A stretch of DNA of 64,000 bases from an uncultured delta proteobacterium (lineage in GTDB: Bacteria > Desulfobacterota > RBG-13-43-22): the NCBI GenBank assembly GCA_963711835.1, contig CAVQFQ010000005.1:329759-393758 (forward strand), read 5' to 3'. Shown piece by piece: positions 1 to 64,000 of the stretch (position 1 is its first letter; the number at the start of each line of letters is the position of its first letter). The notes below the pieces were generated by a model, which was given only the letters and a program-made list of their open reading frames with translations, did no database searches and had not been told where the DNA came from. The translations under genes were made by a program, and so were the position numbers.

Positions 1-205
1 CTCCCCAAAGACTTGGAGATGACCATCGAGGACGCTGGGGAGCATCTTCTGCCATTACAACCTATTGATTTCAGCTTGTTTCGCCCAACATTGGTGCGGC
101 TTCTTGGAATAAGCGTGAATAAATTTGCGCCGATAAGCCGGAAGGTAAAACCCCTTCGGCCCTGTCTTCATCAGGATCCTTTTTCCGTGTTGAGAAACCA
201 GAGGT

Positions 206-1270
206 TCAGTCGGCTGGAGACCGCCGCGTCTGCGGCAAGGTCCAGTCGGCGTGGAGTTGGCCGCAGGCCGCTGAAATATCGGCGCCCTTGCTGCGCCGGA
301 TAATGACCGTGTAATGATTCCGGATCAGGATGTCCTGAAACTGAAGAAGACTCTTTTCCTCCGGGGGCCGAAAGGCGATTCCGGGATGAGGGTTAAAGGG
401 AATCAGGTTGATCTTGGCCTTAACCCCCAGGAGGAGTTTGGCCAGGGCCCGGGCCTCCCGGAGAGAATCGTTTACCCCTTGGATCAGGATGTACTCAAAA
501 GTGATCCTTTTGCTGTGGGGCAGAGGAAAATTGCTGCAGGCCTCCATCAAATCCCTCAGGGGATAGCGGCGGTTGATCGGCATCAGTTGATTACGGGTCG
601 AATCATCGGCCGCATTCAAGGACACCGCCAGGTTTACAGGAATGAGTTGGCCGAGGGTTTTCATTTCAGGCACCAGGCCGGCAGTCGATAAGGTGACATG
701 GCGATGGGAGAACTGCATCCCCTGGGGAGAGAGAAGAATTTTCAAAGCCTTGACCGTGTTCTCAAAATTATGCAACGGCTCCCCCATGCCCATAAAGACG
801 ATATTGGTCAGCGGCTGGGCCTGGTCCTTTAAAAAGGCCTGGGCTGCCAGGACCTGGTTGATGATCTCAGAGGCCTTAAGATTTCTTTTAAGTCCCCTGG
901 TGCCGGTGCAGCAGAACCTGCATTTCTGGGCACAGCCCACCTGGGATGAAATACACAGGGTATGATGACCCCTTTCCGGTATCAGGACGCTTTCAATATG
1001 TTCCCCGTCCTCCAGCCGGAAAAGAAACTTTCGCGTCCCGTCGGACGACTGCTCTATTTTTTCAGTCACCAGGCAGCTTAAATAAGCCAGCTCTTCAAAT
1101 TGAGTCCGCCATTTTTTTGATAAATTCGACATCTGGTCGAAGGAGTGAATCCCGGGGTCGAAAAGCCAACTGAAGACCTGTTCGCTTCGATAAGGCTGCA
1201 GACCCAATCCAACCACCCATCGGCTCAATTCATCAAAAGTCAAATTTCTCAGGTCAATCTTCCGATCCAT
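206..1270 (-). CDS. rlmN: 23S rRNA (adenine2503-C2)-methyltransferase RlmN
   Basis: Radical SAM motif CISSQVGCAQKCRFC, MGMGEPL, C-terminal ISAACGQL. Confidence 0.95.
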   Translation of the reverse strand: MDRKIDLRNLTFDELSRWVVGLGLQPYRSEQVFSWLFDPGIHSFDQMSNLSKKWRTQFEELAYLSCLVTEKIEQSSDGTRKFLFRLEDGEHIESVLIPERGHHTLCISSQVGCAQKCRFCCTGTRGLKRNLKASEIINQVLAAQAFLKDQAQPLTNIVFMGMGEPLHNFENTVKALKILLSPQGMQFSHRHVTLSTAGLVPEMKTLGQLIPVNLAVSLNAADDSTRNQLMPINRRYPLRDLMEACSNFPLPHSKRITFEYILIQGVNDSLREARALAKLLLGVKAKINLIPFNPHPGIAFRPPEEKSLLQFQDILIRNHYTVIIRRSKGADISAACGQLHADWTLPQTRRSPAD

Positions 1271-1292
1271 TTTTTACCTGACCTTGGCCTAA

Positions 1293-1400
1293 GAGCTGTG
1301 AGCTTTCATCTATGAGCCCCTTCAGGTATCAGCTCTTTCAGCTTTAAACTATTGCCTTGGCCTTCTTGCCTATGAGCTGTGAGCTTTCAGCTATAAGCTT
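1293..1400. repeat. Degenerate AGCT-containing heptamer repeats
   Basis: gagctgt/gagcttt/cagctat-type units at ~1293-1345 and ~1374-1400, overlapping the 3' end of the flavoprotein gene. Confidence 0.5.
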
Positions 1401-2658
1401 TTCTGCCGCGCTCTCCCCGGCCACCCAGCCGGTCGAAAAGGCCGCCTGAAGGTTATAACCTCCGGTTTTCCCCTGGATATCAAGGACCTCTCCGCAAAGA
1501 TATAATCCCTGAAGTATCCTGGATTCAAGGGTCCTGGGGTCGACCTCCTTAAGAGATACCCCACCGGCCGTGACGATGGCCTCTTCCAGGGGACGCAGCC
1601 CTTTTATGGCCAGACGAAAATCGGTCAACAAGGCCCTGATTCGTGCCCGTTCTTCCCCGGTAATTTGATGGCCTTTTTTATCAGCCGGTATCTGCAAAAT
1701 CCTGATGAATACCGGGATCAGGGAATTGGGCAGAAGGGTTTTTAAAAGGCCCTGGAACCCTTTGCGATGATGGGCCGTTAATTCCCTTTGCAGTCTTTGG
1801 TCCAACTGATCCGCTGATAAGGCCGGCTTGAAATTGATCCCTATCTCGACCCGGCCTTGTCTTAAACACTCCCCGACTCTTCCGCTCAAGGTCAGAATTA
1901 TCGGCCCGGAAATCCCAAAATGGGTAAAGATCATCTCTCCGAATTCCGATTGATCTTTTTGCCCCTTTGGATACAGGGTGGCCTTGACATTTTTCAAAGA
2001 CAGACCCTGGAGTTCCCTGATCCAGTCTTCCTCGACCACGAGAGGGATCAGGAAAGGACGGATCGGGACCAGGGAATGCCCGGCCTTTTGAGCCAAGACG
2101 ATAGCCGTCTCCGCTGGAACCGGTCTTTGTATAGGAGGCCCCGCCGGTGGCCAGGATAACGGCCCGGCCTTTAAATTCACCCTGTCGGGAGCGCACCCCC
2201 TCTATTTTGCCCCGGGAGAAAAGAAGGTCCTGAATCGGATTGTCCCTGATTAAATGCACTCCCTTTTCCCTTATGTAGTCTGAAAGGGCCCTAACCACAT
2301 CCCGGGCCTGGTTCGATTGAGGGAAAACCCGATTCCCCCTCTCGACCGACACCGGTACCCCTCTTTCTTCAAAAAAATCCATCAGGTCCCGGTTAAAGAA
2401 ACGGGCCAGAGAATTCCTTAAAAACCGCCCGTCCGGGTAGTAGCTTTCGATAAAGGTGGGGATGTCTCCCAGATTGGTCAGATTGCATCTTCCTTTTCCC
2501 GTAAGGCCCAGTTTCAGACCCACCTTCGGCATCTTCTCGACGAGGAGGACCCTGGCCCCTTTTTCCGCCGCCCGGCCGGCCGCCATCAAACCGGAAGCCC
2601 CGGCCCCGGCTACGATGATGTCAAACAATGAACTCATCTTATTCTGATTATAGGTCAA
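1344..2658 (-). CDS. HI0933/YhiN-family NAD(P)/FAD-dependent oxidoreductase (apparent +1 frameshift near 2095)
   Basis: GAGASG, GKGRCNLTN and ATGGASY in ORF 1681-2658; FTHFGISGP, VTAGGV and TGGYNLQAA in ORF 1344-2180. Removing one base restores DGYRLAQKAGH. Confidence 0.88.
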
Positions 2659-2663
2659 AAAAA

Positions 2664-4310
2664 TCAGGCCCCCTGAAGGGCTGTTCGGACTATGGTTTGG
2701 GCCTGCTCCACCAGGGTTTCCAGGTGTTCCAGGCTCCGGAAGCTCTCGGCATAAAGTTTGTAGATATTTTCAGTCCCCGAGGGGCGAGCCGCAAACCAGC
2801 CGTTCGCAGCCGCCACCTTTAATCCGCCGATGCCGGCATTATTGCCGGGGGCCCGGGTCAGCTTGCTTAGAATCACTTCACCGGCCAGTTCCCTGGCCGT
2901 TACCACCTCGGGGGTCAATTTTTTAAAGGCCTTTTTTTGTTCGGGCGTGGCCGGGGCGTCAATTCGAATGGTGTAAGGTGTCCCTAAATCCTTTGTGAGT
3001 TCCTGATAATAAAGGCCGGGATCCTTCCCGGTCCGGGCCCTGATTTCGGCCGCCAGCAGGCCGAGGATGATGCCGTCTTTATCCGTGGTCCAGGCGCTGC
3101 CGTCCAGCCTGAGAAAACTTGCCCCGGCACTCTCCTCGCCACCGAAACAGATGGAGCCTTCCAGCAATCCCTGGGCAAACCATTTAAAGCCCACCGGGAC
3201 TTCCAGGAGTTTCCGGCCCAACCTGGCCGCTACCCGATCGATCAGGCTGCTGCTTACCAGGGTTTTCCCCACAGCCGAGGAAAGCGGCCAGTCCGGCCGA
3301 TGGGTCAGCAGGTAATGGATGGCCACGGCCAGATAATGGTTGGGGTTCATCAGTCCTGCGGAAGGGGTGACGATGCCGTGCCGATCGGCATCGGTATCAT
3401 TACCGAAGGCCAGGTCGAAGCGGTTCTTTAATTTAAGCAGACCGGCCATGGCATAAGGACTGGAGCAGTCCATACGGATCTGGCCGTCATGATCCAGGGT
3501 CATGAAGCGAAAGGTGGGATCCACCGTTGCGTTGACGACCGTCAGATCGATTCCATAAAAATCCCGGATCGGTTCCCAATAATGAACCGAGGCCCCGCCC
3601 AACGGATCCACTCCGACCTTAATAGCGGTGGAGCGAATGATTTCCATATCAACAACAGCGGCCAGGTCTTTGATATAGGGCCCCAGGAAGTCCTCTTGAA
3701 AGGTGGTCTCCGCTTTCAAGGCCGAATCATAGGACATCCGCCTGACTTCCCGATTATCTTCCCGAAGCAGGGTATTGGCCCGATCCTGGATCCAATCCGT
3801 CACCTCCGTATCGGCCGGGCCTCCGTTGGGGGGATTGTATTTGAAACCGCCGTCAGCCGGAGGGTTATGAGACGGAGTAATGATAATCCCATCGGCCCAG
3901 TGATCCTTCCTCCCCCGGTTATAGGACAGGATGGCCCGTGAAATCGACGGGGTCGGGGTAAATTCCCGGCCCTCTTGAAGGCCGGTTTTCACCTCATTGG
4001 CGGCCAGTACTTCCAGGGCCGTCCTTTCCGCCAGAGGAGATACGGCGTGGGTATCTTTCCCCAGAAACAAAGGCCCGCTGATCCCCTGGATCCGCCGGTA
4101 ATCACAGATGGCCTGGGTTATGGCCAGGATATGGGCTTCGTTAAAAGTGCCCTCCAGGGGACTTCCTCGATGGCCGCTGGTACCGAAGCTAATCCGCTGG
4201 TTGGGATCATCAAGGTCCGGCCCCTGTTCATAATAGGCCTTTTCCAGTTGAGCCGGATCAATCAGAAATTCCTCGGGAGCGGGTTTTCCCGCCAGGGGAT
4301 GGATGCTCAT
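2664..4310 (-). CDS. pgm: Phosphoglucomutase (alpha-D-glucose-1,6-bisphosphate-dependent)
   Basis: FGTSGHRGS, TPSHNPP, DTDADR, GEESAG, RPSGTE motifs. Confidence 0.95.
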   Translation of the reverse strand: MSIHPLAGKPAPEEFLIDPAQLEKAYYEQGPDLDDPNQRISFGTSGHRGSPLEGTFNEAHILAITQAICDYRRIQGISGPLFLGKDTHAVSPLAERTALEVLAANEVKTGLQEGREFTPTPSISRAILSYNRGRKDHWADGIIITPSHNPPADGGFKYNPPNGGPADTEVTDWIQDRANTLLREDNREVRRMSYDSALKAETTFQEDFLGPYIKDLAAVVDMEIIRSTAIKVGVDPLGGASVHYWEPIRDFYGIDLTVVNATVDPTFRFMTLDHDGQIRMDCSSPYAMAGLLKLKNRFDLAFGNDTDADRHGIVTPSAGLMNPNHYLAVAIHYLLTHRPDWPLSSAVGKTLVSSSLIDRVAARLGRKLLEVPVGFKWFAQGLLEGSICFGGEESAGASFLRLDGSAWTTDKDGIILGLLAAEIRARTGKDPGLYYQELTKDLGTPYTIRIDAPATPEQKKAFKKLTPEVVTARELAGEVILSKLTRAPGNNAGIGGLKVAAANGWFAARPSGTENIYKLYAESFRSLEHLETLVEQAQTIVRTALQGA

Positions 4311-4378
4311 CTATACTCCCATGCGATATATTCTATCACTCTTAATTCTGGGAATTTATCCCTTACTTCCCAATATTA

Positions 4379-4571
4379 GGTGTAGGGTGGTCTTATTTTT
4401 TAAGTTGTCCACCCCAAAGCCATAAGTCCCGCCTGGCGGGACAGGCCTACACCCAAGCTGGAAATGGGCTGGGGTGAAAGCCCTGCTCTAAAATGATCTT
4501 TGCTGTCCGGGCCGGATTGAGGGCTCTTAGTCACCCTTTGGACAACTTAAAAAATAAGACCACCCTACACC
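4379..4571. mobile_element. MITE/REPIN-like non-autonomous element with 33-bp perfect terminal inverted repeats
   Basis: GGTGTAGGGTGGTCTTATTTTTTAAGTTGTCCA (4379-4411) is the exact reverse complement of 4539-4571; internal palindrome GTCCCGCC-T-GGCGGGAC; no ORF. Confidence 0.75.
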
Positions 4572-4611
4572 GTTTCTTCAGGACTTTAGAAAAAATTTCA
4601 AAGATATTTGG

Positions 4612-5436
4612 TTAGATTTTAGTGTTTCCCCGGTCTAAAAACCCGGCGGCTTTCTCGTCCACCAGCCATAAAACCTTCCCTTTTTTCGGCCGGACCAACT
4701 GGGCCGGCAGGGGGTCACCCTCAAAATCGCCTTGAAGGACTTTTTGCAGGGTCTCGGCCTTATCTTCCCCCTGAACCAGAAACATGATCCGGGCGGCGTT
4801 GTTGATGACCGGGAGGGTCAGGGTGATGCGACAGGACCGTAATGGGCCTACCCAATTGGCGGCCACCAGCCTTTCCTTTTCATAAAAGGCTTCCGACCCC
4901 GGGAACAGGGAGGCCGTGTGACCATCCCGGCCCATCCCGAGCAGGACCAGGTCAAAAGAGGGGAATGCCCCGGCCGGCAAATGAAAAAAATCTTTTATCT
5001 CCTGTTCATAGTCCCTGGCGGCGGCGATAGGGTCGGGATTTTCTCCCCGAATGCGATGGAGGTTGGTCAAAGGAACCGGAATTTTTGACAGCCAGGCCTG
5101 GTAGGCCAGCCGATAATTGCTTTCAGGATGATCCGGAGGAACAGGCCGCTCATCCCCCCAGAAAAAAAACATCTTATCCCAGGGGATGCCAGGCCGGCTA
5201 AGGGGTTTGCTTCCCAGCAGGGAATAGAGACTCCCTGGTGTTGATCCCCCCGAAAGGGCCGCCGTAAAGGTCTTTTTCGAATCCAGGACCTCTCCGGCCA
5301 GGGAAATAAATTGTTTCGCGGCCGTACGGCTGAGTTCCTCCGGATCGGCCAGGATTTGTATCTCCGTATTTTCAGGAAGTCTATCTATGGTGACGGTCCT
5401 CCGGTCCCCAGTCAGGCAATAATGCGCCCCTGCCAC
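4612..5436 (-). CDS. pgl: 6-phosphogluconolactonase (true start probably slightly downstream)
   Basis: LSGGSTP, FWGDERPVPPDHPESNY, LGMGRDGHTASLFPG. Confidence 0.93.
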   Translation of the reverse strand: MAGAHYCLTGDRRTVTIDRLPENTEIQILADPEELSRTAAKQFISLAGEVLDSKKTFTAALSGGSTPGSLYSLLGSKPLSRPGIPWDKMFFFWGDERPVPPDHPESNYRLAYQAWLSKIPVPLTNLHRIRGENPDPIAAARDYEQEIKDFFHLPAGAFPSFDLVLLGMGRDGHTASLFPGSEAFYEKERLVAANWVGPLRSCRITLTLPVINNAARIMFLVQGEDKAETLQKVLQGDFEGDPLPAQLVRPKKGKVLWLVDEKAAGFLDRGNTKI

Positions 5437-5451
5437 CTCTTTTGAACGATA

Positions 5452-6201
5452 CTATTTTTTTTTCTTCAACTGTCCGGCAACGGCCTCCGTGGCCCGCTTC
5501 ACCGCCTCCGGGTCTCCTAGGTAATAACTCCGAATGGGCTTCAAATCTTCTTCCAATTCGTAAACCAGAGGGATTCCGGTTGGGATATTCAGACCGACGA
5601 TCCGGTCGTCCGGGATCTTGTCCAGATATTTGACCAAGGCCCGCAGGCTGTTTCCATGGGCGGCGATTAATATCCGCTTCCCCTGCCGCACCGCCGGAGT
5701 AATGGTTTCATGCCAGTATGGCAAGAAACGTTCCACAGTGTCCTTCAGACATTCGCTGAGGGGAATTTCTTCGGGCCGGAGATCGGCATAACGGGGGTCA
5801 TTGCCCGAGTAGCGCGGATCCCTGGTCGTCAGCTCCGGGGGCCGGATATCGTAACTGCGGCGCCAGATCTTGACCTGCTCCATCCCGTGCTTTTCGGCGG
5901 TCTCGGCTTTATTAAGCCCTTGAAGGGCCCCGTAATGGCGCTCATTCAGCCGCCAGTTGTGAATGATCGGAATCCACATCAGGTCCATCTCCTCCAGGAC
6001 AATCCAGAGGGTTTTGATGGCCCGTTTAAGCACCGAGGTGAAAGCCAGGTCAAAAATAAACCCTTCCCCGGCCAGAACACGGCCGCCCTCAACGGCCTCC
6101 TCTACCCCCTTTTCACTGAGGCCCACATCGGTCCAGCCGGTAAAACGATTCTCTTTATTCCAGGTGCTCTCACCATGGCGGAGCAGGACTATTTTTTTCA
6201 T
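5452..6201 (-). CDS. gpmA: 2,3-bisphosphoglycerate-dependent phosphoglycerate mutase
   Basis: [27 protein letters not shown]. Confidence 0.96.
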
Positions 6202-6360
6202 GGCTCTGCCTCCTTTTTTGATAAGGATTTTTTCAGTTTAAAGGATACCCCAGTCCCAGTCAATACCAAAGGGGGGAAAAGAGCGCTGGAAATTTAAGCT
6301 GGATTGGTTATAATAACCAACCAATCATTATCATTGATTATCTGGAGAGGTTAAAAGGAC

Positions 6361-7865
6361 ATGGATAGACGCCGCAGCGGCATTCTCCTGCATATCACCT
6401 CCCTCCCCTCCCCTTTCGGCATCGGAGACCTGGGGCCTGAAGCGTATCACTTTATTGATTTTTTGAATCGGACCGGCCAGAGCTACTGGCAGTTGCTGCC
6501 CCTGACCCCCACCGATCCCGGCAGCGGGAATTCCCCCTACAGCAGTATCTCTTCTTTCGCCGGGAATACCCTGATGATCAGCCCCCGACTCCTGATGGAA
6601 GCCGGCTACTTGACCCGGGAGGAGATTTCCGAACCGCCCTTTTTCCCTTTGGATCGGTGCGATTTTTCCTCAGTCTCCTCTTACAAATCCGGATTACTCT
6701 GCCGAGCCTATGATCGTTTTAAAGCAAACCGCTCGGGGAGACAGGCCTTCGAAGAATTCTGCCATGGCCATCGCCATTGGCTGGACGATTACGCCCTGTT
6801 TGTCTGCCTGAAAAATCACTACCACGGGAGGGCCTGGGGAGAATGGGACCCCGGTTACCGGGACAGGGAACCCTCCATGATAGCGGCCTTCGGAAACTCC
6901 TTTCCGGAAGCCCTGGAAAGGGAAAAATTCTTCCAATACCTTTTCTTCAGCCAATGGTCCGCCTTAAAAACTTATGCCCACGGAAAAAACCTGCGCTTTA
7001 TCGGAGACCTGCCCATCTACGTCAATTACGACAGTGCGGACGTCTGGACCCACCCCGATCTTTTCAGCCTCGATCAAGACAAAAGACCGTTGAGCCTGGC
7101 CGGGGTTCCGCCCGACTATTTCAGCCGGACCGGCCAACTGTGGGGGAATCCTACCTATTGTTGGGAACGCCTTCAGGAAACCGGTTTTCAGTGGTGGTTG
7201 ACCCGAATCGCCCACCATCTTGAACTCCAGGATATCCTGCGGATTGACCACTTCAGGGGTTTGGTCGCCTTATTGGGAAGTGTCGAACACGGAAACCACA
7301 GCCCTGCACGGACGAATGGAAAGAAGTCCCGACCATCCCATTTTTTACTGCCCTTCTTGATAAATTCCCGGCCAGCTCGATTATCGCCGAAGACTTAGGC
7401 TATATTACGCCGGAGGTCAAAGAGGTCATGAACCGTTTCGGTTTCCCGGGGATGCGCATCCTTCTTTTTGCCTTTGGGGAAGACAACCCCGATCACCTTT
7501 ATTTACCCCACAACTATATCCCCAACTGTGTCGCCTATACCGGGACCCACGACAATAATACCGTTCGGGGCTGGTTCGAGAACGAAACCGGCCCCCAGGA
7601 GCGACAGCGATTATTTCGGTATCTGGGAAGAGAAGTCTCCGGTCAGGAATTACCCCGGGAACTCATTCGCCTGGTCATGATCTCTCCGGCCGATACCGTT
7701 GTTGTCCCCCTGCAGGATCTCTTAGGCTTGGGAAGGGAGGCCCGGATGAATATTCCATCCACGGCCAGGGACAATTGGGAATGGCGCTTTCTGCCGAATC
7801 AGTTGACGCCCTATCACGGGGATTGGCTTGGGGAGATTACTGCGACCTATGGCCGGGCGCGTTAG
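6361..7865 (+). CDS. malQ: 4-alpha-glucanotransferase (two apparent +1 insertions near 7270 and 7316)
   Basis: SGILLHITSLP, GVPPDYFS, RIDHFRG; removing two bases restores AYWEV...IIAEDLG and joins the YTGTHDN ORF. Confidence 0.9.
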
Positions 7866-7870
7866 TAGGG

Positions 7871-8007
7871 AAAATCCGAAACAATCTCTAAATTCAAATG
7901 ATCAAAACTCCAATCAGAACGGGCCGGTGATTTGGATGGCCAGTTTTGAGACTTTGAAATTCGGTCATTTGAATTTGTTTCGGATTTCGAGTTCGGATTT
8001 CGAATTT
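7871..8007. repeat. Imperfect inverted repeat with heptamer-like arms between convergent malQ and queF
   Basis: aaatccgaaacaa...aaattcaaatgatc pairs with ggtcatttgaatttgtttcggattt, followed by cgagttcggatttcgaattt. Confidence 0.6.
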
Positions 8008-8040
8008 AATCCCCTCTTGGCTGGGTTAGGGATAGGGGGA

Positions 8041-8827
8041 TTACTGTCTGGGGGTTCGGATATTTCTCGGAATTTCCATTTCGTAATTGGTTCGGAAAGG
8101 ATTGATGTCGATCCCCCCGCGGCGGGTGTAGCGGGCATAGACGGTCAGTTTTTCAGGCCGGCAACGGCGGCTGAGGTCCAGGAAGATCCTTTCCACGCAG
8201 GTCTCGTGAAAGGCTTGGTGCTGTCTGAACGAAATGAGATATTTCAGAAGTCCGGTCCGTTCCATCACCGGGCCCCGATAGCGGATCTGGATACCGGCCC
8301 AGTCCGGTTGGCCGGTGATCGGACAGTTGGTCTTGAATAGATCGGAGGTCAGGGTTTCCTCTACGATCTCCTTCTTCACCGCCAGGAATCCCGGGTCCAC
8401 CCGATAGCGGGAAACTTTCACCTCCAGATGATCCAGGGTTTCTCCTTGAAGGGTCTCGATCCGTTCCCCTCCAAAAATCTCCGGCAACTTGAGGACCACT
8501 TGAACCGGGCTTCCTGAAACCCGGGTCCAGATCTTCGGTTATCCGCGACTGCAACCCGGCGGTACTTTCAAACAGGGTCTGGTTCAAGGAATTCAGATAG
8601 AGCTTTAGAGATTTGGACTCGATAAGATGGGGGGAATCTGCCGGGAAAAAAAAGTCGGCCAAAGCGATTTTGGGTTTGCCCTGCTGGTTCAGCCAGGATA
8701 ATTCATAGGCGGTCCAGATATCCCAGCCCCAAAAGGGCAAAGGATCAGTCAGACCCATTTCAGCCCGCTGGGGTCGGCGAGGAATGGGACAGAGCAACTC
8801 GGGATCAATGCGGTCTTTATAAGCCAC
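8041..8827 (-). CDS. queF: NADPH-dependent preQ0 reductase QueF, long type (apparent +1 frameshift near 8527)
   Basis: WTAYELSWLN, IESKSLKLYLNS, NCPITGQPDW, FHETCVERIF, YTRRGGIDINPFR. Confidence 0.92.
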
Positions 8828-9059
8828 TTCTTTTTATTCCGCCTTGACGGCTTTGATTATGTGTCAGCCGGGCGCCTAATCCCGGGTTTGGAATCATTCC
8901 TGGGGTTGAAATAGTATAAGAAAGTCGGAGAAGGGATTCAATAAATAAAAAAGGCAGGGTTTCTCAGGCGGCCCTGCCCCGGCAGGATAAATTCTTGACC
9001 GGTCCTTGTTCAAGTCATTATACTCAGCCGAGAAAACATCGAAACATCGGGGTGAAGAA

Positions 9060-9179
9060 ATGAAAAGATTATTGGTTTTGCTTCTGATCGTTGTTGCCCT
9101 GGCAGGCTGTGCCTTAATCAGTGAGGATGTTAGAACCGTGCCGATTGATAAGGACTCGGGCTTGATCTCTCCGAAATAA
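9060..9179 (+). CDS. Small lipoprotein (39 aa), not in ORF track
   Basis: MKRLLVLLLIVVALAGCALISEDVRTVPIDKDSGLISPK; LAGC lipobox; TTGACC-N18-TATACT upstream at 8995-9024. Confidence 0.6.
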   Translation: MKRLLVLLLIVVALAGCALISEDVRTVPIDKDSGLISPK

Positions 9180-9362
9180 ACCCAAAGGACCCTCGAATTT
9201 AACCTTAACCAGGGGAGGATTGGATGAAAATCATAAGGCCCTTACTCTTTACTTAGGAGCAGGGTCTTTTTCATTAGGTTCCATGTGACGGCTGAGGAGA
9301 CAGAGGGACGATTTGTCTACCGCATAGGCGACCATTCGTTGGATATTCCTGCATTTTTTCTA

Positions 9363-9391
9363 TTGCGAAGTAATGGACTTTTTGATATATT
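9363..9391 (+). promoter_or_regulatory. Putative sigma70 promoter of the kai operon
   Basis: TTGCGA-N17-TATATT with extended -10 TG. Confidence 0.5.
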
Positions 9392-9422
9392 AATACAATC
9401 GCAATAAATAAAATGACCTCAT

Positions 9423-9465
9423 CCCCCTCACCTTCCCCCCTTGAAGGGCAGGGGTGGGTGGGGGG
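9423..9465. repeat. C-rich/G-rich palindromic REP-like element in the kaiC leader
   Basis: ccccctcaccttcccccc ttgaa gggcaggggtgggtgggggg, imperfect hairpin. Confidence 0.45.
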
Positions 9466-9496
9466 TATTACTTCAGATTAGTAAAGGTGCTGGGAG

Positions 9497-11245
9497 ATGA
9501 CGATGGTTAAGGCAAAACATGATGTTGATGTTCTTGAAAAATGCCCGACGGGCATCAAGGGTCTCGATGAGATCACGAAGGGAGGGCTTCCGAAAGGCAG
9601 GCCAACCCTGATCTGCGGCAGTGCGGGTTCCGGCAAAACACTTTTCGCCATGGAGTTTCTCATGCGGGGCGCCATGGATTACGGAGAACCCGGGGTCTTC
9701 ATGACCTTCGAGGAGACGCCGGAGGATCTCGCGAAGAACTTCATCTCCCTTGGTTTTGATCTCCATGACATGATGTCGCGTGGTCTCATCGCAACGGACC
9801 ACGTCTACATCGAGCGAAGCGAGATTGAGGAGACGGGTGAGTACGACCTGGAAGGATTGTTCATCCGCCTGGGGAATGCCATTGATTCCATCGGAGCGAA
9901 GCGGGTTGTCTTGGATACCATAGAAGCACTTTTCTCCGGGCTGTCTAATGCCGCTATCATTCGGGCAGAGCTTCGCCGGCTTTTTCACTGGTTGAAAGAC
10001 CGCGGTGTGACGGCCATCGTTACGGGGGAAAGCGGCGACAAGACCCTGACACGCTACGGGCTCGAAGAATACGTCGCCGATTGCGTGATCCTCCTCGACT
10101 TCCGCATCGAGGAGCAAATTTCCACCCGCCGCCTGCGTATTGTCAAGTACCGCGGCTCATCTCACGGCGCCGACGAGTATCCCTTCCTGATCGACGAGAG
10201 AGGCCTCTCTATCCTGCCCATCACTTCCCTGGGGCTCGACTACCCCGTTTCCACGGAGCGCATCTCCACGGGCGTCCCCAAGTTGGATGCCATGCTTGAT
10301 GGGAAGGGGTTCTACCGGGGCAGCACCATCCTCGTCTCCGGTACAGCGGGCACAGGCAAAACAAGTTTGTCGGCTACCTTTGCCGACGCCGCCTGCCGGC
10401 GAGGTGAGCGCTGCCTGTATTTTGCCTTCGAGGAATCGCCCAGCCAGATCATCCGGAACATGGGCTCCATCGGCATGGATCTCGCCCGGTGGGTGAAGAA
10501 GGGGCTTCTCAAGTTTCATTCAGCCCGGCCTTCGCTTTACGGCCTGGAGATGCATCTTGTCACCTTCCACAAGGTGATCGAGGAGTTCAATCCCCAGGTT
10601 TTCATTGTAGACCCGATCAGCAACCTGAGCGCCGCGGGAACAGCATCAGAGGTCAAATCCATATTAACGCGCCTGATCGACTATTTGAAGATGAAAAAGA
10701 TCTCTACTTTCCTTACGGACCTCACCCATTTTGGAGGCAGCCTTGAACACACGAGCGAAGAGATATCTTCTCTGATCGATACGTGGCTTCTCCTCCGGGA
10801 TATCGAACTCAATGGGGAACGCAACCGGGGCCTCTACATTTTGAAGTCCCGCGGCATGGCCCACTCCAACCAGATTCAAGAGTTCCTGCTCACGAACCAG
10901 GGCATTGACCTTATCGACATCTATACCGGTTCCGGCGAGGTATTAACCGGCAGTGCCCGGGCAGCCCAGGAAGCCGGGGAAAAGGCCTCTGAGCTGGCAC
11001 GCCGGCGTGAGGCGGATCGCAGGCTCCGCGAGCAGGAGCGCAAGAGGAAGGCCCTGGAAGCAAAGATCGCAGCCCTCCGTGCCGAGTTCGATGTGGAATC
11101 TGAAGAGGTGCATTTGATGGCGGAAGAAGAGCGAAAAAGACAAGCTGTCCTGGCAGAAGACCGTTTAGAAATGGCGCATCTTCGCAAGGGGAAACCTTCA
11201 GCGTCCGGCGAAGCGCTCGAAAAAGAAGAGGGAAAGGAGAGTAAG
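9497..11245 (+). CDS. kaiC: Circadian clock protein KaiC (double RecA domain, C-terminal coiled coil); reads in frame into kaiB in this sequence
   Basis: Two P-loops GSAGSGKT and GTAGTGKT, catalytic EE pairs, ISSLIDTW phosphosite motif, [10 protein letters not shown], long charged helical tail. Confidence 0.95.
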
Positions 11246-11578
11246 ATGAAAGCTGTCTCACCAGGAAAGGGGAAGAAAGCAAAGACCGATGCGACAGAAG
11301 AAATCTGGAATCTCCGGTTATATGTAGCCGGTCAGACCCAGAAATCGATTACGGCCTTTGCTAATTTAAAGAAGATCTGCGAAGAGCACCTCGCGGGGAA
11401 ATACCGCATTGAAGTGATAGACCTTTTAAAGAATCCCCAGCTTGCCAAAGGGGACCAGATTATTGCCATACCGACACTGGTAAGGAAGCTTCCTGAACCG
11501 CTTAAAAAGATTATCGGAGATCTGGCTAACACAGAGCGCGTGCTGGTGGGACTCGACATTCGTTCTGTCTCCGGATGA
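11246..11578 (+). CDS. kaiB: KaiB (copy 1), with its own RBS and ATG inside the kaiC ORF
   Basis: [46 protein letters not shown]...IIGDL; AAGGAG upstream of ATG 11246. Confidence 0.93.
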
Positions 11579-11604
11579 TAAAATCAATTTTGGAGTAACA
11601 GCCG

Positions 11605-11949
11605 ATGGAGAGGAAAAGAGGGAAAACGAGCACTGAGGAATTCGAAAAAGCGGCAGCGAAGCGAGACCGGGCAAAGTACGTTCTTCGGCTGTATGTTACC
11701 GGGATGACCCCAAAGTCAACCCAGGCAATCGCCAATGTCCAGAAACTCTGTGAAAAACACCTGGCAGGCCGCTACGAACTCAAGGTGATAGACATCTACC
11801 AGCAGCCCAAGCTGGCCAAGGGAGAGCAGATTATTGCCACCCCAACGCTCATCAAGAAACTCCCCCTGCCGCTCCGGAAGCTCATCGGCGACATGTCGGA
11901 TACGGAAAGGTTTCTTGTCGGCATCGATCTGAAACCCAAGAATTCATGA
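11605..11949 (+). CDS. kaiB: KaiB (copy 2)
   Basis: [46 protein letters not shown]. Confidence 0.93.
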
Positions 11950-11959
11950 GTACGAATCA

Positions 11960-14128
11960 ATGAACAAATCGGATAGAACACGCCAGCAACTTTTGGATGA
12001 GTTGCAGGAACTCACATCGCGGATGATGGAAGCTGAGGAAACTCTGCGCGCTATCCGAGGCGGTGAGGTGGATGGTCTGGTTGTCTCAACGGCGGAAGGA
12101 GATCGGGTCTTTACACTATCGGGCGCCGATCATCCTTACCGGGTCATGGTCGAAACCATGAACGAAGGGGCCGTCACCCTGGCCTCCGACGGCACGATCC
12201 TTTTCTGTAACCAACGTTTTGCAGATATCGTCAAAGGGTCTCTGGAAAAAGTAATAGGATCTTCAATCTACCAATACATTTCATCAACAGACCTTCAATT
12301 ATTTGAGGCATTGCTTGAGCAGGGTTTAAAGGGGAACAGTAAGGGGGAACTGGCCTTACAGGCCGGAGGTGAAAATTCTGTACCTGTCTTACTTTCCGTA
12401 AGTCCCCTTCAGCGCACGGATATGCCCGGTGCGGTGTGCGCCGTAATGGTGGACATCACCGAGCGCAAGAAGATGGAGGAGGCGCTAAAGATTTCTGAAA
12501 CTCGCTACCGCCGTCTCTTTGAAGCAGCCCAAGATGGAATATTAATCCTCGATGCCGAGACAGGACAAATAGTGGATGTTAACCCATTCTTGTTAGAAAT
12601 GTTGGGTTATTCACATGAGGAGCTCTTAGGGAAGAAACTCTGGGAAATTGGCACCTTTAGAGATATTGAAGCATCGAAAGCCACCTCTTCGGAATTGAAG
12701 AGCAAAGGATATGTTCGCTACCATGATTTACCGCTTGAGACGAAAGACGGACGGCCAATTGCCGTGGAATTTGTCAGTAATGTCTATCTGGTCAATCATC
12801 ATAAAGTGATTCAGTGTAACATCCGCGACACCACTGAACGGAAACTTATAGCAGAGGCTTTAAAAAAATCTCACAACGAACTGGAACGACAAGCTGTCGA
12901 ACTTCGGACGGCTCTTTCTGAAATCAAAACAATGAAAGACCAACTCGAGGCCGAGAATATTTACTTCCGTCAAGAGAACAAAATGAAACATCAATTTGAG
13001 CATATTCTCGGGCAAAGTGATGGTCTCAAGTATGTTCTCTATCGAGCGGAGCAGGTCGCTCCTCCGAACACAACGGTCCTCATCCTCGGTGAGACCGGTA
13101 CGGGAAAGGAACTGATCGCTGCCGCCATCCACAACATGAGCCCCCGCAAGGATCGGCCGTTGATCACCGTCAACTGTGCCGCCCTGCCGGGCAATTTAAT
13201 TGAGAGCGAATTGTTCGGCCGGGAGAAGGGGGCATTTACCGGGGCCGATACCCGGCAGATAGGCCGTTTCGAGGTCGCCCATGGTTCCACCCTTTGCCTG
13301 GACGAGATCGGAGAGCTGCCGCTGGAGGTGCAGGCCAAGCTACTCCGGGTGATCCAGCATAACGAGTTTGAGCGCCTGGGCTCGTCCCATACCGTCAAAG
13401 TCGATGTACGGATCGTGGCAACGACCAATCGAAACCTTGAGGAAGAGGTCCGCAAGGGCCGGTTTCGGCAGGACCTTTACTATCGGCTCAACGTCTTCCC
13501 CATCACGGTTCCTCCTTTACGGCAGCGGAAAGAAGACATCCCGCTGATGGTCCAGGCCTTCATAGAACGGTATTCCAGGAAATTGGGCAAACAGATCACG
13601 TCGATCCAGAAGGAGACGATGAAGGCGCTGCAGGATTACCCGTGGCCCGGGAACGTCCGGGAGCTGGAAAGCATCATTGAACGGGCCGTGATCTTGTGCC
13701 CCGGGCCGGTCTTGCAGTTGGCAGATAAACTGGAAGTTTCATCCCCCCCACTCTCATCCGCCGTGAGAACCCTGGAAGAGACGGAGCGAAACCAAATTCT
13801 TAAGATCCTTTCAGAAACCCGATGGCGCATCGAGGGAAAGGATGGGGCCGCAGCGATCCTGGGCCTCCACCCGAGTACCTTGAGGGCCAGAATGCATAAG
13901 CTCGGGATACTCCCGGCCGAAGACCCGAAAGTCAGATTAATTGTCCGGCACCCCTCAAAGGTCTCCTCAATATATGGAGGACCCACCAAATATGGAGGTC
14001 CAACTCATCGTTTCAACCTTCTTTGCTATTCTCTCCTATTAATACAACTCCACGATATCAGGACTGATTCCAAACTTCTGCTTTTTTCGGATTTTTGGCA
14101 ACCCCTTTGCATTAACTATTTTCTATGA
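11960..14128 (+). CDS. Sigma54-dependent enhancer-binding protein: coiled coil-PAS-PAS-AAA+-Fis HTH (true stop probably TAA 13938-13940)
   Basis: [77 protein letters not shown]; two PAS domains; no receiver domain. Confidence 0.93.
13953..14111 (+). promoter_or_regulatory. Sigma54 enhancer-promoter cassette, copy 1 (upstream of cls)
   Basis: CCTCAATATATGGAGG (13965-13980) + CCACCAAATATGGAGG (13983-13998); TGGCAACCCCTTTGCA (14096-14111). Confidence 0.85.
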
Positions 14129-15543
14129 TCCTGGTCGTCATAAGCATGAAGATTATCAAGCCGTTTTTATTGTTCTGGCTGTCGCTTTCCATTTTGAGCC
14201 TTAGCGGGTGTGCGTCCTTGCCGAATGTTTCTGAAAAAATTCAGGAAGCGCCCCTTAGCCAGAAATCTCCTCAAATCCTTTCGGCCAAAGGACTGTTGTC
14301 TCCCAAACAGAGCAAAGCCCTCATGGAACGACTGAAGCGATCCGTCGACCCGACGGATATGCTGCAACGTTATATCGCCGTAATAGAATCGGTGAGTGAA
14401 AGCCCCTTGACCAAAGGGAACAAAGTCACTTTGCTCGTTGATGGTCCAGCCACTTATGCCGCCATGTTCAAAGCGGTAGAGAATGCCCGCGACCATATCA
14501 ATCTCGAAACGTTTACCATGGAAGATATTGTAGATGAAACGGGGATGAAACTTGCCGATCTATTGTTACAAAAACAGGCGGCCGGTGTTCAGGTGAATAT
14601 CCTTTATGACAGCCTAGGCAGTTACACTACTCCCGCCTCCTTTTTTCAACGCCTGCGCGACGGTGGGATTCAGGTGACCGAATTTAACCCGATAAATCCA
14701 CTTAAGGCTCGCGGAAAATGGCGCTTGGCCAAATCGGATCACCGCAAGATTTTGATCGTCGACGGCAAGGTCGCCTTTACCGGGGGCGTCAACATCAGCC
14801 AGGTTTATTCGAGCGGGCTTTCTGGAAGGCGGGAACAGGACCAGACCCAAATCCCATGGCGGGATACCGACGTTCGAATTGAGGGCCCGGCTGTGGCTGA
14901 GTTCCAAAAACTTTTTCTGGAAACGTGGCAGAGACAGATGGGTGCGAAGATCTCCGAACGGAATTACTTCCCCGATTTAATAAAAAATGAGGGAAATACT
15001 CTGGTGGGGGTGGTCGGCAGCAGTCCAGGAGAGGCCAACAGGATTACTTTTATTCTGTATGTGTCCGCCATCACCTTTGCAGAAAATTCGCTTCATATGA
15101 CCAATGCCTATTTTGTCCCCGACCACCAGACAGTAGATGCCCTCACGGAGGCTGCTAAGCGCGGGGTCGATGTGAAGATCATTCTTCCCGGAACCACCGA
15201 TTCTTCGCTGGCCCAATATGCAGGACAATATTTTTATTCCGAGCTTTTGAAATCGGGGGTAAAGCTATACCGGCGTCACAATGTCCTCCTACATGCAAAA
15301 ACTCTGGTCATTGACGACATCTGGGCGACAGTCGGCTCTACTAATATGGATTTCTGGAGCTTTTCAAGCAATGACGAAGTGAACGCGGTTATTCTGAGCC
15401 GCGAGTTTGCTATGGAAATGGAGAAGATGTTTGCCGCGGATCTTGCGGAGTCGGGCGAGATTCGACGGGAAGAATGGGAAAAAAGACCTCTGCTTTCCAA
15501 GATTCGGGAGTGGGCAGCCTATTTATTCTCACACTGGCTATAG
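14125..15543 (+). CDS. cls: Cardiolipin synthase / PLD-family protein with lipoprotein-like N-terminus (ClsB-like)
   Basis: Two HKD motifs ([22 protein letters not shown]), WRDT, LSGC lipobox. Confidence 0.88.
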
Positions 15544-15646
15544 AAAATCCCTCTTGCTGCAGGGGCGAGTTGCGGATTTCTTGCCCTACCCTGAAGGTAA
15601 TATTTAATCTATGGGGATTTCAAAAGGTGCCGAGAGGAGAAATCTC

Positions 15647-16225
15647 ATGAGCCTAAAGATAATCTTTTCGATTAGTCTCATAGAAGCCATTTCCTTGTTA
15701 TTGATTTTTGGGTCCCTAGGTGAATCAGCAGAGTCTGACCGACCGATAAGTTGGGCCACGCCGATCCAAATGCAAGGGGTTAGTAGTTTATATAAGATTA
15801 CAGATTATCTCTATAGAAGTGATCAGCCAACCGAAGAAGGAATGAAGAATTTTGAAAAAATGGGAATAAAGACCGTAATAAACCTGCGGACTTTCCATTC
15901 TGATTTGGATAAAATCAAAAAGACAGGATTGCTCCATGAAGAATTAAGCGTAAAACCGTGGCATATTGAAGATGAAGACGTAATTAGAGTTCTGCAAATA
16001 ATCAAAAAAAGAGAGAATGGTCCATTTTTAATGCACTGCTGGCGCGGAGCGGATAGACTCGGTCTTATGGTTGCGATGTTTAGAATTGTAGAACAAGGAT
16101 GGACGAAAGATGAGGCGATTCAAGAAATGGTGAAAGGTGGGTATGGATTTCATGCGACCTGGCGTAACATCATTGATTATGTACAGAATGTAGACGTGGA
16201 AAAAATACGAAAAGAAGTGGAATAA
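15647..16225 (+). CDS. Tyrosine/dual-specificity phosphatase-family protein, probable signal peptide
   Basis: CX5R motif HCWRGADR, LYRSDQP, VINLR. Confidence 0.8.
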   Translation: MSLKIIFSISLIEAISLLLIFGSLGESAESDRPISWATPIQMQGVSSLYKITDYLYRSDQPTEEGMKNFEKMGIKTVINLRTFHSDLDKIKKTGLLHEELSVKPWHIEDEDVIRVLQIIKKRENGPFLMHCWRGADRLGLMVAMFRIVEQGWTKDEAIQEMVKGGYGFHATWRNIIDYVQNVDVEKIRKEVE

Positions 16226-16331
16226 GAATCACTTACACATCCTGCGGAGATGCTATCGCAAGCACTCCGGCAGGTTTTTGCTCTTAGAATATTTATCTCG
16301 GAACAGGAGGGAAGCGGTGACTAATATCGGA

Positions 16332-17143
16332 ATGCCCGCCTTCTGCTTAACCGTCAGGTCGTTTACGAGGGCGACGACGATCGGCCTGCTGGTTCTCGTG
16401 ACCATGTTGTTAGGCCCTCCCCCGCTTCCGGCGGCTCCGGTCCCGGTGCGCTTCGTCGAGGGCGCCATACACGGTTTTCTCATGCTGCGCACAGTCGACG
16501 GCGCCCTCATTGCCTCGGGCGATCTCCTCCAAGTCGGCCGGGGGGAGGGGTCGAGAGCCGTACAGTGTTCCACTTCAAGGATGGGTCGTTATTCGACGAG
16601 ACGGTGGTATTCACCCAGCAGCACGTATTTACCATGCAAAGCTACCACCTGGTACAGCGCGGGCCCGTATTCGCCGAGGACACCGAGATCTCGTTGGAAC
16701 GGACCGGGAAATACCGCGTGAAAACCAGGGGCCGCAAGGACGGGCGGGAGAAGGGGCTTGAGGGCACACTCGAACTGCCCCCGGACGTTTACAACGGCAT
16801 GGTTCTTACCGTCGTGAAGAATCTACCCAAGGAGGCCAGCGAGACCGTCCACATCGTGGCCTTTACACCCATGCCCCGGATCATCCAGCTGAAGCTGGCA
16901 CCGAAAGGCGAGCACAAGGTGATGATAGGCGAACTCGCGAAGACCGCGATCCAATATGTATTCAAGCCCCAGCTCGGGGTCTGGCTCAAGCTCTTCGCCA
17001 CGCTGCTCGGGCGCGTGCCGCCGGACTACCACGCCTGGATCATCGCTGACGAGGTGCCAGCGTTTGCGAGGTTCGAGGGACCGCTCTACACGACGGGGCC
17101 GGTCTGGCGGATCGAGCTGACGAGCCCCCGTTGGCCAGACTAA
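16332..17143 (+). CDS. Exported conserved hypothetical protein (frameshift in G-run 16540-16550)
   Basis: Signal peptide-like start then VPVRFVEGAIHGFL..GDLLQ; continues in the next frame as VESRTVFHFKDGSLFDETVVF...WRIELTSPRWP. Confidence 0.65.
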
Positions 17144-17225
17144 AGGGGAGGGTGTTTTATCCTGGCCCCCTGAGTGGAAGGGAGTCTTAATAGATATTTA
17201 AAAATGAGGAAAGGAGAAAAATGGT

Positions 17226-17378
17226 ATGGGAATCATACTGACCGTCATCTTAGTCATCGTGCTCATCGGCGCCCTGCCCACCTGGGGCCACAGTAAGTCC
17301 TGGGGACCCTATCCCAGCGGCGGAGTCGGATTGATCCTTCTGATAGTGATCATCCTGTTACTACTGGGGCGGATTTGA
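17226..17378 (+). CDS. DUF3309-family small membrane protein (50 aa), copy 1
   Basis: MGIILTVILVIVLIGALPTWGHSKSWGPYPSGGVGLILLIVIILLLLGRI; AAGGAG upstream. Confidence 0.85.
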   Translation: MGIILTVILVIVLIGALPTWGHSKSWGPYPSGGVGLILLIVIILLLLGRI

Positions 17379-17562
17379 GGTAGCTTTGAGGCACATGAAT
17401 TAGTCCTCATCACCAACGACAGGCCGCATTTTTGGAAGGTCTGAAGCAAACCCTGGCGAGGGACAGGGAATATCGTCTTCTGTGACGAGGCAAGCGCGAG
17501 CCAGCAGGTGCGCAACCGGATCTGGAAGAACGAATACGACTGATTCGCTAAAGGAGATGCAA

Positions 17563-17763
17563 ATGATAAAACTGGGTAAGAGTGTCATGGCGGCATTAGT
17601 AATGGGTGCTCTGATTGCAGGGCTATTATGCTGCCAGAAAAAAGAGGGCCCCGTGGAGCGCGCCGGCAAGCAAATCGATAAGGCGGTAGAAAAAGCCGGG
17701 CAGCAGATCGAAAAGGCTGGTGAGAAAATCGAAGATACGGCAAAAGACGCCAATAAAAAATAG
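17563..17763 (+). CDS. Small lipoprotein with LEA-like amphipathic repeats
   Basis: Signal peptide + Cys, EGPVERAGKQIDKAVEKAGQQIEKAGEKI; AAGGAG RBS. Confidence 0.75.
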   Translation: MIKLGKSVMAALVMGALIAGLLCCQKKEGPVERAGKQIDKAVEKAGQQIEKAGEKIEDTAKDANKK

Positions 17764-18029
17764 CCTTTACGAAGCGCGCCGATTTAACCTGCCGATGGCG
17801 TCCCTATCGGCCAAACCCGCTTCGTGCCTGCGTGGCTAAGCGTTTTGCTGTGGCCCGCCGTAGCGGATTTTGGCGGGCATGGTCGTAGTCGAGCATTGGT
17901 GCAAAAAGGGAATAGCGTATGTTGCGGTGTCCTATCGGTTGGAGCGGTGCTGGCTTTGTTCCAGCGTTTTCGTTGCATCCGACCGTTACGGCGCAGGCTG
18001 AGCTGTAACATTATAGGAGGTAGCCGTGT

Positions 18030-18371
18030 ATGTACGAACATCGAACGCGCCCTATCCTCAGTAGAGCCGATTTTGCAAAGCGCATCGCCCGCCATGTTAT
18101 GCTGGCCCTTATTGTCCTCGTCTTGGCCTTGGGCATTGGAGTCGTCGGTTACCACTACCTGGGAGAGCTGGAATGGCTGGATGCACTGCTCAATGCTTCG
18201 ATGATTCTGGGCGGAATGGGACCTGTGGATCCTCTGCATAAACCGGTGGCGAAACTGTTCGCCTCCTGTTACGCCTTATTTTCAGGGCTAGTTTTCATCG
18301 GCGTGGCCTCCTTGTTGGTGGCGCCATTCGCCCACCGTTTATTGCACCGCTTCCACTTGGATGAACGATAA
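18030..18371 (+). CDS. Small membrane protein, two TM helices around a channel-pore-like loop
   Basis: GVVGYHYL..WLDALLNASMILGGMGPVD..KLFASCYALFSG; AGGAGG RBS. Confidence 0.65.
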   Translation: MYEHRTRPILSRADFAKRIARHVMLALIVLVLALGIGVVGYHYLGELEWLDALLNASMILGGMGPVDPLHKPVAKLFASCYALFSGLVFIGVASLLVAPFAHRLLHRFHLDER

Positions 18372-18495
18372 AAGAAACACTGCCTTGTCCAGGGGGAGGG
18401 GTCACCAAAGGGAGTTCTTATCATTCTGTTGGCCATGTCCTTTATCTTTGGCAAAGAATGAGTAATTTTTGAAATGAAGGTGAGAGGTGTATTTT

Positions 18496-19971
18496 ATGAA
18501 TGCGAAGGATAAACAGCACCGGGGTATTCTACAGAGAATCGCCCGGAGGGTGATGCTTGAGAGGGGTTTACTCCCCGACTTTTCTGTTGAAGCACTCTCC
18601 GAACTGGCCGGGATTCAGGGGCCGGCGACAATGGATGGTGAGCAGGTTCGTGACCGGAGGGACCTTCTTTGGGCTTCCATTGACAACGATGACTCCCGTG
18701 ATTTGGATCAACTTACCGTTGCCGAGGCGCTGCCTGACGACCAAGTAAAGATCTTTGTTGCCGTGGCTGACGTGGACTCGATCGTTAAGAATGGCTCGGC
18801 CATTGACGATCACGCCCGCCACAATACGACCTCTGTCTATACGGCTCCCACGCTATTTCCGATGCTTCCTGAAAAGCTTTCGACCGATCTTACCTCCTTA
18901 AACTTCAATGAGGATCGACTATCCATTGTCGTCGAAATGGTGATCGGCAATGACGGGTCCCTCCAGGATTCGGATATCTACCGGGCGCTTGTCCGCAATC
19001 AGGCCAAGCTCGCCTATAACAGCGTTGCCGCCTGGCTGGAAGGGAAAGGAATTGTGCTTGAGGCTATCGCTGCCGTAAAGGGACTTGATGAGAATCTACG
19101 CCTGCAGGACAGGGTAGCACAAAGGTTGAAGAACTTCCGGCAGGTTCACGGGGCACTCAGCTTTGAAACCATTGAAGCGAGGCCGATATTTGATGGCGAT
19201 GAAATCCGGGCCCTCGAAGTGGAAAAAAAGAACCGCGCCAAGGACCTTATTGAGGATTTTATGATAGCGGCCAACGGCGTTACTGCCCGGTATCTCTCAT
19301 CAAAAAAATTCCCTTCCCTACGGCGGGTGGTCCGCAATCCAAAACGATGGGAACGGATCGTCGAGATAGCCGAGGAACACGGGTTCAAACTTCCTTCTAA
19401 TCCGGATTCAAGCGACCTGGAGGAATTCCTGATGAAGGAGAAAGCAGCCGATCCGCTGAGATTCCCCGACCTCTCCCTCTCCATTATCAAACTGATGGGA
19501 GCCGGGGAATACGTGGCAGAACTTCCAGGAGACACGGCTCCCCCGGGACACTTTGGTCTCGCAGTCAGGGACTATACCCATTCCACCGCCCCTAACCGCC
19601 GATACCCGGATCTCATCACGCAGCGGCTGCTGAAGGCTGCCATGGCTCAACATCCCGTACCCTATGAGAAAGATGACCTGGAGGCTCTGGGCAAACATTG
19701 CACCGAGGGAGAGGATGCCGCCAGGAAGGTTGAACGGCTGGTCGAAAAATCCGCAGCCGCGATACTGCTCGAGTCAAGAATCGGGGAACGGTTCGATGCC
19801 CTGGTCACTGGTGCAGCCGCCAAAGGCACGTGGGTCCGTCTTCTGCATCCTCCTATTGAAGGAAAACTGGCGCAGGGTTTCGAAGGGATTGACGTGGGTC
19901 AAAGGGTTCGCGTCCAACTGATTCACACAGACGTGGAGCGGGGATTCATCGACTTCAAGAGAATTAAATGA
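18496..19971 (+). CDS. RNB-domain (RNase II/R family) exoribonuclease, short form
   Basis: SIDNDDSRDLDQ, IEDFMIAAN, HFGLAVRDYTHSTAPNRRYPDL. Confidence 0.9.
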   Translation: MNAKDKQHRGILQRIARRVMLERGLLPDFSVEALSELAGIQGPATMDGEQVRDRRDLLWASIDNDDSRDLDQLTVAEALPDDQVKIFVAVADVDSIVKNGSAIDDHARHNTTSVYTAPTLFPMLPEKLSTDLTSLNFNEDRLSIVVEMVIGNDGSLQDSDIYRALVRNQAKLAYNSVAAWLEGKGIVLEAIAAVKGLDENLRLQDRVAQRLKNFRQVHGALSFETIEARPIFDGDEIRALEVEKKNRAKDLIEDFMIAANGVTARYLSSKKFPSLRRVVRNPKRWERIVEIAEEHGFKLPSNPDSSDLEEFLMKEKAADPLRFPDLSLSIIKLMGAGEYVAELPGDTAPPGHFGLAVRDYTHSTAPNRRYPDLITQRLLKAAMAQHPVPYEKDDLEALGKHCTEGEDAARKVERLVEKSAAAILLESRIGERFDALVTGAAAKGTWVRLLHPPIEGKLAQGFEGIDVGQRVRVQLIHTDVERGFIDFKRIK

Positions 19972-20220
19972 TTCATTCGTTGAGTCTCAGGGCTTATGAA
20001 CCCTTAATTTTGTTAGGCCAAATAGTTTATCAAGGCCTTCTCCCTGTCTTCCTGAACTAAACCCCGAACACTTTTTCCTAAAAATGTCTATTTCTACTGG
20101 AAATCATAGGACAGTCATTGGTGAAACAAAATGGTGTTTTTGTTCGCCCCACATCTCGGCTCACTCCTATCCCATCGGGAAGGTGCCCGGTTTCAGGTGT
20201 CTGTTAAGATGTCCGGCTAT

Positions 20221-20380
20221 CCTCAAAGTTTCCCTCAATATAATGAGGCTCCGCCAAATATGGAGGTCCAACCCATCGTTTCAACCCTCTTTCCTGTTCT
20301 CTTCTGTTAATCAAACCCTCTGATATCAGGCTTGATTTCCGACTTTTTCTTTTTCCCAGGCTGTTGGTAAGCTACTTGCA
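20221..20380 (+). promoter_or_regulatory. Sigma54 enhancer-promoter cassette, copy 2
   Basis: CCTCAATATAATGAGG (20233-20248) + CCGCCAAATATGGAGG (20251-20266); TGGTAAGCTACTTGCA (20365-20380). Confidence 0.85.
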
Positions 20381-20528
20381 TTCTGAAAAACTTTAAGTTT
20401 ATCCGGCTCTTTGCCCTTGAAAATAATTATCCGGAACAGAATAAGGACTCAGGGAAATAACAATGTATGGGTTACTTTTTTAAACTTTGCAATCGTATGA
20501 TTGCACATCTAAAAGCAGGAGGAGAGAA

Positions 20529-21095
20529 ATGAAAAAGGTTATTTTGTTGTCAGTGTTAGTGGTTTTTGGATTAGCCTTGTTTTCGGGTTGCGCCTCTATG
20601 CAAACATGGCCAGATAATGAAAGGAGTGCAGAGAACAAGATGGTTGTAATCCAGGAGAAAATTGGGGATGGGCTGAAAACCGGTGCGCTTACCCCCGATC
20701 AGTCCCAGATGTTTCTGACGACACTGAAGGGTATTCGAACAGACTATACGGAACTGAGAGACAAAGTGGTCTCCCGGGATGAATGGGACAGGCTTCTTGG
20801 AAGACTTGATGCGCTTGAAGATGAGATCAACAGAGCGCTTGCCCGGACCGCAAGAATTGAAGAACCAAGGAGGAATGGGGACAGGATTGTCGCACTCCAA
20901 AGGAGAATTGATGATGGAAGAATCAACGGACGTTTACCCCTGACAGAGGGGCGAGAATTTCAATCCAGACTGGACTCCATTCGGCGTGAATATTTGCGGA
21001 TGACGGAAGGAGGCAGATACACCGCGCACGAGGAGAGAGCAGACATCTCACGCAGGCTCGATTCATTGGAAACGGATCTAAATCGGTATCGGTAG
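20529..21095 (+). CDS. Hypothetical lipoprotein with two internal helical repeats
   Basis: MKKVILL..FSGC lipobox; AGGAGG RBS; repeated I.DG...G.L...RLD.LE unit. Confidence 0.75.
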   Translation: MKKVILLSVLVVFGLALFSGCASMQTWPDNERSAENKMVVIQEKIGDGLKTGALTPDQSQMFLTTLKGIRTDYTELRDKVVSRDEWDRLLGRLDALEDEINRALARTARIEEPRRNGDRIVALQRRIDDGRINGRLPLTEGREFQSRLDSIRREYLRMTEGGRYTAHEERADISRRLDSLETDLNRYR

Positions 21096-21177
21096 ACGCA
21101 ATTTAATGAGATGGTGGTGTCAAAACCCTAAGAGATTCTACCGGCTTGCCGGGAAATCTATTTGAAAGGAGAATCAC

Positions 21178-21324
21178 ATGTTGTGGACAATTGCTGTAAT
21201 ACTGATAGTTTTGTGGCTGCTGGGGTTGGTGACCAGTTATACGATGGGAGGGTTCATTCACATCGCGCTGGTGATTGCCATTATCGTTGTGATAGTCGGC
21301 TTCGTTCAGAGGCAACGAGGGTAG
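21178..21324 (+). CDS. lmo0937-family (DUF5670) small membrane protein (48 aa)
   Basis: MLWTIAVILIVLWLLGLVTSYTMGGFIHIALVIAII; AAGGAG RBS. Confidence 0.85.
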   Translation: MLWTIAVILIVLWLLGLVTSYTMGGFIHIALVIAIIVVIVGFVQRQRG

Positions 21325-21388
21325 TGAAGCACAGTCCTCAATTTTTTCTGCAACGTTTAGATGAAGTAAACCCTTTGAAAGGAGAAAA

Positions 21389-21718
21389 ATGAACATGAGC
21401 AAATTAGAAATTAAAGGGGCCTTGGGCTTGGTTTTATTGGTGGCGGTGCTGATGATCGGCTGTGGTTCAACCTCTTCCGGTGGAGGATTTGCCAACGTGG
21501 ATGTTCAGTACTCGATATCCGGGGATCGCATCACTCATAACGCTAACGAATCCCAGGATTATACTCTCCCGGGGGTGGGGACCGATTTCCGGAAACTGAC
21601 CTGGTTTTGCGCAAACTATAAAGACCATCAGAGAAGTCGCGTTGAGCTGACCTTTAAAAAATCAAATAATACCTGGGTGTTGGATAAAGAGGATTTCAGC
21701 GGCGGTAGTTGCGCATAG
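21389..21718 (+). CDS. Hypothetical lipoprotein
   Basis: AAGGAG RBS, hydrophobic signal ending MIGC. Confidence 0.65.
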   Translation: MNMSKLEIKGALGLVLLVAVLMIGCGSTSSGGGFANVDVQYSISGDRITHNANESQDYTLPGVGTDFRKLTWFCANYKDHQRSRVELTFKKSNNTWVLDKEDFSGGSCA

Positions 21719-21919
21719 CCGTTATTCCTTTCCTTAACGATAACCCTGACCGCCTCTCTCTTAAAATGAACCTTCAGCTTTGGTAACGAAGTGGACGGGA
21801 GGGGGCGACAAAGAAGCACGCAAAAATCAGCCGCGAGTGTAATGAGTCGGCTGTATTGCCTTGGGAATCATTTGTCCTTTTCATCCTATTCGCTGTCACG
21901 GGCTGACTCATTGTCTTCT

Positions 21920-22241
21920 CTTTGTCTACTCTTAAGCCAAGCACTCGCGGCATCGATATGGTAAACCATTTCAATGACAGCCCGGCAATTCTTGCCGTAG
22001 TCTCATGAAACGATTGGATGGCCGCGTGCTCTGCAAGGTCTATAACGGCGGGGTAACCTCTGACACGAAAAAAGGCTTCTGTAGGCCCAAAACGTCCCTT
22101 TAGGGCACGGACATCAACTACTACTACCACAGCCCCGAGGTTTATTGCGTTTACGATATCGATCACTTCATTCTGCAGCTTTTGAACAGTGTTCGCCGTT
22201 ACTTCGCCTGTGATGACAGTTTCAATGATTCCTTCATTCAC
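21920..22241 (-). pseudogene. Degenerate SpoIIAA/STAS-like hypothetical gene
   Basis: VDVRALKGRFG...FHETTA..AGLSLKWFT then frame loss; no RBS; the only minus-strand gene-like segment in the island. Confidence 0.4.
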
Positions 22242-22267
22242 AAACGCCCGCTAAGTTGTTCGGTACC

Positions 22268-22426
22268 CCTCAAAGATTCCCACAATATATGGAGGTTCCA
22301 CCAGATATTGAGGTCAAAAAATAGTTTCAACCTTCTTTACTAATCTCTCCTGTTCATCTAACTATACGATATCAAGTTTGATTCCAGACTTTTTCTTTTC
22401 CACAGGTTGTTGGTAAACTACTTGCA
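22268..22426 (+). promoter_or_regulatory. Sigma54 enhancer-promoter cassette, copy 3
   Basis: CCACAATATATGGAGG (22280-22295) + CCACCAGATATTGAGG (22298-22313); TGGTAAACTACTTGCA (22411-22426). Confidence 0.85.
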
Positions 22427-22600
22427 TAAGGCATTTGGTATGCTTTAAAAAAATATACATATTTAGGAGGTCTTAATGAAAAGAGGAATCACAGATGGTT
22501 AAACTCGAGAACGAAAAGGGAATAGGGAATGTGGTAGTTATAAATAAAATTATCCAAAACCCCGGCAACTTGCCATTAATCACCAATAAGGAGACAGATC

Positions 22601-23101
22601 ATGAAACGAATTGCCCATCAGTTCACTAATCCCACTTCACTCGTTATTGCGGCGGTGGCCTTCTTCGTCACTATCGTTTTCGCCAGTGCAACTCTTTCCT
22701 ACGCCGTTTCGGCCAACCCAGCCCAGAAAACCTTTACCAGGACCTCTAAAGTCGACCGCACCGAGGCTCGCATCATAGACCTTCATGCCAGGCTCAAAAT
22801 CACACCAGCCCAGGAAGACCTATGGAATAAGGTCACCCAGGTGATGCGGGACAATGCCAAGACAATAGACACCCTCAACCAGGCCAGGTTCGAAAAAGCA
22901 AAGGCCATGACCGCTGTCGAAGATCTCAAATCCTATAGCGAAATCGCCCAAGCCCATGCGGATGGGCTCAAAAATTTCATTCCAGCCTTCGAGGCGCTCT
23001 ATGCCGCCATGTCGGACGACCAGAAGAAGGATGCGGATACCCTGTTTCGCCATGGAAGTGGAAGCCATAGGCACTCAAAGACAAAGAGCAGAAGCAGATG
23101 A
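22601..23101 (+). CDS. Spy/CpxP-family (LTXXQ) periplasmic protein
   Basis: Signal peptide; LKITPAQE and LYAAMSDDQKK.AD motifs. Confidence 0.75.
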   Translation: MKRIAHQFTNPTSLVIAAVAFFVTIVFASATLSYAVSANPAQKTFTRTSKVDRTEARIIDLHARLKITPAQEDLWNKVTQVMRDNAKTIDTLNQARFEKAKAMTAVEDLKSYSEIAQAHADGLKNFIPAFEALYAAMSDDQKKDADTLFRHGSGSHRHSKTKSRSR

Positions 23102-23181
23102 TCGTGAGTACAACAACGTCAATTCAAGACAGGAAACCTTTACCTGTGAAAAGGAATCGTTCCAAGAAAGGAAGGGTACTT

Positions 23182-23472
23182 ATGAGAACTTCAATCGTCG
23201 GTAAGATCGTGATGGCGCTCATCTTCGCCTCGGTGATCGGCGGCATCTCCGCGGGGCCGGCGCTCGGCAAAAATGGCAATAGGGGCCAAGGGCCACAGCA
23301 ACGTGGCTGGCAGGACAATCGAGGCTGGCACGATAATCGAGGCTGGCACGATAATCGCAGCTGGCAATGGGATCGTGGACGGCGTGTGTACCGGCCCCAT
23401 GGCTACTACCAGCCTGTCCCGGTTCCGTCGCCCGGCATCACCATCTTTTTCCCGCCGTTCGTCATTCGATAG
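23182..23472 (+). CDS. Small exported protein with RGW(Q/H)DN repeats
   Basis: Signal peptide ending ALG; 18-nt tandem repeat at ~23300-23370; C-terminal PSPGITIFFP. Confidence 0.7.
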   Translation: MRTSIVGKIVMALIFASVIGGISAGPALGKNGNRGQGPQQRGWQDNRGWHDNRGWHDNRSWQWDRGRRVYRPHGYYQPVPVPSPGITIFFPPFVIR

Positions 23473-23593
23473 GGGAATCCTCAACGTCGATCGCCGATTG
23501 CTCACGGGCGCCTTACTCCGAGACGTCGTGAGCAATCGAGATAGATTAGGATAAACTTAAGGCGCTTAAATAAAAAAGTATGGGGATTGAGAA

Positions 23594-23743
23594 ATGAAAA
23601 AGATCATTATGTTAGGGATTATCTTAGGGATGGCATTAGCATCTCTTGGGGGCTGTTTTATACCCTATTATGAGGACGACGGAGGATACCGTGGACATGG
23701 TAGGGACAGAGACGGCAGATATGAGCATGAGCATAGAAGATAA
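23594..23743 (+). CDS. Small lipoprotein (49 aa), not in ORF track
   Basis: MKKIIMLGIILGMALASLGGCFIPYYEDDGGYRGHGRDRDGRYEHEHRR; LGGC lipobox. Confidence 0.7.
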   Translation: MKKIIMLGIILGMALASLGGCFIPYYEDDGGYRGHGRDRDGRYEHEHRR

Positions 23744-23893
23744 ATTGGACCCTTACCGGAGGAGGTAAGGGTTTTGGAAAGGAGGTGGTCGGCGGGTCCG
23801 GAAAAGATTTAGCCGAAGCTTACGATACCTTCAGTTAGAAAAAATTTCGCAACCAACTATTTAACCAGTAAATTACAGATAGGAGCAACCGCT

Positions 23894-24208
23894 ATGAAAA
23901 AGAGAAATATTGTTATCCGCTATTTTGTTCTTCTAATGCTGATCGCCACCTTTGCAGCCTGTGCCTCGACACGCACACAAGAAAGTACAGGTCAATACGT
24001 TGACGATTCGGTTATCACGACCAAGGTAAAATCGCTGCTGGCCAATGATGATTTTCTCAAGTCATTCCAGATTGGTGTCGAAACTTTCAAGGGCGTTGTT
24101 CAACTGAGCGGTTTTGTTAATACTCAAAAGGCCGTCGATAAAGCAGTTCAAATCGCCGGTAGCGTCAACGGGGTCAAATCCGTAAAGAATGACCTGATCG
24201 TGAAATAG
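23894..24208 (+). CDS. Single BON-domain lipoprotein (OsmY-like)
   Basis: AAC lipobox, STGQYVDDSVITTKVK, VETFKGVVQLSGFV, GVKSVKNDL. Confidence 0.92.
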   Translation: MKKRNIVIRYFVLLMLIATFAACASTRTQESTGQYVDDSVITTKVKSLLANDDFLKSFQIGVETFKGVVQLSGFVNTQKAVDKAVQIAGSVNGVKSVKNDLIVK

Positions 24209-24284
24209 GCGACCCGTTACCCTTTGCCGGTTATGGACAAAAAAGATTCTGCTTTTCCTCAAAAAAGAGGAGAGGAGGGAAGTC

Positions 24285-24437
24285 ATGGGAATCATCCTGG
24301 TCGTCATCTTAGTCATCGTGCTCATCGGCGCCCTGCCCACCTGGGGCCACAGTAAGTCCTGGGGGCCTTATCCCAGCGGCGGAATCGGATTGATCCTCCT
24401 GATATTAATCATCCTGTTGCTACTGGGGCGAATCTGA
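24285..24437 (+). CDS. DUF3309-family small membrane protein (50 aa), copy 2
   Basis: MGIILVVILVIVLIGALPTWGHSKSWGPYPSGGIG...; near-identical DNA to 17226-17378. Confidence 0.85.
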   Translation: MGIILVVILVIVLIGALPTWGHSKSWGPYPSGGIGLILLILIILLLLGRI

Positions 24438-24626
24438 GGGGGTTTTTATGGCACATGAATAAGTCCTCAGCACCAACGACATAGAAAAGAGCATAGATTT
24501 CGAGTCGTCTTGAATCCCTAGAAAGGAACATGAACAGGGTTTGGTAAAACGCATAGAGCTCTAATCGTAGTCTATGAATTGGGGAAATCTCGACTCATAT
24601 AGAGCTTAGAAAGGAGGCCAGATGCC

Positions 24627-24761
24627 ATGCAACTCAGTATATCGCCACAGCCGCTGGTTGCTCTAATCGCGGGAATCTTGATTCTCTTTGTCCCGAGACT
24701 ATTGAATTATATCGTTGCCATCTATCTAATTATATTTGGCATTCTCGGGTTGGTCCGCTGA
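24627..24761 (+). CDS. DUF3096-family small membrane protein (44 aa)
   Basis: PLVALIAGILILFVPRLLNYIVAIYLIIFGILGL; AGGAGG upstream. Confidence 0.85.
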   Translation: MQLSISPQPLVALIAGILILFVPRLLNYIVAIYLIIFGILGLVR

Positions 24762-24985
24762 TTGGCTAGCGAATCTTCTATTGATGGGGTGCGCAAGGTA
24801 AATAATCTCCTTAATGATCAAAAAATAATTAGGGCATGGCCTGGGAAATCAACCACAAGGCTTGTAAGAAATTTTCCACCAAAGACAAGGTTCCCTCCAA
24901 AGGCATGAAATGAAAGTAAAAAGGAAACTTAATAAATGAGTGCTAAATTGATCGCTATAATCGTCTCAAACAAAGGAGAGAAACG

Positions 24986-27319
24986 ATGAAGAGGACGATG
25001 AAGAGATGGATGGGGTTGGTGGTGTGTTTGTTTCTTGCAGCGGTGGTGATGGTTCAGTCGTCCTCGGCTGCAGACGCACCGGCCATGGTGGTAGGCCGCA
25101 TATTTCATATCGAAGGGGACCTGCTCCGCTATGTTCCTGAGGAGAAAGACTGGGTGGCCGTGGTCAGGGACGCACCCTTCGGCACAGAGGATACATTCTT
25201 TTCAGGAAGCCGAGGGATGGCGGAGCTGATCGCACCCAACGGGACCTGGATCAGGGTTGGGAACAGCACACAGATCCAGTTTATTGTTCTCGATACGGAC
25301 CTGTCCGAAACGGACGTGGCTGCGGGCGTAGCCCGGTTCTATAATAAAGGCTCCGATACGGTCATTAAAGCCACAAGTCCCTTCGGGTACGTCCTGGCTT
25401 ATCCCGGCACAGTCTTCGACTTTTACGTGGGTGAAAACTCCGTCGAAGTGGTCGCGGTGCGGGGGAAGGTGAGTTTCGTCCACGCGGCAACTGAGGCCAA
25501 ATACGACGTGGCGGCCGGATCCCCATCGATCCTCGCTGACCAGCAGCAAGTGTCCTCAGGCGAGGGAACCGTCGATCCTGACTGGAACCGGTGGAACACG
25601 GGCCGTGAAGGCTTTTGGGCGGCGAAGGCCAGGGTAAGGGGACGCTCGGTCGAATATCTTCCGCCCAGCCTCCGAGACGATGCGTATGCTTTTGAAGAGA
25701 ACGGAAGGTGGGAGAGGGTCCCCTATGAGGGTACGGAGCGCTGGTTCTGGCGGCCTACCACCGTAGCCGCGGGATGGTCGCCTTTCACCGTGGGCCGCTG
25801 GACCGACTGGTACGGGGACCAGACCTGGATTCCGGAAGAACCTTTCGGTTACGTCACCCACCATTACGGCAATTGGGTTTACGCCCGGAATAACTGGTAT
25901 TGGGCCCCGCCTGTGCTGAGTGTGCGCATCGGTCTTCCCCTCCTCGACGTGGGCTTCTTCTGGTATCCCGGAAGAGTTTCATGGATTCACACGGGAGCTT
26001 ATGTGGGCTGGGTGCCTCTGGCGCCGCGCGAGACGTACTACAGCCACCGTCACTGGGGAGGCCCTCATGCGGTGGTCGTGAACAACATCAACATCACCCA
26101 GATCAACATCAACGTTCGGAATTATGCCTATGTAAACCAGGCCATCGTGGTCTCCCAGAACGATTTCTACCGTGTGAACAATTACAGGAATGTACGGGTA
26201 ACCAACGTAAACTCTGCCACCATCATCAATGACTACCGTGCGACGCCGGTCGTCAATAACACGGTGATCAAAAATTACACGACGGACAAGCAGCGGTACA
26301 ACTACACCAACGTAAAAGTGAACGAGAAACCTCACAATACCGTGATTAATCGAATCCAGCAGAACCAGGCAATCATCCGCGAGGGGAAGAAAGAAAAAGC
26401 TTCGGTGCTCCAGGAACGAGTGAAGAGCATCCCGGAAGGGAGGGTCAACCGCGAGGCCCGGATCGAAGCGCCCAAGGCCACGAACTTTATCGTACCAGCC
26501 AGTGAGGTGAACCGGCCAAAATCCGAAATAAAGCTTCAGCAAAAGGAGATTAAAAGTGCCGGAAGGGGGGTCCCGCCAGCTCAGCCTGGACAGCCTGCTG
26601 CACGGCCAGAGCGCGTGGCTCCGGCCAGGCCGAGCCAGCAGCAGGATAAACCCGGTCAACCCGCAGGACCAGAGCGAGTGAGCCCTGCAAAACCTGCTCA
26701 GCCCGGGCCGCCTACTGCACGTCCTGAGCGCGCGGCACCGCCAAAGCCGGACCAGCAGGAGAAACCCGGTCAACCCGCAGGACCAGAGCGAGTGAGTCCT
26801 GCAAAACCAGCTCAGCCCGGGCCGCCTACTGCACGTCCTGAGCGCGCGGCACCGCCAAAGCCGGACCAGCAGGAGAAACCCGGTCAACCCGCAGGACCAG
26901 AACGAGTGAGTCCTGCAAAACCTGCTCAGCCTCGGCAGCCTGCTGCGCAACCAGAGCGCGTGGCGCCGGCCAGGCCGAGCCAGCAGCAGGAGAAACCCGG
27001 TCAACCCGCAGGACCAGAGCGAGTGAGTCCTGCAAAACCAGCTCAGCCCGGACCGCCTGCTGCACGGCCAGAGCGCGCGGCACCGCCAAAGCCGGATCAA
27101 CAGGAGAAACCCGGTCAACCCGCAGGACCAGAACGAGTGAGTCCTGCAAAACCTGCTCAGCCCGGACCGCCTGCTGCACGGCCAGAGCGCGCCGCACCGC
27201 CAAAACCGGACCAGCAGGAGAAGCCCGGTCAACCGGCAGGACCTGAACGGACGAAAAAGCAGAAGCTTCCCGAGGAAGAGCCTCAGGATAAGCCCGGACA
27301 GCAGGAAAAGCAGCGATAA
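24986..27319 (+). CDS. Exported FecR-like/DUF6600 protein with Pro/Gln-rich repeat tail
   Basis: Signal peptide, FecR-like beta region, Trp-rich WRP..GW.PF..GRW...PFGYVTHHYGNW domain. Confidence 0.8.
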   Translation: MKRTMKRWMGLVVCLFLAAVVMVQSSSAADAPAMVVGRIFHIEGDLLRYVPEEKDWVAVVRDAPFGTEDTFFSGSRGMAELIAPNGTWIRVGNSTQIQFIVLDTDLSETDVAAGVARFYNKGSDTVIKATSPFGYVLAYPGTVFDFYVGENSVEVVAVRGKVSFVHAATEAKYDVAAGSPSILADQQQVSSGEGTVDPDWNRWNTGREGFWAAKARVRGRSVEYLPPSLRDDAYAFEENGRWERVPYEGTERWFWRPTTVAAGWSPFTVGRWTDWYGDQTWIPEEPFGYVTHHYGNWVYARNNWYWAPPVLSVRIGLPLLDVGFFWYPGRVSWIHTGAYVGWVPLAPRETYYSHRHWGGPHAVVVNNINITQININVRNYAYVNQAIVVSQNDFYRVNNYRNVRVTNVNSATIINDYRATPVVNNTVIKNYTTDKQRYNYTNVKVNEKPHNTVINRIQQNQAIIREGKKEKASVLQERVKSIPEGRVNREARIEAPKATNFIVPASEVNRPKSEIKLQQKEIKSAGRGVPPAQPGQPAARPERVAPARPSQQQDKPGQPAGPERVSPAKPAQPGPPTARPERAAPPKPDQQEKPGQPAGPERVSPAKPAQPGPPTARPERAAPPKPDQQEKPGQPAGPERVSPAKPAQPRQPAAQPERVAPARPSQQQEKPGQPAGPERVSPAKPAQPGPPAARPERAAPPKPDQQEKPGQPAGPERVSPAKPAQPGPPAARPERAAPPKPDQQEKPGQPAGPERTKKQKLPEEEPQDKPGQQEKQR
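26575..27310 (+). repeat. Intragenic tandem repeat, 114/117-nt units
   Basis: cccggtcaacc anchors at 26651, 26765, 26879, 26996, 27110, 27224. Confidence 0.92.
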
Positions 27320-27356
27320 TTCATCAAATCGTGAAATACATATTCCTTACGGGAAA

Positions 27357-27389
27357 ATGCGGAAGGCCGACCGGTGCGGCCTTCCGTAT
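27357..27389 (+). terminator. GC-rich hairpin after the DUF6600 gene (terminator or stability element)
   Basis: atgcggaaggccg-accggtg-cggccttccgtat; no clear U-tract. Confidence 0.45.
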
Positions 27390-27499
27390 CACATCCCGCT
27401 GGCCCTAAAAAAACATTCGGACACATCAGGACACATCTGACACATCCCATTTATCTTGCACGTCTTCCCTGCCATTTAAAGAAAGCTTAGGAGGCCCCA

Positions 27500-28594
27500 A
27501 TGGATAACAATGTGAAACGCACGGTCAAGGTGCCCGCACTATTGATCCTGGCCAGCTTTGTCATTGTGGTGGCGGGGATGAAGGCGGCCAACTCCATCCT
27601 GGTTCCTTTTTTTCTGGCGGTGTTCATCGCGGTTATTTGCGCTCCGCCATTGTTCTGGCTGCAACGCAAGGGCGTGCCGAAGGTCATTGCGCTTGTTTTC
27701 ATTCTGGTGGCCATCCTGATTGTAGGATTGCTCTTTGGAGCATTGATAGGTCCTTCGCTGAATGATTTCCTGTGCTCCCTTCCCGGCTATCAAGAGCGAT
27801 TATCAACCCATATTGCTGCTTTAATGGGCTGGCTGCGCGAAAAGGGCCTTAACATTCCAGCAGAAGAGGTGTCCGGTGCTTTACATCCAGGGTGGGTGAT
27901 GATCTTGGCCGGGGGTATATTCGCAGCCCTGAGCAGTGTCCTCACACATACGTTTCTGATCCTGCTTGCGGTCGTGTTCATCCTTCTGGAGGCGGCAGAT
28001 TTGCCAAAGAAATTGCGGGTTGTGTTAAAAAACCCGGAGAGGTCGCTTTCTACCATTGAGAAATTCAGCCAGAGCGCCAAGCGCTATTTGGTTATTAAAA
28101 CCCTGACCAGCGCCGCCGTGGGCCTGGTGATCTGGCTTTGGCTCTTAATCCTCGGGGTCGATTATCCGGTGCTCTGGGGGACACTCTCGTTTCTGCTGAA
28201 CTATGTGCCTAATATAGGCGCAATCATTGCTGCCCTGCCTGTCGTCCTTCTCGCTCTCGTCCAGTTAGGGGTGGGGTCTGCCCTTCTGACCGTCCTTGGC
28301 TTTGTCGTGGTGCATATTGTTGTGGGTAATATCATAGAACCAAAACTGATGGGCAAAGGCCTGAGTTTATCGACGCTGGTTGTCTTCCTTTCATTGGTCT
28401 TCTGGGGATGGGTTCTGGGCCCGATTGGTATGATCCTCTCGGTGCCCATGACCAGCCTGGTCACAATCGCACTGGAAAGTTATGAAGAGACACGAGGGCT
28501 CGCCTTCTTGCTGGGATCCGACACCGAGATTGAGTGGATCGAAGGGATGGAGACGGCGGATGCGATGAGGCGCGAAAAAAAGAAGGATATATGA
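27500..28594 (+). CDS. AI-2E family transporter
   Basis: Multi-TM; LLNYVPNIG, GNIIEPKLMG, WGWVLGPIGMILSVP. Confidence 0.92.
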   Translation: MDNNVKRTVKVPALLILASFVIVVAGMKAANSILVPFFLAVFIAVICAPPLFWLQRKGVPKVIALVFILVAILIVGLLFGALIGPSLNDFLCSLPGYQERLSTHIAALMGWLREKGLNIPAEEVSGALHPGWVMILAGGIFAALSSVLTHTFLILLAVVFILLEAADLPKKLRVVLKNPERSLSTIEKFSQSAKRYLVIKTLTSAAVGLVIWLWLLILGVDYPVLWGTLSFLLNYVPNIGAIIAALPVVLLALVQLGVGSALLTVLGFVVVHIVVGNIIEPKLMGKGLSLSTLVVFLSLVFWGWVLGPIGMILSVPMTSLVTIALESYEETRGLAFLLGSDTEIEWIEGMETADAMRREKKKDI

Positions 28595-28682
28595 ACATCA
28601 AACTCCCCGGTGTTCCATTCTTTAAGATGAAATCAGAGATCGCCTCTTGGGAGCCCTCGACGCAACGAGAGGGACTCATCCG

Positions 28683-29534
28683 ATGAGATTCAAGCGGCTC
28701 AAAAAGTTTCTCAAGAACTTCGGTCTCCTCTGGCAGGCTCTAAAAAAATTCAATGATGACAATGGCTTTTTCTTATCTTCGGGGATTACCTTTAATATCC
28801 TCATCAACGTGATTCCTTTTATCATGCTGCTATTGGCCTTGGTTGGAACTTATCTCTACAACGACCAGGAAGTGCTCAATCATATTCGCGCCTATCTCAA
28901 AGATGTGGCTCCGGCCTTGGATCCAAAGATAATGGGAAACCTTATGGACCTCATCCAGAGCCGTCAGATTGTGGGAATCCTGGGATTTGTAAGTTTGCTC
29001 TGGTTCTCCACCTGGGTCTTCAGCTCCCTGCGGATCGCTCTCAATATCGTGTTCCGGGTGGAGAAGAGCCGGGGAATGTTATGGGGAATCGGCATTGACC
29101 TTTTGATGATTCTCCTGGTGGGAATCCTCCTCCTGGTGAGCATGATTCTTACCTCCGTCGTCACCTTCCTACCGGGTTACCAGGGACAGATTCTCGTTGC
29201 GATAGGACCGACGATTCAGTGGATCCTGAAATACCTGCTCCCTTTTTCCCTCACCTATTGCATGTTTGTTTTGATTTACAGGATCATACCTAATAAGAAG
29301 GTCCACCTCACATCCGCCCTTCAGGCGGCCCTCTTTGCGAGCCTGCTCTGGGAACTGGCCAAGCATCTTTTCGGCTGGTATATCGTCCATCTCGCCAGGT
29401 ACTCTATTTTTTATGGCTCATTAAGTACCTTGGTCATGTTCATTTTGTGGGTGTATTATTCTTCAACGATTCTCATTGTGGGTGGGGAGTTTGCTTATTT
29501 CCTGGAAGAAGATCGTCAAAGATCAATGGCCTGA
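28683..29534 (+). CDS. YihY/virulence factor BrkB family membrane protein
   Basis: KF..DNGFFLS, ALNIVF, IYRIIP, YGSL...ILWVYYS..ILIVGGEF. Confidence 0.9.
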   Translation: MRFKRLKKFLKNFGLLWQALKKFNDDNGFFLSSGITFNILINVIPFIMLLLALVGTYLYNDQEVLNHIRAYLKDVAPALDPKIMGNLMDLIQSRQIVGILGFVSLLWFSTWVFSSLRIALNIVFRVEKSRGMLWGIGIDLLMILLVGILLLVSMILTSVVTFLPGYQGQILVAIGPTIQWILKYLLPFSLTYCMFVLIYRIIPNKKVHLTSALQAALFASLLWELAKHLFGWYIVHLARYSIFYGSLSTLVMFILWVYYSSTILIVGGEFAYFLEEDRQRSMA

Positions 29535-29591
29535 CAAGGTCAAAAAAAGAAAGGGTGACTTCGCGTGTGTCGGATTAAGTTGTTCGGTTAC

Positions 29592-29751
29592 CCTCAAAGA
29601 TCTCCTCAATATATGGAGGTTCCACCAAATAGTGAGGCCAAGAAATAGTTTCAACCTTCTTCGCGATTCCCTACTTTTAATCTAATTTATTGATATTAAT
29701 AGATGATTCCAAACTTCCGCTCTTTCGCAAGCTGCTGGTAGGTTACTTGCA
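29592..29751 (+). promoter_or_regulatory. Sigma54 enhancer-promoter cassette, copy 4
   Basis: CCTCAATATATGGAGG (29604-29619) + CCACCAAATAGTGAGG (29622-29637); minus-strand TATCAATAAATTA IHF consensus at 29683-29695; TGGTAGGTTACTTGCA (29736-29751). Confidence 0.85.
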
Positions 29752-29799
29752 GTTATTATTTTCATGATTCTGGTCGCCTTTGGAAAGGGGGGATAAAAC

Positions 29800-30066
29800 A
29801 TGGCAGGATATGATTGGGGCAAAGGACTGGTCAAGGGATTGTTTTGGGGTGGCTTAATTGGTGTAGTTATTGGCATCCTCTATGCCACGAAAAGGGACAA
29901 GGGGACCTGGGAGGCCATCGGTAAGTCTGCGGATGAGTTGGTTGATAAAACCAAGGAGCAGATTGGGCAGGCGCAGAGGAAAATGGAGGAAGTGGCGGAC
30001 CGTGGGAAGGATTCATACGCAGGGGACAAGGAAAGTCTAAAGGAAGCCGGGGCCCCTCAGGTATAG
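29800..30066 (+). CDS. YtxH-like protein (possibly truncated)
   Basis: KGLFWGGLIGVVIGILYA followed by a charged helix. Confidence 0.65.
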   Translation: MAGYDWGKGLVKGLFWGGLIGVVIGILYATKRDKGTWEAIGKSADELVDKTKEQIGQAQRKMEEVADRGKDSYAGDKESLKEAGAPQV

Positions 30067-30136
30067 GGGGCCTTCTGATAAGAGTCGGAAAGACAACGAT
30101 CAAAGGCAACAAAATAATACATAAGGAGAAAGTATA

Positions 30137-30892
30137 ATGAAAGCAATGTATTCTGTAGCCTTGATGGTGGCCGTGGTCGCTCTGTTGGCGATCAGTGCGC
30201 CTCTTTACGCGTCCAGGATGGATGACCGCATTGAATCGTCGGCCAGGAAGTCGTATATTTTCCAGACCTACCTGACGGGTGACGATATTAAAATCGAGTC
30301 CAAGGATGGCGTCGTCACCCTGACGGGGATGATCGCTGCAGAATTCCACAAATCATTGGCCCAGGAAACCGTAGCGGGACTGCCCGGGGTCAAAAGCGTG
30401 GACAACAGGCTGGAAGTCAAAGGTGCGCCCCCCACCGCAAACTCGGATGCCTGGCTCAGTGAGAAAGTAAAAACTACGCTCTTATTCCATCGGAGCGTGA
30501 AGACCGGCGAGACTGAGGTTCACGTCCAAGAAGGCATCGTGACCCTGCGAGGCAATGCCGTCAGCCAGGCAAAAAAGGATCTGACGACCGAATACGCCAA
30601 GGATGTCGAAGGGGTCAAAGATGTAAAAAATGAGATGACGGTGTCAAGGCCCTCGAAAAAGACACAAAGCGTGGGCAAAAAGATAGATGACGCTTCCACC
30701 ACTGCCCAGGTCAAGATGACATTGCTGTTTCATCGCTCGACCAGTGCCCTCAACACCAAGGTCGTAACGAAGAACGGCCTGGTCACGTTGTATGGCAAGG
30801 CCAGTAGCACAGCCGAAAAGGAGGTGGTCACCAAAATCGTCAACGACGTAAACGGCGTGAGGCGCGTAACTAACCGGATGACTATCGAGTAG
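30137..30892 (+). CDS. OsmY-like periplasmic protein with three BON domains
   Basis: Signal peptide; three DG/EG/NG-VVTL.G...GVK.V.N repeats. Confidence 0.92.
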   Translation: MKAMYSVALMVAVVALLAISAPLYASRMDDRIESSARKSYIFQTYLTGDDIKIESKDGVVTLTGMIAAEFHKSLAQETVAGLPGVKSVDNRLEVKGAPPTANSDAWLSEKVKTTLLFHRSVKTGETEVHVQEGIVTLRGNAVSQAKKDLTTEYAKDVEGVKDVKNEMTVSRPSKKTQSVGKKIDDASTTAQVKMTLLFHRSTSALNTKVVTKNGLVTLYGKASSTAEKEVVTKIVNDVNGVRRVTNRMTIE

Positions 30893-30990
30893 CCCGAGTC
30901 CAAGACCAATGAGACTGCTCGATTACTGCCGGCTTGTGTAGAGATCCATCAGCCGGCAGCCAATCTAAAACAAACGGAAAGAAGTATCCT

Positions 30991-31260
30991 ATGGTTATAT
31001 TCTGGACGATTACGGTGATCATGACCATGCAAAGGGAGATAGGGTTGGTGAGCAGTAACACGATGGGATGGTTAACTCTTATCCTGATGGTAATCACTTT
31101 TATCGTGGTGTTGGTCAGCTTCATTCAGAGGCGGAGAGCCGCTTGGCCTGCGGGAGTTAGTTGGAGGTTATGGCGGATTAAACTGATGACGAGATCAAGA
31201 GTGAGCGAAATGGAGTACCAGACAGTCAAACCGAAATCCGAGGGGAGGAAACTATTATGA
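30991..31260 (+). pseudogene. Decayed lmo0937-family copy
   Basis: IFWTITVI...GLVSSNTMGW..LILMVITFIVVLVSFIQRRR aligns with 21178-21324, but TM1 is disrupted and the stop is lost. Confidence 0.55.
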
Positions 31261-31436
31261 AATCCAGCACCAAGGACCAGGCTCAAGGTAAGTTTCACGA
31301 AGTGAAGGGTAAGGTCAAGGAGAAAGTCGGCAAACTCACCTCAAATCCCAAGCTGGAAGCCGAAGGCAAAAGCGAAAAGCGGGTCGGGAAAGTTCAACGA
31401 GTGATCGGTAACGTCAAGAACATCCTGGGGAAGTAG
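31257..31436 (+). CDS. CsbD-family general stress protein (59 aa), not in ORF track
   Basis: MKSSTKDQAQGKFHEVKGKVKEKVGKLTSNPKLEAEGKSEKRVGKVQ; GGAGG RBS. Confidence 0.88.
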   Translation: MKSSTKDQAQGKFHEVKGKVKEKVGKLTSNPKLEAEGKSEKRVGKVQRVIGNVKNILGK

Positions 31437-31575
31437 GTGAAGTCAAGACTGCCCTCCGCAACGCGGCCTTAAAGTTCAAATGAGTAGGGCCGTTGAATGG
31501 TTCATCCGCAGTACCTAAGCAGGAGCGGACCTTTTTGGCCTGCCTCCGGAAACAAGAGAGGAGGTGTATTAGATC

Positions 31576-31767
31576 ATGCCTTTAACTCAAGTCATTGTGG
31601 TTCTGATCGTGGTTGGTGTTATTCTCTGGCTCATCAACCGATTCATCCCAATGGCGGGCTCCATTAAGTCGATTTTGAATGCCGTCGTGGTCATTGCCGT
31701 TGTCTTGTGGCTCCTGAGCGTTTTTGGGGTTTTAAGTTCCCTCTCCAGGATCCGCGTGGGGAGGTAA
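31576..31767 (+). CDS. Thivi_2564-like small membrane protein
   Basis: LIVVGVILWLINRFIPMAGSIKSILNAVVVIAVVLWLL; GGAGG RBS. Confidence 0.8.
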   Translation: MPLTQVIVVLIVVGVILWLINRFIPMAGSIKSILNAVVVIAVVLWLLSVFGVLSSLSRIRVGR

Positions 31768-31886
31768 CACCCTTGGTTCAGCGCGGATGGGGCCAAGTCG
31801 CCATGGTTCCATAGGAAGCCATCCGCGCACGGGGAACGTATAATTTTTCATGAACTTCTTAGAAAGCAGATCAGAAAGGAACCATC

Positions 31887-32165
31887 ATGCCGACGACCTT
31901 AAAATCCAAGAGTATAGAACAATTACTGGCGGAGGCCGATGAGCTTATCCATAAAATAAATTCCGATGTCTTGGAAGACCTGGAAGAGGAACATCGCCTC
32001 CAGTTTGAAAAACATGCCCAAAGACTGCAGGAACTCAAGTCTGAAGTTCAGGCCAAGACCGAGAATAAAGGAACAATGGAATCATTTTCATCGGCCGAGG
32101 GAATGCACGAGGCAGTCCTGGATATTATCAAGGCCATGAAGGAATTGACCGCCTTTCTGACCTGA
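31887..32165 (+). CDS. Hypothetical helical protein
   Basis: AAGGA RBS; 92-aa charged helical ORF. Confidence 0.65.
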   Translation: MPTTLKSKSIEQLLAEADELIHKINSDVLEDLEEEHRLQFEKHAQRLQELKSEVQAKTENKGTMESFSSAEGMHEAVLDIIKAMKELTAFLT

Positions 32166-32276
32166 TTTGCGTCAAGGGCCTTGAAAAAAAACCGGCCGCT
32201 CAATCCATCGAGGCAACAGACCGATGGAACCCTTTGGCCGGCGGAAGAAGGACCCTTTGGAAAGAAAGGAAACGGT

Positions 32277-32445
32277 ATGATTTCAAAAATTCTTGTTCCT
32301 ACTGATGGATCAAAAGCAGCTCAAAAGGCGGCACGGGATGCGGTTGACCTGACAAGACGGTTAAAAGCTTCGGTAATTCCTTGCGCGTTATCGATGAGGG
32401 CTCATTTATAAGCCAGAGCATTCCCGCAGGGGAGACACGGCAAGA
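32277..32445 (+). pseudogene. Universal stress protein (UspA-like) N-terminal remnant
   Basis: MISKILVPTDGSKAAQKAA..AVDL; frame lost after ~35 codons. Confidence 0.7.
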
Positions 32446-32505
32446 CAGGTGAGGGAAATCTAAGGGACCCAAATAAATTCGGAGAGAAATAAAAGGAGGC
32501 TGTCT

Positions 32506-34404
32506 ATGGCCATAGGAGAAGAAAACGGCCTTATTGAGAAAATAAAAAAAGTTTATCCTGAGAAATTGGCCTCCGAAGAAAAAATCTTCAGTCACATTCA
32601 TCGAGGGGACCGTATTTTTATCAGTACCGCCTGTGGGGAACCCCAATACCTGGTCCGGGCCCTGATCCAATTTGTGGAATCAAACCCCAAGGCCTTCTTT
32701 GATGCGGAAATCCTGCATGTCTGGACCCTGGGAGTCGCTCCCTATACGGAAAAAAAATTTAAAGATAATTTCCGCCACAATTCCTTCTTCGTCGGAAATA
32801 ATTCGCGAGAGGCGGTCAATCAAGGTCTGGCAGACTATACCCCCATCTTTCTTTCCCGGGTTCCGGATTTGTTCTACCGGGGTTTAGTACCCATCAATGT
32901 GGCCCTGATCCAAACTTCCCCGCCGGATATCCATGGCTATATGAGCCTGGGGATCAGCGTGGATATCACCAAGGCGGCCGTGGAGAAGGCTTCCCTGGTC
33001 ATCGCCCAGGTCAACCAATATATGCCCCGGGCCCACGGGGACGGATTTATTCATATCAAAGATATCGATTTTATCCTCTGCCAGGATGAACCTTTATTGG
33101 AATACGAAGCGATCGCCCCCGATGAAGTGGCCTGCCAGATCGGAAAATATGTGGCCCGCATTGTCCAAGACGGGGATACTATTCAGGTGGGGTATGGGAG
33201 TCTGCCCAATGCCATTCTAAGTAACTTCAATGGAAAAAAACATCTCGGGGTGCACACCGAATTACTGACCGATGGCCTGGTGGACTTGATCAAGAAGGGG
33301 GTGATCGACAACAGCCGCAAGACCCTGAACCGGGGCAAATCCGTGGCCACTTTCTGCATGGGACACCGGGAGACTTACGAATTCCTCCAAGACAACCCCA
33401 GTATTGAATTTCGGACGATTGATTATACCAATAATCCCCTAACCATCTCCCGGCAAGAAAACATGACCGCCATAAACAGCGCCCTGGAGATAGATCTGAC
33501 CGGGCAGGTGACCGCCGAATCCCTGGGCAAAACCTTTTACAGCGGGATAGGCGGGCAAGCGGATTTCATGCGGGGGGCTGTTTTGGCCCCGGGCGGCAAA
33601 AGCATTCTGGCCATCCAGTCCACGGCCGAATGGGGCAAGGTTTCCCGCATCGTTCCCTTCTTGCGGGAAGGGGCCGGCGTTACCCTCATCCGAGGAGACA
33701 TTCATTACGTGGTGACGGAATACGGTATCACCTACCTTCATGGAAAGAACATCCGGGAACGGGCCATGGCCTTGATTTCCATCGCCCACCCTGATTTTCG
33801 CCCCTGGTTGATCGAGAAAGCCAAAGAGGCCAACCTCATCTACCGGGACCAGGCCTTCATCCCGGGGCAAAGAGGAGAATATCCGGAGCATCTGGAAATA
33901 TTCCGGACCACGGCCAAAGGGTTGCCGTTGTTTCTGCGCCCGGTAAAAATCAGCGACGAACCTTTGTTAAAAGATTTTTTCTACTCCCTTTCCGACCAAA
34001 CCCTGGAGCGCCGATTCATTTCTTTGCGCCAGGACATGCCTCATGAACGGTTGCAGGAATTTGTGGTCATCGACCATACCAGAGAAATGCTCATCCTGGC
34101 TTGCCTTAAAGAAGGAGAATGGGTAAAAATCATCGGAATGGGACAGTATTTTATCGACGAGAACATTCATTACGCCGAAGTCGCCTTGGTGACCCGGGAT
34201 GATTATCAGGGCCAGGGGATCGGCAGGGAGCTCCTGTCCTATTTGACCTATCTGGCCAAGCGGGAAGGTCTTTTAGGTTTTACCGCCGAGGTCCTGGTGG
34301 AAAACAGACCGATGCTCCATTTATTCGAGACGATGGGCTTTGATATCCAGAGGCAAAATGACCGAGGCGTGTATGAAATGAAACTGACTTTCAGGGTAAC
34401 CTGA
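32506..34404 (+). CDS. Acetyl-CoA hydrolase/transferase fused to a C-terminal GNAT domain
   Basis: GYMSLGISVD, INSALEIDLTGQV, SGIGGQADF, VVTEYG; GNAT motif YQGQGIGRELL. Confidence 0.9.
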   Translation: MAIGEENGLIEKIKKVYPEKLASEEKIFSHIHRGDRIFISTACGEPQYLVRALIQFVESNPKAFFDAEILHVWTLGVAPYTEKKFKDNFRHNSFFVGNNSREAVNQGLADYTPIFLSRVPDLFYRGLVPINVALIQTSPPDIHGYMSLGISVDITKAAVEKASLVIAQVNQYMPRAHGDGFIHIKDIDFILCQDEPLLEYEAIAPDEVACQIGKYVARIVQDGDTIQVGYGSLPNAILSNFNGKKHLGVHTELLTDGLVDLIKKGVIDNSRKTLNRGKSVATFCMGHRETYEFLQDNPSIEFRTIDYTNNPLTISRQENMTAINSALEIDLTGQVTAESLGKTFYSGIGGQADFMRGAVLAPGGKSILAIQSTAEWGKVSRIVPFLREGAGVTLIRGDIHYVVTEYGITYLHGKNIRERAMALISIAHPDFRPWLIEKAKEANLIYRDQAFIPGQRGEYPEHLEIFRTTAKGLPLFLRPVKISDEPLLKDFFYSLSDQTLERRFISLRQDMPHERLQEFVVIDHTREMLILACLKEGEWVKIIGMGQYFIDENIHYAEVALVTRDDYQGQGIGRELLSYLTYLAKREGLLGFTAEVLVENRPMLHLFETMGFDIQRQNDRGVYEMKLTFRVT

Positions 34405-34556
34405 TAAACGATCAGATAGGGATCCTGGTGAAAAAGACCCCCAAACAAAGTAGCCAATTCTCCTTTTCATTGAGCTACGCAGCTTCACCGTTTATTGAAG
34501 GTCGAATTCAGGCCTTTCGATGTTTTTAAAATAGTAGAAGTTATGAAAGGAAAATT

Positions 34557-36488
34557 ATGCCCTCCAATGGAATAAAAGAATTAATAGAAAATTTAAAAGA
34601 CAAATTTCGTTCTGTCTTTAGTCCTCAGGACCCCCAGAAAAAGAAGAATGCCTTGCCCCCCAAGGCTCATTTCAGCATCTGGTATTTCCTGATCGCCTTC
34701 CTATTATTTACCTTTGGGCAACAATACTTTCTTTCTCGAAAAGTGGAGACGATTTCCTACGGCCAATTTAAACAATACTTGGCTGACGGCCTGGTGAGTA
34801 AATTGACCATCGGCCCGGAAAATATCAGCGGAACACTAAAAGGAAAAGAAAAAATGCCGGGCCAGGAGTTCACCACGATTCGGGTTAACGATCCCGACCT
34901 GGTCAAGGACCTGGATACCCACCAAGTCAATTACTCCGGATACAATGAGAGTAAATTCCTGAGCGGTCTTCTTTCCTGGATCATTCCAATCGGCATTTTT
35001 TTCCTGATCTGGCGGTTCGCCATGAAAAAGATGGGGCCGGGCATGGGGGTCATGTCCTTCAGCAAAAGCAAGGCCAAGCTATTTGCCGAGAATGAGACCA
35101 AGGTGACTTTCGCCGATGTAGCCGGGATTGACGAGGCCAAGGAAGAACTTCAGGAAGTCGTGGAGTTTTTAAAGAGCCCCGGGAAGTTCCAGAGGCTGGG
35201 AGGGAAAATTCCGAAAGGAGTACTCCTGCTCGGCGTACCTGGAACGGGCAAGACCCTTCTGGCCAGGGCTGTGGCCGGAGAGGCTCAAGTACCTTTCTTC
35301 AGCATCAGCGGGTCTGAGTTTGTGGAGATGTTCGTCGGTGTGGGAGCGGCAAGGGTGCGCGATCTTTTTTCGCAGGCCACTACCCAAGCCCCCTGCATCA
35401 TCTTCATCGATGAATTGGACGCCTTGGGGAAGGCCCGGGGAATGAATGTCATGGGCGGACACGACGAACAAGAGCAGACGCTCAATCAGCTCCTGGTGGA
35501 GATGGATGGATTCGAAACCAATAAAGGGGTCATCATCATGGCCGCCACCAACCGGCCGGAAATCCTGGATCCGGCCTTGTTGCGTCCGGGGCGGTTTGAC
35601 CGGCAGGTCCTGGTGGATCGCCCGGATATCAACGGCCGGGAAGCCATCCTGAAGATCCATTCCAAAAATGTCTTGTTAGGCCCCGATGTCGATCTCCGTT
35701 TGATCGCCGGCCGCACCCCGGGTTTTGTGGGAGCCGACCTGGCCAACCTCATCAATGAAGCCGCCCTGCTGGCCGCCCGAAAAAACAAAGAATTGGTCGA
35801 GATGTCGGATTTCGACGAGGCCATCGACCGGGTGGTTGGAGGTCTGCAGAAAAAAAACCGGGTGATGAACGCCCAGGAGAAGGAAATTGTTGCCTTTCAT
35901 GAGTCCGGACACGCGATAGTGGCCGAATCGGTCGAGCATGCCGACCCGGTGGCCAAAATTTCCATTATTCCTCGCGGGATCTCGGCTCTCGGCTATACCC
36001 AACAGCAACCCACCGAGGACCGCTACTTGATGACGCGCCCGGAGCTGCTGGACCGACTGGCTGTTCTTTTAGGAGGCCGGGTGGCGGAGGAGCTGGTTTT
36101 CGGAGAAATCTCCACGGGGGCCCAAAACGACCTGCAGCGGGCTACAGATATTGCCCGTTCCATGGTCGCCGAATATGGCATGAGTGATCGCCTGGGACTG
36201 GTGACCTATGAGCGCCCCCGTCAGCCCATGTTCCTCCCGGGAAATTTTACTTCCCAAAAAACCTACAGCGAGGAGAAAGCAGCCCAAATTGATGAAGAGG
36301 TCGCCCGGGTCGTCGAGAAGGCCCATCAAAGGGTGCAAGGAATCCTCTCCGGGCAACGGAAGGTCCTCGATGATTTGGCCCATCTCCTTTCGCAGAAGGA
36401 AATTGTTCTGGGGCCGGAGCTCAGAGAGATGTTGTCCAAATCTCCATCCAAACCCTTGACTCTTCCATCGGAGACCAAGGGGTCGTAA
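34557..36488 (+). CDS. ftsH: ATP-dependent zinc metalloprotease FtsH (accessory paralog)
   Basis: Two TMs, [41 protein letters not shown]. Confidence 0.95.
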
Positions 36489-36501
36489 TAAAAAGTTCGA
36501 T

Positions 36502-36662
36502 CCTCCTCCGCAGTTCCCTCCATATCTGGAGGTTCCTCCAAATATGGAGGCCCACCCGTAATTTCCAACATCCCCACCTTTCCCGTCTATCAATTTAACC
36601 TTCTGTTATTAATAGATGTTTCCAGATCAGGCGAATTCCCGGTTGTTGGCAACCTCTTTGCA
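36502..36662 (+). promoter_or_regulatory. Sigma54 enhancer-promoter cassette, copy 5 (most divergent spacer)
   Basis: CCTCCATATCTGGAGG (36517-36532) + CCTCCAAATATGGAGG (36535-36550); TGGCAACCTCTTTGCA (36647-36662). Confidence 0.85.
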
Positions 36663-36674
36663 GTTGCTAATTTT

Positions 36675-37064
36675 ATGATCCTGGTCACCATACGAATGAA
36701 GATTTCTGCTGCCAAGCGCCGAGAGCTGTCACAGACCATTGCTTCACTGATCGGTTCCATGAAAACGGAGCCGGGATGTCGGCGCTTCGACTTTTGCCAG
36801 AATGTGGAGAATGAAAATGAGCTCTATCTTCTTGAGGAATGGGAAAACCAGGAAAATCTTAAAAACCACCTGATGTCGGAGCGTTTTAGGGTACTGCGCG
36901 GGGCCATGAACCTTCTTCAGGAGCCCTATGAGCTGCAATTTCACACCCTTTTCCACCCGTCGAGGATGGAGGCTTTAATTAAATGGATTGATGAACCTAC
37001 CCAGGAAGGACCGAAAAGAAGAGGATGTTTGGACGAAGGGCCTTATTGGCTAATTAAACACTAA
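36675..37064 (+). CDS. ABM (antibiotic biosynthesis monooxygenase)-domain protein
   Basis: EPGC..F, LLEEWE..E.L..HL.S..F; no Shine-Dalgarno. Confidence 0.82.
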   Translation: MILVTIRMKISAAKRRELSQTIASLIGSMKTEPGCRRFDFCQNVENENELYLLEEWENQENLKNHLMSERFRVLRGAMNLLQEPYELQFHTLFHPSRMEALIKWIDEPTQEGPKRRGCLDEGPYWLIKH

Positions 37065-37086
37065 CCAAAAGAAAGAGAGGCAGCTT

Positions 37087-37617
37087 ATGCGTTTTATCAA
37101 GATCTTCCTGTTTTTAACCTTGAGTCTGGCCGTTGGTTTTTTGGGTTGTACGAAAGATCAAAAGTCGGAGGCTCCCAAACAGGAGCAGGTTACAAAAAGT
37201 CTGGTTCCCCCGAAGGCCGAGGTTAAGGGCCAGAATTTTCTTTTGGAGCTTAGCGATCTTCAAGTCGTTATGATGATGGACAAAGCTTCGAAGGAGATCA
37301 CCGATACACCAAACCTTAAAGGCCGCATCAAAATAACCAATCAATCGAATGACAATCTGGAAATCCAAGGGATCACCTTGGAATACCTGGATCAAGCGGG
37401 TCAGCCCATCCCTTTTACCTCCGGAGAGAAAATATCGAAGGCGACCATAATGTTGCAGGCGATCAAGCCCGGAGAGATTACCGAAGGTTCCATCGATGCC
37501 ACCATCCCCAGGAAGGCGGTCAAGGAAAAGGCCTTGGGAAAAATTGAAGTCAACCTGGTCTACGTCCCGACGCTGCTTAAACGAGAGAGGTTGTCATTCT
37601 CTCAAAAGGTTGAATAG
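37087..37617 (+). CDS. Hypothetical lipoprotein
   Basis: FLGC lipobox; beta-rich body. Confidence 0.7.
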   Translation: MRFIKIFLFLTLSLAVGFLGCTKDQKSEAPKQEQVTKSLVPPKAEVKGQNFLLELSDLQVVMMMDKASKEITDTPNLKGRIKITNQSNDNLEIQGITLEYLDQAGQPIPFTSGEKISKATIMLQAIKPGEITEGSIDATIPRKAVKEKALGKIEVNLVYVPTLLKRERLSFSQKVE

Positions 37618-37642
37618 CCGTACGGACTAAATGAAATAGGCA

Positions 37643-37694
37643 GGCGCTCGCTGACCCCCTGGTACCGCCTGGGCGGGACGGGGTCAGCGAGCCA
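37643..37694. repeat. Hairpin/REP-like element
   Basis: gctcgctgacccc...ggggtcagcgagc enclosing ccgcctgggcgggac, which resembles the core of the 4379 element. Confidence 0.55.
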
Positions 37695-37916
37695 ATCAAA
37701 AAGTGAAAAAATGAAAGCGCTTCCGGTCTTTGTTCAGACGGCCCTTGCCCCTTCCCCTGGCTATAACGTACTCGATTTATGGATTCCATTTCCGAAAAGT
37801 ATTCTAATTAAATTCCGTGCTGGACCTGATCAAGGGAGAAAAGTGGTAGTCTTGGCGCCCGGTGTGATTGATCCGGAAAATAATCAACATTTCTTTACAA
37901 CAGAAGGGGTTTTCGT

Positions 37917-38333
37917 ATGAGTGGGACAATGCCGGAAACGGAAACAGCGGGTGATGTTGAGAAAATCACCAAGAAAAAACTAATGGAAGACCTTAAGACC
38001 GTTGTGAACGATGCGGAAGAACTGCTGAAAAAGGCAGCTTCCGACCAGACCAGGGAATGGATTGCAACGGCGCAGGCTACGGCGAAGAAATCGTTAAAAT
38101 CCGCCAATGACTGGCTCGCAGAGGAAGAAGGTGCGATGACGGCCAAGGCCAGGGCTACGGCCAAGGCCACTGAAGACTACGTACGGGCCAATACCTGGAT
38201 GGTCATGGGAATGGCTGCCCTGGCGGGCTTAGTCATCGGCATTTTGGCTGGTCGACGTGGGCTGCCCGTCATAGAGGAGGGGAAAAGGCTGGTCACTCCA
38301 GGTGGGGGATCCAGGACGATGGACAAAGGCTGA
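37917..38333 (+). CDS. DUF883 / ElaB-YqjD family protein
   Basis: LMEDLKTVVNDAEELLK, AKATEDYVRAN.W + C-terminal TM ending GRR. Confidence 0.85.
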   Translation: MSGTMPETETAGDVEKITKKKLMEDLKTVVNDAEELLKKAASDQTREWIATAQATAKKSLKSANDWLAEEEGAMTAKARATAKATEDYVRANTWMVMGMAALAGLVIGILAGRRGLPVIEEGKRLVTPGGGSRTMDKG

Positions 38334-38374
38334 AGGATCAATAGGAGAACAAAACCAAAAAAGGAGGGATAACC

Positions 38375-39019
38375 ATGCAACACAAAACATTTTTTTTAAT
38401 TATCTTTATATGTTCTCTCATTATCACCTGGGCTTTTTCTCCAGGACCAAAAGCCCAAACTCCTCAAACTCCGTCGGTTAAAGCAGAGGAACCTGAATCT
38501 TCATTTCAAAAAGCCGATGAGTTCTTTCTGAAGAAAGACCTAAAGGCAGCCGCAACTGAAATTCGAAAAGGTGCCGGATTTCTAAAAATGAAAGTAAAAG
38601 AGGCCACAAAGGATGGAAAAGAAGGCTTAAAGGCGTCTGTTCAAGAATTAGAAAAATTAGCCAGGGACGTTGAAAAAGGGGCGGTGACCTCCGAGGAGAA
38701 GCTCAAAGACACCTTTGCGAGATCGTATCAGGCCTTAGCCAATCACCATTATCTGAAGGCCTCTGAATCCTGGGCGAAGAAAAAGACCAAAGAGACCGGC
38801 CAAGCCCTTACCGCTGCAGCGCAGTATCTGGAGCAAACGGCCAGGTGGTCTGGTCGCAAACTGGAAACAGGTACGGCTGAAGTCGTAAATTACGTGCGTA
38901 TAGTCGGCGGTAAACTCATAAAAGGTACAGACTATGGCGTTGAAGAGGTAGGCAAAGGTATCAAAGAAATTGGCCGTGAGCTTTCAAAGCTCGGTAAAAA
39001 GACGGAGCCCCAAAAATAA
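38375..39019 (+). CDS. Exported helical hypothetical protein (YfdX-like architecture)
   Basis: Signal peptide; all-alpha, Lys/Ala-rich; AAGGAGG RBS. Confidence 0.6.
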   Translation: MQHKTFFLIIFICSLIITWAFSPGPKAQTPQTPSVKAEEPESSFQKADEFFLKKDLKAAATEIRKGAGFLKMKVKEATKDGKEGLKASVQELEKLARDVEKGAVTSEEKLKDTFARSYQALANHHYLKASESWAKKKTKETGQALTAAAQYLEQTARWSGRKLETGTAEVVNYVRIVGGKLIKGTDYGVEEVGKGIKEIGRELSKLGKKTEPQK

Positions 39020-39103
39020 ATAGTTGGTGCGGTTTTTTCTTTAAGCTTTTAAACAACGGCTTGATACAAAACGGGCCATTTAGTTGCCGGAAAGGAGGCA
39101 TCA

Positions 39104-39253
39104 ATGCTTTGGACCATATTTGTGATTCTCTTAATTTTGTGGCTGTTGGGATTTATTGGTGGCTATGCGGCTGGTGGACTCATTCATATCCTGCTGGTCA
39201 TCGCCGTCGTCGTAATATTGATCCAAGTTTTTCAGGGTCGAAGACGATTGTAG
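39104..39253 (+). CDS. lmo0937-family small membrane protein (49 aa)
   Basis: MLWTIFVILLILWLLGFIGGYAAGGLIHILLVIAVVVILIQVFQGRRRL; AAGGAGG RBS. Confidence 0.85.
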   Translation: MLWTIFVILLILWLLGFIGGYAAGGLIHILLVIAVVVILIQVFQGRRRL

Positions 39254-39465
39254 CCATAAAAAATGACCTGATCGTGAAATAGGCGGCCGCTATCCTTATT
39301 TTGAGATTTATAAATCGAAGACGCTCCATTTAATCCCCATAGGTTATAAAGCGTGGCTTCGTTCAACCCGATGGTATACGGAATTCCATTAAGTTCTAAT
39401 CCGTATACCATATCGTTTTCTGATTATTTTCTTTAACTTTAATAGTTGGAAAGAAAGGAGAAGCC

Positions 39466-41214
39466 ATGCAACGCGCAAGAAAAACAGTCAAGGCGATTCT
39501 TGCGGTGCTCCATGCGGGCATAGTAATCGCTGTTAGTAGCTGGGCCTTTGCCCAAGGAGGCGGCATCTCAGGTTCCGTAAAGGATCTCTTAAACAACCAG
39601 GGAATTCAAGGGGTAATCATCACGGTAAAAGATGTAAGTACCGGTACGTTGGCAGGAACAGGGACTACTGATGCGTTGGGTAACTATTCAGTGGGTATTC
39701 CAGCCCCGGGGAATTACACCCTCGAGGCCTCAAAACCTGGATATAACAATATGTCGGCACCGGATGTGGTGGAGCTTTCCGATAAGACCCCGAACCGGAC
39801 CGTAAATATCAATATGGGCGGAAAAGCGTGGTTGAAGTACAAGCCCGGGGTGCCGACATCGGCCCTGTCTTGGGAGACGGGGGCCGGCAAGAGCTATCTC
39901 ATCCCAGCCCTCGAAATCCCGGGCTTCATCCTTCTCCTCAACGGGTATGCCCGGCTCGCCTACCCCAACGAGATGTCTGGAGGGAAAAAAACCTACGACA
40001 CGAACCTGTCAACCTTCTGGGACCACGTCGTCCACGGGCCCTGGGGGGTCGACCAGGACGCCTTCGCCGTGAACCAATTCGACCATCCGTATCAGGGATC
40101 CATGTACTATGGATTCGCGCGATCGGCCGGCCTCAATTACTGGGAGTCGCTCCTCTATACCAACGCGGGCAGCTTTCTCTGGGAAACATACGGGGAGAAC
40201 ACACCGCCCTCCATCAATGACCAGTTCGGCAGCGGCATTGCCGGGAGCTTCTTCGGGGAGGCGTTGTTCCGGATGGCCAGTTTGGTGCTTGAGGGCGATG
40301 GCGGCAAACCCGGGTTCTGGCGCGAACTGGGCGCGGCGATGATTTCGCCACCCACGGGTTTCAATCGCCTTGCCTTCGGCAACCGGTTCAAGCCCGTATT
40401 TTCGAGCCATGATCCGGCCATCTTCTGGCGCCTGCGGCTCGGCGGAAGTTTGAATTCGGACCTGAACGACCAGGGCGGCTCGAGCACCATCAACCGGAGC
40501 GAGGTGACTGCGGACTACTCCATGGCCTACGGGCTCCCTGGGAAGCCCGGTTATAGCTATACGCGTCCTTTCGACTACTTCCATTTTGAATTCACCAGCG
40601 TCAGCACCGCAGATAACCCTTTCGATAACGTCATGATCCGCGGCCTCCTCCTCGGAAAGGACTACGAGGCAGGCAACGCCTATCGCGGGGTATGGGGCCT
40701 CTACGGCGGCTATGACTACATATCGCCGCACATCTTCCGCGTTTCAAGCACCTCCGTCTCTCTCGGTACTACCTTTCAATGGTGGCTCTCGCGAGCGGTA
40801 GCGCTCCAGGGCTCGCTCCTCGGTGGTCTTGGTTACGCTGCGGCCGGTAATGTCACCCAATTGGGTGAACGCGACTACCACTACGGCGTCGCCCCGCAGG
40901 GGCTCCTCGCGCTCCGCCTCATCCTTGGCGACAGGGCCATGTTTGACTTAACAGAACGCGCGTATTATGTAACCGGCTTTGGCGGCAGCGAACCGGGGGG
41001 AAGGGAGATCGTCAACCGCCTGAACATGGGATTCACCTTTCGCATTTTCGGCCGTCACGCCCTCGGGATCCAATACATCGCCTCCATCCGAAATGCGCAC
41101 TATCCCGACCGGGCCGACAGTCACCAGACGGTGGGAACCGTCAGCCTCGTTTACACTTTACTTGGCAACACCCGGTTCGGCGCTGTCGAGTGGCGCGGCG
41201 CTGACAGCCGCTGA
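39466..41214 (+). CDS. DUF3943-like outer-membrane protein with N-terminal carboxypeptidase-regulatory-like domain
   Basis: ISGSVKD..G..ITV...TDALGNYS..GNYTLEASKPGY; DQDAFAVNQFDHPYQGSMYYGFARS, PSIND. Confidence 0.78.
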   Translation: MQRARKTVKAILAVLHAGIVIAVSSWAFAQGGGISGSVKDLLNNQGIQGVIITVKDVSTGTLAGTGTTDALGNYSVGIPAPGNYTLEASKPGYNNMSAPDVVELSDKTPNRTVNINMGGKAWLKYKPGVPTSALSWETGAGKSYLIPALEIPGFILLLNGYARLAYPNEMSGGKKTYDTNLSTFWDHVVHGPWGVDQDAFAVNQFDHPYQGSMYYGFARSAGLNYWESLLYTNAGSFLWETYGENTPPSINDQFGSGIAGSFFGEALFRMASLVLEGDGGKPGFWRELGAAMISPPTGFNRLAFGNRFKPVFSSHDPAIFWRLRLGGSLNSDLNDQGGSSTINRSEVTADYSMAYGLPGKPGYSYTRPFDYFHFEFTSVSTADNPFDNVMIRGLLLGKDYEAGNAYRGVWGLYGGYDYISPHIFRVSSTSVSLGTTFQWWLSRAVALQGSLLGGLGYAAAGNVTQLGERDYHYGVAPQGLLALRLILGDRAMFDLTERAYYVTGFGGSEPGGREIVNRLNMGFTFRIFGRHALGIQYIASIRNAHYPDRADSHQTVGTVSLVYTLLGNTRFGAVEWRGADSR

Positions 41215-41481
41215 GCTGGGAAAGGAGAGGCTCCAGGTATTAAATTTAAACACTGCCGTGAAGAAAACATGAAACGTTGTCATCTCCGGTCTAACGTCCT
41301 GCTATTCGGAATGCTGGCCTGCCGTTTCACACGACATGGGGTCGACAGGACAGGGGACCGGTGGACGCATGTCCTCTTTAAATCCTGAGAAGTGTAGGGA
41401 AGGGAAGGAGTGATCAACCAGTCTTTTAAAGCCGGGTGCGGCTGGGCTTGATGCCTTAAATCGAAAACAAAAGGTATACCA

Positions 41482-42039
41482 ATGGATCAGAAAGTAAGTG
41501 AAATATCAGAAAAACTCTTTCGTAGGAAATATGAGCAGCTTAGTGAACGAGAAAAAAAAGTTGCTCGTCATCTTGCTGAAGGAACCCATATTTCGAGAAA
41601 TACGGCTGAAGAATTTGATGATCAATTGACTTTTGGTCAGAGATTAGCGGATCAGGTAGCTACTTTTGGAGGTTCCTGGACTTTCATCTCAATCTTTGGT
41701 GCTGTACTGTTTTTTTGGATTATGCTAAACTTTTTTCTTGTTATCAAATTTGATAGTTCTTTCGATCCCTATCCTTATATTTTATTAAACCTGGTCTTAT
41801 CTATGCTGGCTGCCATTCAAGCTCCGATAATCTTGATGTCTCAAAACCGACAGGCCTCTAAAGATCGCCTGAGTGCGGAACATGATTACGAAGTCAACCT
41901 AAAGGCGGAGCTTGAAATAATGGCCCTGCATGAGAAAGTGGACTTGCTGAGAGAGAAACAATGGACTGAGCTTATTTCTATTCAACAGGAAGAGCTAAAA
42001 CTATTGGGTCAATTAGTTGAAGGTCTAAATAAAGAGTAA
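41482..42039 (+). CDS. DUF1003-domain membrane protein
   Basis: GQRLAD.VA.FGGSW.FI, FDPYPYILLNL.LS.LAAIQAPIILMSQNRQ. Confidence 0.92.
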   Translation: MDQKVSEISEKLFRRKYEQLSEREKKVARHLAEGTHISRNTAEEFDDQLTFGQRLADQVATFGGSWTFISIFGAVLFFWIMLNFFLVIKFDSSFDPYPYILLNLVLSMLAAIQAPIILMSQNRQASKDRLSAEHDYEVNLKAELEIMALHEKVDLLREKQWTELISIQQEELKLLGQLVEGLNKE

Positions 42040-42069
42040 TGAACCGCAGGTTAGCCCGGCCCACCATTT

Positions 42070-44364
42070 ATGAAGGGAATATTCATCATGGAAAAAGGAT
42101 CGCCCCATTCGACCATCAACCGCATTGGGTTCATCGGCAACTACCTGCCGCGCAAGTGCGGCATCGCCACGTTTACCACCGACTTATGTGAGGCCATCGC
42201 CGCCGAATACGAGGGCACGACCTGTATTGCCCTGCCCGTTAATGACCTCGAGGCCGGTTACGCCTACCCGGCCCGCGTTCGCTTTGAACTGACCGAGAAG
42301 GATATTGACTCCTACCGCCGCGCCGCCGACTTCCTGAATATCAACAGCGTGGACCTCGTCTGCCTGCAACACGAATACGGCATCTTTGGCGGGCGGGCCG
42401 GCAGTCACATCCTGGCTCTCCTTCGTGAATTGCGCATGCCCGTCGTGACGACCTTCCACACCATTCTGCAGGACCCCGACCTTGATCAGCAACGGGTGTT
42501 GGAAGAAGTTGCGGCCCTGTCCGATCGGTTGGTGGTTATGAGTCAGCGCGGCAGGGAATTCTTACAAAAAATCTATGGGGTCCGGCCGGAGAAGATTGAT
42601 TTCATCCCCCACGGCATCCCTGATGTGCCCTTTATGGACCCCAGTTTCCACAAAGACCTTTTTGGCGTTGAGGGCAAAACCGTCTTACTCAGTTTTGGTT
42701 TGCTCTCAGCGAACAAAGGGATCGAAACGGTTATTGCCGCTCTGCCCGCCATTTTGGCCCGCCATCCGAACGTGGTCTACATCATCCTTGGCGCCACCCA
42801 TCCCCACGTCTTGCGGAACGAAGGCGAAATGTATCGGCTGTCCCTGCAATGGCTGGCTCAGGAGAAAGGTGTGGAAGGTCAGGTGATCTTCTACAACCGC
42901 TTTGTCAGTTTGGAGGAACTGGTCGAATTCATCGGCGCGGCGGACATTTATATCACCCCTTATCTCAACGAGGCCCAGATCACCTCGGGTACCCTGGCCT
43001 ACACCCTGGGAGCGGGCAAGGCCGTGATTTCGACACCCTACTGGTATGCGGAAGAGATGCTAGGCGGAAAACGGGGAGCCTTAGTGCCCTTTCGCGATCC
43101 GGCGGCCTTGGCTGAGCAAGTGATCAACTTGTTGGACAACGAGTCCAAACGCCACGCCATGCGCAAACGGGCTTATCTGTTCGGGCGGGCGATGATCTGG
43201 CCTATTGTGGCGCGAAGCTACATGGAGAGTTTTAAACGAGCCCGGGACGAACGTCGTCATTTCACCCCGTCGGGCTTTGCGGTCAAACCGCTCGATAAAC
43301 GTCCGGGCGAACTTCCCCCTCTCAAACTCGATCATTTATACCTCATGACGGACGACACCGGCATGTTGCAACACGCCACTTTCACAATACCCAACTATCG
43401 GGAGGGTTATAGCATCGACGACAACGCCCGGGCCCTGATCGTCAGCACTCTTTTGGAGGAACTGGGCAGCGGCGAGGCCTTCAAACTGGCTTCCCATTAT
43501 CTCGCTTTCATCGGGTATGCCTTTAATACAGAGACCGGGCGATTTCGCAATTTTATGGATTACCAGCGTAATTGGTTGGAAAAAAACGGTTCCGACGACA
43601 GCCATGGCCGCACCTTGTGGGCCTTGGGCACCGTCTTGGGCCGCTCAAACACGCCGGCCCTCCAGAGTATGGCCGGCTGGGTGTTCGAGCAGGCCTTGCC
43701 GGCCATTCTCAAGACCACCAGCCCCCGGGCCTGGGCCTTCGCCCTCATCGGTATCCATGAGTATCTAAGGCGTTTTGAAGGTGACCGCAGGGCCAACCAG
43801 GTTCGGGATGAATTGGCCGGGCGATTGCTCACCTTATATAACAACAGCCGTTCGGATAAATGGTGCTGGTATGAGGCCGGTTTGACCTATTGCAACGCTG
43901 CGCTGCCACAGGCCCTGCTTATGTGCGGCCAATGGATCCCGGATAAGGCCATGACCGAGGCCGGACTGGAGTCGCTCCATTGGCTGGCCGACTTGCAGCG
44001 GGCTGACGCGGCTGGGGGTCATTTTGTACCCATCGGCTCCAATGGCTTTTATCAACGCGGTGGTGAACGGGCCCGGTTCGATCAACAGCCGGTCGAGGCC
44101 CAAACCATGGCCTCCGCCTGTCTCGAAGCTTACCGGAGTACCGGAGACGAACGCTGGCGCAAGGAGGCCCGCCGCGCCTTCGACTGGTTCCTCGGGCGCA
44201 ACGACTTGAACCTGCCCGTTTACGACCCGACGACGGGAGGTTGCCGGGACGGCCTCCATCCCGACCGCCCAAATGAAAATCAAGGCGCGGAGTCGACGCT
44301 CGCCTTTCTTCAGACCTTATTGGAACTGCGCCTGGCTGAGAACGCCCTTCAGCCGACCGCTTAA
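42070..44364 (+). CDS. GT4 glycosyltransferase fused to a C-terminal (alpha/alpha)6-barrel-like domain
   Basis: PRKCGIATFT, QHEYGIFGG, ITSGTL; C-terminal DDNARAL, FDQQPVEA, NQGAESTL. Confidence 0.88.
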   Translation: MKGIFIMEKGSPHSTINRIGFIGNYLPRKCGIATFTTDLCEAIAAEYEGTTCIALPVNDLEAGYAYPARVRFELTEKDIDSYRRAADFLNINSVDLVCLQHEYGIFGGRAGSHILALLRELRMPVVTTFHTILQDPDLDQQRVLEEVAALSDRLVVMSQRGREFLQKIYGVRPEKIDFIPHGIPDVPFMDPSFHKDLFGVEGKTVLLSFGLLSANKGIETVIAALPAILARHPNVVYIILGATHPHVLRNEGEMYRLSLQWLAQEKGVEGQVIFYNRFVSLEELVEFIGAADIYITPYLNEAQITSGTLAYTLGAGKAVISTPYWYAEEMLGGKRGALVPFRDPAALAEQVINLLDNESKRHAMRKRAYLFGRAMIWPIVARSYMESFKRARDERRHFTPSGFAVKPLDKRPGELPPLKLDHLYLMTDDTGMLQHATFTIPNYREGYSIDDNARALIVSTLLEELGSGEAFKLASHYLAFIGYAFNTETGRFRNFMDYQRNWLEKNGSDDSHGRTLWALGTVLGRSNTPALQSMAGWVFEQALPAILKTTSPRAWAFALIGIHEYLRRFEGDRRANQVRDELAGRLLTLYNNSRSDKWCWYEAGLTYCNAALPQALLMCGQWIPDKAMTEAGLESLHWLADLQRADAAGGHFVPIGSNGFYQRGGERARFDQQPVEAQTMASACLEAYRSTGDERWRKEARRAFDWFLGRNDLNLPVYDPTTGGCRDGLHPDRPNENQGAESTLAFLQTLLELRLAENALQPTA

Positions 44365-44379
44365 CCTAAAGGACTATCT

Positions 44380-45405
44380 ATGCGCATTGCGATGCTGTCA
44401 CCGATTGCCTGGCGCACGCCACCGCGACATTACGGCCCCTGGGAAAGCGTGGTCTCCCTTTTGACCGAGGGGCTGGTCTCGCGCGGTCATGATGTTACCC
44501 TCTTTGCAACCGGTGATTCGGAAACAAGCGGCAAGCTGCATGCCGTCTGCGCCCGGGGCTATGAAGAAGACCCTTCCATTCTGCCAAAAGTATGGGAGTG
44601 CCTGCATATTTCGGAACTCTTTGAGCATGCGGACGATTTTGATATTATTCATAATCATTTTGACTTTTTGCCCTTGACCTATACCGGCCTTGTCACCACC
44701 CCGTTCGTGGCCACCATTCACGGCTTTTCATCGCCCGGGATTTTACCTGTTTACAAAAAATATAACCACAAAGTATTTTATGTTTCCATCAGCGATGCCG
44801 ACCGGTCTCCGGATCTTGACTATATCAAAACCATCCATCACGGCCTTGATATGAAGCAGTTTGATTTTCAGCCTGAACCGGAAGATTATCTCCTCTTTTT
44901 CGGCCGCATTCACCCCGACAAGGGTGCCAGAGAGGCCCTTGAAATTGCCAGGGCCTGCAATAAAAAGCTGATCATGGCCGGAATCATTCAGGATGAGGCC
45001 TACTATCACCAAGACGTCGAACCGCACCTGGACGAACAAACTGCGGTCTATGTCGGTAGCGTCGGGCCGATTCAGCGAAACCGGCTGCTTAAGAAGGCCT
45101 ATGCGCTTCTCCATCCCATAAATTTCAATGAGCCTTTCGGACTTTCTGTTATAGAGTCCATGGCCTGCGGCACCCCCATAATCGCCTTTGACCGGGGGAG
45201 CATGCCTGAACTGATCGAAGACGGCAAAACCGGTTTTCTTGTTAACACTATCGATGAGGCCATAGACGCTGTGGCTCATATAAAAGAGATAGATCGAGCC
45301 TGCTGTCGCCGCCATGTTGAACAGCACTTCACCGTCGATCGTATGGTTGAAGAATATATTCAGGTCTATGAAACCATTCTTAAAAAGAGAGGAACCCCGA
45401 AATAG
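44380..45405 (+). CDS. GT4 glycosyltransferase
   Basis: PPRHYGPWE, GRIHPDKG, EPFGLSVIESMACGTP. Confidence 0.92.
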   Translation: MRIAMLSPIAWRTPPRHYGPWESVVSLLTEGLVSRGHDVTLFATGDSETSGKLHAVCARGYEEDPSILPKVWECLHISELFEHADDFDIIHNHFDFLPLTYTGLVTTPFVATIHGFSSPGILPVYKKYNHKVFYVSISDADRSPDLDYIKTIHHGLDMKQFDFQPEPEDYLLFFGRIHPDKGAREALEIARACNKKLIMAGIIQDEAYYHQDVEPHLDEQTAVYVGSVGPIQRNRLLKKAYALLHPINFNEPFGLSVIESMACGTPIIAFDRGSMPELIEDGKTGFLVNTIDEAIDAVAHIKEIDRACCRRHVEQHFTVDRMVEEYIQVYETILKKRGTPK

Positions 45406-45408
45406 ACG

Positions 45409-46350
45409 ATGACACCACAGGCTCCCCTTATAAAACGTTATAAAAAAAACCCCATTCTCACCAAAGATGATGTCCCCTACCCTGTGGCCACGGTCCATAA
45501 TGCCGGTATCGTCAAGCAAAACGGCCGCTACATTATGCTTTTCAGGTCGCATTTGCACAACGGGCGCTCTATCATCGGCCGGGCCGACAGTGCGGATGGG
45601 TTTTCCTTTACGGTCCACCCGGAACCCTTTCTCACCCCGGCCAAGGACACCATTTTTGCGGCCTATGAGGAGTACGGAGTTGAGGACCTGCGCATTAACC
45701 CTATGGAGGGCGAATATCTTCTTACCTACAGCGCCTACTCCCGCCACGGGGTGCGCATCGTGCTTGCCCGAACAAAAGACTTTAAAAGCATCGAGCGCGT
45801 CGCGCTGATCACCCAGGCCGACCTTCGCAATGTGGTTATTTTCCCCGAGAAATTCCAAGGACGCTATGCGCGTCTGGACCGGCCGCATTCCGAAATTTCA
45901 CCCTGGTCCATCTGGATTTCTTATTCCCCGGACCTGGTGCACTGGGGCGATTCACGGGTGATTATGAAGCCGGTCCCCTATCACTGGGATGAAATGAAAA
46001 TCGGGCCCGGAGCACCGCCCTTTAAAACCGACCAAGGCTGGCTGCATATTTACCATGGCGTCTTTAAGACTATGGCTGGTGCGGTGTATCGCCTTGGCGC
46101 GGCTCTGCATGATCTTAATGATCCGGGGAAAATCATCGGCGTTTCCGATCAGTGGATACTGCAGCCCGAGGATCCCTGGGAAGTGAGCGGTTACGTACCC
46201 AATGTTGTTTTTACCTGCGGCGCTGTTCCGGAGGACGACGGGTCGATAAAAATTTACTGGGGCGGCGCTGATACCGTCATGTGCGCCGGCACGGCAGTGA
46301 TTGATGACCTGGTCCAGTTATGTCTCACCAAGACCAGGGCGGCCCTGTAA
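45409..46350 (+). CDS. GH130 glycoside phosphorylase/mannosidase
   Basis: NPIL, YGVEDLRI, RNVVIFPEK, KIGPGAPP, GYVPNVVF.CG, YWGGADT. Confidence 0.9.
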   Translation: MTPQAPLIKRYKKNPILTKDDVPYPVATVHNAGIVKQNGRYIMLFRSHLHNGRSIIGRADSADGFSFTVHPEPFLTPAKDTIFAAYEEYGVEDLRINPMEGEYLLTYSAYSRHGVRIVLARTKDFKSIERVALITQADLRNVVIFPEKFQGRYARLDRPHSEISPWSIWISYSPDLVHWGDSRVIMKPVPYHWDEMKIGPGAPPFKTDQGWLHIYHGVFKTMAGAVYRLGAALHDLNDPGKIIGVSDQWILQPEDPWEVSGYVPNVVFTCGAVPEDDGSIKIYWGGADTVMCAGTAVIDDLVQLCLTKTRAAL

Positions 46351-46403
46351 CCAAGGCGAATAATAAATCTAAAACTAACCAAACCTATTTGAAATTTTGG
46401 GAT

Positions 46404-46460
46404 GGTCATAGGGGGTCTTGTTTTTGGGGATTGTCCAAAAAAACAAGACCCTCTATGACC
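46404..46460. terminator. Long near-perfect hairpin between the two GH130 genes
   Basis: ggtcatagggggtcttgtttttgggga-ttg-tccaaaaaaacaagaccctctatgacc. Confidence 0.5.
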
Positions 46461-46535
46461 CTGGTATAAAATGTTAGAGATGAATTCTCAGATGATCTAA
46501 TGTAAGAATCTAACCCTATCAAGGAGTCCTGTCTA

Positions 46536-48014
46536 ATGATCCAAAAACAATTATCCCAGTTAATAGTCAAACGAAAAAGGAATAAAATCTTAAGGGACCC
46601 TTCACGCGTCATTACCCGGCTTCATTTGCCGGACGGTGAGTATCGCATAGCTAAGATCATTCAACGCATAGTGGATTTGCCTAACACAACAGCCAAAGAC
46701 ATTCTCGCCCAAATATTGATTGATTTTTCCGAACGACACAAAAACATCAAAGGTATTTTTGCGCGTCACCTGAATGAGGTCAATGACTATATTCCTCGGG
46801 AAGCCGTGCTCAGCGAGACCAAAATGGCTCTCATCGGGGCCTATTTTACTATGGAGTACTCCATTGAATCGGCGGCCCTTTTTAACCCTTCTATTGTCCC
46901 GCATCCTGATCAAAACCATCTTGACCAGGGCAGCTTGCGCTTTATCATGAGCCTGCGGGCGACCGGCGAAGGTCATGTTTCCTCGATTGTATTTCGCAGC
47001 GGTATTCTTGACTCGGACAACAGGGTTCTCTTCAACCCGACCAGCGATTACGTCGAAACGCCAGAGGTCCATTTGGATTCGGTTTACGACCGGCATCTCT
47101 TTGATCTGAAGCTTCTCGAAATGGGAGCCAGCAATGAGGTAACCGCTCATCTTCTTAACCAGTTGCCGGAAAATTTCACCTATAACGAACTAAAAAATAA
47201 AATTGAATCGCTTCGCACGACCCCGGTTTTCCCTATTATGGTCCAAAATAAGATCTTCGAGGTTATGTACTGGCTTATCAATTCTAATTATGAAATAAAC
47301 TTCCACCCCAATCATCGAATTTCCGAACGGGTTATCTTTCCCGTTTCCAAAAACGAAAGCAACGGTATTGAAGATGCCCGCTTCGTGAAATTTATCGATG
47401 ACAATGGTGAGGTTACCTACTACGCAACCTATACGGCTTATAATGAGTTGACCATTCTGCCACAGCTGATTACCACCAAGGAATTTCTTAAATTTAATAT
47501 AGTAACCCTCAATGGCAAGGCAGTACAAAACAAAGGCATGGCTCTTTTCCCACGTAAAATTGACGGCCAATACGTCATGCTTTCCCGTCAGGACGGTGAA
47601 AACAATCACATCATGTTCTCAGACAATATCCATTTCTGGCAGGAGTCTAAAATCATCCAGGAACCGACACGTCCCTGGGAATTTATTCAGATCGGCAACT
47701 GCGGCTCACCCTTGGAGACCGATGAAGGATGGCTGGTACTCACCCACGGGGTCGGGCCCATGCGTCAATATTGCATTGGCGCCATACTCCTTGATCTTGA
47801 AAATCCGGCAAAAATCACCGCCCGTCTGGAAGAACCGTTACTGTCACCGCACGAGGAAGAGCGCGAGGGGTATGTCCCCAATGTCGTTTATAGCTGCGGT
47901 GCGATTATCCACAACAACGAGTTGGTCATTCCCTATGCCATGGCTGATGTCATGTCTGGCATAGCAACCGTTGGAGTAAGGGATTTAATCAATTCCATGC
48001 AACCGGTAGTTTAA
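46536..48014 (+). CDS. GH130-like glycosidase, long form
   Basis: EYSIESAALFNPSIV, SLRATGEGHVSS, NGIEDARFV, NKGMALFPRKI, REGYVPNVVYSCG. Confidence 0.88.
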   Translation: MIQKQLSQLIVKRKRNKILRDPSRVITRLHLPDGEYRIAKIIQRIVDLPNTTAKDILAQILIDFSERHKNIKGIFARHLNEVNDYIPREAVLSETKMALIGAYFTMEYSIESAALFNPSIVPHPDQNHLDQGSLRFIMSLRATGEGHVSSIVFRSGILDSDNRVLFNPTSDYVETPEVHLDSVYDRHLFDLKLLEMGASNEVTAHLLNQLPENFTYNELKNKIESLRTTPVFPIMVQNKIFEVMYWLINSNYEINFHPNHRISERVIFPVSKNESNGIEDARFVKFIDDNGEVTYYATYTAYNELTILPQLITTKEFLKFNIVTLNGKAVQNKGMALFPRKIDGQYVMLSRQDGENNHIMFSDNIHFWQESKIIQEPTRPWEFIQIGNCGSPLETDEGWLVLTHGVGPMRQYCIGAILLDLENPAKITARLEEPLLSPHEEEREGYVPNVVYSCGAIIHNNELVIPYAMADVMSGIATVGVRDLINSMQPVV

Positions 48015-48225
48015 TGATCTTGGGATGGGTTCAAGAAGCCTGCGGGCCAACCTCGAACGTTTTCCAAACAAAATCGTGGGGCATTGAAAATCCGCGTACT
48101 CCCTAATACGATCATGAAGCAGAGCCTCCTCTTTATCATTAAGTGGCCAGATGCCCCTACAGCCCTCGAAGTGAGTGGAATTTCCCTGAACGCCAGGGCC
48201 CCGCTCGATCCGTCGCGAGTATAAT

Positions 48226-49605
48226 ATGACCAATCCATCAATTTTCAAAGCCTACGATATCCGCGGCGTTTACGGTGTTGATTTGGATGACACAACCGCT
48301 TACAAGATCGGCTATTCTTACGCCCAAATGAGAAAAAAAGAATGGCCACTAGATCGGCCGCTGCAAATAGCGGTTGCTGCGGATATGCGCCTTTCTTCGC
48401 CGACGCTCAAGGATAAATTAATTCAAGGTCTGATCCATGGCGGTGTGGATGTTGTGGATATCGGACTGGCCTCCACTCCGACTTTTTATTTCGCGGTAGC
48501 TAATTACAATTACGACGGCGGAGTCTTGGTTTCGGCCTCGCACAATCCCAAGGAATATAACGGCTTCAAGCTGGTGCGCCAAAAGGCCTTGCCGATGAGC
48601 GGCGAAGGCGGTCTATATGAGTTAAGGGAGATGGTGGCCAAACTGGAATTAGCAAACATCAAGCCGCCGGCAACGGCCAATTCTTTGTCAGCTAACGGGG
48701 ATGTACTGGCGGATCAGGTAGCGCATGATCTTAAATTTGCCGACTCAAAAGAAATAAATAAATTTAAAATTGTGATCGATCCGGCCAATGCCATGGGCGC
48801 GCTTTATTTTGACGAGCTATTCAAAAATATTCCGCAATTGAAAATTATCCGCATGAATTGGGAATTGGACGGCTCTTTTCCAGCGCACGAGGCGGATCCG
48901 TTCAAAGAAGAAAACCTGCGCGGCTTATGCGCGCGGGTCAAACAAGAGAATGCCGATTTAGGCATAACTACCGACGGCGACGGCGACCGCATATTTTTTG
49001 TAGACAATAACGGAGAGCCGGTGGAGCCGGGAATAACGCGGGCGATCCTTTGCAAAATATTTTTGCGCGAAAACCCAGGCGCGAAAATCTGCTATGACAT
49101 CCGGCCGGGAAAGATTACCTATGATACTATTATTGAGAATGGCGGCCAGCCGATAGTCACGCGGGTCGGGCATTCGCTTATTAAGGAAAAAACCATTGAA
49201 GAAGGCGCGGTATTTGCCGGCGAATCATCCGGACATTTCTTTCTGAACATGGGGGAAGAGGGCTGTTATGAAGTGCCTTTAATTGTCACTTTAAAAATTC
49301 TGGCCGAGCTGTCGCTAAGCGGACTAAATTTCAGCGAAACTATCAAGCCGTATAAAAGATATTTTCATTCCGGCGAAATAAACTCACGCGTCGAGAATGC
49401 GGCCGAAAAAATTAAAGAGATAAAAGAAAAATATAAAGACGGACAACAAAACGATCTAGACGGCATTACCATTGAGTATCCGGAATTCTGGTTCAATGTC
49501 CGCGGCTCCAACACCGAACCGCTTCTCCGCCTAAATCTGGAGGCCAAGACCAAAGAGCTAATGGAAGAAAAACGAGATGAAGTGCTGGGTATAATAAGAA
49601 AATGA
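48226..49605 (+). CDS. Phosphomannomutase/phosphoglucomutase (ManB-like)
   Basis: FKAYDIRG, SASHNP, DGDGDR, GESSGH, RGSNTEP. Confidence 0.93.
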   Translation: MTNPSIFKAYDIRGVYGVDLDDTTAYKIGYSYAQMRKKEWPLDRPLQIAVAADMRLSSPTLKDKLIQGLIHGGVDVVDIGLASTPTFYFAVANYNYDGGVLVSASHNPKEYNGFKLVRQKALPMSGEGGLYELREMVAKLELANIKPPATANSLSANGDVLADQVAHDLKFADSKEINKFKIVIDPANAMGALYFDELFKNIPQLKIIRMNWELDGSFPAHEADPFKEENLRGLCARVKQENADLGITTDGDGDRIFFVDNNGEPVEPGITRAILCKIFLRENPGAKICYDIRPGKITYDTIIENGGQPIVTRVGHSLIKEKTIEEGAVFAGESSGHFFLNMGEEGCYEVPLIVTLKILAELSLSGLNFSETIKPYKRYFHSGEINSRVENAAEKIKEIKEKYKDGQQNDLDGITIEYPEFWFNVRGSNTEPLLRLNLEAKTKELMEEKRDEVLGIIRK

Positions 49606-49680
49606 AATGACCATTCCCCTGAGGATCCTCCGTTAAGACGAATTTTCTACAAATGCCTGATAAGGAGTAAGAAGGTTTTT

Positions 49681-50742
49681 ATGCCCCATTCCATCATTAC
49701 CCGAACCGGAAGCTATATCCCGGCCCAACAGGTGGCCAATGAACATTTTTTGACCCATGCCTTCTACGGGCCCGACGGGGAAAAAATAGAAAGGCCGAAC
49801 TCGGAGATTGTCGCCAGGCTTCAGGAAATTACCTGTATTCAGGAACGGCGCTATGTGACTGATGACCTCAACACCTCGGATATCGCCTTTTTATCGGCCG
49901 AAAAGGCCTTGGAAGGGGTGGATCGGGAGACCCTGGATTATATAATCGTCGGCCACAATTTCGGCGACGTGAGTCCGGACAATTTTCAATCCGACCTGGT
50001 TCCCTCCATCGCCGCCCGGGTAAAGCACAAATTGAGGATAAAAAACCCCTATACGGTGGCCTTTGACGTGCCCTTCGGCTGTCCGGGCTGGCTCCAGGCC
50101 CTGATCATGGCCGACTATTATATCAAATCCGGAGATGCCCAAAAAATTCTGGTCATCGGGGCGGAGACTCTTTCCCGGGTTTCCGATCCGCACGATATGG
50201 ACAGCATGATCTATTCCGATGGCGCCGGTGCAGCTCTGTTGGAAGCAACCGACAGAAAAGCAGGCATTCTTTCTCACGTAACCCGGTCGGACACGTATCA
50301 GGAAGCCTTCCTGTTGCGCATGGCCAGATCCTATCACCCAAACTCCAATGGAAACAGGCTGTTCCTCAAAATGAACGGCCATGAGGTTTATAAATACGCT
50401 CTGAAGCATGTGCCGGAGGTGGTCAAACGCTGCCTGGAAGGCGGAGGATTTACCCTGGCGGACGTGGCCAAGCTCCTTATCCACCAGGCCAATCAAAAAA
50501 TGGATGAGGCCATTTTGAAACGCCTGTTCAAACTCTATGGCCTCCAGGATATTCCGGAGGATATCATGCCCATGACCATTTCCTGGCTGGGCAATAGTTC
50601 AGTGGCCACGCTGCCGACGCTGCTGGATCTGATCTTGCGGGGCAAGGTGGAAAACCAGTGTCTTCAATCCGGGGACCTGGTCGTTTTTGCCTCGGTCGGA
50701 GGCGGGATGAATATCAACGCTATGGCCTACCGGATGCCTTAA
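49681..50742 (+). CDS. 3-oxoacyl-ACP synthase III (FabH-like)
   Basis: Catalytic FGCPGW, HQAN, GNSSVAT. Confidence 0.88.
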   Translation: MPHSIITRTGSYIPAQQVANEHFLTHAFYGPDGEKIERPNSEIVARLQEITCIQERRYVTDDLNTSDIAFLSAEKALEGVDRETLDYIIVGHNFGDVSPDNFQSDLVPSIAARVKHKLRIKNPYTVAFDVPFGCPGWLQALIMADYYIKSGDAQKILVIGAETLSRVSDPHDMDSMIYSDGAGAALLEATDRKAGILSHVTRSDTYQEAFLLRMARSYHPNSNGNRLFLKMNGHEVYKYALKHVPEVVKRCLEGGGFTLADVAKLLIHQANQKMDEAILKRLFKLYGLQDIPEDIMPMTISWLGNSSVATLPTLLDLILRGKVENQCLQSGDLVVFASVGGGMNINAMAYRMP

Positions 50743-50767
50743 CCCGCATCTTTAGGTGGTTTATATA

Positions 50768-53024
50768 ATGACTGAAGCTCATCTGTTGAAAATTGCCCGG
50801 GAACTGGGTCTGCCCCCCAAGCAGGTCCAGGCCGCGGCCGACCTGCTTAACGGCGGAGCCACGGTTCCCTTTATCGCCCGCTACCGGAAAGAAGCTACCG
50901 GTTCTTTGGATGAAGTAGCCGTTGCCGCCGTCAGGGACCGGATGGGGCAACTCCTGGAACTGGACCAGCGCCGGGAGGCCATTCTCAAATCCCTGGAGGA
51001 GCGGGGACAGCTCAGCGAGTCCTTAAAGGAAAAGATCCTGGCCGCCGAAACCCTGGTTGTTTTGGAAGATATCTATTTACCTTTCCGGCCTAAACGCCGA
51101 ACCCGGGCTACTATCGCTAAAGAAAAGGGACTGGAACCGCTGGCCCGGAGCCTTTTCGACCAAGAGGAGATGGATCCCATCTCCGAGGCCTCGACCTTCA
51201 TCGACCCCGAAAAAGGAGTGGAATCCGCGGAAGACGCTTTGGCCGGCGCCCGGGACATCATCGCTGAATGGATCAGCGAGGATGAAACCGCCCGGACCCG
51301 GACGCGTGAATATTTCGCCTCGAAAGCGGTTTTCAGGTCTAAACTCATCCCGGGGAAGGAGGATGAGGGGATCAAGTACCGGGATTATTTTGACTGGGAA
51401 GAACCCGCCTCCAGCGCACCCTCCCACCGGATTCTGGCCATACGGCGGGGCGAAAAAGAAAATTTTTTGATTTTTCGGGTCACCCCGCCGGAAGAGGGGG
51501 CTCTGGAAATCCTCGACGGTCTTTTCGTCCAAGGGGAAGGACCGGCCTCCCACCAGGTTCAACTGGCCGTGCACGACGGGTACAAACGGCTTCTTTCTTC
51601 TTCCCTGGAGACCGAAATCCGCCTGGAAATGAAGAAAAGGGCCGACGCGGAGGCCATCCGGGTCTTTGCCGAGAACCTCCGCCAACTCCTGTTGGCCCCG
51701 CCCCTGGGTCAAAAAAAGGTCCTGGCCATCGATCCCGGTTTCCGGACCGGGTGCAAGGTGGTCTGCCTCGATCCCCAGGGGAAACTGGTCCATTACGAAA
51801 CCATTTTTCTGCTGTCCGAAAAAGGCGCCGCCGAAGCCGGTGCCCAAATTCGGGCGATGTGTAATCGCTTCCAAATCGAGGCCTTGGCCATCGGCAACGG
51901 CACCGCCGGACGGGAAACCGAGACCTTCATCCGTAGCCTTGATCTTTCTTCGAATAGGACGGTGGTCATGGTTAATGAGAGCGGCGCCTCAATCTACTCG
52001 GCCTCCGAGGTCGCCCGAGAGGAATTCCCGGATCAAGATCTAACCGTCCGGGGGGCCGTTTCTATCGGTCGGAGGCTGATGGATCCCCTGGCCGAACTGG
52101 TCAAGATCGACCCTAAGTCGATCGGGGTCGGCCAATACCAGCACGATGTGGACCAAGGGGGATTGAAACGCAGCCTGGATGACGTGGTGGTGAGCTGCGT
52201 CAACCGGGTGGGCGTGGAGGTCAATACGGCCAGCAAACAACTGTTGACCTACGTCTCCGGGTTGGGACCTCAACTGGCTCGGGGGATCGTGGAGTACCGG
52301 AACGAGCACGGTCCCTTTCCTTCCCGGGAAACACTGAAGCAAGGTCCCCCGTTTAGGACCCAAGGCCTTTGAGCAGGCCGCCGGCTTCCTGCGCATCCGC
52401 GGCGGAGCGAACCCCCTGGACGCCAGCGCCGTCCATCCGGAGAGTTATCCCCTGGTCGATGCCATGGCCCGGGACCTCGGCTGTTCGGTGACGGACCTGA
52501 TCCGTGACGAACCGCTCCGCAAGCGGATCGACCCCCACCGCTACCTCTCGGAAAAGGCGGGCCTGCCTACGCTCCAGGATATCCTGGCCGAACTCGCCAA
52601 ACCGGGGCGTGATCCCCGGAAACAGTTCGAAGCCTTTCATTTTACCGAGGGGGTAGAAAAGATCGAGGATGTCCGGCCCGGGATGAAGCTCCCCGGCCTG
52701 GTGACCAACATTACCGCCTTCGGGGCCTTTGTGGATATCGGCGTCCATCAGGACGGGCTGGTCCATATCAGCGAACTGGCCGACCGTTTTGTAAAAACCC
52801 CGGCCGAGGTGGTCAAGGTCCATCAACCGGTAATGGTCAGGGTGCTGGAAGTGGATTTGGTCCGGAAGCGGATTTCCCTTTCCCTGAAGAACGGTTCACC
52901 CCCCGCGGACGAGGGTCCGAAGAAGACAGCCCAAAAGAGAGGAGAGCGTCGGGCGGAAAAGGAGGTCAAATCCCCCGGCCGCTTTTTCAATAACCCCTTC
53001 GCCGACGCCTTCAAAAAAAAATAA
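50768..53024 (+). CDS. tex: Tex RNA-binding transcriptional accessory protein (apparent +1 frameshift near 52341)
   Basis: ATVPFIARYRKEATG, IDPGFRTGCK, IGVGQYQHDV; removing one base restores VPRLGPKAFEQAAGFLRI and joins the S1 domain. Confidence 0.92.
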
Positions 53025-53248
53025 TCGTATCCAGTTTCAGGAAAAATCAGGTCGCCGGCCTCGTCCAATCAAAAATTATTTTTCCGGCCACATATTCCTT
53101 GCCAGCCTAGCGGGTGATCCGGCTTAATTTTAATGAAATTTTTTCCAGACGCTGAAAAATAAAAGGGGTCTAAAAAGAGGTCGGGTCTGCCTTTGACTCT
53201 GACGAACAACTCCAATTAAATGGTCCCATCCAGGCCCTATTTTCCGCC

Positions 53249-53277
53249 TTGATTCTGTCTTCTTCTCGTTTTATACT
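53249..53277 (+). promoter_or_regulatory. Putative sigma70 promoter
   Basis: TTGATT-N17-TATACT. Confidence 0.55.
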
Positions 53278-53325
53278 CTTCCCATCAAAAAGCAGGTTCT
53301 TATCAAAGATTTAATGTAAAAGGTT

Positions 53326-53928
53326 ATGCGTTATACAATTTTTAATACACCAGTCTTAAAATCATTTTTGCTTGGCCTATCCCTGTTTCTTTTAAAAATA
53401 CTCGGCTGGAAGAAAAGGGGGCCGTTACCCAAACTGACCAAATATGTCATTGTTGTTGCACCCCATACCTCTAGCTGGGACTTATTCTATGGAATTATCC
53501 TGGCCTTCGCGTTGAAAATTGAAGCTCGCTTTATAGCAAAAAAAGAATTGTTCCGCTGGCCTTTCTCCCCACTTATGAAGTGGTTGGGAGGCGTCCCGGT
53601 CGACAGGGCATTATCAATCCATACCGTGGATCAAATGATATCTGCTTTCAATGAAAGCAAGAAATTTATTCTGGCCCTGACTCCTGAGGGCACCCGTAAT
53701 AAAACAGGTTACTGGAAATCAGGGTTTTATCATATTGCGGTAAGTGCCCATGTTCCCATTCAGCTTGCGTTTCTCGATTATGCGAGCAAAACCGGCGGAG
53801 CAGGACCGCTAATAAATCCCACTGGCGATCTGGATCAAGACATGCGGACAATTCGTGATTTTTATCTGACTGTTAAGGGCAAACATCCCGACAAAACAAG
53901 CCCCGCTAATATTTATTCTAAAACATGA
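53326..53928 (+). CDS. PlsC-like acyltransferase
   Basis: PHTSSWD, TPEGTR, WKSGFY. Confidence 0.88.
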   Translation: MRYTIFNTPVLKSFLLGLSLFLLKILGWKKRGPLPKLTKYVIVVAPHTSSWDLFYGIILAFALKIEARFIAKKELFRWPFSPLMKWLGGVPVDRALSIHTVDQMISAFNESKKFILALTPEGTRNKTGYWKSGFYHIAVSAHVPIQLAFLDYASKTGGAGPLINPTGDLDQDMRTIRDFYLTVKGKHPDKTSPANIYSKT

Positions 53929-54007
53929 AAAAACCAATTCACCATCAGGCTGTCGGTATTTTGAATCAAGGTCGCCTAAGCCAGGCTTTTGCCGGCGAGC
54001 TGCTATT

Positions 54008-54112
54008 CAGGTCTTTTGCGGTCACCGAATCCATCCCAGAAAAAAAGAGGCTATGGAAAACCTAGCCCGCTATATCATCCGGGCCTCTTTCTCTCAAGAA
54101 CAAATGACCTAT
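54008..54112 (+). mobile_element. IS91-family transposase remnant
   Basis: Translates as QVFCGHRIHPRKKEAMENLARYIIRASFSQEQMTY, resembling the LARY..R region of Y2 transposases. Confidence 0.6.
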
Positions 54113-54487
54113 CCCGGGGACTTTGTCAAAAAAAAATTAGGATGCCCTCAGTCCCTTACAATCTTTGGAGATACTCTCCGAGTCGCCTCATCTGACGGTA
54201 GGGCGGCCTATTGAGTTCATTCCGTAATCGCCAAGGCAAACACCTGCTCATGGCAAACATTAATAGGTGACTTCGTTAAATTGGGGGTGGAGAGGCAATT
54301 TTCGAGGAAACTTGAGGGATTCTTCCTGTAGTCCTTGAACCTTTATTTTGAATAAAACGGAAGAGTTCAAACGGTAATCAACGAAAAGGCGTTTCAAATT
54401 TGTTGGCTTTATGGTAATTGGAAGGTAGGAAATAAAAAGTAAAATATTTACGTTTTATTGTTGGCAACCTCTCAATAGGGATAAGAA

Positions 54488-54691
54488 ATGGCAAAAAACA
54501 TTCAAGACTATTATTGTAATGTGATAAGTGAACATGTTAAAATTTATCTAAAAAATAAAGTTAATATTGGCCTCAAATATAGAAAAGACTATTTTGTTAA
54601 ATGCAATCAGGAAGATTGTCAATACGTAGATGAAAATACATCGCCATGTCCTTTAGTGATAGAAATGTTTAGTATACTTAGCCCAGTTTAG
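54488..54691 (+). CDS. Small Cys-containing hypothetical protein
   Basis: 67 aa, AT-rich, four Cys (C..CxxxxC...C). Confidence 0.55.
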   Translation: MAKNIQDYYCNVISEHVKIYLKNKVNIGLKYRKDYFVKCNQEDCQYVDENTSPCPLVIEMFSILSPV

Positions 54692-54741
54692 ATATTGTTC
54701 CTCTTCCCCTTTGACAGAATCGTCGAATGGCCTAAGCCCAA

Positions 54742-55593
54742 TCAGGGAAGCCCGTCCCCGGGGACCTCAACTTCCACGATTTCAATCCGTCCGCCGGCCC
54801 GTCCCCGACCCCGGCCCGGAACGGCCGATTCCGCCGTGCAGACAAAGAGCGTACGCCGCTCCGACCCGCCCAGCATGCAGGCGTAGGGTCTGGTCGAGAC
54901 CTTCACCCGGTGGGTGACAAGGCCCCCCTCCCGGATGCGCTGCACTTCGCCCGGCTCCGGGGCGGCCACCCAAATCGCACCCTCGGCGTCCAGACAGATA
55001 CCGTCGGGGTAGGCCCCTTCCAGATCAGCCCAGACCCGGCGGTTGGAAAGGGAGCCGTCAGGTTCAAGATCAAAGGCGGTCAGACGATGCCCGAAGGTCT
55101 CGGCCACGATGAGGGTTTGGCCGTCCGGTGTAATGACGGTTCCGTTCGGGAAGAGCAGCCCTTCGCCGACCCGACGGGCCCGACCGTCCGGAGTCACCAG
55201 CACGATCTCCGCCGACGATACGGGTGCCCCAGCCGCAAAATCAAAACCGAAGTTGCCGATATAGGCCCGGCCCCGCCGGTCAACCACCATATCGTTGCAG
55301 TGAAAAGAAGCCAGCCGGCTTAAATCGGCCACCTCCGACAGCCCTTCCCCGTCGAGCCGAAGCAGGCGGCGATCGGTCATGGAGACCACCAGCAGCCGGC
55401 CGTCCGGGAGCCAGCCGAGGCCGGAGGGTGAACCCGGGACTGCCACCATTTTTTCCGTATTTCCTTTCAGGTCAACGGTCTCCACCCAGCCGGACTGCAT
55501 ATCGGACACCCAGAGCCTCCCCTCATGCCACCGCGGGCCCTCCGGAAATAAAAAACCTTCCGCCAGAACAGCCGTTTTCAAAATCACGGTCAA
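54742..55593 (-). CDS. SMP-30/gluconolactonase family protein
   Basis: FPEGPRWH, NDMVVD, FPNG, PDGICLDAEG; AGGAGG + TTG start. Confidence 0.92.
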   Translation of the reverse strand: MTVILKTAVLAEGFLFPEGPRWHEGRLWVSDMQSGWVETVDLKGNTEKMVAVPGSPSGLGWLPDGRLLVVSMTDRRLLRLDGEGLSEVADLSRLASFHCNDMVVDRRGRAYIGNFGFDFAAGAPVSSAEIVLVTPDGRARRVGEGLLFPNGTVITPDGQTLIVAETFGHRLTAFDLEPDGSLSNRRVWADLEGAYPDGICLDAEGAIWVAAPEPGEVQRIREGGLVTHRVKVSTRPYACMLGGSERRTLFVCTAESAVPGRGRGRAGGRIEIVEVEVPGDGLP

Positions 55594-55808
55594 TCCTCCT
55601 TCCTATTCCCTACCCGAATAACTTAAAACCGGGGTGGGAACCAAGGTCATCTCTTCCTTTTTTACCTCGAAGTTGCATAAAAATTGATAGATAAGGGGTT
55701 TTTTCTAAATTAAAACGGTGCGTTCTAACGATTTCAGAGTTGAGACCAAAATTCACTCCAGGTGAGGTTTAACATTCTAAGATGTATCGATCAATTTTTA
55801 CCCTTCGG

Positions 55809-55907
55809 GAAAGTCTGGGAAGCCGCATCTCCTTTGTTGTCCAGGGCTCGCGGTATGCATATACAGCGTCGCCCTGGACGCCTCGGATCTGCGGCTTCCG
55901 AAACTTT
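55809..55907. repeat. Structured palindromic intergenic element
   Basis: Nested arms aaagt..ggaagccgca / gtccagggc ... gccctggac / tgcggcttcc..acttt. Confidence 0.55.
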
Positions 55908-56043
55908 TGCGACATCGAGGTTTACCCAACTAAGGTGATAATCGTCGTTGAAACCTGATCCGGATTTTTTTATATGGTTGCATCCAATTTTGAAAAAAGA
56001 TATAAAAATTTAAGGGAAATCATAAAAGTCAGGGAGGTAGCCC

Positions 56044-56781
56044 ATGAAACTTAGCGGAAAAATTATCGATCTTAGCCAGGAGATATACCAGGGTATGCCC
56101 GTCTATCCCGGGCATCTGAAAACGGTGATCTGGACCCATGCCTCCCACGAGGAGGTCGGCCGCCAGTTGGGCACGGGCTTTTCTTATGAAACCCGGGGGA
56201 TTATGCTCTGCGATCATGGGCCCACCCACATTGATTCCGTCAGCCATCTCTGCACCGATCCGGATGCCCCACCGGTTGACAAGATCCCTCTGGAATACTG
56301 CCTCACCTCCGCCATTTGTCTGGATGTGAGCGATGTGCCCCGCAAAACCCAGTTCGGCCGGCCCAAGATCGAGGCGGAGCTGAAGAGATGGGGTCTGGAT
56401 ATCCGCCAGGGAGACACCATCCTGTTTTATACCGCCCATTATGACCGTTATTACGGCAAGCCCGAATACATGACCGATTACCCCGGTCTGGATCGGGAAG
56501 GGACTGAGTTTATCATTGATCAGGGGTGCATCAACTTCGGGGTGGATTCGTCAAGCCCGGATATGTGGTACGACAAAACCTATCCCTGCCATACTGTTTG
56601 TTCCGAACGAAGGATCACCCATATCGAAAACCTCTGCAACCTGGATAAAGTTGCCGGTAAACGGTTTACCTTTATCGCCCTGCCGCTGAAAATCCGGGGG
56701 GGGACCGGTTCTCCTCTGCGTGCCGTTGCCGTGGTTTACGAAGGGGAGCCTGTCAGTTGGGACCTTCATTCAGAATCCTAA
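56044..56781 (+). CDS. Cyclase family (kynurenine formamidase-like) metallohydrolase
   Basis: DHGPTHIDSVSH, IENL.NL, ALPLKIRGGTGSPLRAVA. Confidence 0.9.
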   Translation: MKLSGKIIDLSQEIYQGMPVYPGHLKTVIWTHASHEEVGRQLGTGFSYETRGIMLCDHGPTHIDSVSHLCTDPDAPPVDKIPLEYCLTSAICLDVSDVPRKTQFGRPKIEAELKRWGLDIRQGDTILFYTAHYDRYYGKPEYMTDYPGLDREGTEFIIDQGCINFGVDSSSPDMWYDKTYPCHTVCSERRITHIENLCNLDKVAGKRFTFIALPLKIRGGTGSPLRAVAVVYEGEPVSWDLHSES

Positions 56782-57005
56782 CCCAAAAATTCGAAAAAAT
56801 TTTGCCACGGACAACTACAGGACAGGGTAGCGGCGACCTGCCGCTACCCTAACTGTCCGCCCTTCGGGCATTAAGGACTTGGGCCAACGAGCAATATCAA
56901 CTTAACGAGCATGTCTGTTCGCGCCAGCGATGGCGGTTTTAGCCGGGCAAGTCGCCCGGCTAAAAAAATGTCCGCCTTTGTCGGTGTGTGTCTGTGGCAA
57001 AAAAA
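56779..57005. repeat. MITE-like dispersed element, copy A
   Basis: Ends tttgccacggac ... gtctgtggcaaa; internal hairpins agggtagcggc..gccgctaccct and tttagccgggc..gcccggctaaa. Confidence 0.7.
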
Positions 57006-57010
57006 ATTAT

Positions 57011-57056
57011 TAAATCCCCCTACCCCCCTTTGACAAAAAGGAGGTAGGGGGATTTA
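57011..57056. repeat. REP-like inverted repeat
   Basis: TAAATCCCCCTACC ... GGTAGGGGGATTTA, 14-bp perfect arms. Confidence 0.7.
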
Positions 57057-57113
57057 TTGAGCCGGGGGAATCCACCTGAGGTAATTTCTTGTTAATTTGA
57101 TACAGTTGATCAC

Positions 57114-58322
57114 TTGAACCGCCATATCCTGATAGCCTTTGCCGCCAGCCTGGGAATGGGCGTGGCTTTTTTAAACCTTACGCCCGTCCTGCCCGCCTTG
57201 CGGGACTTTTATGGAGTTAGCAATGCCCGGATGGGCGTATTGATAACATCCCTGATCCTGACCCATTCCCTGGTGCAGGTCCCATCCGGTCTGGTGGTGG
57301 ACAGAATGGGAGTCCGGACCGGAGTCCTGCTGGCTCTGGGGCTCGGCTTTCTGGGAAATATGTTATCGATTTTCTCTCAGGATTTTAATTTCATCCTGGC
57401 TATGAGGCTACTTACCGGGGTTGGCACCGGCCTCTCCTTTGTAGCCGGGATCCATTATGCCACTGCCCATGCCCGGGATGAGCAGAAAATTCAGGTTCAG
57501 GCCATATTCGGCGGTCTTATCAATATCGGCAGTATGCTCCCTTTTTTTGCCAGCCCGATTCTTTTGGCCTATGACGTCCGGCTGATTTATCTCTTTACCG
57601 CCCTCATTTTCTTTTTACCCTTGCTGGCCGTGCTCTTTTGGGGTGAGGATCCGGAAAAGAAAGAAAAGGTTTCCCAAATTCCGCTGAGCCAGGTTCTCAT
57701 GTCAAGACCCGCCTGGGCCCTGGGATTCAGCCATGCTGTTTTTTTCGGCGGGATGATGGCCATTGGAACCTGGATCTCATCCTATCTTATGAAATCACAG
57801 GCCGGTCTCCACGGCTATTCCTGGGTGGGGGTGGTTGGCGGGGTAGTCATCGGAATCAGCGCCATCGGCCGTTTTTTAGGGGCTTTGACCTCGCCATGGA
57901 TACATCCCAGGAACCTTATCTTTCTGGCCCTGGTTATATTGTTCTTGTCTTACGGGGGGCTTGGGATGGGTGGAGAACTTGGTTTAGGGCTGGCCCTGCT
58001 GAGCCTGGCGGCCTTGATGAATTCGGTTACCTTCGGGTCGGTATTTTTTCTTGCCTACCAAACAACGCCGGCCCAAAACGCCGGCACAACCGTCGGTCTG
58101 GTTAATTTTATCGCCAGTATCGGGGCCTTCCTCTTTCCGGTTGTTTTTGGTTATTTTATCGATTTGACCGGCACGTTCAGTCTCTCATTTTTCTTTCTGG
58201 CCGCCCTGTCCCTGGCTTGCCTTTATCCGGTTATCACCCTTTCCCCAACCCGAAAAATTCGGAAAAGATATTTGCCACAGACAAAGACAGGACAGGGTGG
58301 CGGCGACTTGCCGCTCGGCTGA
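57114..58322 (+). CDS. MFS transporter
   Basis: About 12 TMs, motif A GLVVDRMGVR, RLLTGVG; TTG start. Confidence 0.88.
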   Translation: MNRHILIAFAASLGMGVAFLNLTPVLPALRDFYGVSNARMGVLITSLILTHSLVQVPSGLVVDRMGVRTGVLLALGLGFLGNMLSIFSQDFNFILAMRLLTGVGTGLSFVAGIHYATAHARDEQKIQVQAIFGGLINIGSMLPFFASPILLAYDVRLIYLFTALIFFLPLLAVLFWGEDPEKKEKVSQIPLSQVLMSRPAWALGFSHAVFFGGMMAIGTWISSYLMKSQAGLHGYSWVGVVGGVVIGISAIGRFLGALTSPWIHPRNLIFLALVILFLSYGGLGMGGELGLGLALLSLAALMNSVTFGSVFFLAYQTTPAQNAGTTVGLVNFIASIGAFLFPVVFGYFIDLTGTFSLSFFFLAALSLACLYPVITLSPTRKIRKRYLPQTKTGQGGGDLPLG

Positions 58323-58500
58323 GCTCGCCGCATGCCGCCACCCTAATCGTCAGCGCCTTTGGCGCATACAAAGTTTTTTCTCGCGAAGCGATGGCCTGTT
58401 ATGCCCGTTCATTGTCGAACGGGCATAAAAAATATCGTCCGCCGGCGCCTGCCCCGTGAACGCAACTGACGCGGGGTCTGTGTGCGTCGGTGGCAAAAAA
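58247..58500. repeat. MITE-like dispersed element, copy B (overlaps the MFS 3' end)
   Basis: tttgccacagac..acaggacagggtggcggcgac..gccgccaccctaa ... gtcggtggcaaa, homologous to 56779-57005. Confidence 0.7.
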
Positions 58501-58639
58501 AATTCCAAAGGGACTGATTGGGAAAATCGAATCTCACCTGTGGACGGCAATTTACACCTATAGAAGGAGTGACGTCTTAAGGGGTACTTATGGGAGGTAC
58601 CTATTCCTTTCGAGTTTTTCTTTGAGGGCCGTTCGGCCT

Positions 58640-58668
58640 TTGACTATCTTCTACTTAACGTATAAAAT
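58640..58668 (+). promoter_or_regulatory. Putative sigma70 promoter
   Basis: TTGACT-N17-TAAAAT upstream of the cyclophilin. Confidence 0.55.
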
Positions 58669-58695
58669 AAGCATCATTCTTTTTAAGGAGGAGCT

Positions 58696-59289
58696 ATGAG
58701 AACGATCGTAATAGGAATGCTGGGTCTGGTCTTGTGTCTATTGCCGGTTCTGACTATAGGAGAGACTCGGTCTAAAACTTTTTCCAGGGAGGAAATTAAA
58801 AAAATGTCCGAGACGACGGCGGCCATCGAAACCAAATTCGGGACCATCGAATTGAAGTTTTTCCCCGAAGTTGCCCCCAATCATGTAACTAATTTCATAG
58901 AACTGGCCAAAAAGGGGTTCTACGACGGGACGATTTTCCATCGGGTCATCCCCGGATTCATGATCCAGGGTGGCGACCCCAACTCAAAGGAGGCGAATAA
59001 ATCCCGGCATGGAATGGGCGGCCCCGGTTATAACGTGAAAGCCGAATTTAACAATAAATCCCACAAGAGAGCGATCCTTTCCATGGCCCGGGGACAGGAC
59101 CCGGACAGCGCAGGGTCCCAGTTTTTCATCTGCGTGGGCGATGCCCTTTTCCTGGACAGGCAATATACGGCATTCGGTGAAGTAACCTCCGGGATGGAGG
59201 CGGTCGATAAGATCGTCGGATTGCCCCGGGACAAGCGTGACAACCCGAATGAGCGTGTGGAAATAAAGGTCAGAATTTTCGAAAAATAA
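58696..59289 (+). CDS. Cyclophilin-type peptidyl-prolyl isomerase
   Basis: FYDGTIFHRVIPGFMIQGGDP, SAGSQFFI. Confidence 0.95.
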   Translation: MRTIVIGMLGLVLCLLPVLTIGETRSKTFSREEIKKMSETTAAIETKFGTIELKFFPEVAPNHVTNFIELAKKGFYDGTIFHRVIPGFMIQGGDPNSKEANKSRHGMGGPGYNVKAEFNNKSHKRAILSMARGQDPDSAGSQFFICVGDALFLDRQYTAFGEVTSGMEAVDKIVGLPRDKRDNPNERVEIKVRIFEK

Positions 59290-59499
59290 CCGCGGTCCTC
59301 GGGTCAGTTAAGCGCCAGGGCGGTGCAGCTCTGCTGGCAGCTATCATTTCCCGGGAAAAGTCTAAATGCTTCTTAATATTTGGTTCCAAATCAGTCTGCT
59401 ATACCAGAGAAAGGTCATAGCAAACCCTCTGCTTAATAATTGTCAAGTCAAGTCCGAGCCCCGTTGTTTCGTTTATTAGCCTAACAACTTAACGGGTCA

Positions 59500-59841
59500 T
59501 CAGGGTACGATTGTTTTGATCTTGGTTTCCGCGCCACCTTCTTTGATGACGACCTTCACAGCATCTTCCATCGGATCTTTGAAGGGCACCTCAATTCGGA
59601 GCAATCCGTGCTCGTAAGTCGCTTCGGCTTTCTCAGGTTTCACCGGCCAAGTCAAAGCCAGTGCCGAAACGTACTCAATGTCCCTTGCTGGCGCCAATAA
59701 ATATACACTATCGTTGAGGATCTTTACATCGATGGTATCCGTTGGCGCTCCTGGGATTGCGAACTCCACTACCAGCTTGTGCTGCTCCCCGTCTGCATAC
59801 GCTACTGTAACGGGCGCAACCTTCATTCGTTCTACCTGCAT
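59500..59841 (-). CDS. Hsp20/alpha-crystallin family protein
   Basis: EFAIPG, AEATYEHGLLRIEVP; AAGGAG upstream of ATG 59841. Confidence 0.8.
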   Translation of the reverse strand: MQVERMKVAPVTVAYADGEQHKLVVEFAIPGAPTDTIDVKILNDSVYLLAPARDIEYVSALALTWPVKPEKAEATYEHGLLRIEVPFKDPMEDAVKVVIKEGGAETKIKTIVP

Positions 59842-60341
59842 CTTGATATACTCCTTTTTGTCTCGTTCCCGATTAGTCGGGCTTATTGCCAATTAAATCA
59901 TCAATTTTTTCGTGATGTTGATTCTAATTCTTAAAGTTATGCACGATTGTAGCAAAGTCAAGGCAATTCTATGGGTAAGCTACATTTAGTAATATATTCA
60001 CGCCAAGAATATTCGGGATCGCCTTAGACATGATCATTACGCATTGAAATATAGCATATTCGCCAAGGTTAACGTTTTGCTGACTACAGGAAGAATTTTC
60101 GTGGGGGATTGCCACATCGGCCAAGCCCTCCTTTCTCATTATCTTTCTGAAGGTAAAAAATCTTCAGTTTTAATAAAAGAAAAATTAATGCCGTGAGTTA
60201 GGTTAAAATTATAATTAATTGATTTTATTGTATTATTTAATTCAGTAAGTTCCTTAATACTTCCTGAAAATGGAAACCATTTTTATTCCACAACAAACAT
60301 CATTTGAGTTAAAATAATATAAGGTTAAGAAACGGAAAAAA

Positions 60342-61895
60342 ATGATGGCTATGAGACTCGGAATTGACTTTGGAACAACCCGCACTGTAGTCGCTGGGGT
60401 GGAGGACGGGAACTATCCGGTCTGCACCTTCTCGTGGGAAGGTGAACTCAAGGAGTACATCCCTTCACTCGTTGCCGTGAAAAACAATACCCTCCACTTT
60501 GGCTGGGATGCGGTGAAATGGCATAAGGACCCAGAAGTGCACCTGCTGCGTTCTGTGAAGCGGCTTATAGGTCAGCTCCGGCCGGATGATCCCATAGAAA
60601 TCGGGCCAGACTTTTCCATCTCAGCCGTAAAGCTCATCACCCATTTTCTGGCACATGTAAAGAAAATGGTTTTGCGGCATAGTAACCTCATCCTCGCCAA
60701 GAACCAGCCGGTTGAGGCGATGGTGGCCGCTCCGGCTAATGCCAACAGTAACCAGCGCTACATTACCTTGGAAGCCTTCCGGAGAGCTGGCTTCCGTGTG
60801 CTAGGCCTGATGAACGAGCCTTCCGCTGCGGCGGTGGAATTTGTATATCGTTACCTGAGAAATCTTGGACCAAAAAGCCCCAAAGAGTACGTTGTCGTCT
60901 ACGATTTAGGCGGGGGAACCTTTGATACCTCTGTGGTCGGGTTTGCCGAACACAATTACGATGTAATTACCCACGAGGGGATCGCCCGGCTCGGCGGAGA
61001 CGATTTCGACCAGATCATCCTCGACCAGGTCCTCCAGAATTTAAGAAGCTCTCGGAAGGACTTGAACCGAAACGAGGAAGCCCGCCTGCTGGAGGAATGC
61101 CGAGAGCGCAAAGAAGGCCTGAAGCCCAATACCCAAAAGATGATGTTGGATCTGGGACCGGTTCTCGGCGAGGAGAAAATGGTGGTCCTTGGGACCAAAG
61201 AGATCTATGAGCAATGCTTACCCCTTATAGAACGGAGCTTAAATACCGTCAACGCCGTAATGCAGAATCTCCGCCGGGTCGGGATCGACCCTGAAAACAG
61301 CCAAAATTTTGCAGCGATTTATCTGGTAGGCGGATCGGTGGTCTTCCCGCCAGTATCCCGCAGGCTACGGGAGTCCTACGGTCGCAAGGTGAAAATCTCC
61401 CCCTACCCCCATGCCGCCACTGCGATTGGGCTTGCAATCACCGCGGACCCCCAGGCCCGGATACATATCCGTGAATCGGTCTCCCGCAACTTCGGACTCT
61501 GGCGGGAGCAGGAAGGGGGCCGGGACAAGGTTTTTGATACGATATTTCAAAAAGACAACTGGCTGGATCCCTTGGCAGACCGGCAGCAGGTGATCAGGAT
61601 GTACCGCCCGATGCACAATGTCGGCCATCTGCGTTACCAGGAGTGCAGCGCCCTTGGGCCAGACGGGGAACCTCGGGGTGACATTACCGTCTGGCAGGAA
61701 GTCTATTTCCCCTATGATTCTGAACTAAAAAGATATAAGGACTTGGCCCGCGTTCCCATCGAAAGACGACCGGATCTCGCCCGGCAGGAAATACGCGAGA
61801 CTTATACCTATGACACCCAGGGAATGATTCGCGTGGAGATTGAAAACCGTACCGGCGGGTACCGGAAGGTCTATACCTTTAGACTGAGGACTTAA
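60342..61895 (+). CDS. Atypical Hsp70-family protein
   Basis: GIDFGTT, NEPSAAA, YDLGGGTFD, LGGDDFD, LVGG; non-canonical C-terminus. Confidence 0.88.
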   Translation: MMAMRLGIDFGTTRTVVAGVEDGNYPVCTFSWEGELKEYIPSLVAVKNNTLHFGWDAVKWHKDPEVHLLRSVKRLIGQLRPDDPIEIGPDFSISAVKLITHFLAHVKKMVLRHSNLILAKNQPVEAMVAAPANANSNQRYITLEAFRRAGFRVLGLMNEPSAAAVEFVYRYLRNLGPKSPKEYVVVYDLGGGTFDTSVVGFAEHNYDVITHEGIARLGGDDFDQIILDQVLQNLRSSRKDLNRNEEARLLEECRERKEGLKPNTQKMMLDLGPVLGEEKMVVLGTKEIYEQCLPLIERSLNTVNAVMQNLRRVGIDPENSQNFAAIYLVGGSVVFPPVSRRLRESYGRKVKISPYPHAATAIGLAITADPQARIHIRESVSRNFGLWREQEGGRDKVFDTIFQKDNWLDPLADRQQVIRMYRPMHNVGHLRYQECSALGPDGEPRGDITVWQEVYFPYDSELKRYKDLARVPIERRPDLARQEIRETYTYDTQGMIRVEIENRTGGYRKVYTFRLRT

Positions 61896-62379
61896 AACCG
61901 AACAAGGGGCTTTGAGGTTAAAACCCTGACATGAAAAAAATCAGACCTGCAAAAACTCCTTACTTGGCATGATCAATTCTTATAAGGATGGTTTAACTGG
62001 TGGTCAGAGGCTTTTTCAGGGTTTTCAAGAATCTTGAAAAACTGTTTTGGACTTCACCTACTCTTGTTTGGGAACTGGATTGAAAGCAAAGGATTACTAA
62101 TTGAAACAAGCCAAAAAAGGCAAGAGCCCAATGAAAGTATAATTCTAAAATCCTATAATGTAATTTTTCAGTAAGCATCTTTATAAAAACAATCCCTTAC
62201 CTAAAGACGGTCAATTCCCCATCAATCCCCTAAAATTTTAACTACAAGAAATTCCTATTAAAAGAAAAGGAATTCCATAACAGGGAAAAATATTCCCATT
62301 TTATATTTTTATCAAATAATTGAATAATATAACCCGCTGATAAAGCTACTCTTTATTGGAATTTACTAATAACAAACTT

Positions 62380-62395
62380 GGGCATTAATTTTGCT
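62380..62395 (+). promoter_or_regulatory. Possible sigma54 promoter of the exeA-like gene
   Basis: GGCATTAATTTTGCT (GG-N10-GC); lacks the CCTCCA-N4-TGGAGG boxes. Confidence 0.45.
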
Positions 62396-62465
62396 TATAA
62401 TAAACAAGAGACCCTTACATTTAAGGTAAGGACTCCTGCGCTCGTCTTTGAAGGAATAGCAAATC

Positions 62466-63829
62466 ATGTATTGCGATTTTTATCAACTTAGAGAAAACCC
62501 TTTTCAAATTACCCCGAATCCAGCCTTTTACTTTTTAAGCCACAGTCATAAAGAAGCCTCGGAAATCATCACTTACGGTGTGGAACAAGGAAAAGGATTT
62601 ATTGTCATTTCGGGTGAAGATGGTGTAGGGAAAACAACCCTTCTCCATGCTTCCCTCAAGGAAATGGAGAAGGCCGAGAAAAAGATTATTTGTGTCTTCA
62701 ATGGCAATTTCTCTTTTATCGGACTTCTAAAGATGATAGCCCGGAAGCTAAAACTGGAGGTTAAGGATGATGAATCTTCGCTGCTTTTAGATATCTATGA
62801 GGCTTTAATTAAAAAAAATGAGGAAGGGAACAACCTGGTTTTGCTTGTTGACGATGCCCACGACATGCCCATTGAAACCCTCGAAAAACTTCGCATTCTT
62901 GCAAACCTGGAGACGCCGAAAAAAAAACTAATCCAGGTTGTTCTGGCCGGGCAGTCGGAGCTGGAAAGCAAACTCAACCTAAAGGATTTAAGGCAGCTCA
63001 AACAGCGCATTGTCTTAAGAAGCACCCTTTCCCCCTTAACGAAGGAAGAAAGTCTGGATTATATAAAATTTCGACTCCAAAAGGCTGGCGGGTATGCCCC
63101 CTCTATCTTTACCAAAAAAGCGATGGATAAAGTCGTAAGCTACTCCAATGGGATTCCTCGAACCATTAATATCATTTGCGATAATGCCATGGACACCAGA
63201 TTTACATCCCTTCAAAAAAGAGTGTCTGTCAAAATTGTCAAGGGAGTGATCACTAATATAAATGGGAAAGAAAACAGATCCACCATCCGGTTAGTTTCAG
63301 CTTCCTTGACCACCATACTTTTAGGGTTGGGCATATTTGGATTTTTCACGTATTATAGCTCCTTGACTGACAGAAAAGACCTCCATTCCTCTACCTTGGC
63401 CGTTTCGGAGAAACCTGCCAAGTTGTTGTCCCTGAAAAAATTAAAATGGACAACCCTCTATCGGGGAACATGAACGATCCAACAGCTAAAAAGGAAATTA
63501 TAACCCCCGATAGGCAAAAGACTTTATTAAACCAGAAAACAAATTCCACAGCATCCGGCAATCTCTCTTCGGTAAATAGCCTTCAAGATGCAAATGAAAA
63601 GCCGCTGGCCGAAAAAAAGGGGAATAAGGTGCGATTTCCCGTTATCAAAAAAGTAAGAAAAGGAGACAATCTTTATCGGCTCACACTAAATGTTTATGGT
63701 TCCAGGAATCAAGAACTCTTGGAATTCGTCAAAAAAAATAATCCCACGATTAAGGATAACTATGAAATTCGGGTTGGAGAAAAAATCATTTTTCCTTATT
63801 GGAAAGAAAAAAAGGGGGGGGTTGGTTAA
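62466..63829 (+). CDS. ExeA/GspA-type AAA ATPase + TM + LysM domain (split near 63420, probably one gene)
   Basis: PFQITPNP, GEDGVGKTT, LVDDAH, GIPRTINIICDNA; second ORF has LysM-like VRKGDNL...NP.I....I.VGEKI.FP. Confidence 0.8.
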
Positions 63830-64000
63830 ATTGGAGGCAAATTGAGTTGCAGGATTCTCGTCAGTTCAATAGCGAAGTGCAGCCTTTAGGAACAGGAAGG
63901 TTGACGGTGTCCTAAGTGGATCTGCCCTGAGACGATAGGATTTTAATCGGTAGCTCTCTAATTTATAACTACTTCGATTTTATCACTAAGACAGAAAAAA

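What the first reader, a model, noticed from the sequence alone, without database searches (positions are those of the whole stretch)
11960..12480. Kai-associated N-terminal module grafted onto a sigma54 activator
The activator begins with a coiled coil and [19 protein letters not shown]...[12 protein letters not shown] leading into PAS1. From memory (unverified) this segment heads PAS histidine kinases encoded right after kaiB genes in non-cyanobacterial kaiBC loci. Here it is joined to AAA+/HTH with no phosphorelay domain, so it may be a portable Kai-output docking module, functionally analogous to the KaiB-like N-terminus of SasA.
Basis: inference. Interest (0 to 1): 0.72.

Follow-up and report, generated by a model that had tools for sequence, protein, structure and literature searches.

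The report
Kai-linked head on sigma-54 activator
A short, strongly conserved protein head that occurs almost only on proteins encoded right after the clock gene kaiB sits here on a sigma-54 gene activator, which likely lets a KaiB/KaiC timer switch a neighbouring block of stress genes directly, without the usual kinase relay.

Summary
The ORF at 11960 begins with a heptad helix, the motif [10 protein letters not shown], a beta-hairpin and PYR. It then runs into PAS1, PAS2, a sigma-54 AAA+ domain and a Fis-type HTH, with no kinase or receiver domain. It starts 10 nt after kaiB2, in a kaiC-kaiB1-kaiB2 operon.

The recalled link to Kai holds. In 77 of 79 related loci from more than ten phyla, a kaiB ends within 182 nt upstream. 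In two unbiased genome samples, all 34 assessable strong matches lie directly after kaiB.

The head is portable. It stands on HisKA, HisKA_3, HWE and hybrid kinases, on GGDEF, SpoIIE and LuxR-type proteins, and on stand-alone PAS proteins. It also heads the kinase after kaiB in Cereibacter sphaeroides KD131, the studied KaiBC model. The sigma-54 form is a minority type but common in Thermodesulfobacteriota.

New here: five cassettes, each a paired palindrome plus a -24/-12 promoter, lie downstream in front of stress and envelope genes. Such cassettes occur in 18 of 25 sigma-54-type relatives and 0 of 33 kinase-type loci.

The kaiC-kaiB-PAS/kinase operon is in print. My searches found neither the head motif nor a sigma-54 output. 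This scan had noted the layout before on other DNA.

The parts
9497..11578 (+). kaiC: two KaiC ATPase domains and a C-terminal coiled-coil tail. In this assembly it reads in frame into kaiB1 as one 693-aa ORF.
   Evidence: PF06745 scores 1.7e-111 in two stretches, and PF07689 matches at 607-688. It is the only double-domain KaiC in the genome. The in-frame join comes from a 2-nt gap near 11201 relative to a 98%-identical relative and others. RNA-library contigs of relatives carry the 2 extra bases.
11246..11578 (+). kaiB1, the KaiB paralogue next to kaiC. It has its own ATG at 11246.
   Evidence: PF07689 scores 4.5e-26 and the ATG position comes. In relatives it is a separate ORF of about 110 aa. 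KaiB1 rows form one clade across phyla in a quick tree (SH-aLRT 95).
11605..11949 (+). kaiB2, the KaiB paralogue directly before the activator (114 aa).
   Evidence: PF07689 scores 4.3e-27. The AF2 model is beta-alpha-beta-alpha-beta-beta-alpha with pLDDT above 90 in the core. Its best PDB matches are KaiB of Legionella, KaiB-RS on KaiC-RS and fold-switch-stabilised KaiB. An N-terminal F-E-K-A type helix is present in 34 of 61 KaiB2 against 1 of 40 KaiB1.
11960..13940 (+). Sigma-54 activator (bEBP). It is about 659 aa once the +1 frameshift at 13913 is allowed for. As a plain ORF it runs to 14128.
   Evidence: GAFTGA lies at 424-429 and Walker A GETGTGKE at 377-384. The frameshift is shown. 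Relatives are 659 aa.
11960..12142 (+). N-terminal segment (residues 1-61): heptad helix 8-33, invariant core [10 protein letters not shown] (nt 12044-12073), beta-hairpin 39-52, then PYR.
   Evidence: Alignment A1 has A, I, G, D, Y and R invariant. The AF2 model shows helix 8-33 and strands 39-44 and 47-52, with the hairpin at pLDDT 50-65. No PDB sequence relative covers it.
12143..12469 (+). PAS1, which always follows the segment. Together they form the constant head.
   Evidence: PF08448 matches residues 65-170. PAS follows the segment in every relative that is long enough and in 73 of 74 representatives. pLDDT is 87-94.
12503..12838 (+). PAS2
   Evidence: PF00989 and PF13426 match residues 182-293. 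PAS2 is missing in the 524-544-aa relatives.
13004..13504 (+). Sigma-54 interaction AAA+ domain
   Evidence: PF00158 scores 1e-71 at residues 349-515.
13769..13900 (+). Fis-type HTH (HTH_8)
   Evidence: PF02954 matches residues 604-647.
13965..14111 (+). Cassette 1: paired palindromic sites CCTCAATATATGGAGG (13965) and CCACCAAATATGGAGG (13983), with the -24/-12 element TGGCAACCCCTTTGCA (14096) 131 nt downstream.
   Evidence: The same cassette lies about 155-160 nt after the activator stop in relatives.
14125..15543 (+). First gene after cassette 1: a PLD-like lipoprotein. Its first 7 codons (MILVVIS) are those of the ABM gene that follows the cassette in relatives.
   Evidence: PF13091 and PF00614 match. 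Comparison with relatives is, and the ABM family assignment.
20233..20380 (+). Cassette 2 (sites at 20233 and 20251, promoter at 20365)
22280..22426 (+). Cassette 3 (sites at 22280 and 22298, promoter at 22411). It precedes genes for LTXXQ, BON, DUF6600, AI-2E-transporter and BrkB-type proteins.
29604..29751 (+). Cassette 4 (sites at 29604 and 29622, promoter at 29736). It precedes a triple-BON protein, an acetyl-CoA hydrolase/GNAT protein and FtsH.
36517..36662 (+). Cassette 5 (sites at 36517 and 36535, promoter at 36647). It precedes the ABM gene (36675-37064) and a DUF883 gene.

Best explanation
The first 170 residues of this sigma-54 activator (a coiled-coil helix, the invariant AIRGGEVD turn, a beta-hairpin and PAS1) are a conserved head found almost only on proteins encoded directly after kaiB; this head likely docks the activator onto the KaiB/KaiC timer, most probably through KaiB2, and that docking would gate assembly of the AAA+ domain.

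Shown directly: the head and its conservation; its position right after kaiB across phyla; its exchange between effector domains; an intact bEBP core (Walker A, GAFTGA, HTH) with no receiver or kinase domain; rpoN in the genome; and five near-identical cassettes of paired palindromes plus a -24/-12 promoter downstream, of a kind seen only beside the sigma-54 form of the protein.

Inferred: that the head touches a Kai protein; that the partner is KaiB2 in its thioredoxin-like fold, perhaps by adding the hairpin to an edge strand as KaiA and CikA are recalled to do; that the timer state releases or imposes repression of the AAA+ ring; and that this activator binds the palindromes and drives the five promoters in front of stress and envelope genes (PLD-like lipoprotein, LTXXQ, BON, DUF883, ABM, FtsH). 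If so, the timer output reaches RNA polymerase in one protein, without phosphotransfer.
For: Operon: the kaiB2 stop is at 11949 and the activator start at 11960, and kaiC and two kaiB genes lie upstream. These are the only KaiB and double-domain KaiC genes in the genome, and the head is single copy.

Related loci: 77 of 79 have a kaiB hit ending within 182 nt before the head on the same strand. One has it 1,991 nt upstream and one has none. 70 of 79 also have kaiC upstream.

Unbiased sample of the window's own phylum (401 genomes): of 27 strong matches of a PAS-free 47-column profile, 26 lie within 600 nt downstream of a KaiB match and 1 sits at a contig start. Second phylum sample (301 genomes): 8 of 8 strong matches lie directly after kaiB. 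Each of five far-apart genomes has exactly one copy.

Portability: the 79 ORFs comprise 28 sigma-54 activators, 34 kinases (HisKA, HisKA_3, HisKA_2/HWE; 9 of them hybrids with REC), 1 GGDEF protein, 1 PAS-GAF protein, 12 that are PAS-only or cut, and 3 fragments. Of 74 representatives, 58 have HATPase_c, 2 Sigma54_activat, 1 SpoIIE and 1 GerE.

Conservation: the core is 88-92% identical across phyla, the whole segment 58-60% and PAS1 34-36%.

Structure: the hairpin is the only low-confidence part of the monomer model, as expected of a part that needs a partner.

Co-divergence: the 7 kaiB-adjacent heads that match only profile positions 2-30 sit beside the most divergent KaiBs (32-64 bits, against 76-102 bits).

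Output side: the palindrome has 7 matches in the window against 0.29 expected. In the genome all matches with at most 1 mismatch lie in this 23-kb stretch. The five cassettes align over about 190 nt with 130-132 nt spacing. Cassettes occur in 18 of 25 sigma-54-type loci and 0 of 33 kinase-type loci. rpoN is present.

Transcripts: RNA-library contigs of close relatives bridge the kaiB2/activator junction in two studies. This is weak, because contigs do not prove one transcript.
Against: Related loci are largely orthologous, so shared gene order is partly inheritance. The counts are not independent events.

One canonical head (L049, a 1454-aa kinase on a 7-kb contig beside a ParB-like gene) has no kaiB within 2.6 kb.

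Degenerate heads without AIRGGEVD exist in genomes with no KaiB match (G286, G299, G384) or far from kaiB (G138 C74), so the scaffold can live without Kai.

Many KaiB loci have no such gene: 15-16 of 48 KaiB genomes in the first sample and 29-30 of 40 in the second.

Nothing distinguishes KaiB2 from KaiB1 or KaiC as the partner. Single-KaiB operons carry a KaiB1-like KaiB next to the head.

The -24/-12 pattern alone is not above chance in the window (21 found, 24.2 expected). Only its pairing with the palindrome is.

That this activator, and not another one, binds the palindromes rests on co-occurrence.
Confidence: 0.5

Rival explanations
1. The head docks on KaiC itself (the CI ring, the CII ring or the C-terminal coiled-coil tail) and not on KaiB. 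Its heptad helix would pair with the coiled-coil extension of this KaiC type, and KaiB would compete or cooperate, as SasA and KaiB do on cyanobacterial KaiC.
For: The head begins with a clear heptad helix, and this KaiC carries a long coiled-coil tail. The very high conservation of the core (88-92%) fits a partner as conserved as KaiC, which is 56-67% identical across phyla, while KaiB2 is 39-63%. 70 of 79 loci have kaiC upstream.
Against: The tightest linkage is to kaiB. Three loci with 8 kb of upstream DNA keep kaiB before the head but show no kaiC (L017, L050, L063). The gene always follows kaiB, usually by 9-100 nt. The one experimental precedent for PAS proteins is binding to KaiB.
Confidence: 0.2
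2. The head is an input or tuning device, not an output. PAS1 would sense a metabolite or redox signal, and the protein would act on KaiB fold switching or KaiC cycling as KidA does in cyanobacteria. The effector domain would then respond to the PAS signal and not to the timer state.
For: [quoted passage not shown] Stand-alone head proteins of about 237 aa with no effector follow kaiB in four Bacteroidales loci. One representative carries the head on a PAS x3-GGDEF-EAL protein, which is KidA's type of architecture.
Against: Most members carry a signalling effector (58 of 74 representatives are kinases), which fits an output more simply. The sigma-54 form comes with its own promoter cassettes next door. 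Input and output are not exclusive.
Confidence: 0.15
3. There is no physical contact. Any coupling would be indirect, for example through ATP/ADP or co-expression.
For: The segment never occurs without PAS1. Degenerate versions head large multi-PAS kinases in genomes without KaiB. N-terminal helices that dimerise PAS domains are common (the PDB fold matches are PAS/LOV domains with flanking helices).
Against: A mere dimerisation helix would not keep an invariant AIRGGEVD turn and hairpin at 88-92% identity from archaea to Planctomycetes while the PAS domain drifts to 35%. The motif is lost exactly in the copies that are not next to kaiB. Single copy per genome and strict adjacency hold while the effector changes.
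Confidence: 0.12

Closest known systems
kaiC-kaiB-PAS/histidine-kinase operon of purple bacteria (Rhodopseudomonas palustris, Rhodobacter/Cereibacter sphaeroides; PMC4794148; the KaiBC hourglass of PMC10076222)
   Same: It is KaiA-less with kaiC before kaiB, the KaiC has a coiled-coil tail, and a PAS protein is encoded right after kaiB. The C. sphaeroides KD131 kinase RSKD131_RS21470 begins with the same head (...EAEETLKAIRQGDVDALVV...) 6 nt after kaiB.
   Different: Here the effector is a sigma-54 AAA+/HTH activator, not an HWE kinase. There are two KaiB paralogues instead of one, and a set of cognate promoter cassettes lies next door. The papers name the operon but, in the passages I read, say nothing about the head. 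The main text of PMC10076222 has no occurrence of 'histidine kinase', 'operon' or 'SasA'.
SasA, the cyanobacterial clock-output kinase with an N-terminal KaiB-like domain
   Same: A Kai-directed adaptor sits at the N-terminus of a signalling effector, and its presumed role is output of the timer.
   Different: SasA's adaptor is a thioredoxin-like KaiB mimic that binds KaiC CI (recalled; the SasA N-domain appears among the fold matches of KaiB2, not of the head). The head here is a helix, a hairpin and a PAS domain with no KaiB family match. There is no kinase.
KidA, a multi-PAS GGDEF-EAL protein of Synechococcus elongatus (PMC9478674)
   Same: N-terminal PAS domains bind fold-switched KaiB, and the effector domains are not needed for that (passages). 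Its discussion notes that PAS genes lie beside kai genes outside cyanobacteria.
   Different: KidA tunes the period and is not reported there as co-operonic with kaiB. Whether it has the AIRGGEVD segment could not be tested here, because its sequence was not at hand.
Bacterial enhancer-binding proteins with sensory N-termini (NifA, FhlA, NorR, DmpR and NtrC types)
   Same: The protein has an AAA+ sigma-54 domain with GAFTGA, a C-terminal HTH, upstream activating sites about 130 nt from a -24/-12 promoter, and an N-terminal regulatory region that would gate ring assembly (family knowledge).
   Different: The regulatory region is the Kai-linked head and not a receiver, GAF or V4R domain. The presumed signal is a protein timer. 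JGI's name 'formate hydrogenlyase transcriptional activator' for relatives is a similarity label only.

Membership tests
Bacterial enhancer-binding protein (sigma-54 activator) | Sigma-54 interaction AAA+ domain with Walker A and a GAFTGA loop | tested here: met
   PF00158 scores 1e-71 at residues 349-515. GETGTGKE lies at 377-384 and GAFTGA at 424-429.
Bacterial enhancer-binding protein (sigma-54 activator) | C-terminal DNA-binding HTH | tested here: met
   PF02954 HTH_8 matches residues 604-647. The frameshift at 13913 lies behind it.
Bacterial enhancer-binding protein (sigma-54 activator) | Sigma-54 in the genome and -24/-12 promoters with upstream sites | tested here: met
   rpoN is found on contig C14 (PF04552, 5.2e-59). 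There are five cassettes of paired palindromes plus a -24/-12 element. Cassettes occur in 18 of 25 sigma-54-type relatives and 0 of 33 kinase-type loci. These are sequence features only. Binding and transcription were not tested.
Kai-linked head (unnamed; heads the PAS protein after kaiB in KaiA-less operons) | N-terminal heptad helix, AIRGGEVD turn, hairpin and (P)YR, directly followed by a PAS domain | tested here: met
   The window row is 51-98% identical to the 37 other rows of A1.
Kai-linked head (unnamed; heads the PAS protein after kaiB in KaiA-less operons) | Gene lies directly downstream of kaiB on the same strand | tested here: met
   The kaiB2 stop is at 11949 and the start at 11960. 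The same holds in 77 of 79 loci and in 34 of 34 assessable strong matches in two genome samples.
Kai-linked head (unnamed; heads the PAS protein after kaiB in KaiA-less operons) | Binds a Kai protein | not testable with these tools
No coordinates or contact maps are returned by the single-chain fold.
SasA-type output protein | N-terminal KaiB-like (thioredoxin-like) domain | tested here: not met
   There is no PF07689 match in the activator. The model of residues 1-60 is one helix plus a hairpin.
SasA-type output protein | HisKA/HATPase_c kinase core | tested here: not met
   None was found at E<=0.01.
NtrC-type response-regulator bEBP | N-terminal receiver domain | tested here: not met
   There is no PF00072 match.
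KidA-type KaiB-binding multi-PAS protein | Sequence relationship of the N-terminal PAS region to KidA | not tested
Only passages of the paper were read.

The most novel reading that the evidence does not exclude
The [23 protein letters not shown]1 head is the general output adaptor of KaiA-less KaiBC timers in bacteria and archaea. It clamps onto fold-switched KaiB (the dedicated paralogue KaiB2 where there are two) and passes the timer state to whatever effector follows. In Thermodesulfobacteriota this gives a clock output with no phosphorelay: the timer directly gates a sigma-54 activator, which fires a dedicated island of stress and dormancy operons in non-phototrophic anaerobes.
Probability: 0.4. 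Interest if true: 0.85.

Novelty: new variant of a known kind. Interest (0 to 1): 0.66.

Why it matters
KaiC/KaiB systems without KaiA are widespread outside cyanobacteria, and one has been taken apart biochemically as an hourglass timer. What they control, and how the signal leaves the timer, is still open.

This locus offers a concrete handle on both questions. The first is a 60-residue head with an invariant motif that marks the protein after kaiB. It occurs in thousands of sequences from many phyla, including the studied Cereibacter sphaeroides operon. The second is a version in which that head is fused straight to a transcription activator whose likely binding sites, promoters and target genes can be read off the DNA.

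Timer to head to sigma-54 promoter is a short chain, and it can be rebuilt in E. coli or in vitro. The target genes (BON, LTXXQ, DUF883, ABM, PLD-like, FtsH) suggest that a timed or energy-gated envelope and stress programme in soil and peat anaerobes is what such timers are for.

Tried and rejected
There is therefore no result for or against binding.

As a stand-in I aligned a natural read-through ORF (L055, with kaiB2 and the head in one frame) with KaiB2 rows and head rows for a single-chain fold. MAFFT laid the head rows onto the KaiB columns, so I dropped it and folded nothing. That read-through is probably an indel artefact, because its PAS domain is also cut by a frameshift.

- A PDB profile search and Foldseek with the head found only PAS/LOV domains and nothing for residues 1-56.
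- I looked for natural KaiB-head fusions among 10 representatives whose match is not N-terminal. None had a KaiB domain.
- The search for homologous proteins with the profile and the listing of cluster members gave no organism names that helped.
- The -24/-12 pattern alone is not enriched in the window (21 found against 24.2 expected). It was used only together with the palindrome.
- RNA runs were available only as contigs. They cannot show starts, strand or level. There was no cover over 14020-14250 or behind 15637, and I draw nothing from that.
- The careful tree search did not finish, so the quick tree was used. My row for the window's KaiB1 was cut out of frame and is meaningless.
- The AF2 model of KaiB2 has the thioredoxin-like fold. 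I do not count this as evidence of a locked fold-switched state, because AlphaFold is recalled to favour that state for KaiB anyway.
- Paper searches for KaiB+KaiC+sigma-54 (0 papers), the motif string (0 papers), KaiC+enhancer-binding protein (11 papers; none of the 8 listed is on this subject by its title) and KaiB+KaiC+HWE (3 papers, none on this by title) found no description. Subscription journals and supplements were not searched.
Full report
WHAT IS THERE

The finding lies in a four-gene block on the + strand.
- An ORF at 9497-11578 holds a double-domain KaiC (PF06745, 1.7e-111), a long coiled-coil tail and a KaiB domain (PF07689, residues 607-688).
- kaiB2 lies at 11605-11949 (PF07689, 4.3e-27).
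- Pfam finds in that ORF PAS_4 (65-170), PAS (182-293), Sigma54_activat (349-515, 1e-71), AAA_lid_14 (521-589) and HTH_8 (604-647).
- It finds no kinase, receiver or KaiB domain.
- Walker A (GETGTGKE, 377-384) and the GAFTGA loop (424-429) are intact.

The genome has 28 contigs, 3.9 Mb, and is 89% complete.
- It holds no other KaiB, no other double-domain KaiC and no second copy of the N-terminal segment.
- It does have rpoN.

Two details of the assembly need correcting.
- The activator ORF is 722 aa only because of a +1 shift after ...MHKLGIL at 13913.
  - Relatives end 8-9 residues later at 659 aa.
  - The other frame of the window reads [12 protein letters not shown].
  - A contig of a relative runs on with the expected ending at that point (table 7).
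- The apparent KaiC-KaiB1 fusion comes from a 2-nt gap near 11201.
  - The gap is relative to a 98%-identical relative (L043) and to L014; L025 differs there by 1 nt. In these relatives kaiC stops at or over the kaiB1 start.
  - Contigs of relatives from four RNA libraries carry two extra bases at 11201-11206 (table 4).
  - KaiB1 keeps its own ATG at 11246.

IS THE SEGMENT REAL AND SPECIAL?

Yes.
- With residues 1-64 as the query, 568 proteins of 397-1264 aa pass E<=0.01. The best 120 are 88-98% identical over those 64 residues.
  - Most of the 120 are 659-aa sigma-54 activators.
  - Some are HisKA_3 kinases.
- A filter-free HMMER scan of 1.84 billion cluster representatives gives 4123 hits at E<=1e-3 and 584 at E<=1e-10. 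The match is nearly always at residues 1-64 of the hit.
- An alignment of 38 non-redundant segments (47 columns, no PAS) has A, I, G, D, Y and R invariant. Its consensus is ..[22 protein letters not shown]....G..VFTL.GA.HPYR.
- Identity across phyla:
  - the core [10 protein letters not shown]: 88-92%;
  - the whole segment: 58-60%;
  - PAS1: 34-36%.
- AlphaFold2 on a 77-row alignment gives a helix at 8-33, a hairpin at 39-44 and 47-52, and then a confident PAS fold.
  - The hairpin region is the only part with low confidence, pLDDT 50-65.
- No PDB sequence matches profile positions before about 57. Foldseek finds only PAS and LOV domains.

IS IT TIED TO KAI?

Related loci from one genome per species:
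- 79 loci came back (102 were confirmed and the best 80 kept).
- They include Thermodesulfobacteriota, Planctomycetota, Verrucomicrobiota, Acidobacteriota, Bacteroidota, Actinomycetota, Chloroflexota, Binatota, Myxococcota, Pseudomonadota, Elusimicrobiales, Spirochaetota and two archaeal lineages.
- 78 have a kaiB upstream on the same strand. In 77 it ends within 182 nt of the head, and in L038 it lies 1,991 nt away.
- 70 also have kaiC.
- Of the 9 without a kaiC hit:
  - five have less than 1.5 kb of upstream DNA;
  - three (L017, L050, L063) have 8 kb and keep only kaiB;
  - one (L049) has neither.
- L049 is a 1454-aa kinase on a 7-kb contig next to a ParB-like gene and a run of N.

These loci are the best matches and so largely orthologues. 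I therefore ran a blind test with the PAS-free profile A1 and the Pfam KaiB model on the same genome samples.

Sample of the window's own phylum (401 genomes): 43 matches in 40 genomes.
- Of the 27 strong matches (E<=1e-15), 26 have a KaiB match within 600 nt upstream on the same strand.
- One strong match sits at base 2 of its contig and cannot be assessed.
- Of the 16 weak matches, 7 are also directly after kaiB and 9 are not.

Second phylum sample (301 genomes): 8 of 8 strong matches are directly after kaiB.
- So are two of the 7 weaker matches.
- One weaker match lies on a different contig from its genome's kaiBs.
- The other four are partial matches at E>=1.8e-4 in genomes without KaiB.

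Five far-apart genomes each have exactly one copy.

I fetched six of the non-adjacent matches.
- Three, from the window's own family, keep the second hairpin strand and HPYR but have lost the AIRGGEVD turn (for example ...LRPVHKNEITA...).
- One is degenerate in the same place.
- One has a KaiC-like hit right upstream.
- One is an internal helix.

The rule that emerges is that canonical heads sit after kaiB, and copies elsewhere have lost the motif. L049 is the one canonical exception.

The converse does not hold. By my count from the coordinates:
- 32 of the 48 KaiB-bearing genomes in the first sample have an adjacent head gene (33 counting G244, whose head and kaiB genes lie on different contigs);
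- 10-11 of 40 do in the second sample;
- many of the rest have a different layout, with two kaiB genes about 2 kb apart.

A NAMED MODEL ORGANISM

A protein search of the plasmid collection hit seven Cereibacter sphaeroides plasmids.
- On pRSKD131A of strain KD131 the annotation reads kaiC (RS21460), KaiB-family protein (RS21465) and HWE histidine kinase (RS21470). The kinase starts 6 nt after kaiB.
- Its translation begins ...IDELRRRLHEAEETLKAIRQGDVDALVV..., which is the head in a somewhat diverged form.
- Pararhizobium qamdonense plasmid p3 has kaiC, kaiB, a second KaiB-family gene and then a canonical head on a protein annotated 'response regulator'.

The head is present in the species whose KaiBC hourglass has been solved (PMC10076222). 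The main text of that paper never mentions a histidine kinase, an operon or SasA.

IS IT PORTABLE?

Yes, but as segment plus PAS1.

The 79 ORFs:
- 28 have Sigma54_activat.
- 34 are kinases of the HisKA, HisKA_3 or HisKA_2/HWE type, and 9 of these are hybrids with a receiver.
- 1 ends in GGDEF.
- 1 is PAS plus GAF.
- 12 are PAS-only or cut by a contig end or frameshift. Four of these are 237-239-aa Bacteroidales proteins.
- 3 are fragments.

74 cluster representatives were scanned. They are those of at least 330 aa that fit the 50,000-residue limit, out of 106 such among the 149 newly listed.

| Family | Representatives (of 74) |
|---|---|
| PAS | 73 |
| HATPase_c | 58 |
| HisKA | 32 |
| HisKA_3 | 18 |
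| HisKA_2 | 8 |
| Response_reg | 10 |
| GAF | 9 |
| Sigma54_activat | 2 |
| SpoIIE | 1 |
| GerE | 1 |

The sigma-54 form is thus a minority architecture at the level of sequence clusters. It is common as near-identical copies in Thermodesulfobacteriota and was also seen in a Planctomycetia MAG.

THE TWO KAIBS

Most loci have kaiC, kaiB1, kaiB2 and then the head gene.

Tree method:
- It is a quick tree of 88 rows.
- I dropped rows outside 90-145 aa and most near-duplicates from L013-L045.
- My own row for the window's KaiB1 was mis-framed and must be ignored.

What the tree shows:
- The 42 KaiB1 rows form one clade across phyla (SH-aLRT 95).
- The two single KaiBs of Pseudomonadota are its neighbours.
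- All other KaiB2 rows lie outside that clade.

KaiB2 features:
- It carries an N-terminal helix of the F-E-K-A type in 34 of 61 sequences, against 1 of 40 KaiB1.
- Its AF2 model has the beta-alpha-beta-alpha-beta-beta-alpha order.
- Its best structural matches are Legionella KaiB, KaiB-RS bound to KaiC-RS and fold-switch-stabilised KaiB.
- By recall, that is the thioredoxin-like, KaiC-binding fold, and AlphaFold tends to give it for KaiB in any case. I take it as compatible with the model, not as evidence for it.

THE OUTPUT SIDE

This part goes beyond the given coordinates.

Promoter after the activator:
- A -24/-12 element, TGGCAACCCCTTTGCA, lies at 14096, 156 nt behind the corrected stop.
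- I checked 25 of the 28 sigma-54-type loci. L015, L017 and L031 were left out because their ORFs are cut or truncated.
- 18 of the 25 have such an element (GG and GC fixed, at most 2 other mismatches) within 500 nt after the stop, mostly at about 155-160 nt.
- The background is 0.087 per kb per strand.
- The spacer is conserved and holds a 16-bp palindrome, CCTCAATATATTGAGG, with a second, weaker copy 18 nt on.

The palindrome:
- In the window it has 7 matches at up to 3 mismatches, against 0.29 expected.
- They fall at five places, all on the + strand.
- Each is 130-132 nt upstream of one of the -24/-12 matches, at 14096, 20365, 22411, 29736 and 36647.
- The five cassettes align over about 190 nt.
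- In the whole genome, all matches with at most 1 mismatch lie in this 23-kb stretch.

Control:
- Palindrome and promoter at 105-150 nt spacing occur in 18 of 25 sigma-54-type loci (29 cassettes in 288 kb, all co-oriented).
- They occur in 0 of 33 kinase-type loci (437 kb). L060 was left out.
- In L044 the full cassette lies about 300 nt upstream of kaiC. The promoter behind its activator has only a degenerate palindrome.
- The 7 loci without a cassette fall into three groups:
  - three with little DNA behind the gene or a truncated gene (L013, L019, L029);
  - three of the single-PAS 542-544-aa subgroup (L033, L038, L041);
  - L034, of the same subgroup, which has 1.1 kb behind the gene.

Target genes:
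- In relatives the first gene behind the promoter is a 100-110-aa ABM-domain protein.
- In the window that gene follows cassette 5, at 36675.
- The ORF behind cassette 1 keeps its first seven codons (MILVVIS) and then continues as a PLD-like lipoprotein.
- The other genes behind the cassettes include the following:
  - an LTXXQ protein;
  - two BON proteins;
  - DUF6600;
  - an AI-2E-family transporter;
  - a BrkB-type protein;
  - an acetyl-CoA hydrolase-GNAT protein;
  - FtsH;
  - DUF883;
  - a tyrosine-phosphatase-like protein;
  - RNase II.

That this looks like an envelope and stationary-phase stress set is my reading of the family names.

EXPRESSION

Only Logan contigs of RNA libraries were on offer.
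- Laid at 85% likeness, contigs of close relatives cover kaiC, both kaiBs and the activator.
- Contigs bridge the kaiB2/activator junction:
  - one 936-nt contig at about 96% identity (run X2);
  - two contigs of about 295 nt (run X4), from a second study.
- One contig bridges kaiB1 and kaiB2 (table 8).
- Contigs cannot prove a single transcript, and DNA can contaminate such libraries, so this is a weak hint of co-transcription.

HOW IT MOST LIKELY WORKS

The shown facts are listed above. From them I infer three steps.
- The head docks on the timer. KaiB is the likelier partner.
  - The linkage to kaiB survives loss of kaiC.
  - KidA's N-terminal PAS domains bind fold-switched KaiB (PMC9478674, passages).
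  - The most diverged heads sit beside the most diverged KaiBs.
- Docking, or release, changes the dimer-to-hexamer balance of the AAA+ domain, as N-terminal regulatory domains do in other enhancer-binding proteins (family knowledge).
- The activator, bound at the paired palindromes, remodels sigma-54 polymerase at the five promoters.

A hairpin that adds to the exposed edge strand of fold-switched KaiB, as KaiA and CikA are recalled to do, is an attractive picture. No result here bears on it. I give the whole chain 0.5.

The rivals are direct binding to KaiC (0.2), an input or tuning role like KidA's (0.15), and no contact at all (0.12). None of them is excluded.

WHAT IS KNOWN AND WHAT IS NEW

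In print:
- the kaiC-kaiB-PAS/HK operon of R. palustris and R. sphaeroides (PMC4794148, passages);
- the remark that PAS genes accompany kaiBC outside cyanobacteria (PMC9478674, discussion).

Not found in my searches of open-access text (no supplements, no subscription journals):
- any description of the head motif;
- any sigma-54 activator as a Kai partner;
- the promoter cassettes.

Earlier notes of this same scan describe the Kai-sigma-54 layout in at least eight other genomes, including the cassettes and the 'small unnamed segment'. I read them only after my own tests. They agree with those tests and are not independent evidence.

VERDICT

- This is a new variant of a known kind.
- The locus makes the output of KaiA-less timers directly testable.

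Noticed in passing
window 11195-11250: The 693-aa KaiC-KaiB1 'fusion' ORF arises from a 2-nt gap near 11201 relative to a 98%-identical relative (L043) and to L014. L025 differs there by 1 nt. In these relatives kaiC stops at or over the kaiB1 start codon. RNA-library contigs of relatives carry the two extra bases. It is either an assembly error or a very recent fusion. KaiB1 keeps its own ATG at 11246.
   Followed up: partly
window 13898-13940: A +1 frameshift after ...MHKLGIL (13913) adds a spurious 63-residue tail to the activator ORF. Relatives end at 659 aa, and the other frame reads [12 protein letters not shown] at 13938-13940. The HTH is not affected.
   Followed up: yes
window 14125-14150 and 36675-36700: The ORF behind cassette 1 starts with the first seven codons of the ABM gene (MILVVIS) and then continues as a PLD-like lipoprotein. 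The intact ABM gene sits behind cassette 5, 22 kb away. The promoter cassette seems to have been copied together with the start of its gene and placed in front of other genes.
   Followed up: partly
loci L012-L090 (kaiB pairs); window 11246-11949: Two KaiB paralogues in a fixed order (kaiC, kaiB1, kaiB2, head gene) are conserved across phyla. KaiB1 forms one clade in a quick tree. KaiB2 alone carries an N-terminal F-E-K-A type helix (34 of 61 against 1 of 40).
   Followed up: partly
L044:5100-5540: In this relative a full palindrome plus -24/-12 cassette lies about 300 nt upstream of kaiC, which would put the kai operon itself under the activator (a feedback loop). No such cassette was seen before kaiC in the window.
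   Followed up: no
L055:2903-3700: kaiB2 and the head gene are in one open frame (265 aa) on this contig. The PAS domain behind is cut by a frameshift, so the read-through is probably an indel artefact and not a true fusion.
   Followed up: partly
L061, L065, L073, L074 (Bacteroidales), about 7995-8710: Here the protein after kaiB2 is only 237-239 aa: the head plus a short tail with no effector domain found. It may be a stand-alone adaptor or tuner.
   Followed up: no
protein P0266 (786 aa, metagenome): The head lies at residues 108-157 and is followed by three PAS domains, GGDEF and the start of EAL. This is the architecture type of cyanobacterial KidA. Its origin is unknown, and no name is held for it.
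   Followed up: partly
L049:1-2600: This is the only canonical head without kaiB nearby. It heads a 1454-aa multi-PAS kinase on a 7-kb contig beside a ParB-like gene and a run of N, so it may be a mobile element or a mis-join.
   Followed up: partly
L095 (G040:C20) 5764-6190: A degenerate head (…ALQAVRDGQVDAIV…) on a 1439-aa ORF lies right after a KaiC-like hit (45% over 111 aa), with no KaiB match at the threshold used. A sister genome (G366) has a weak KaiB there.
   Followed up: no
second phylum sample, e.g. G535:C26:10763-13146 and G423:C97:16574-18729: Many KaiB-bearing genomes of that phylum have two kaiB matches about 1.9-2.2 kb apart and no head gene. This is a different Kai locus type that does not use the head.
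   Followed up: no
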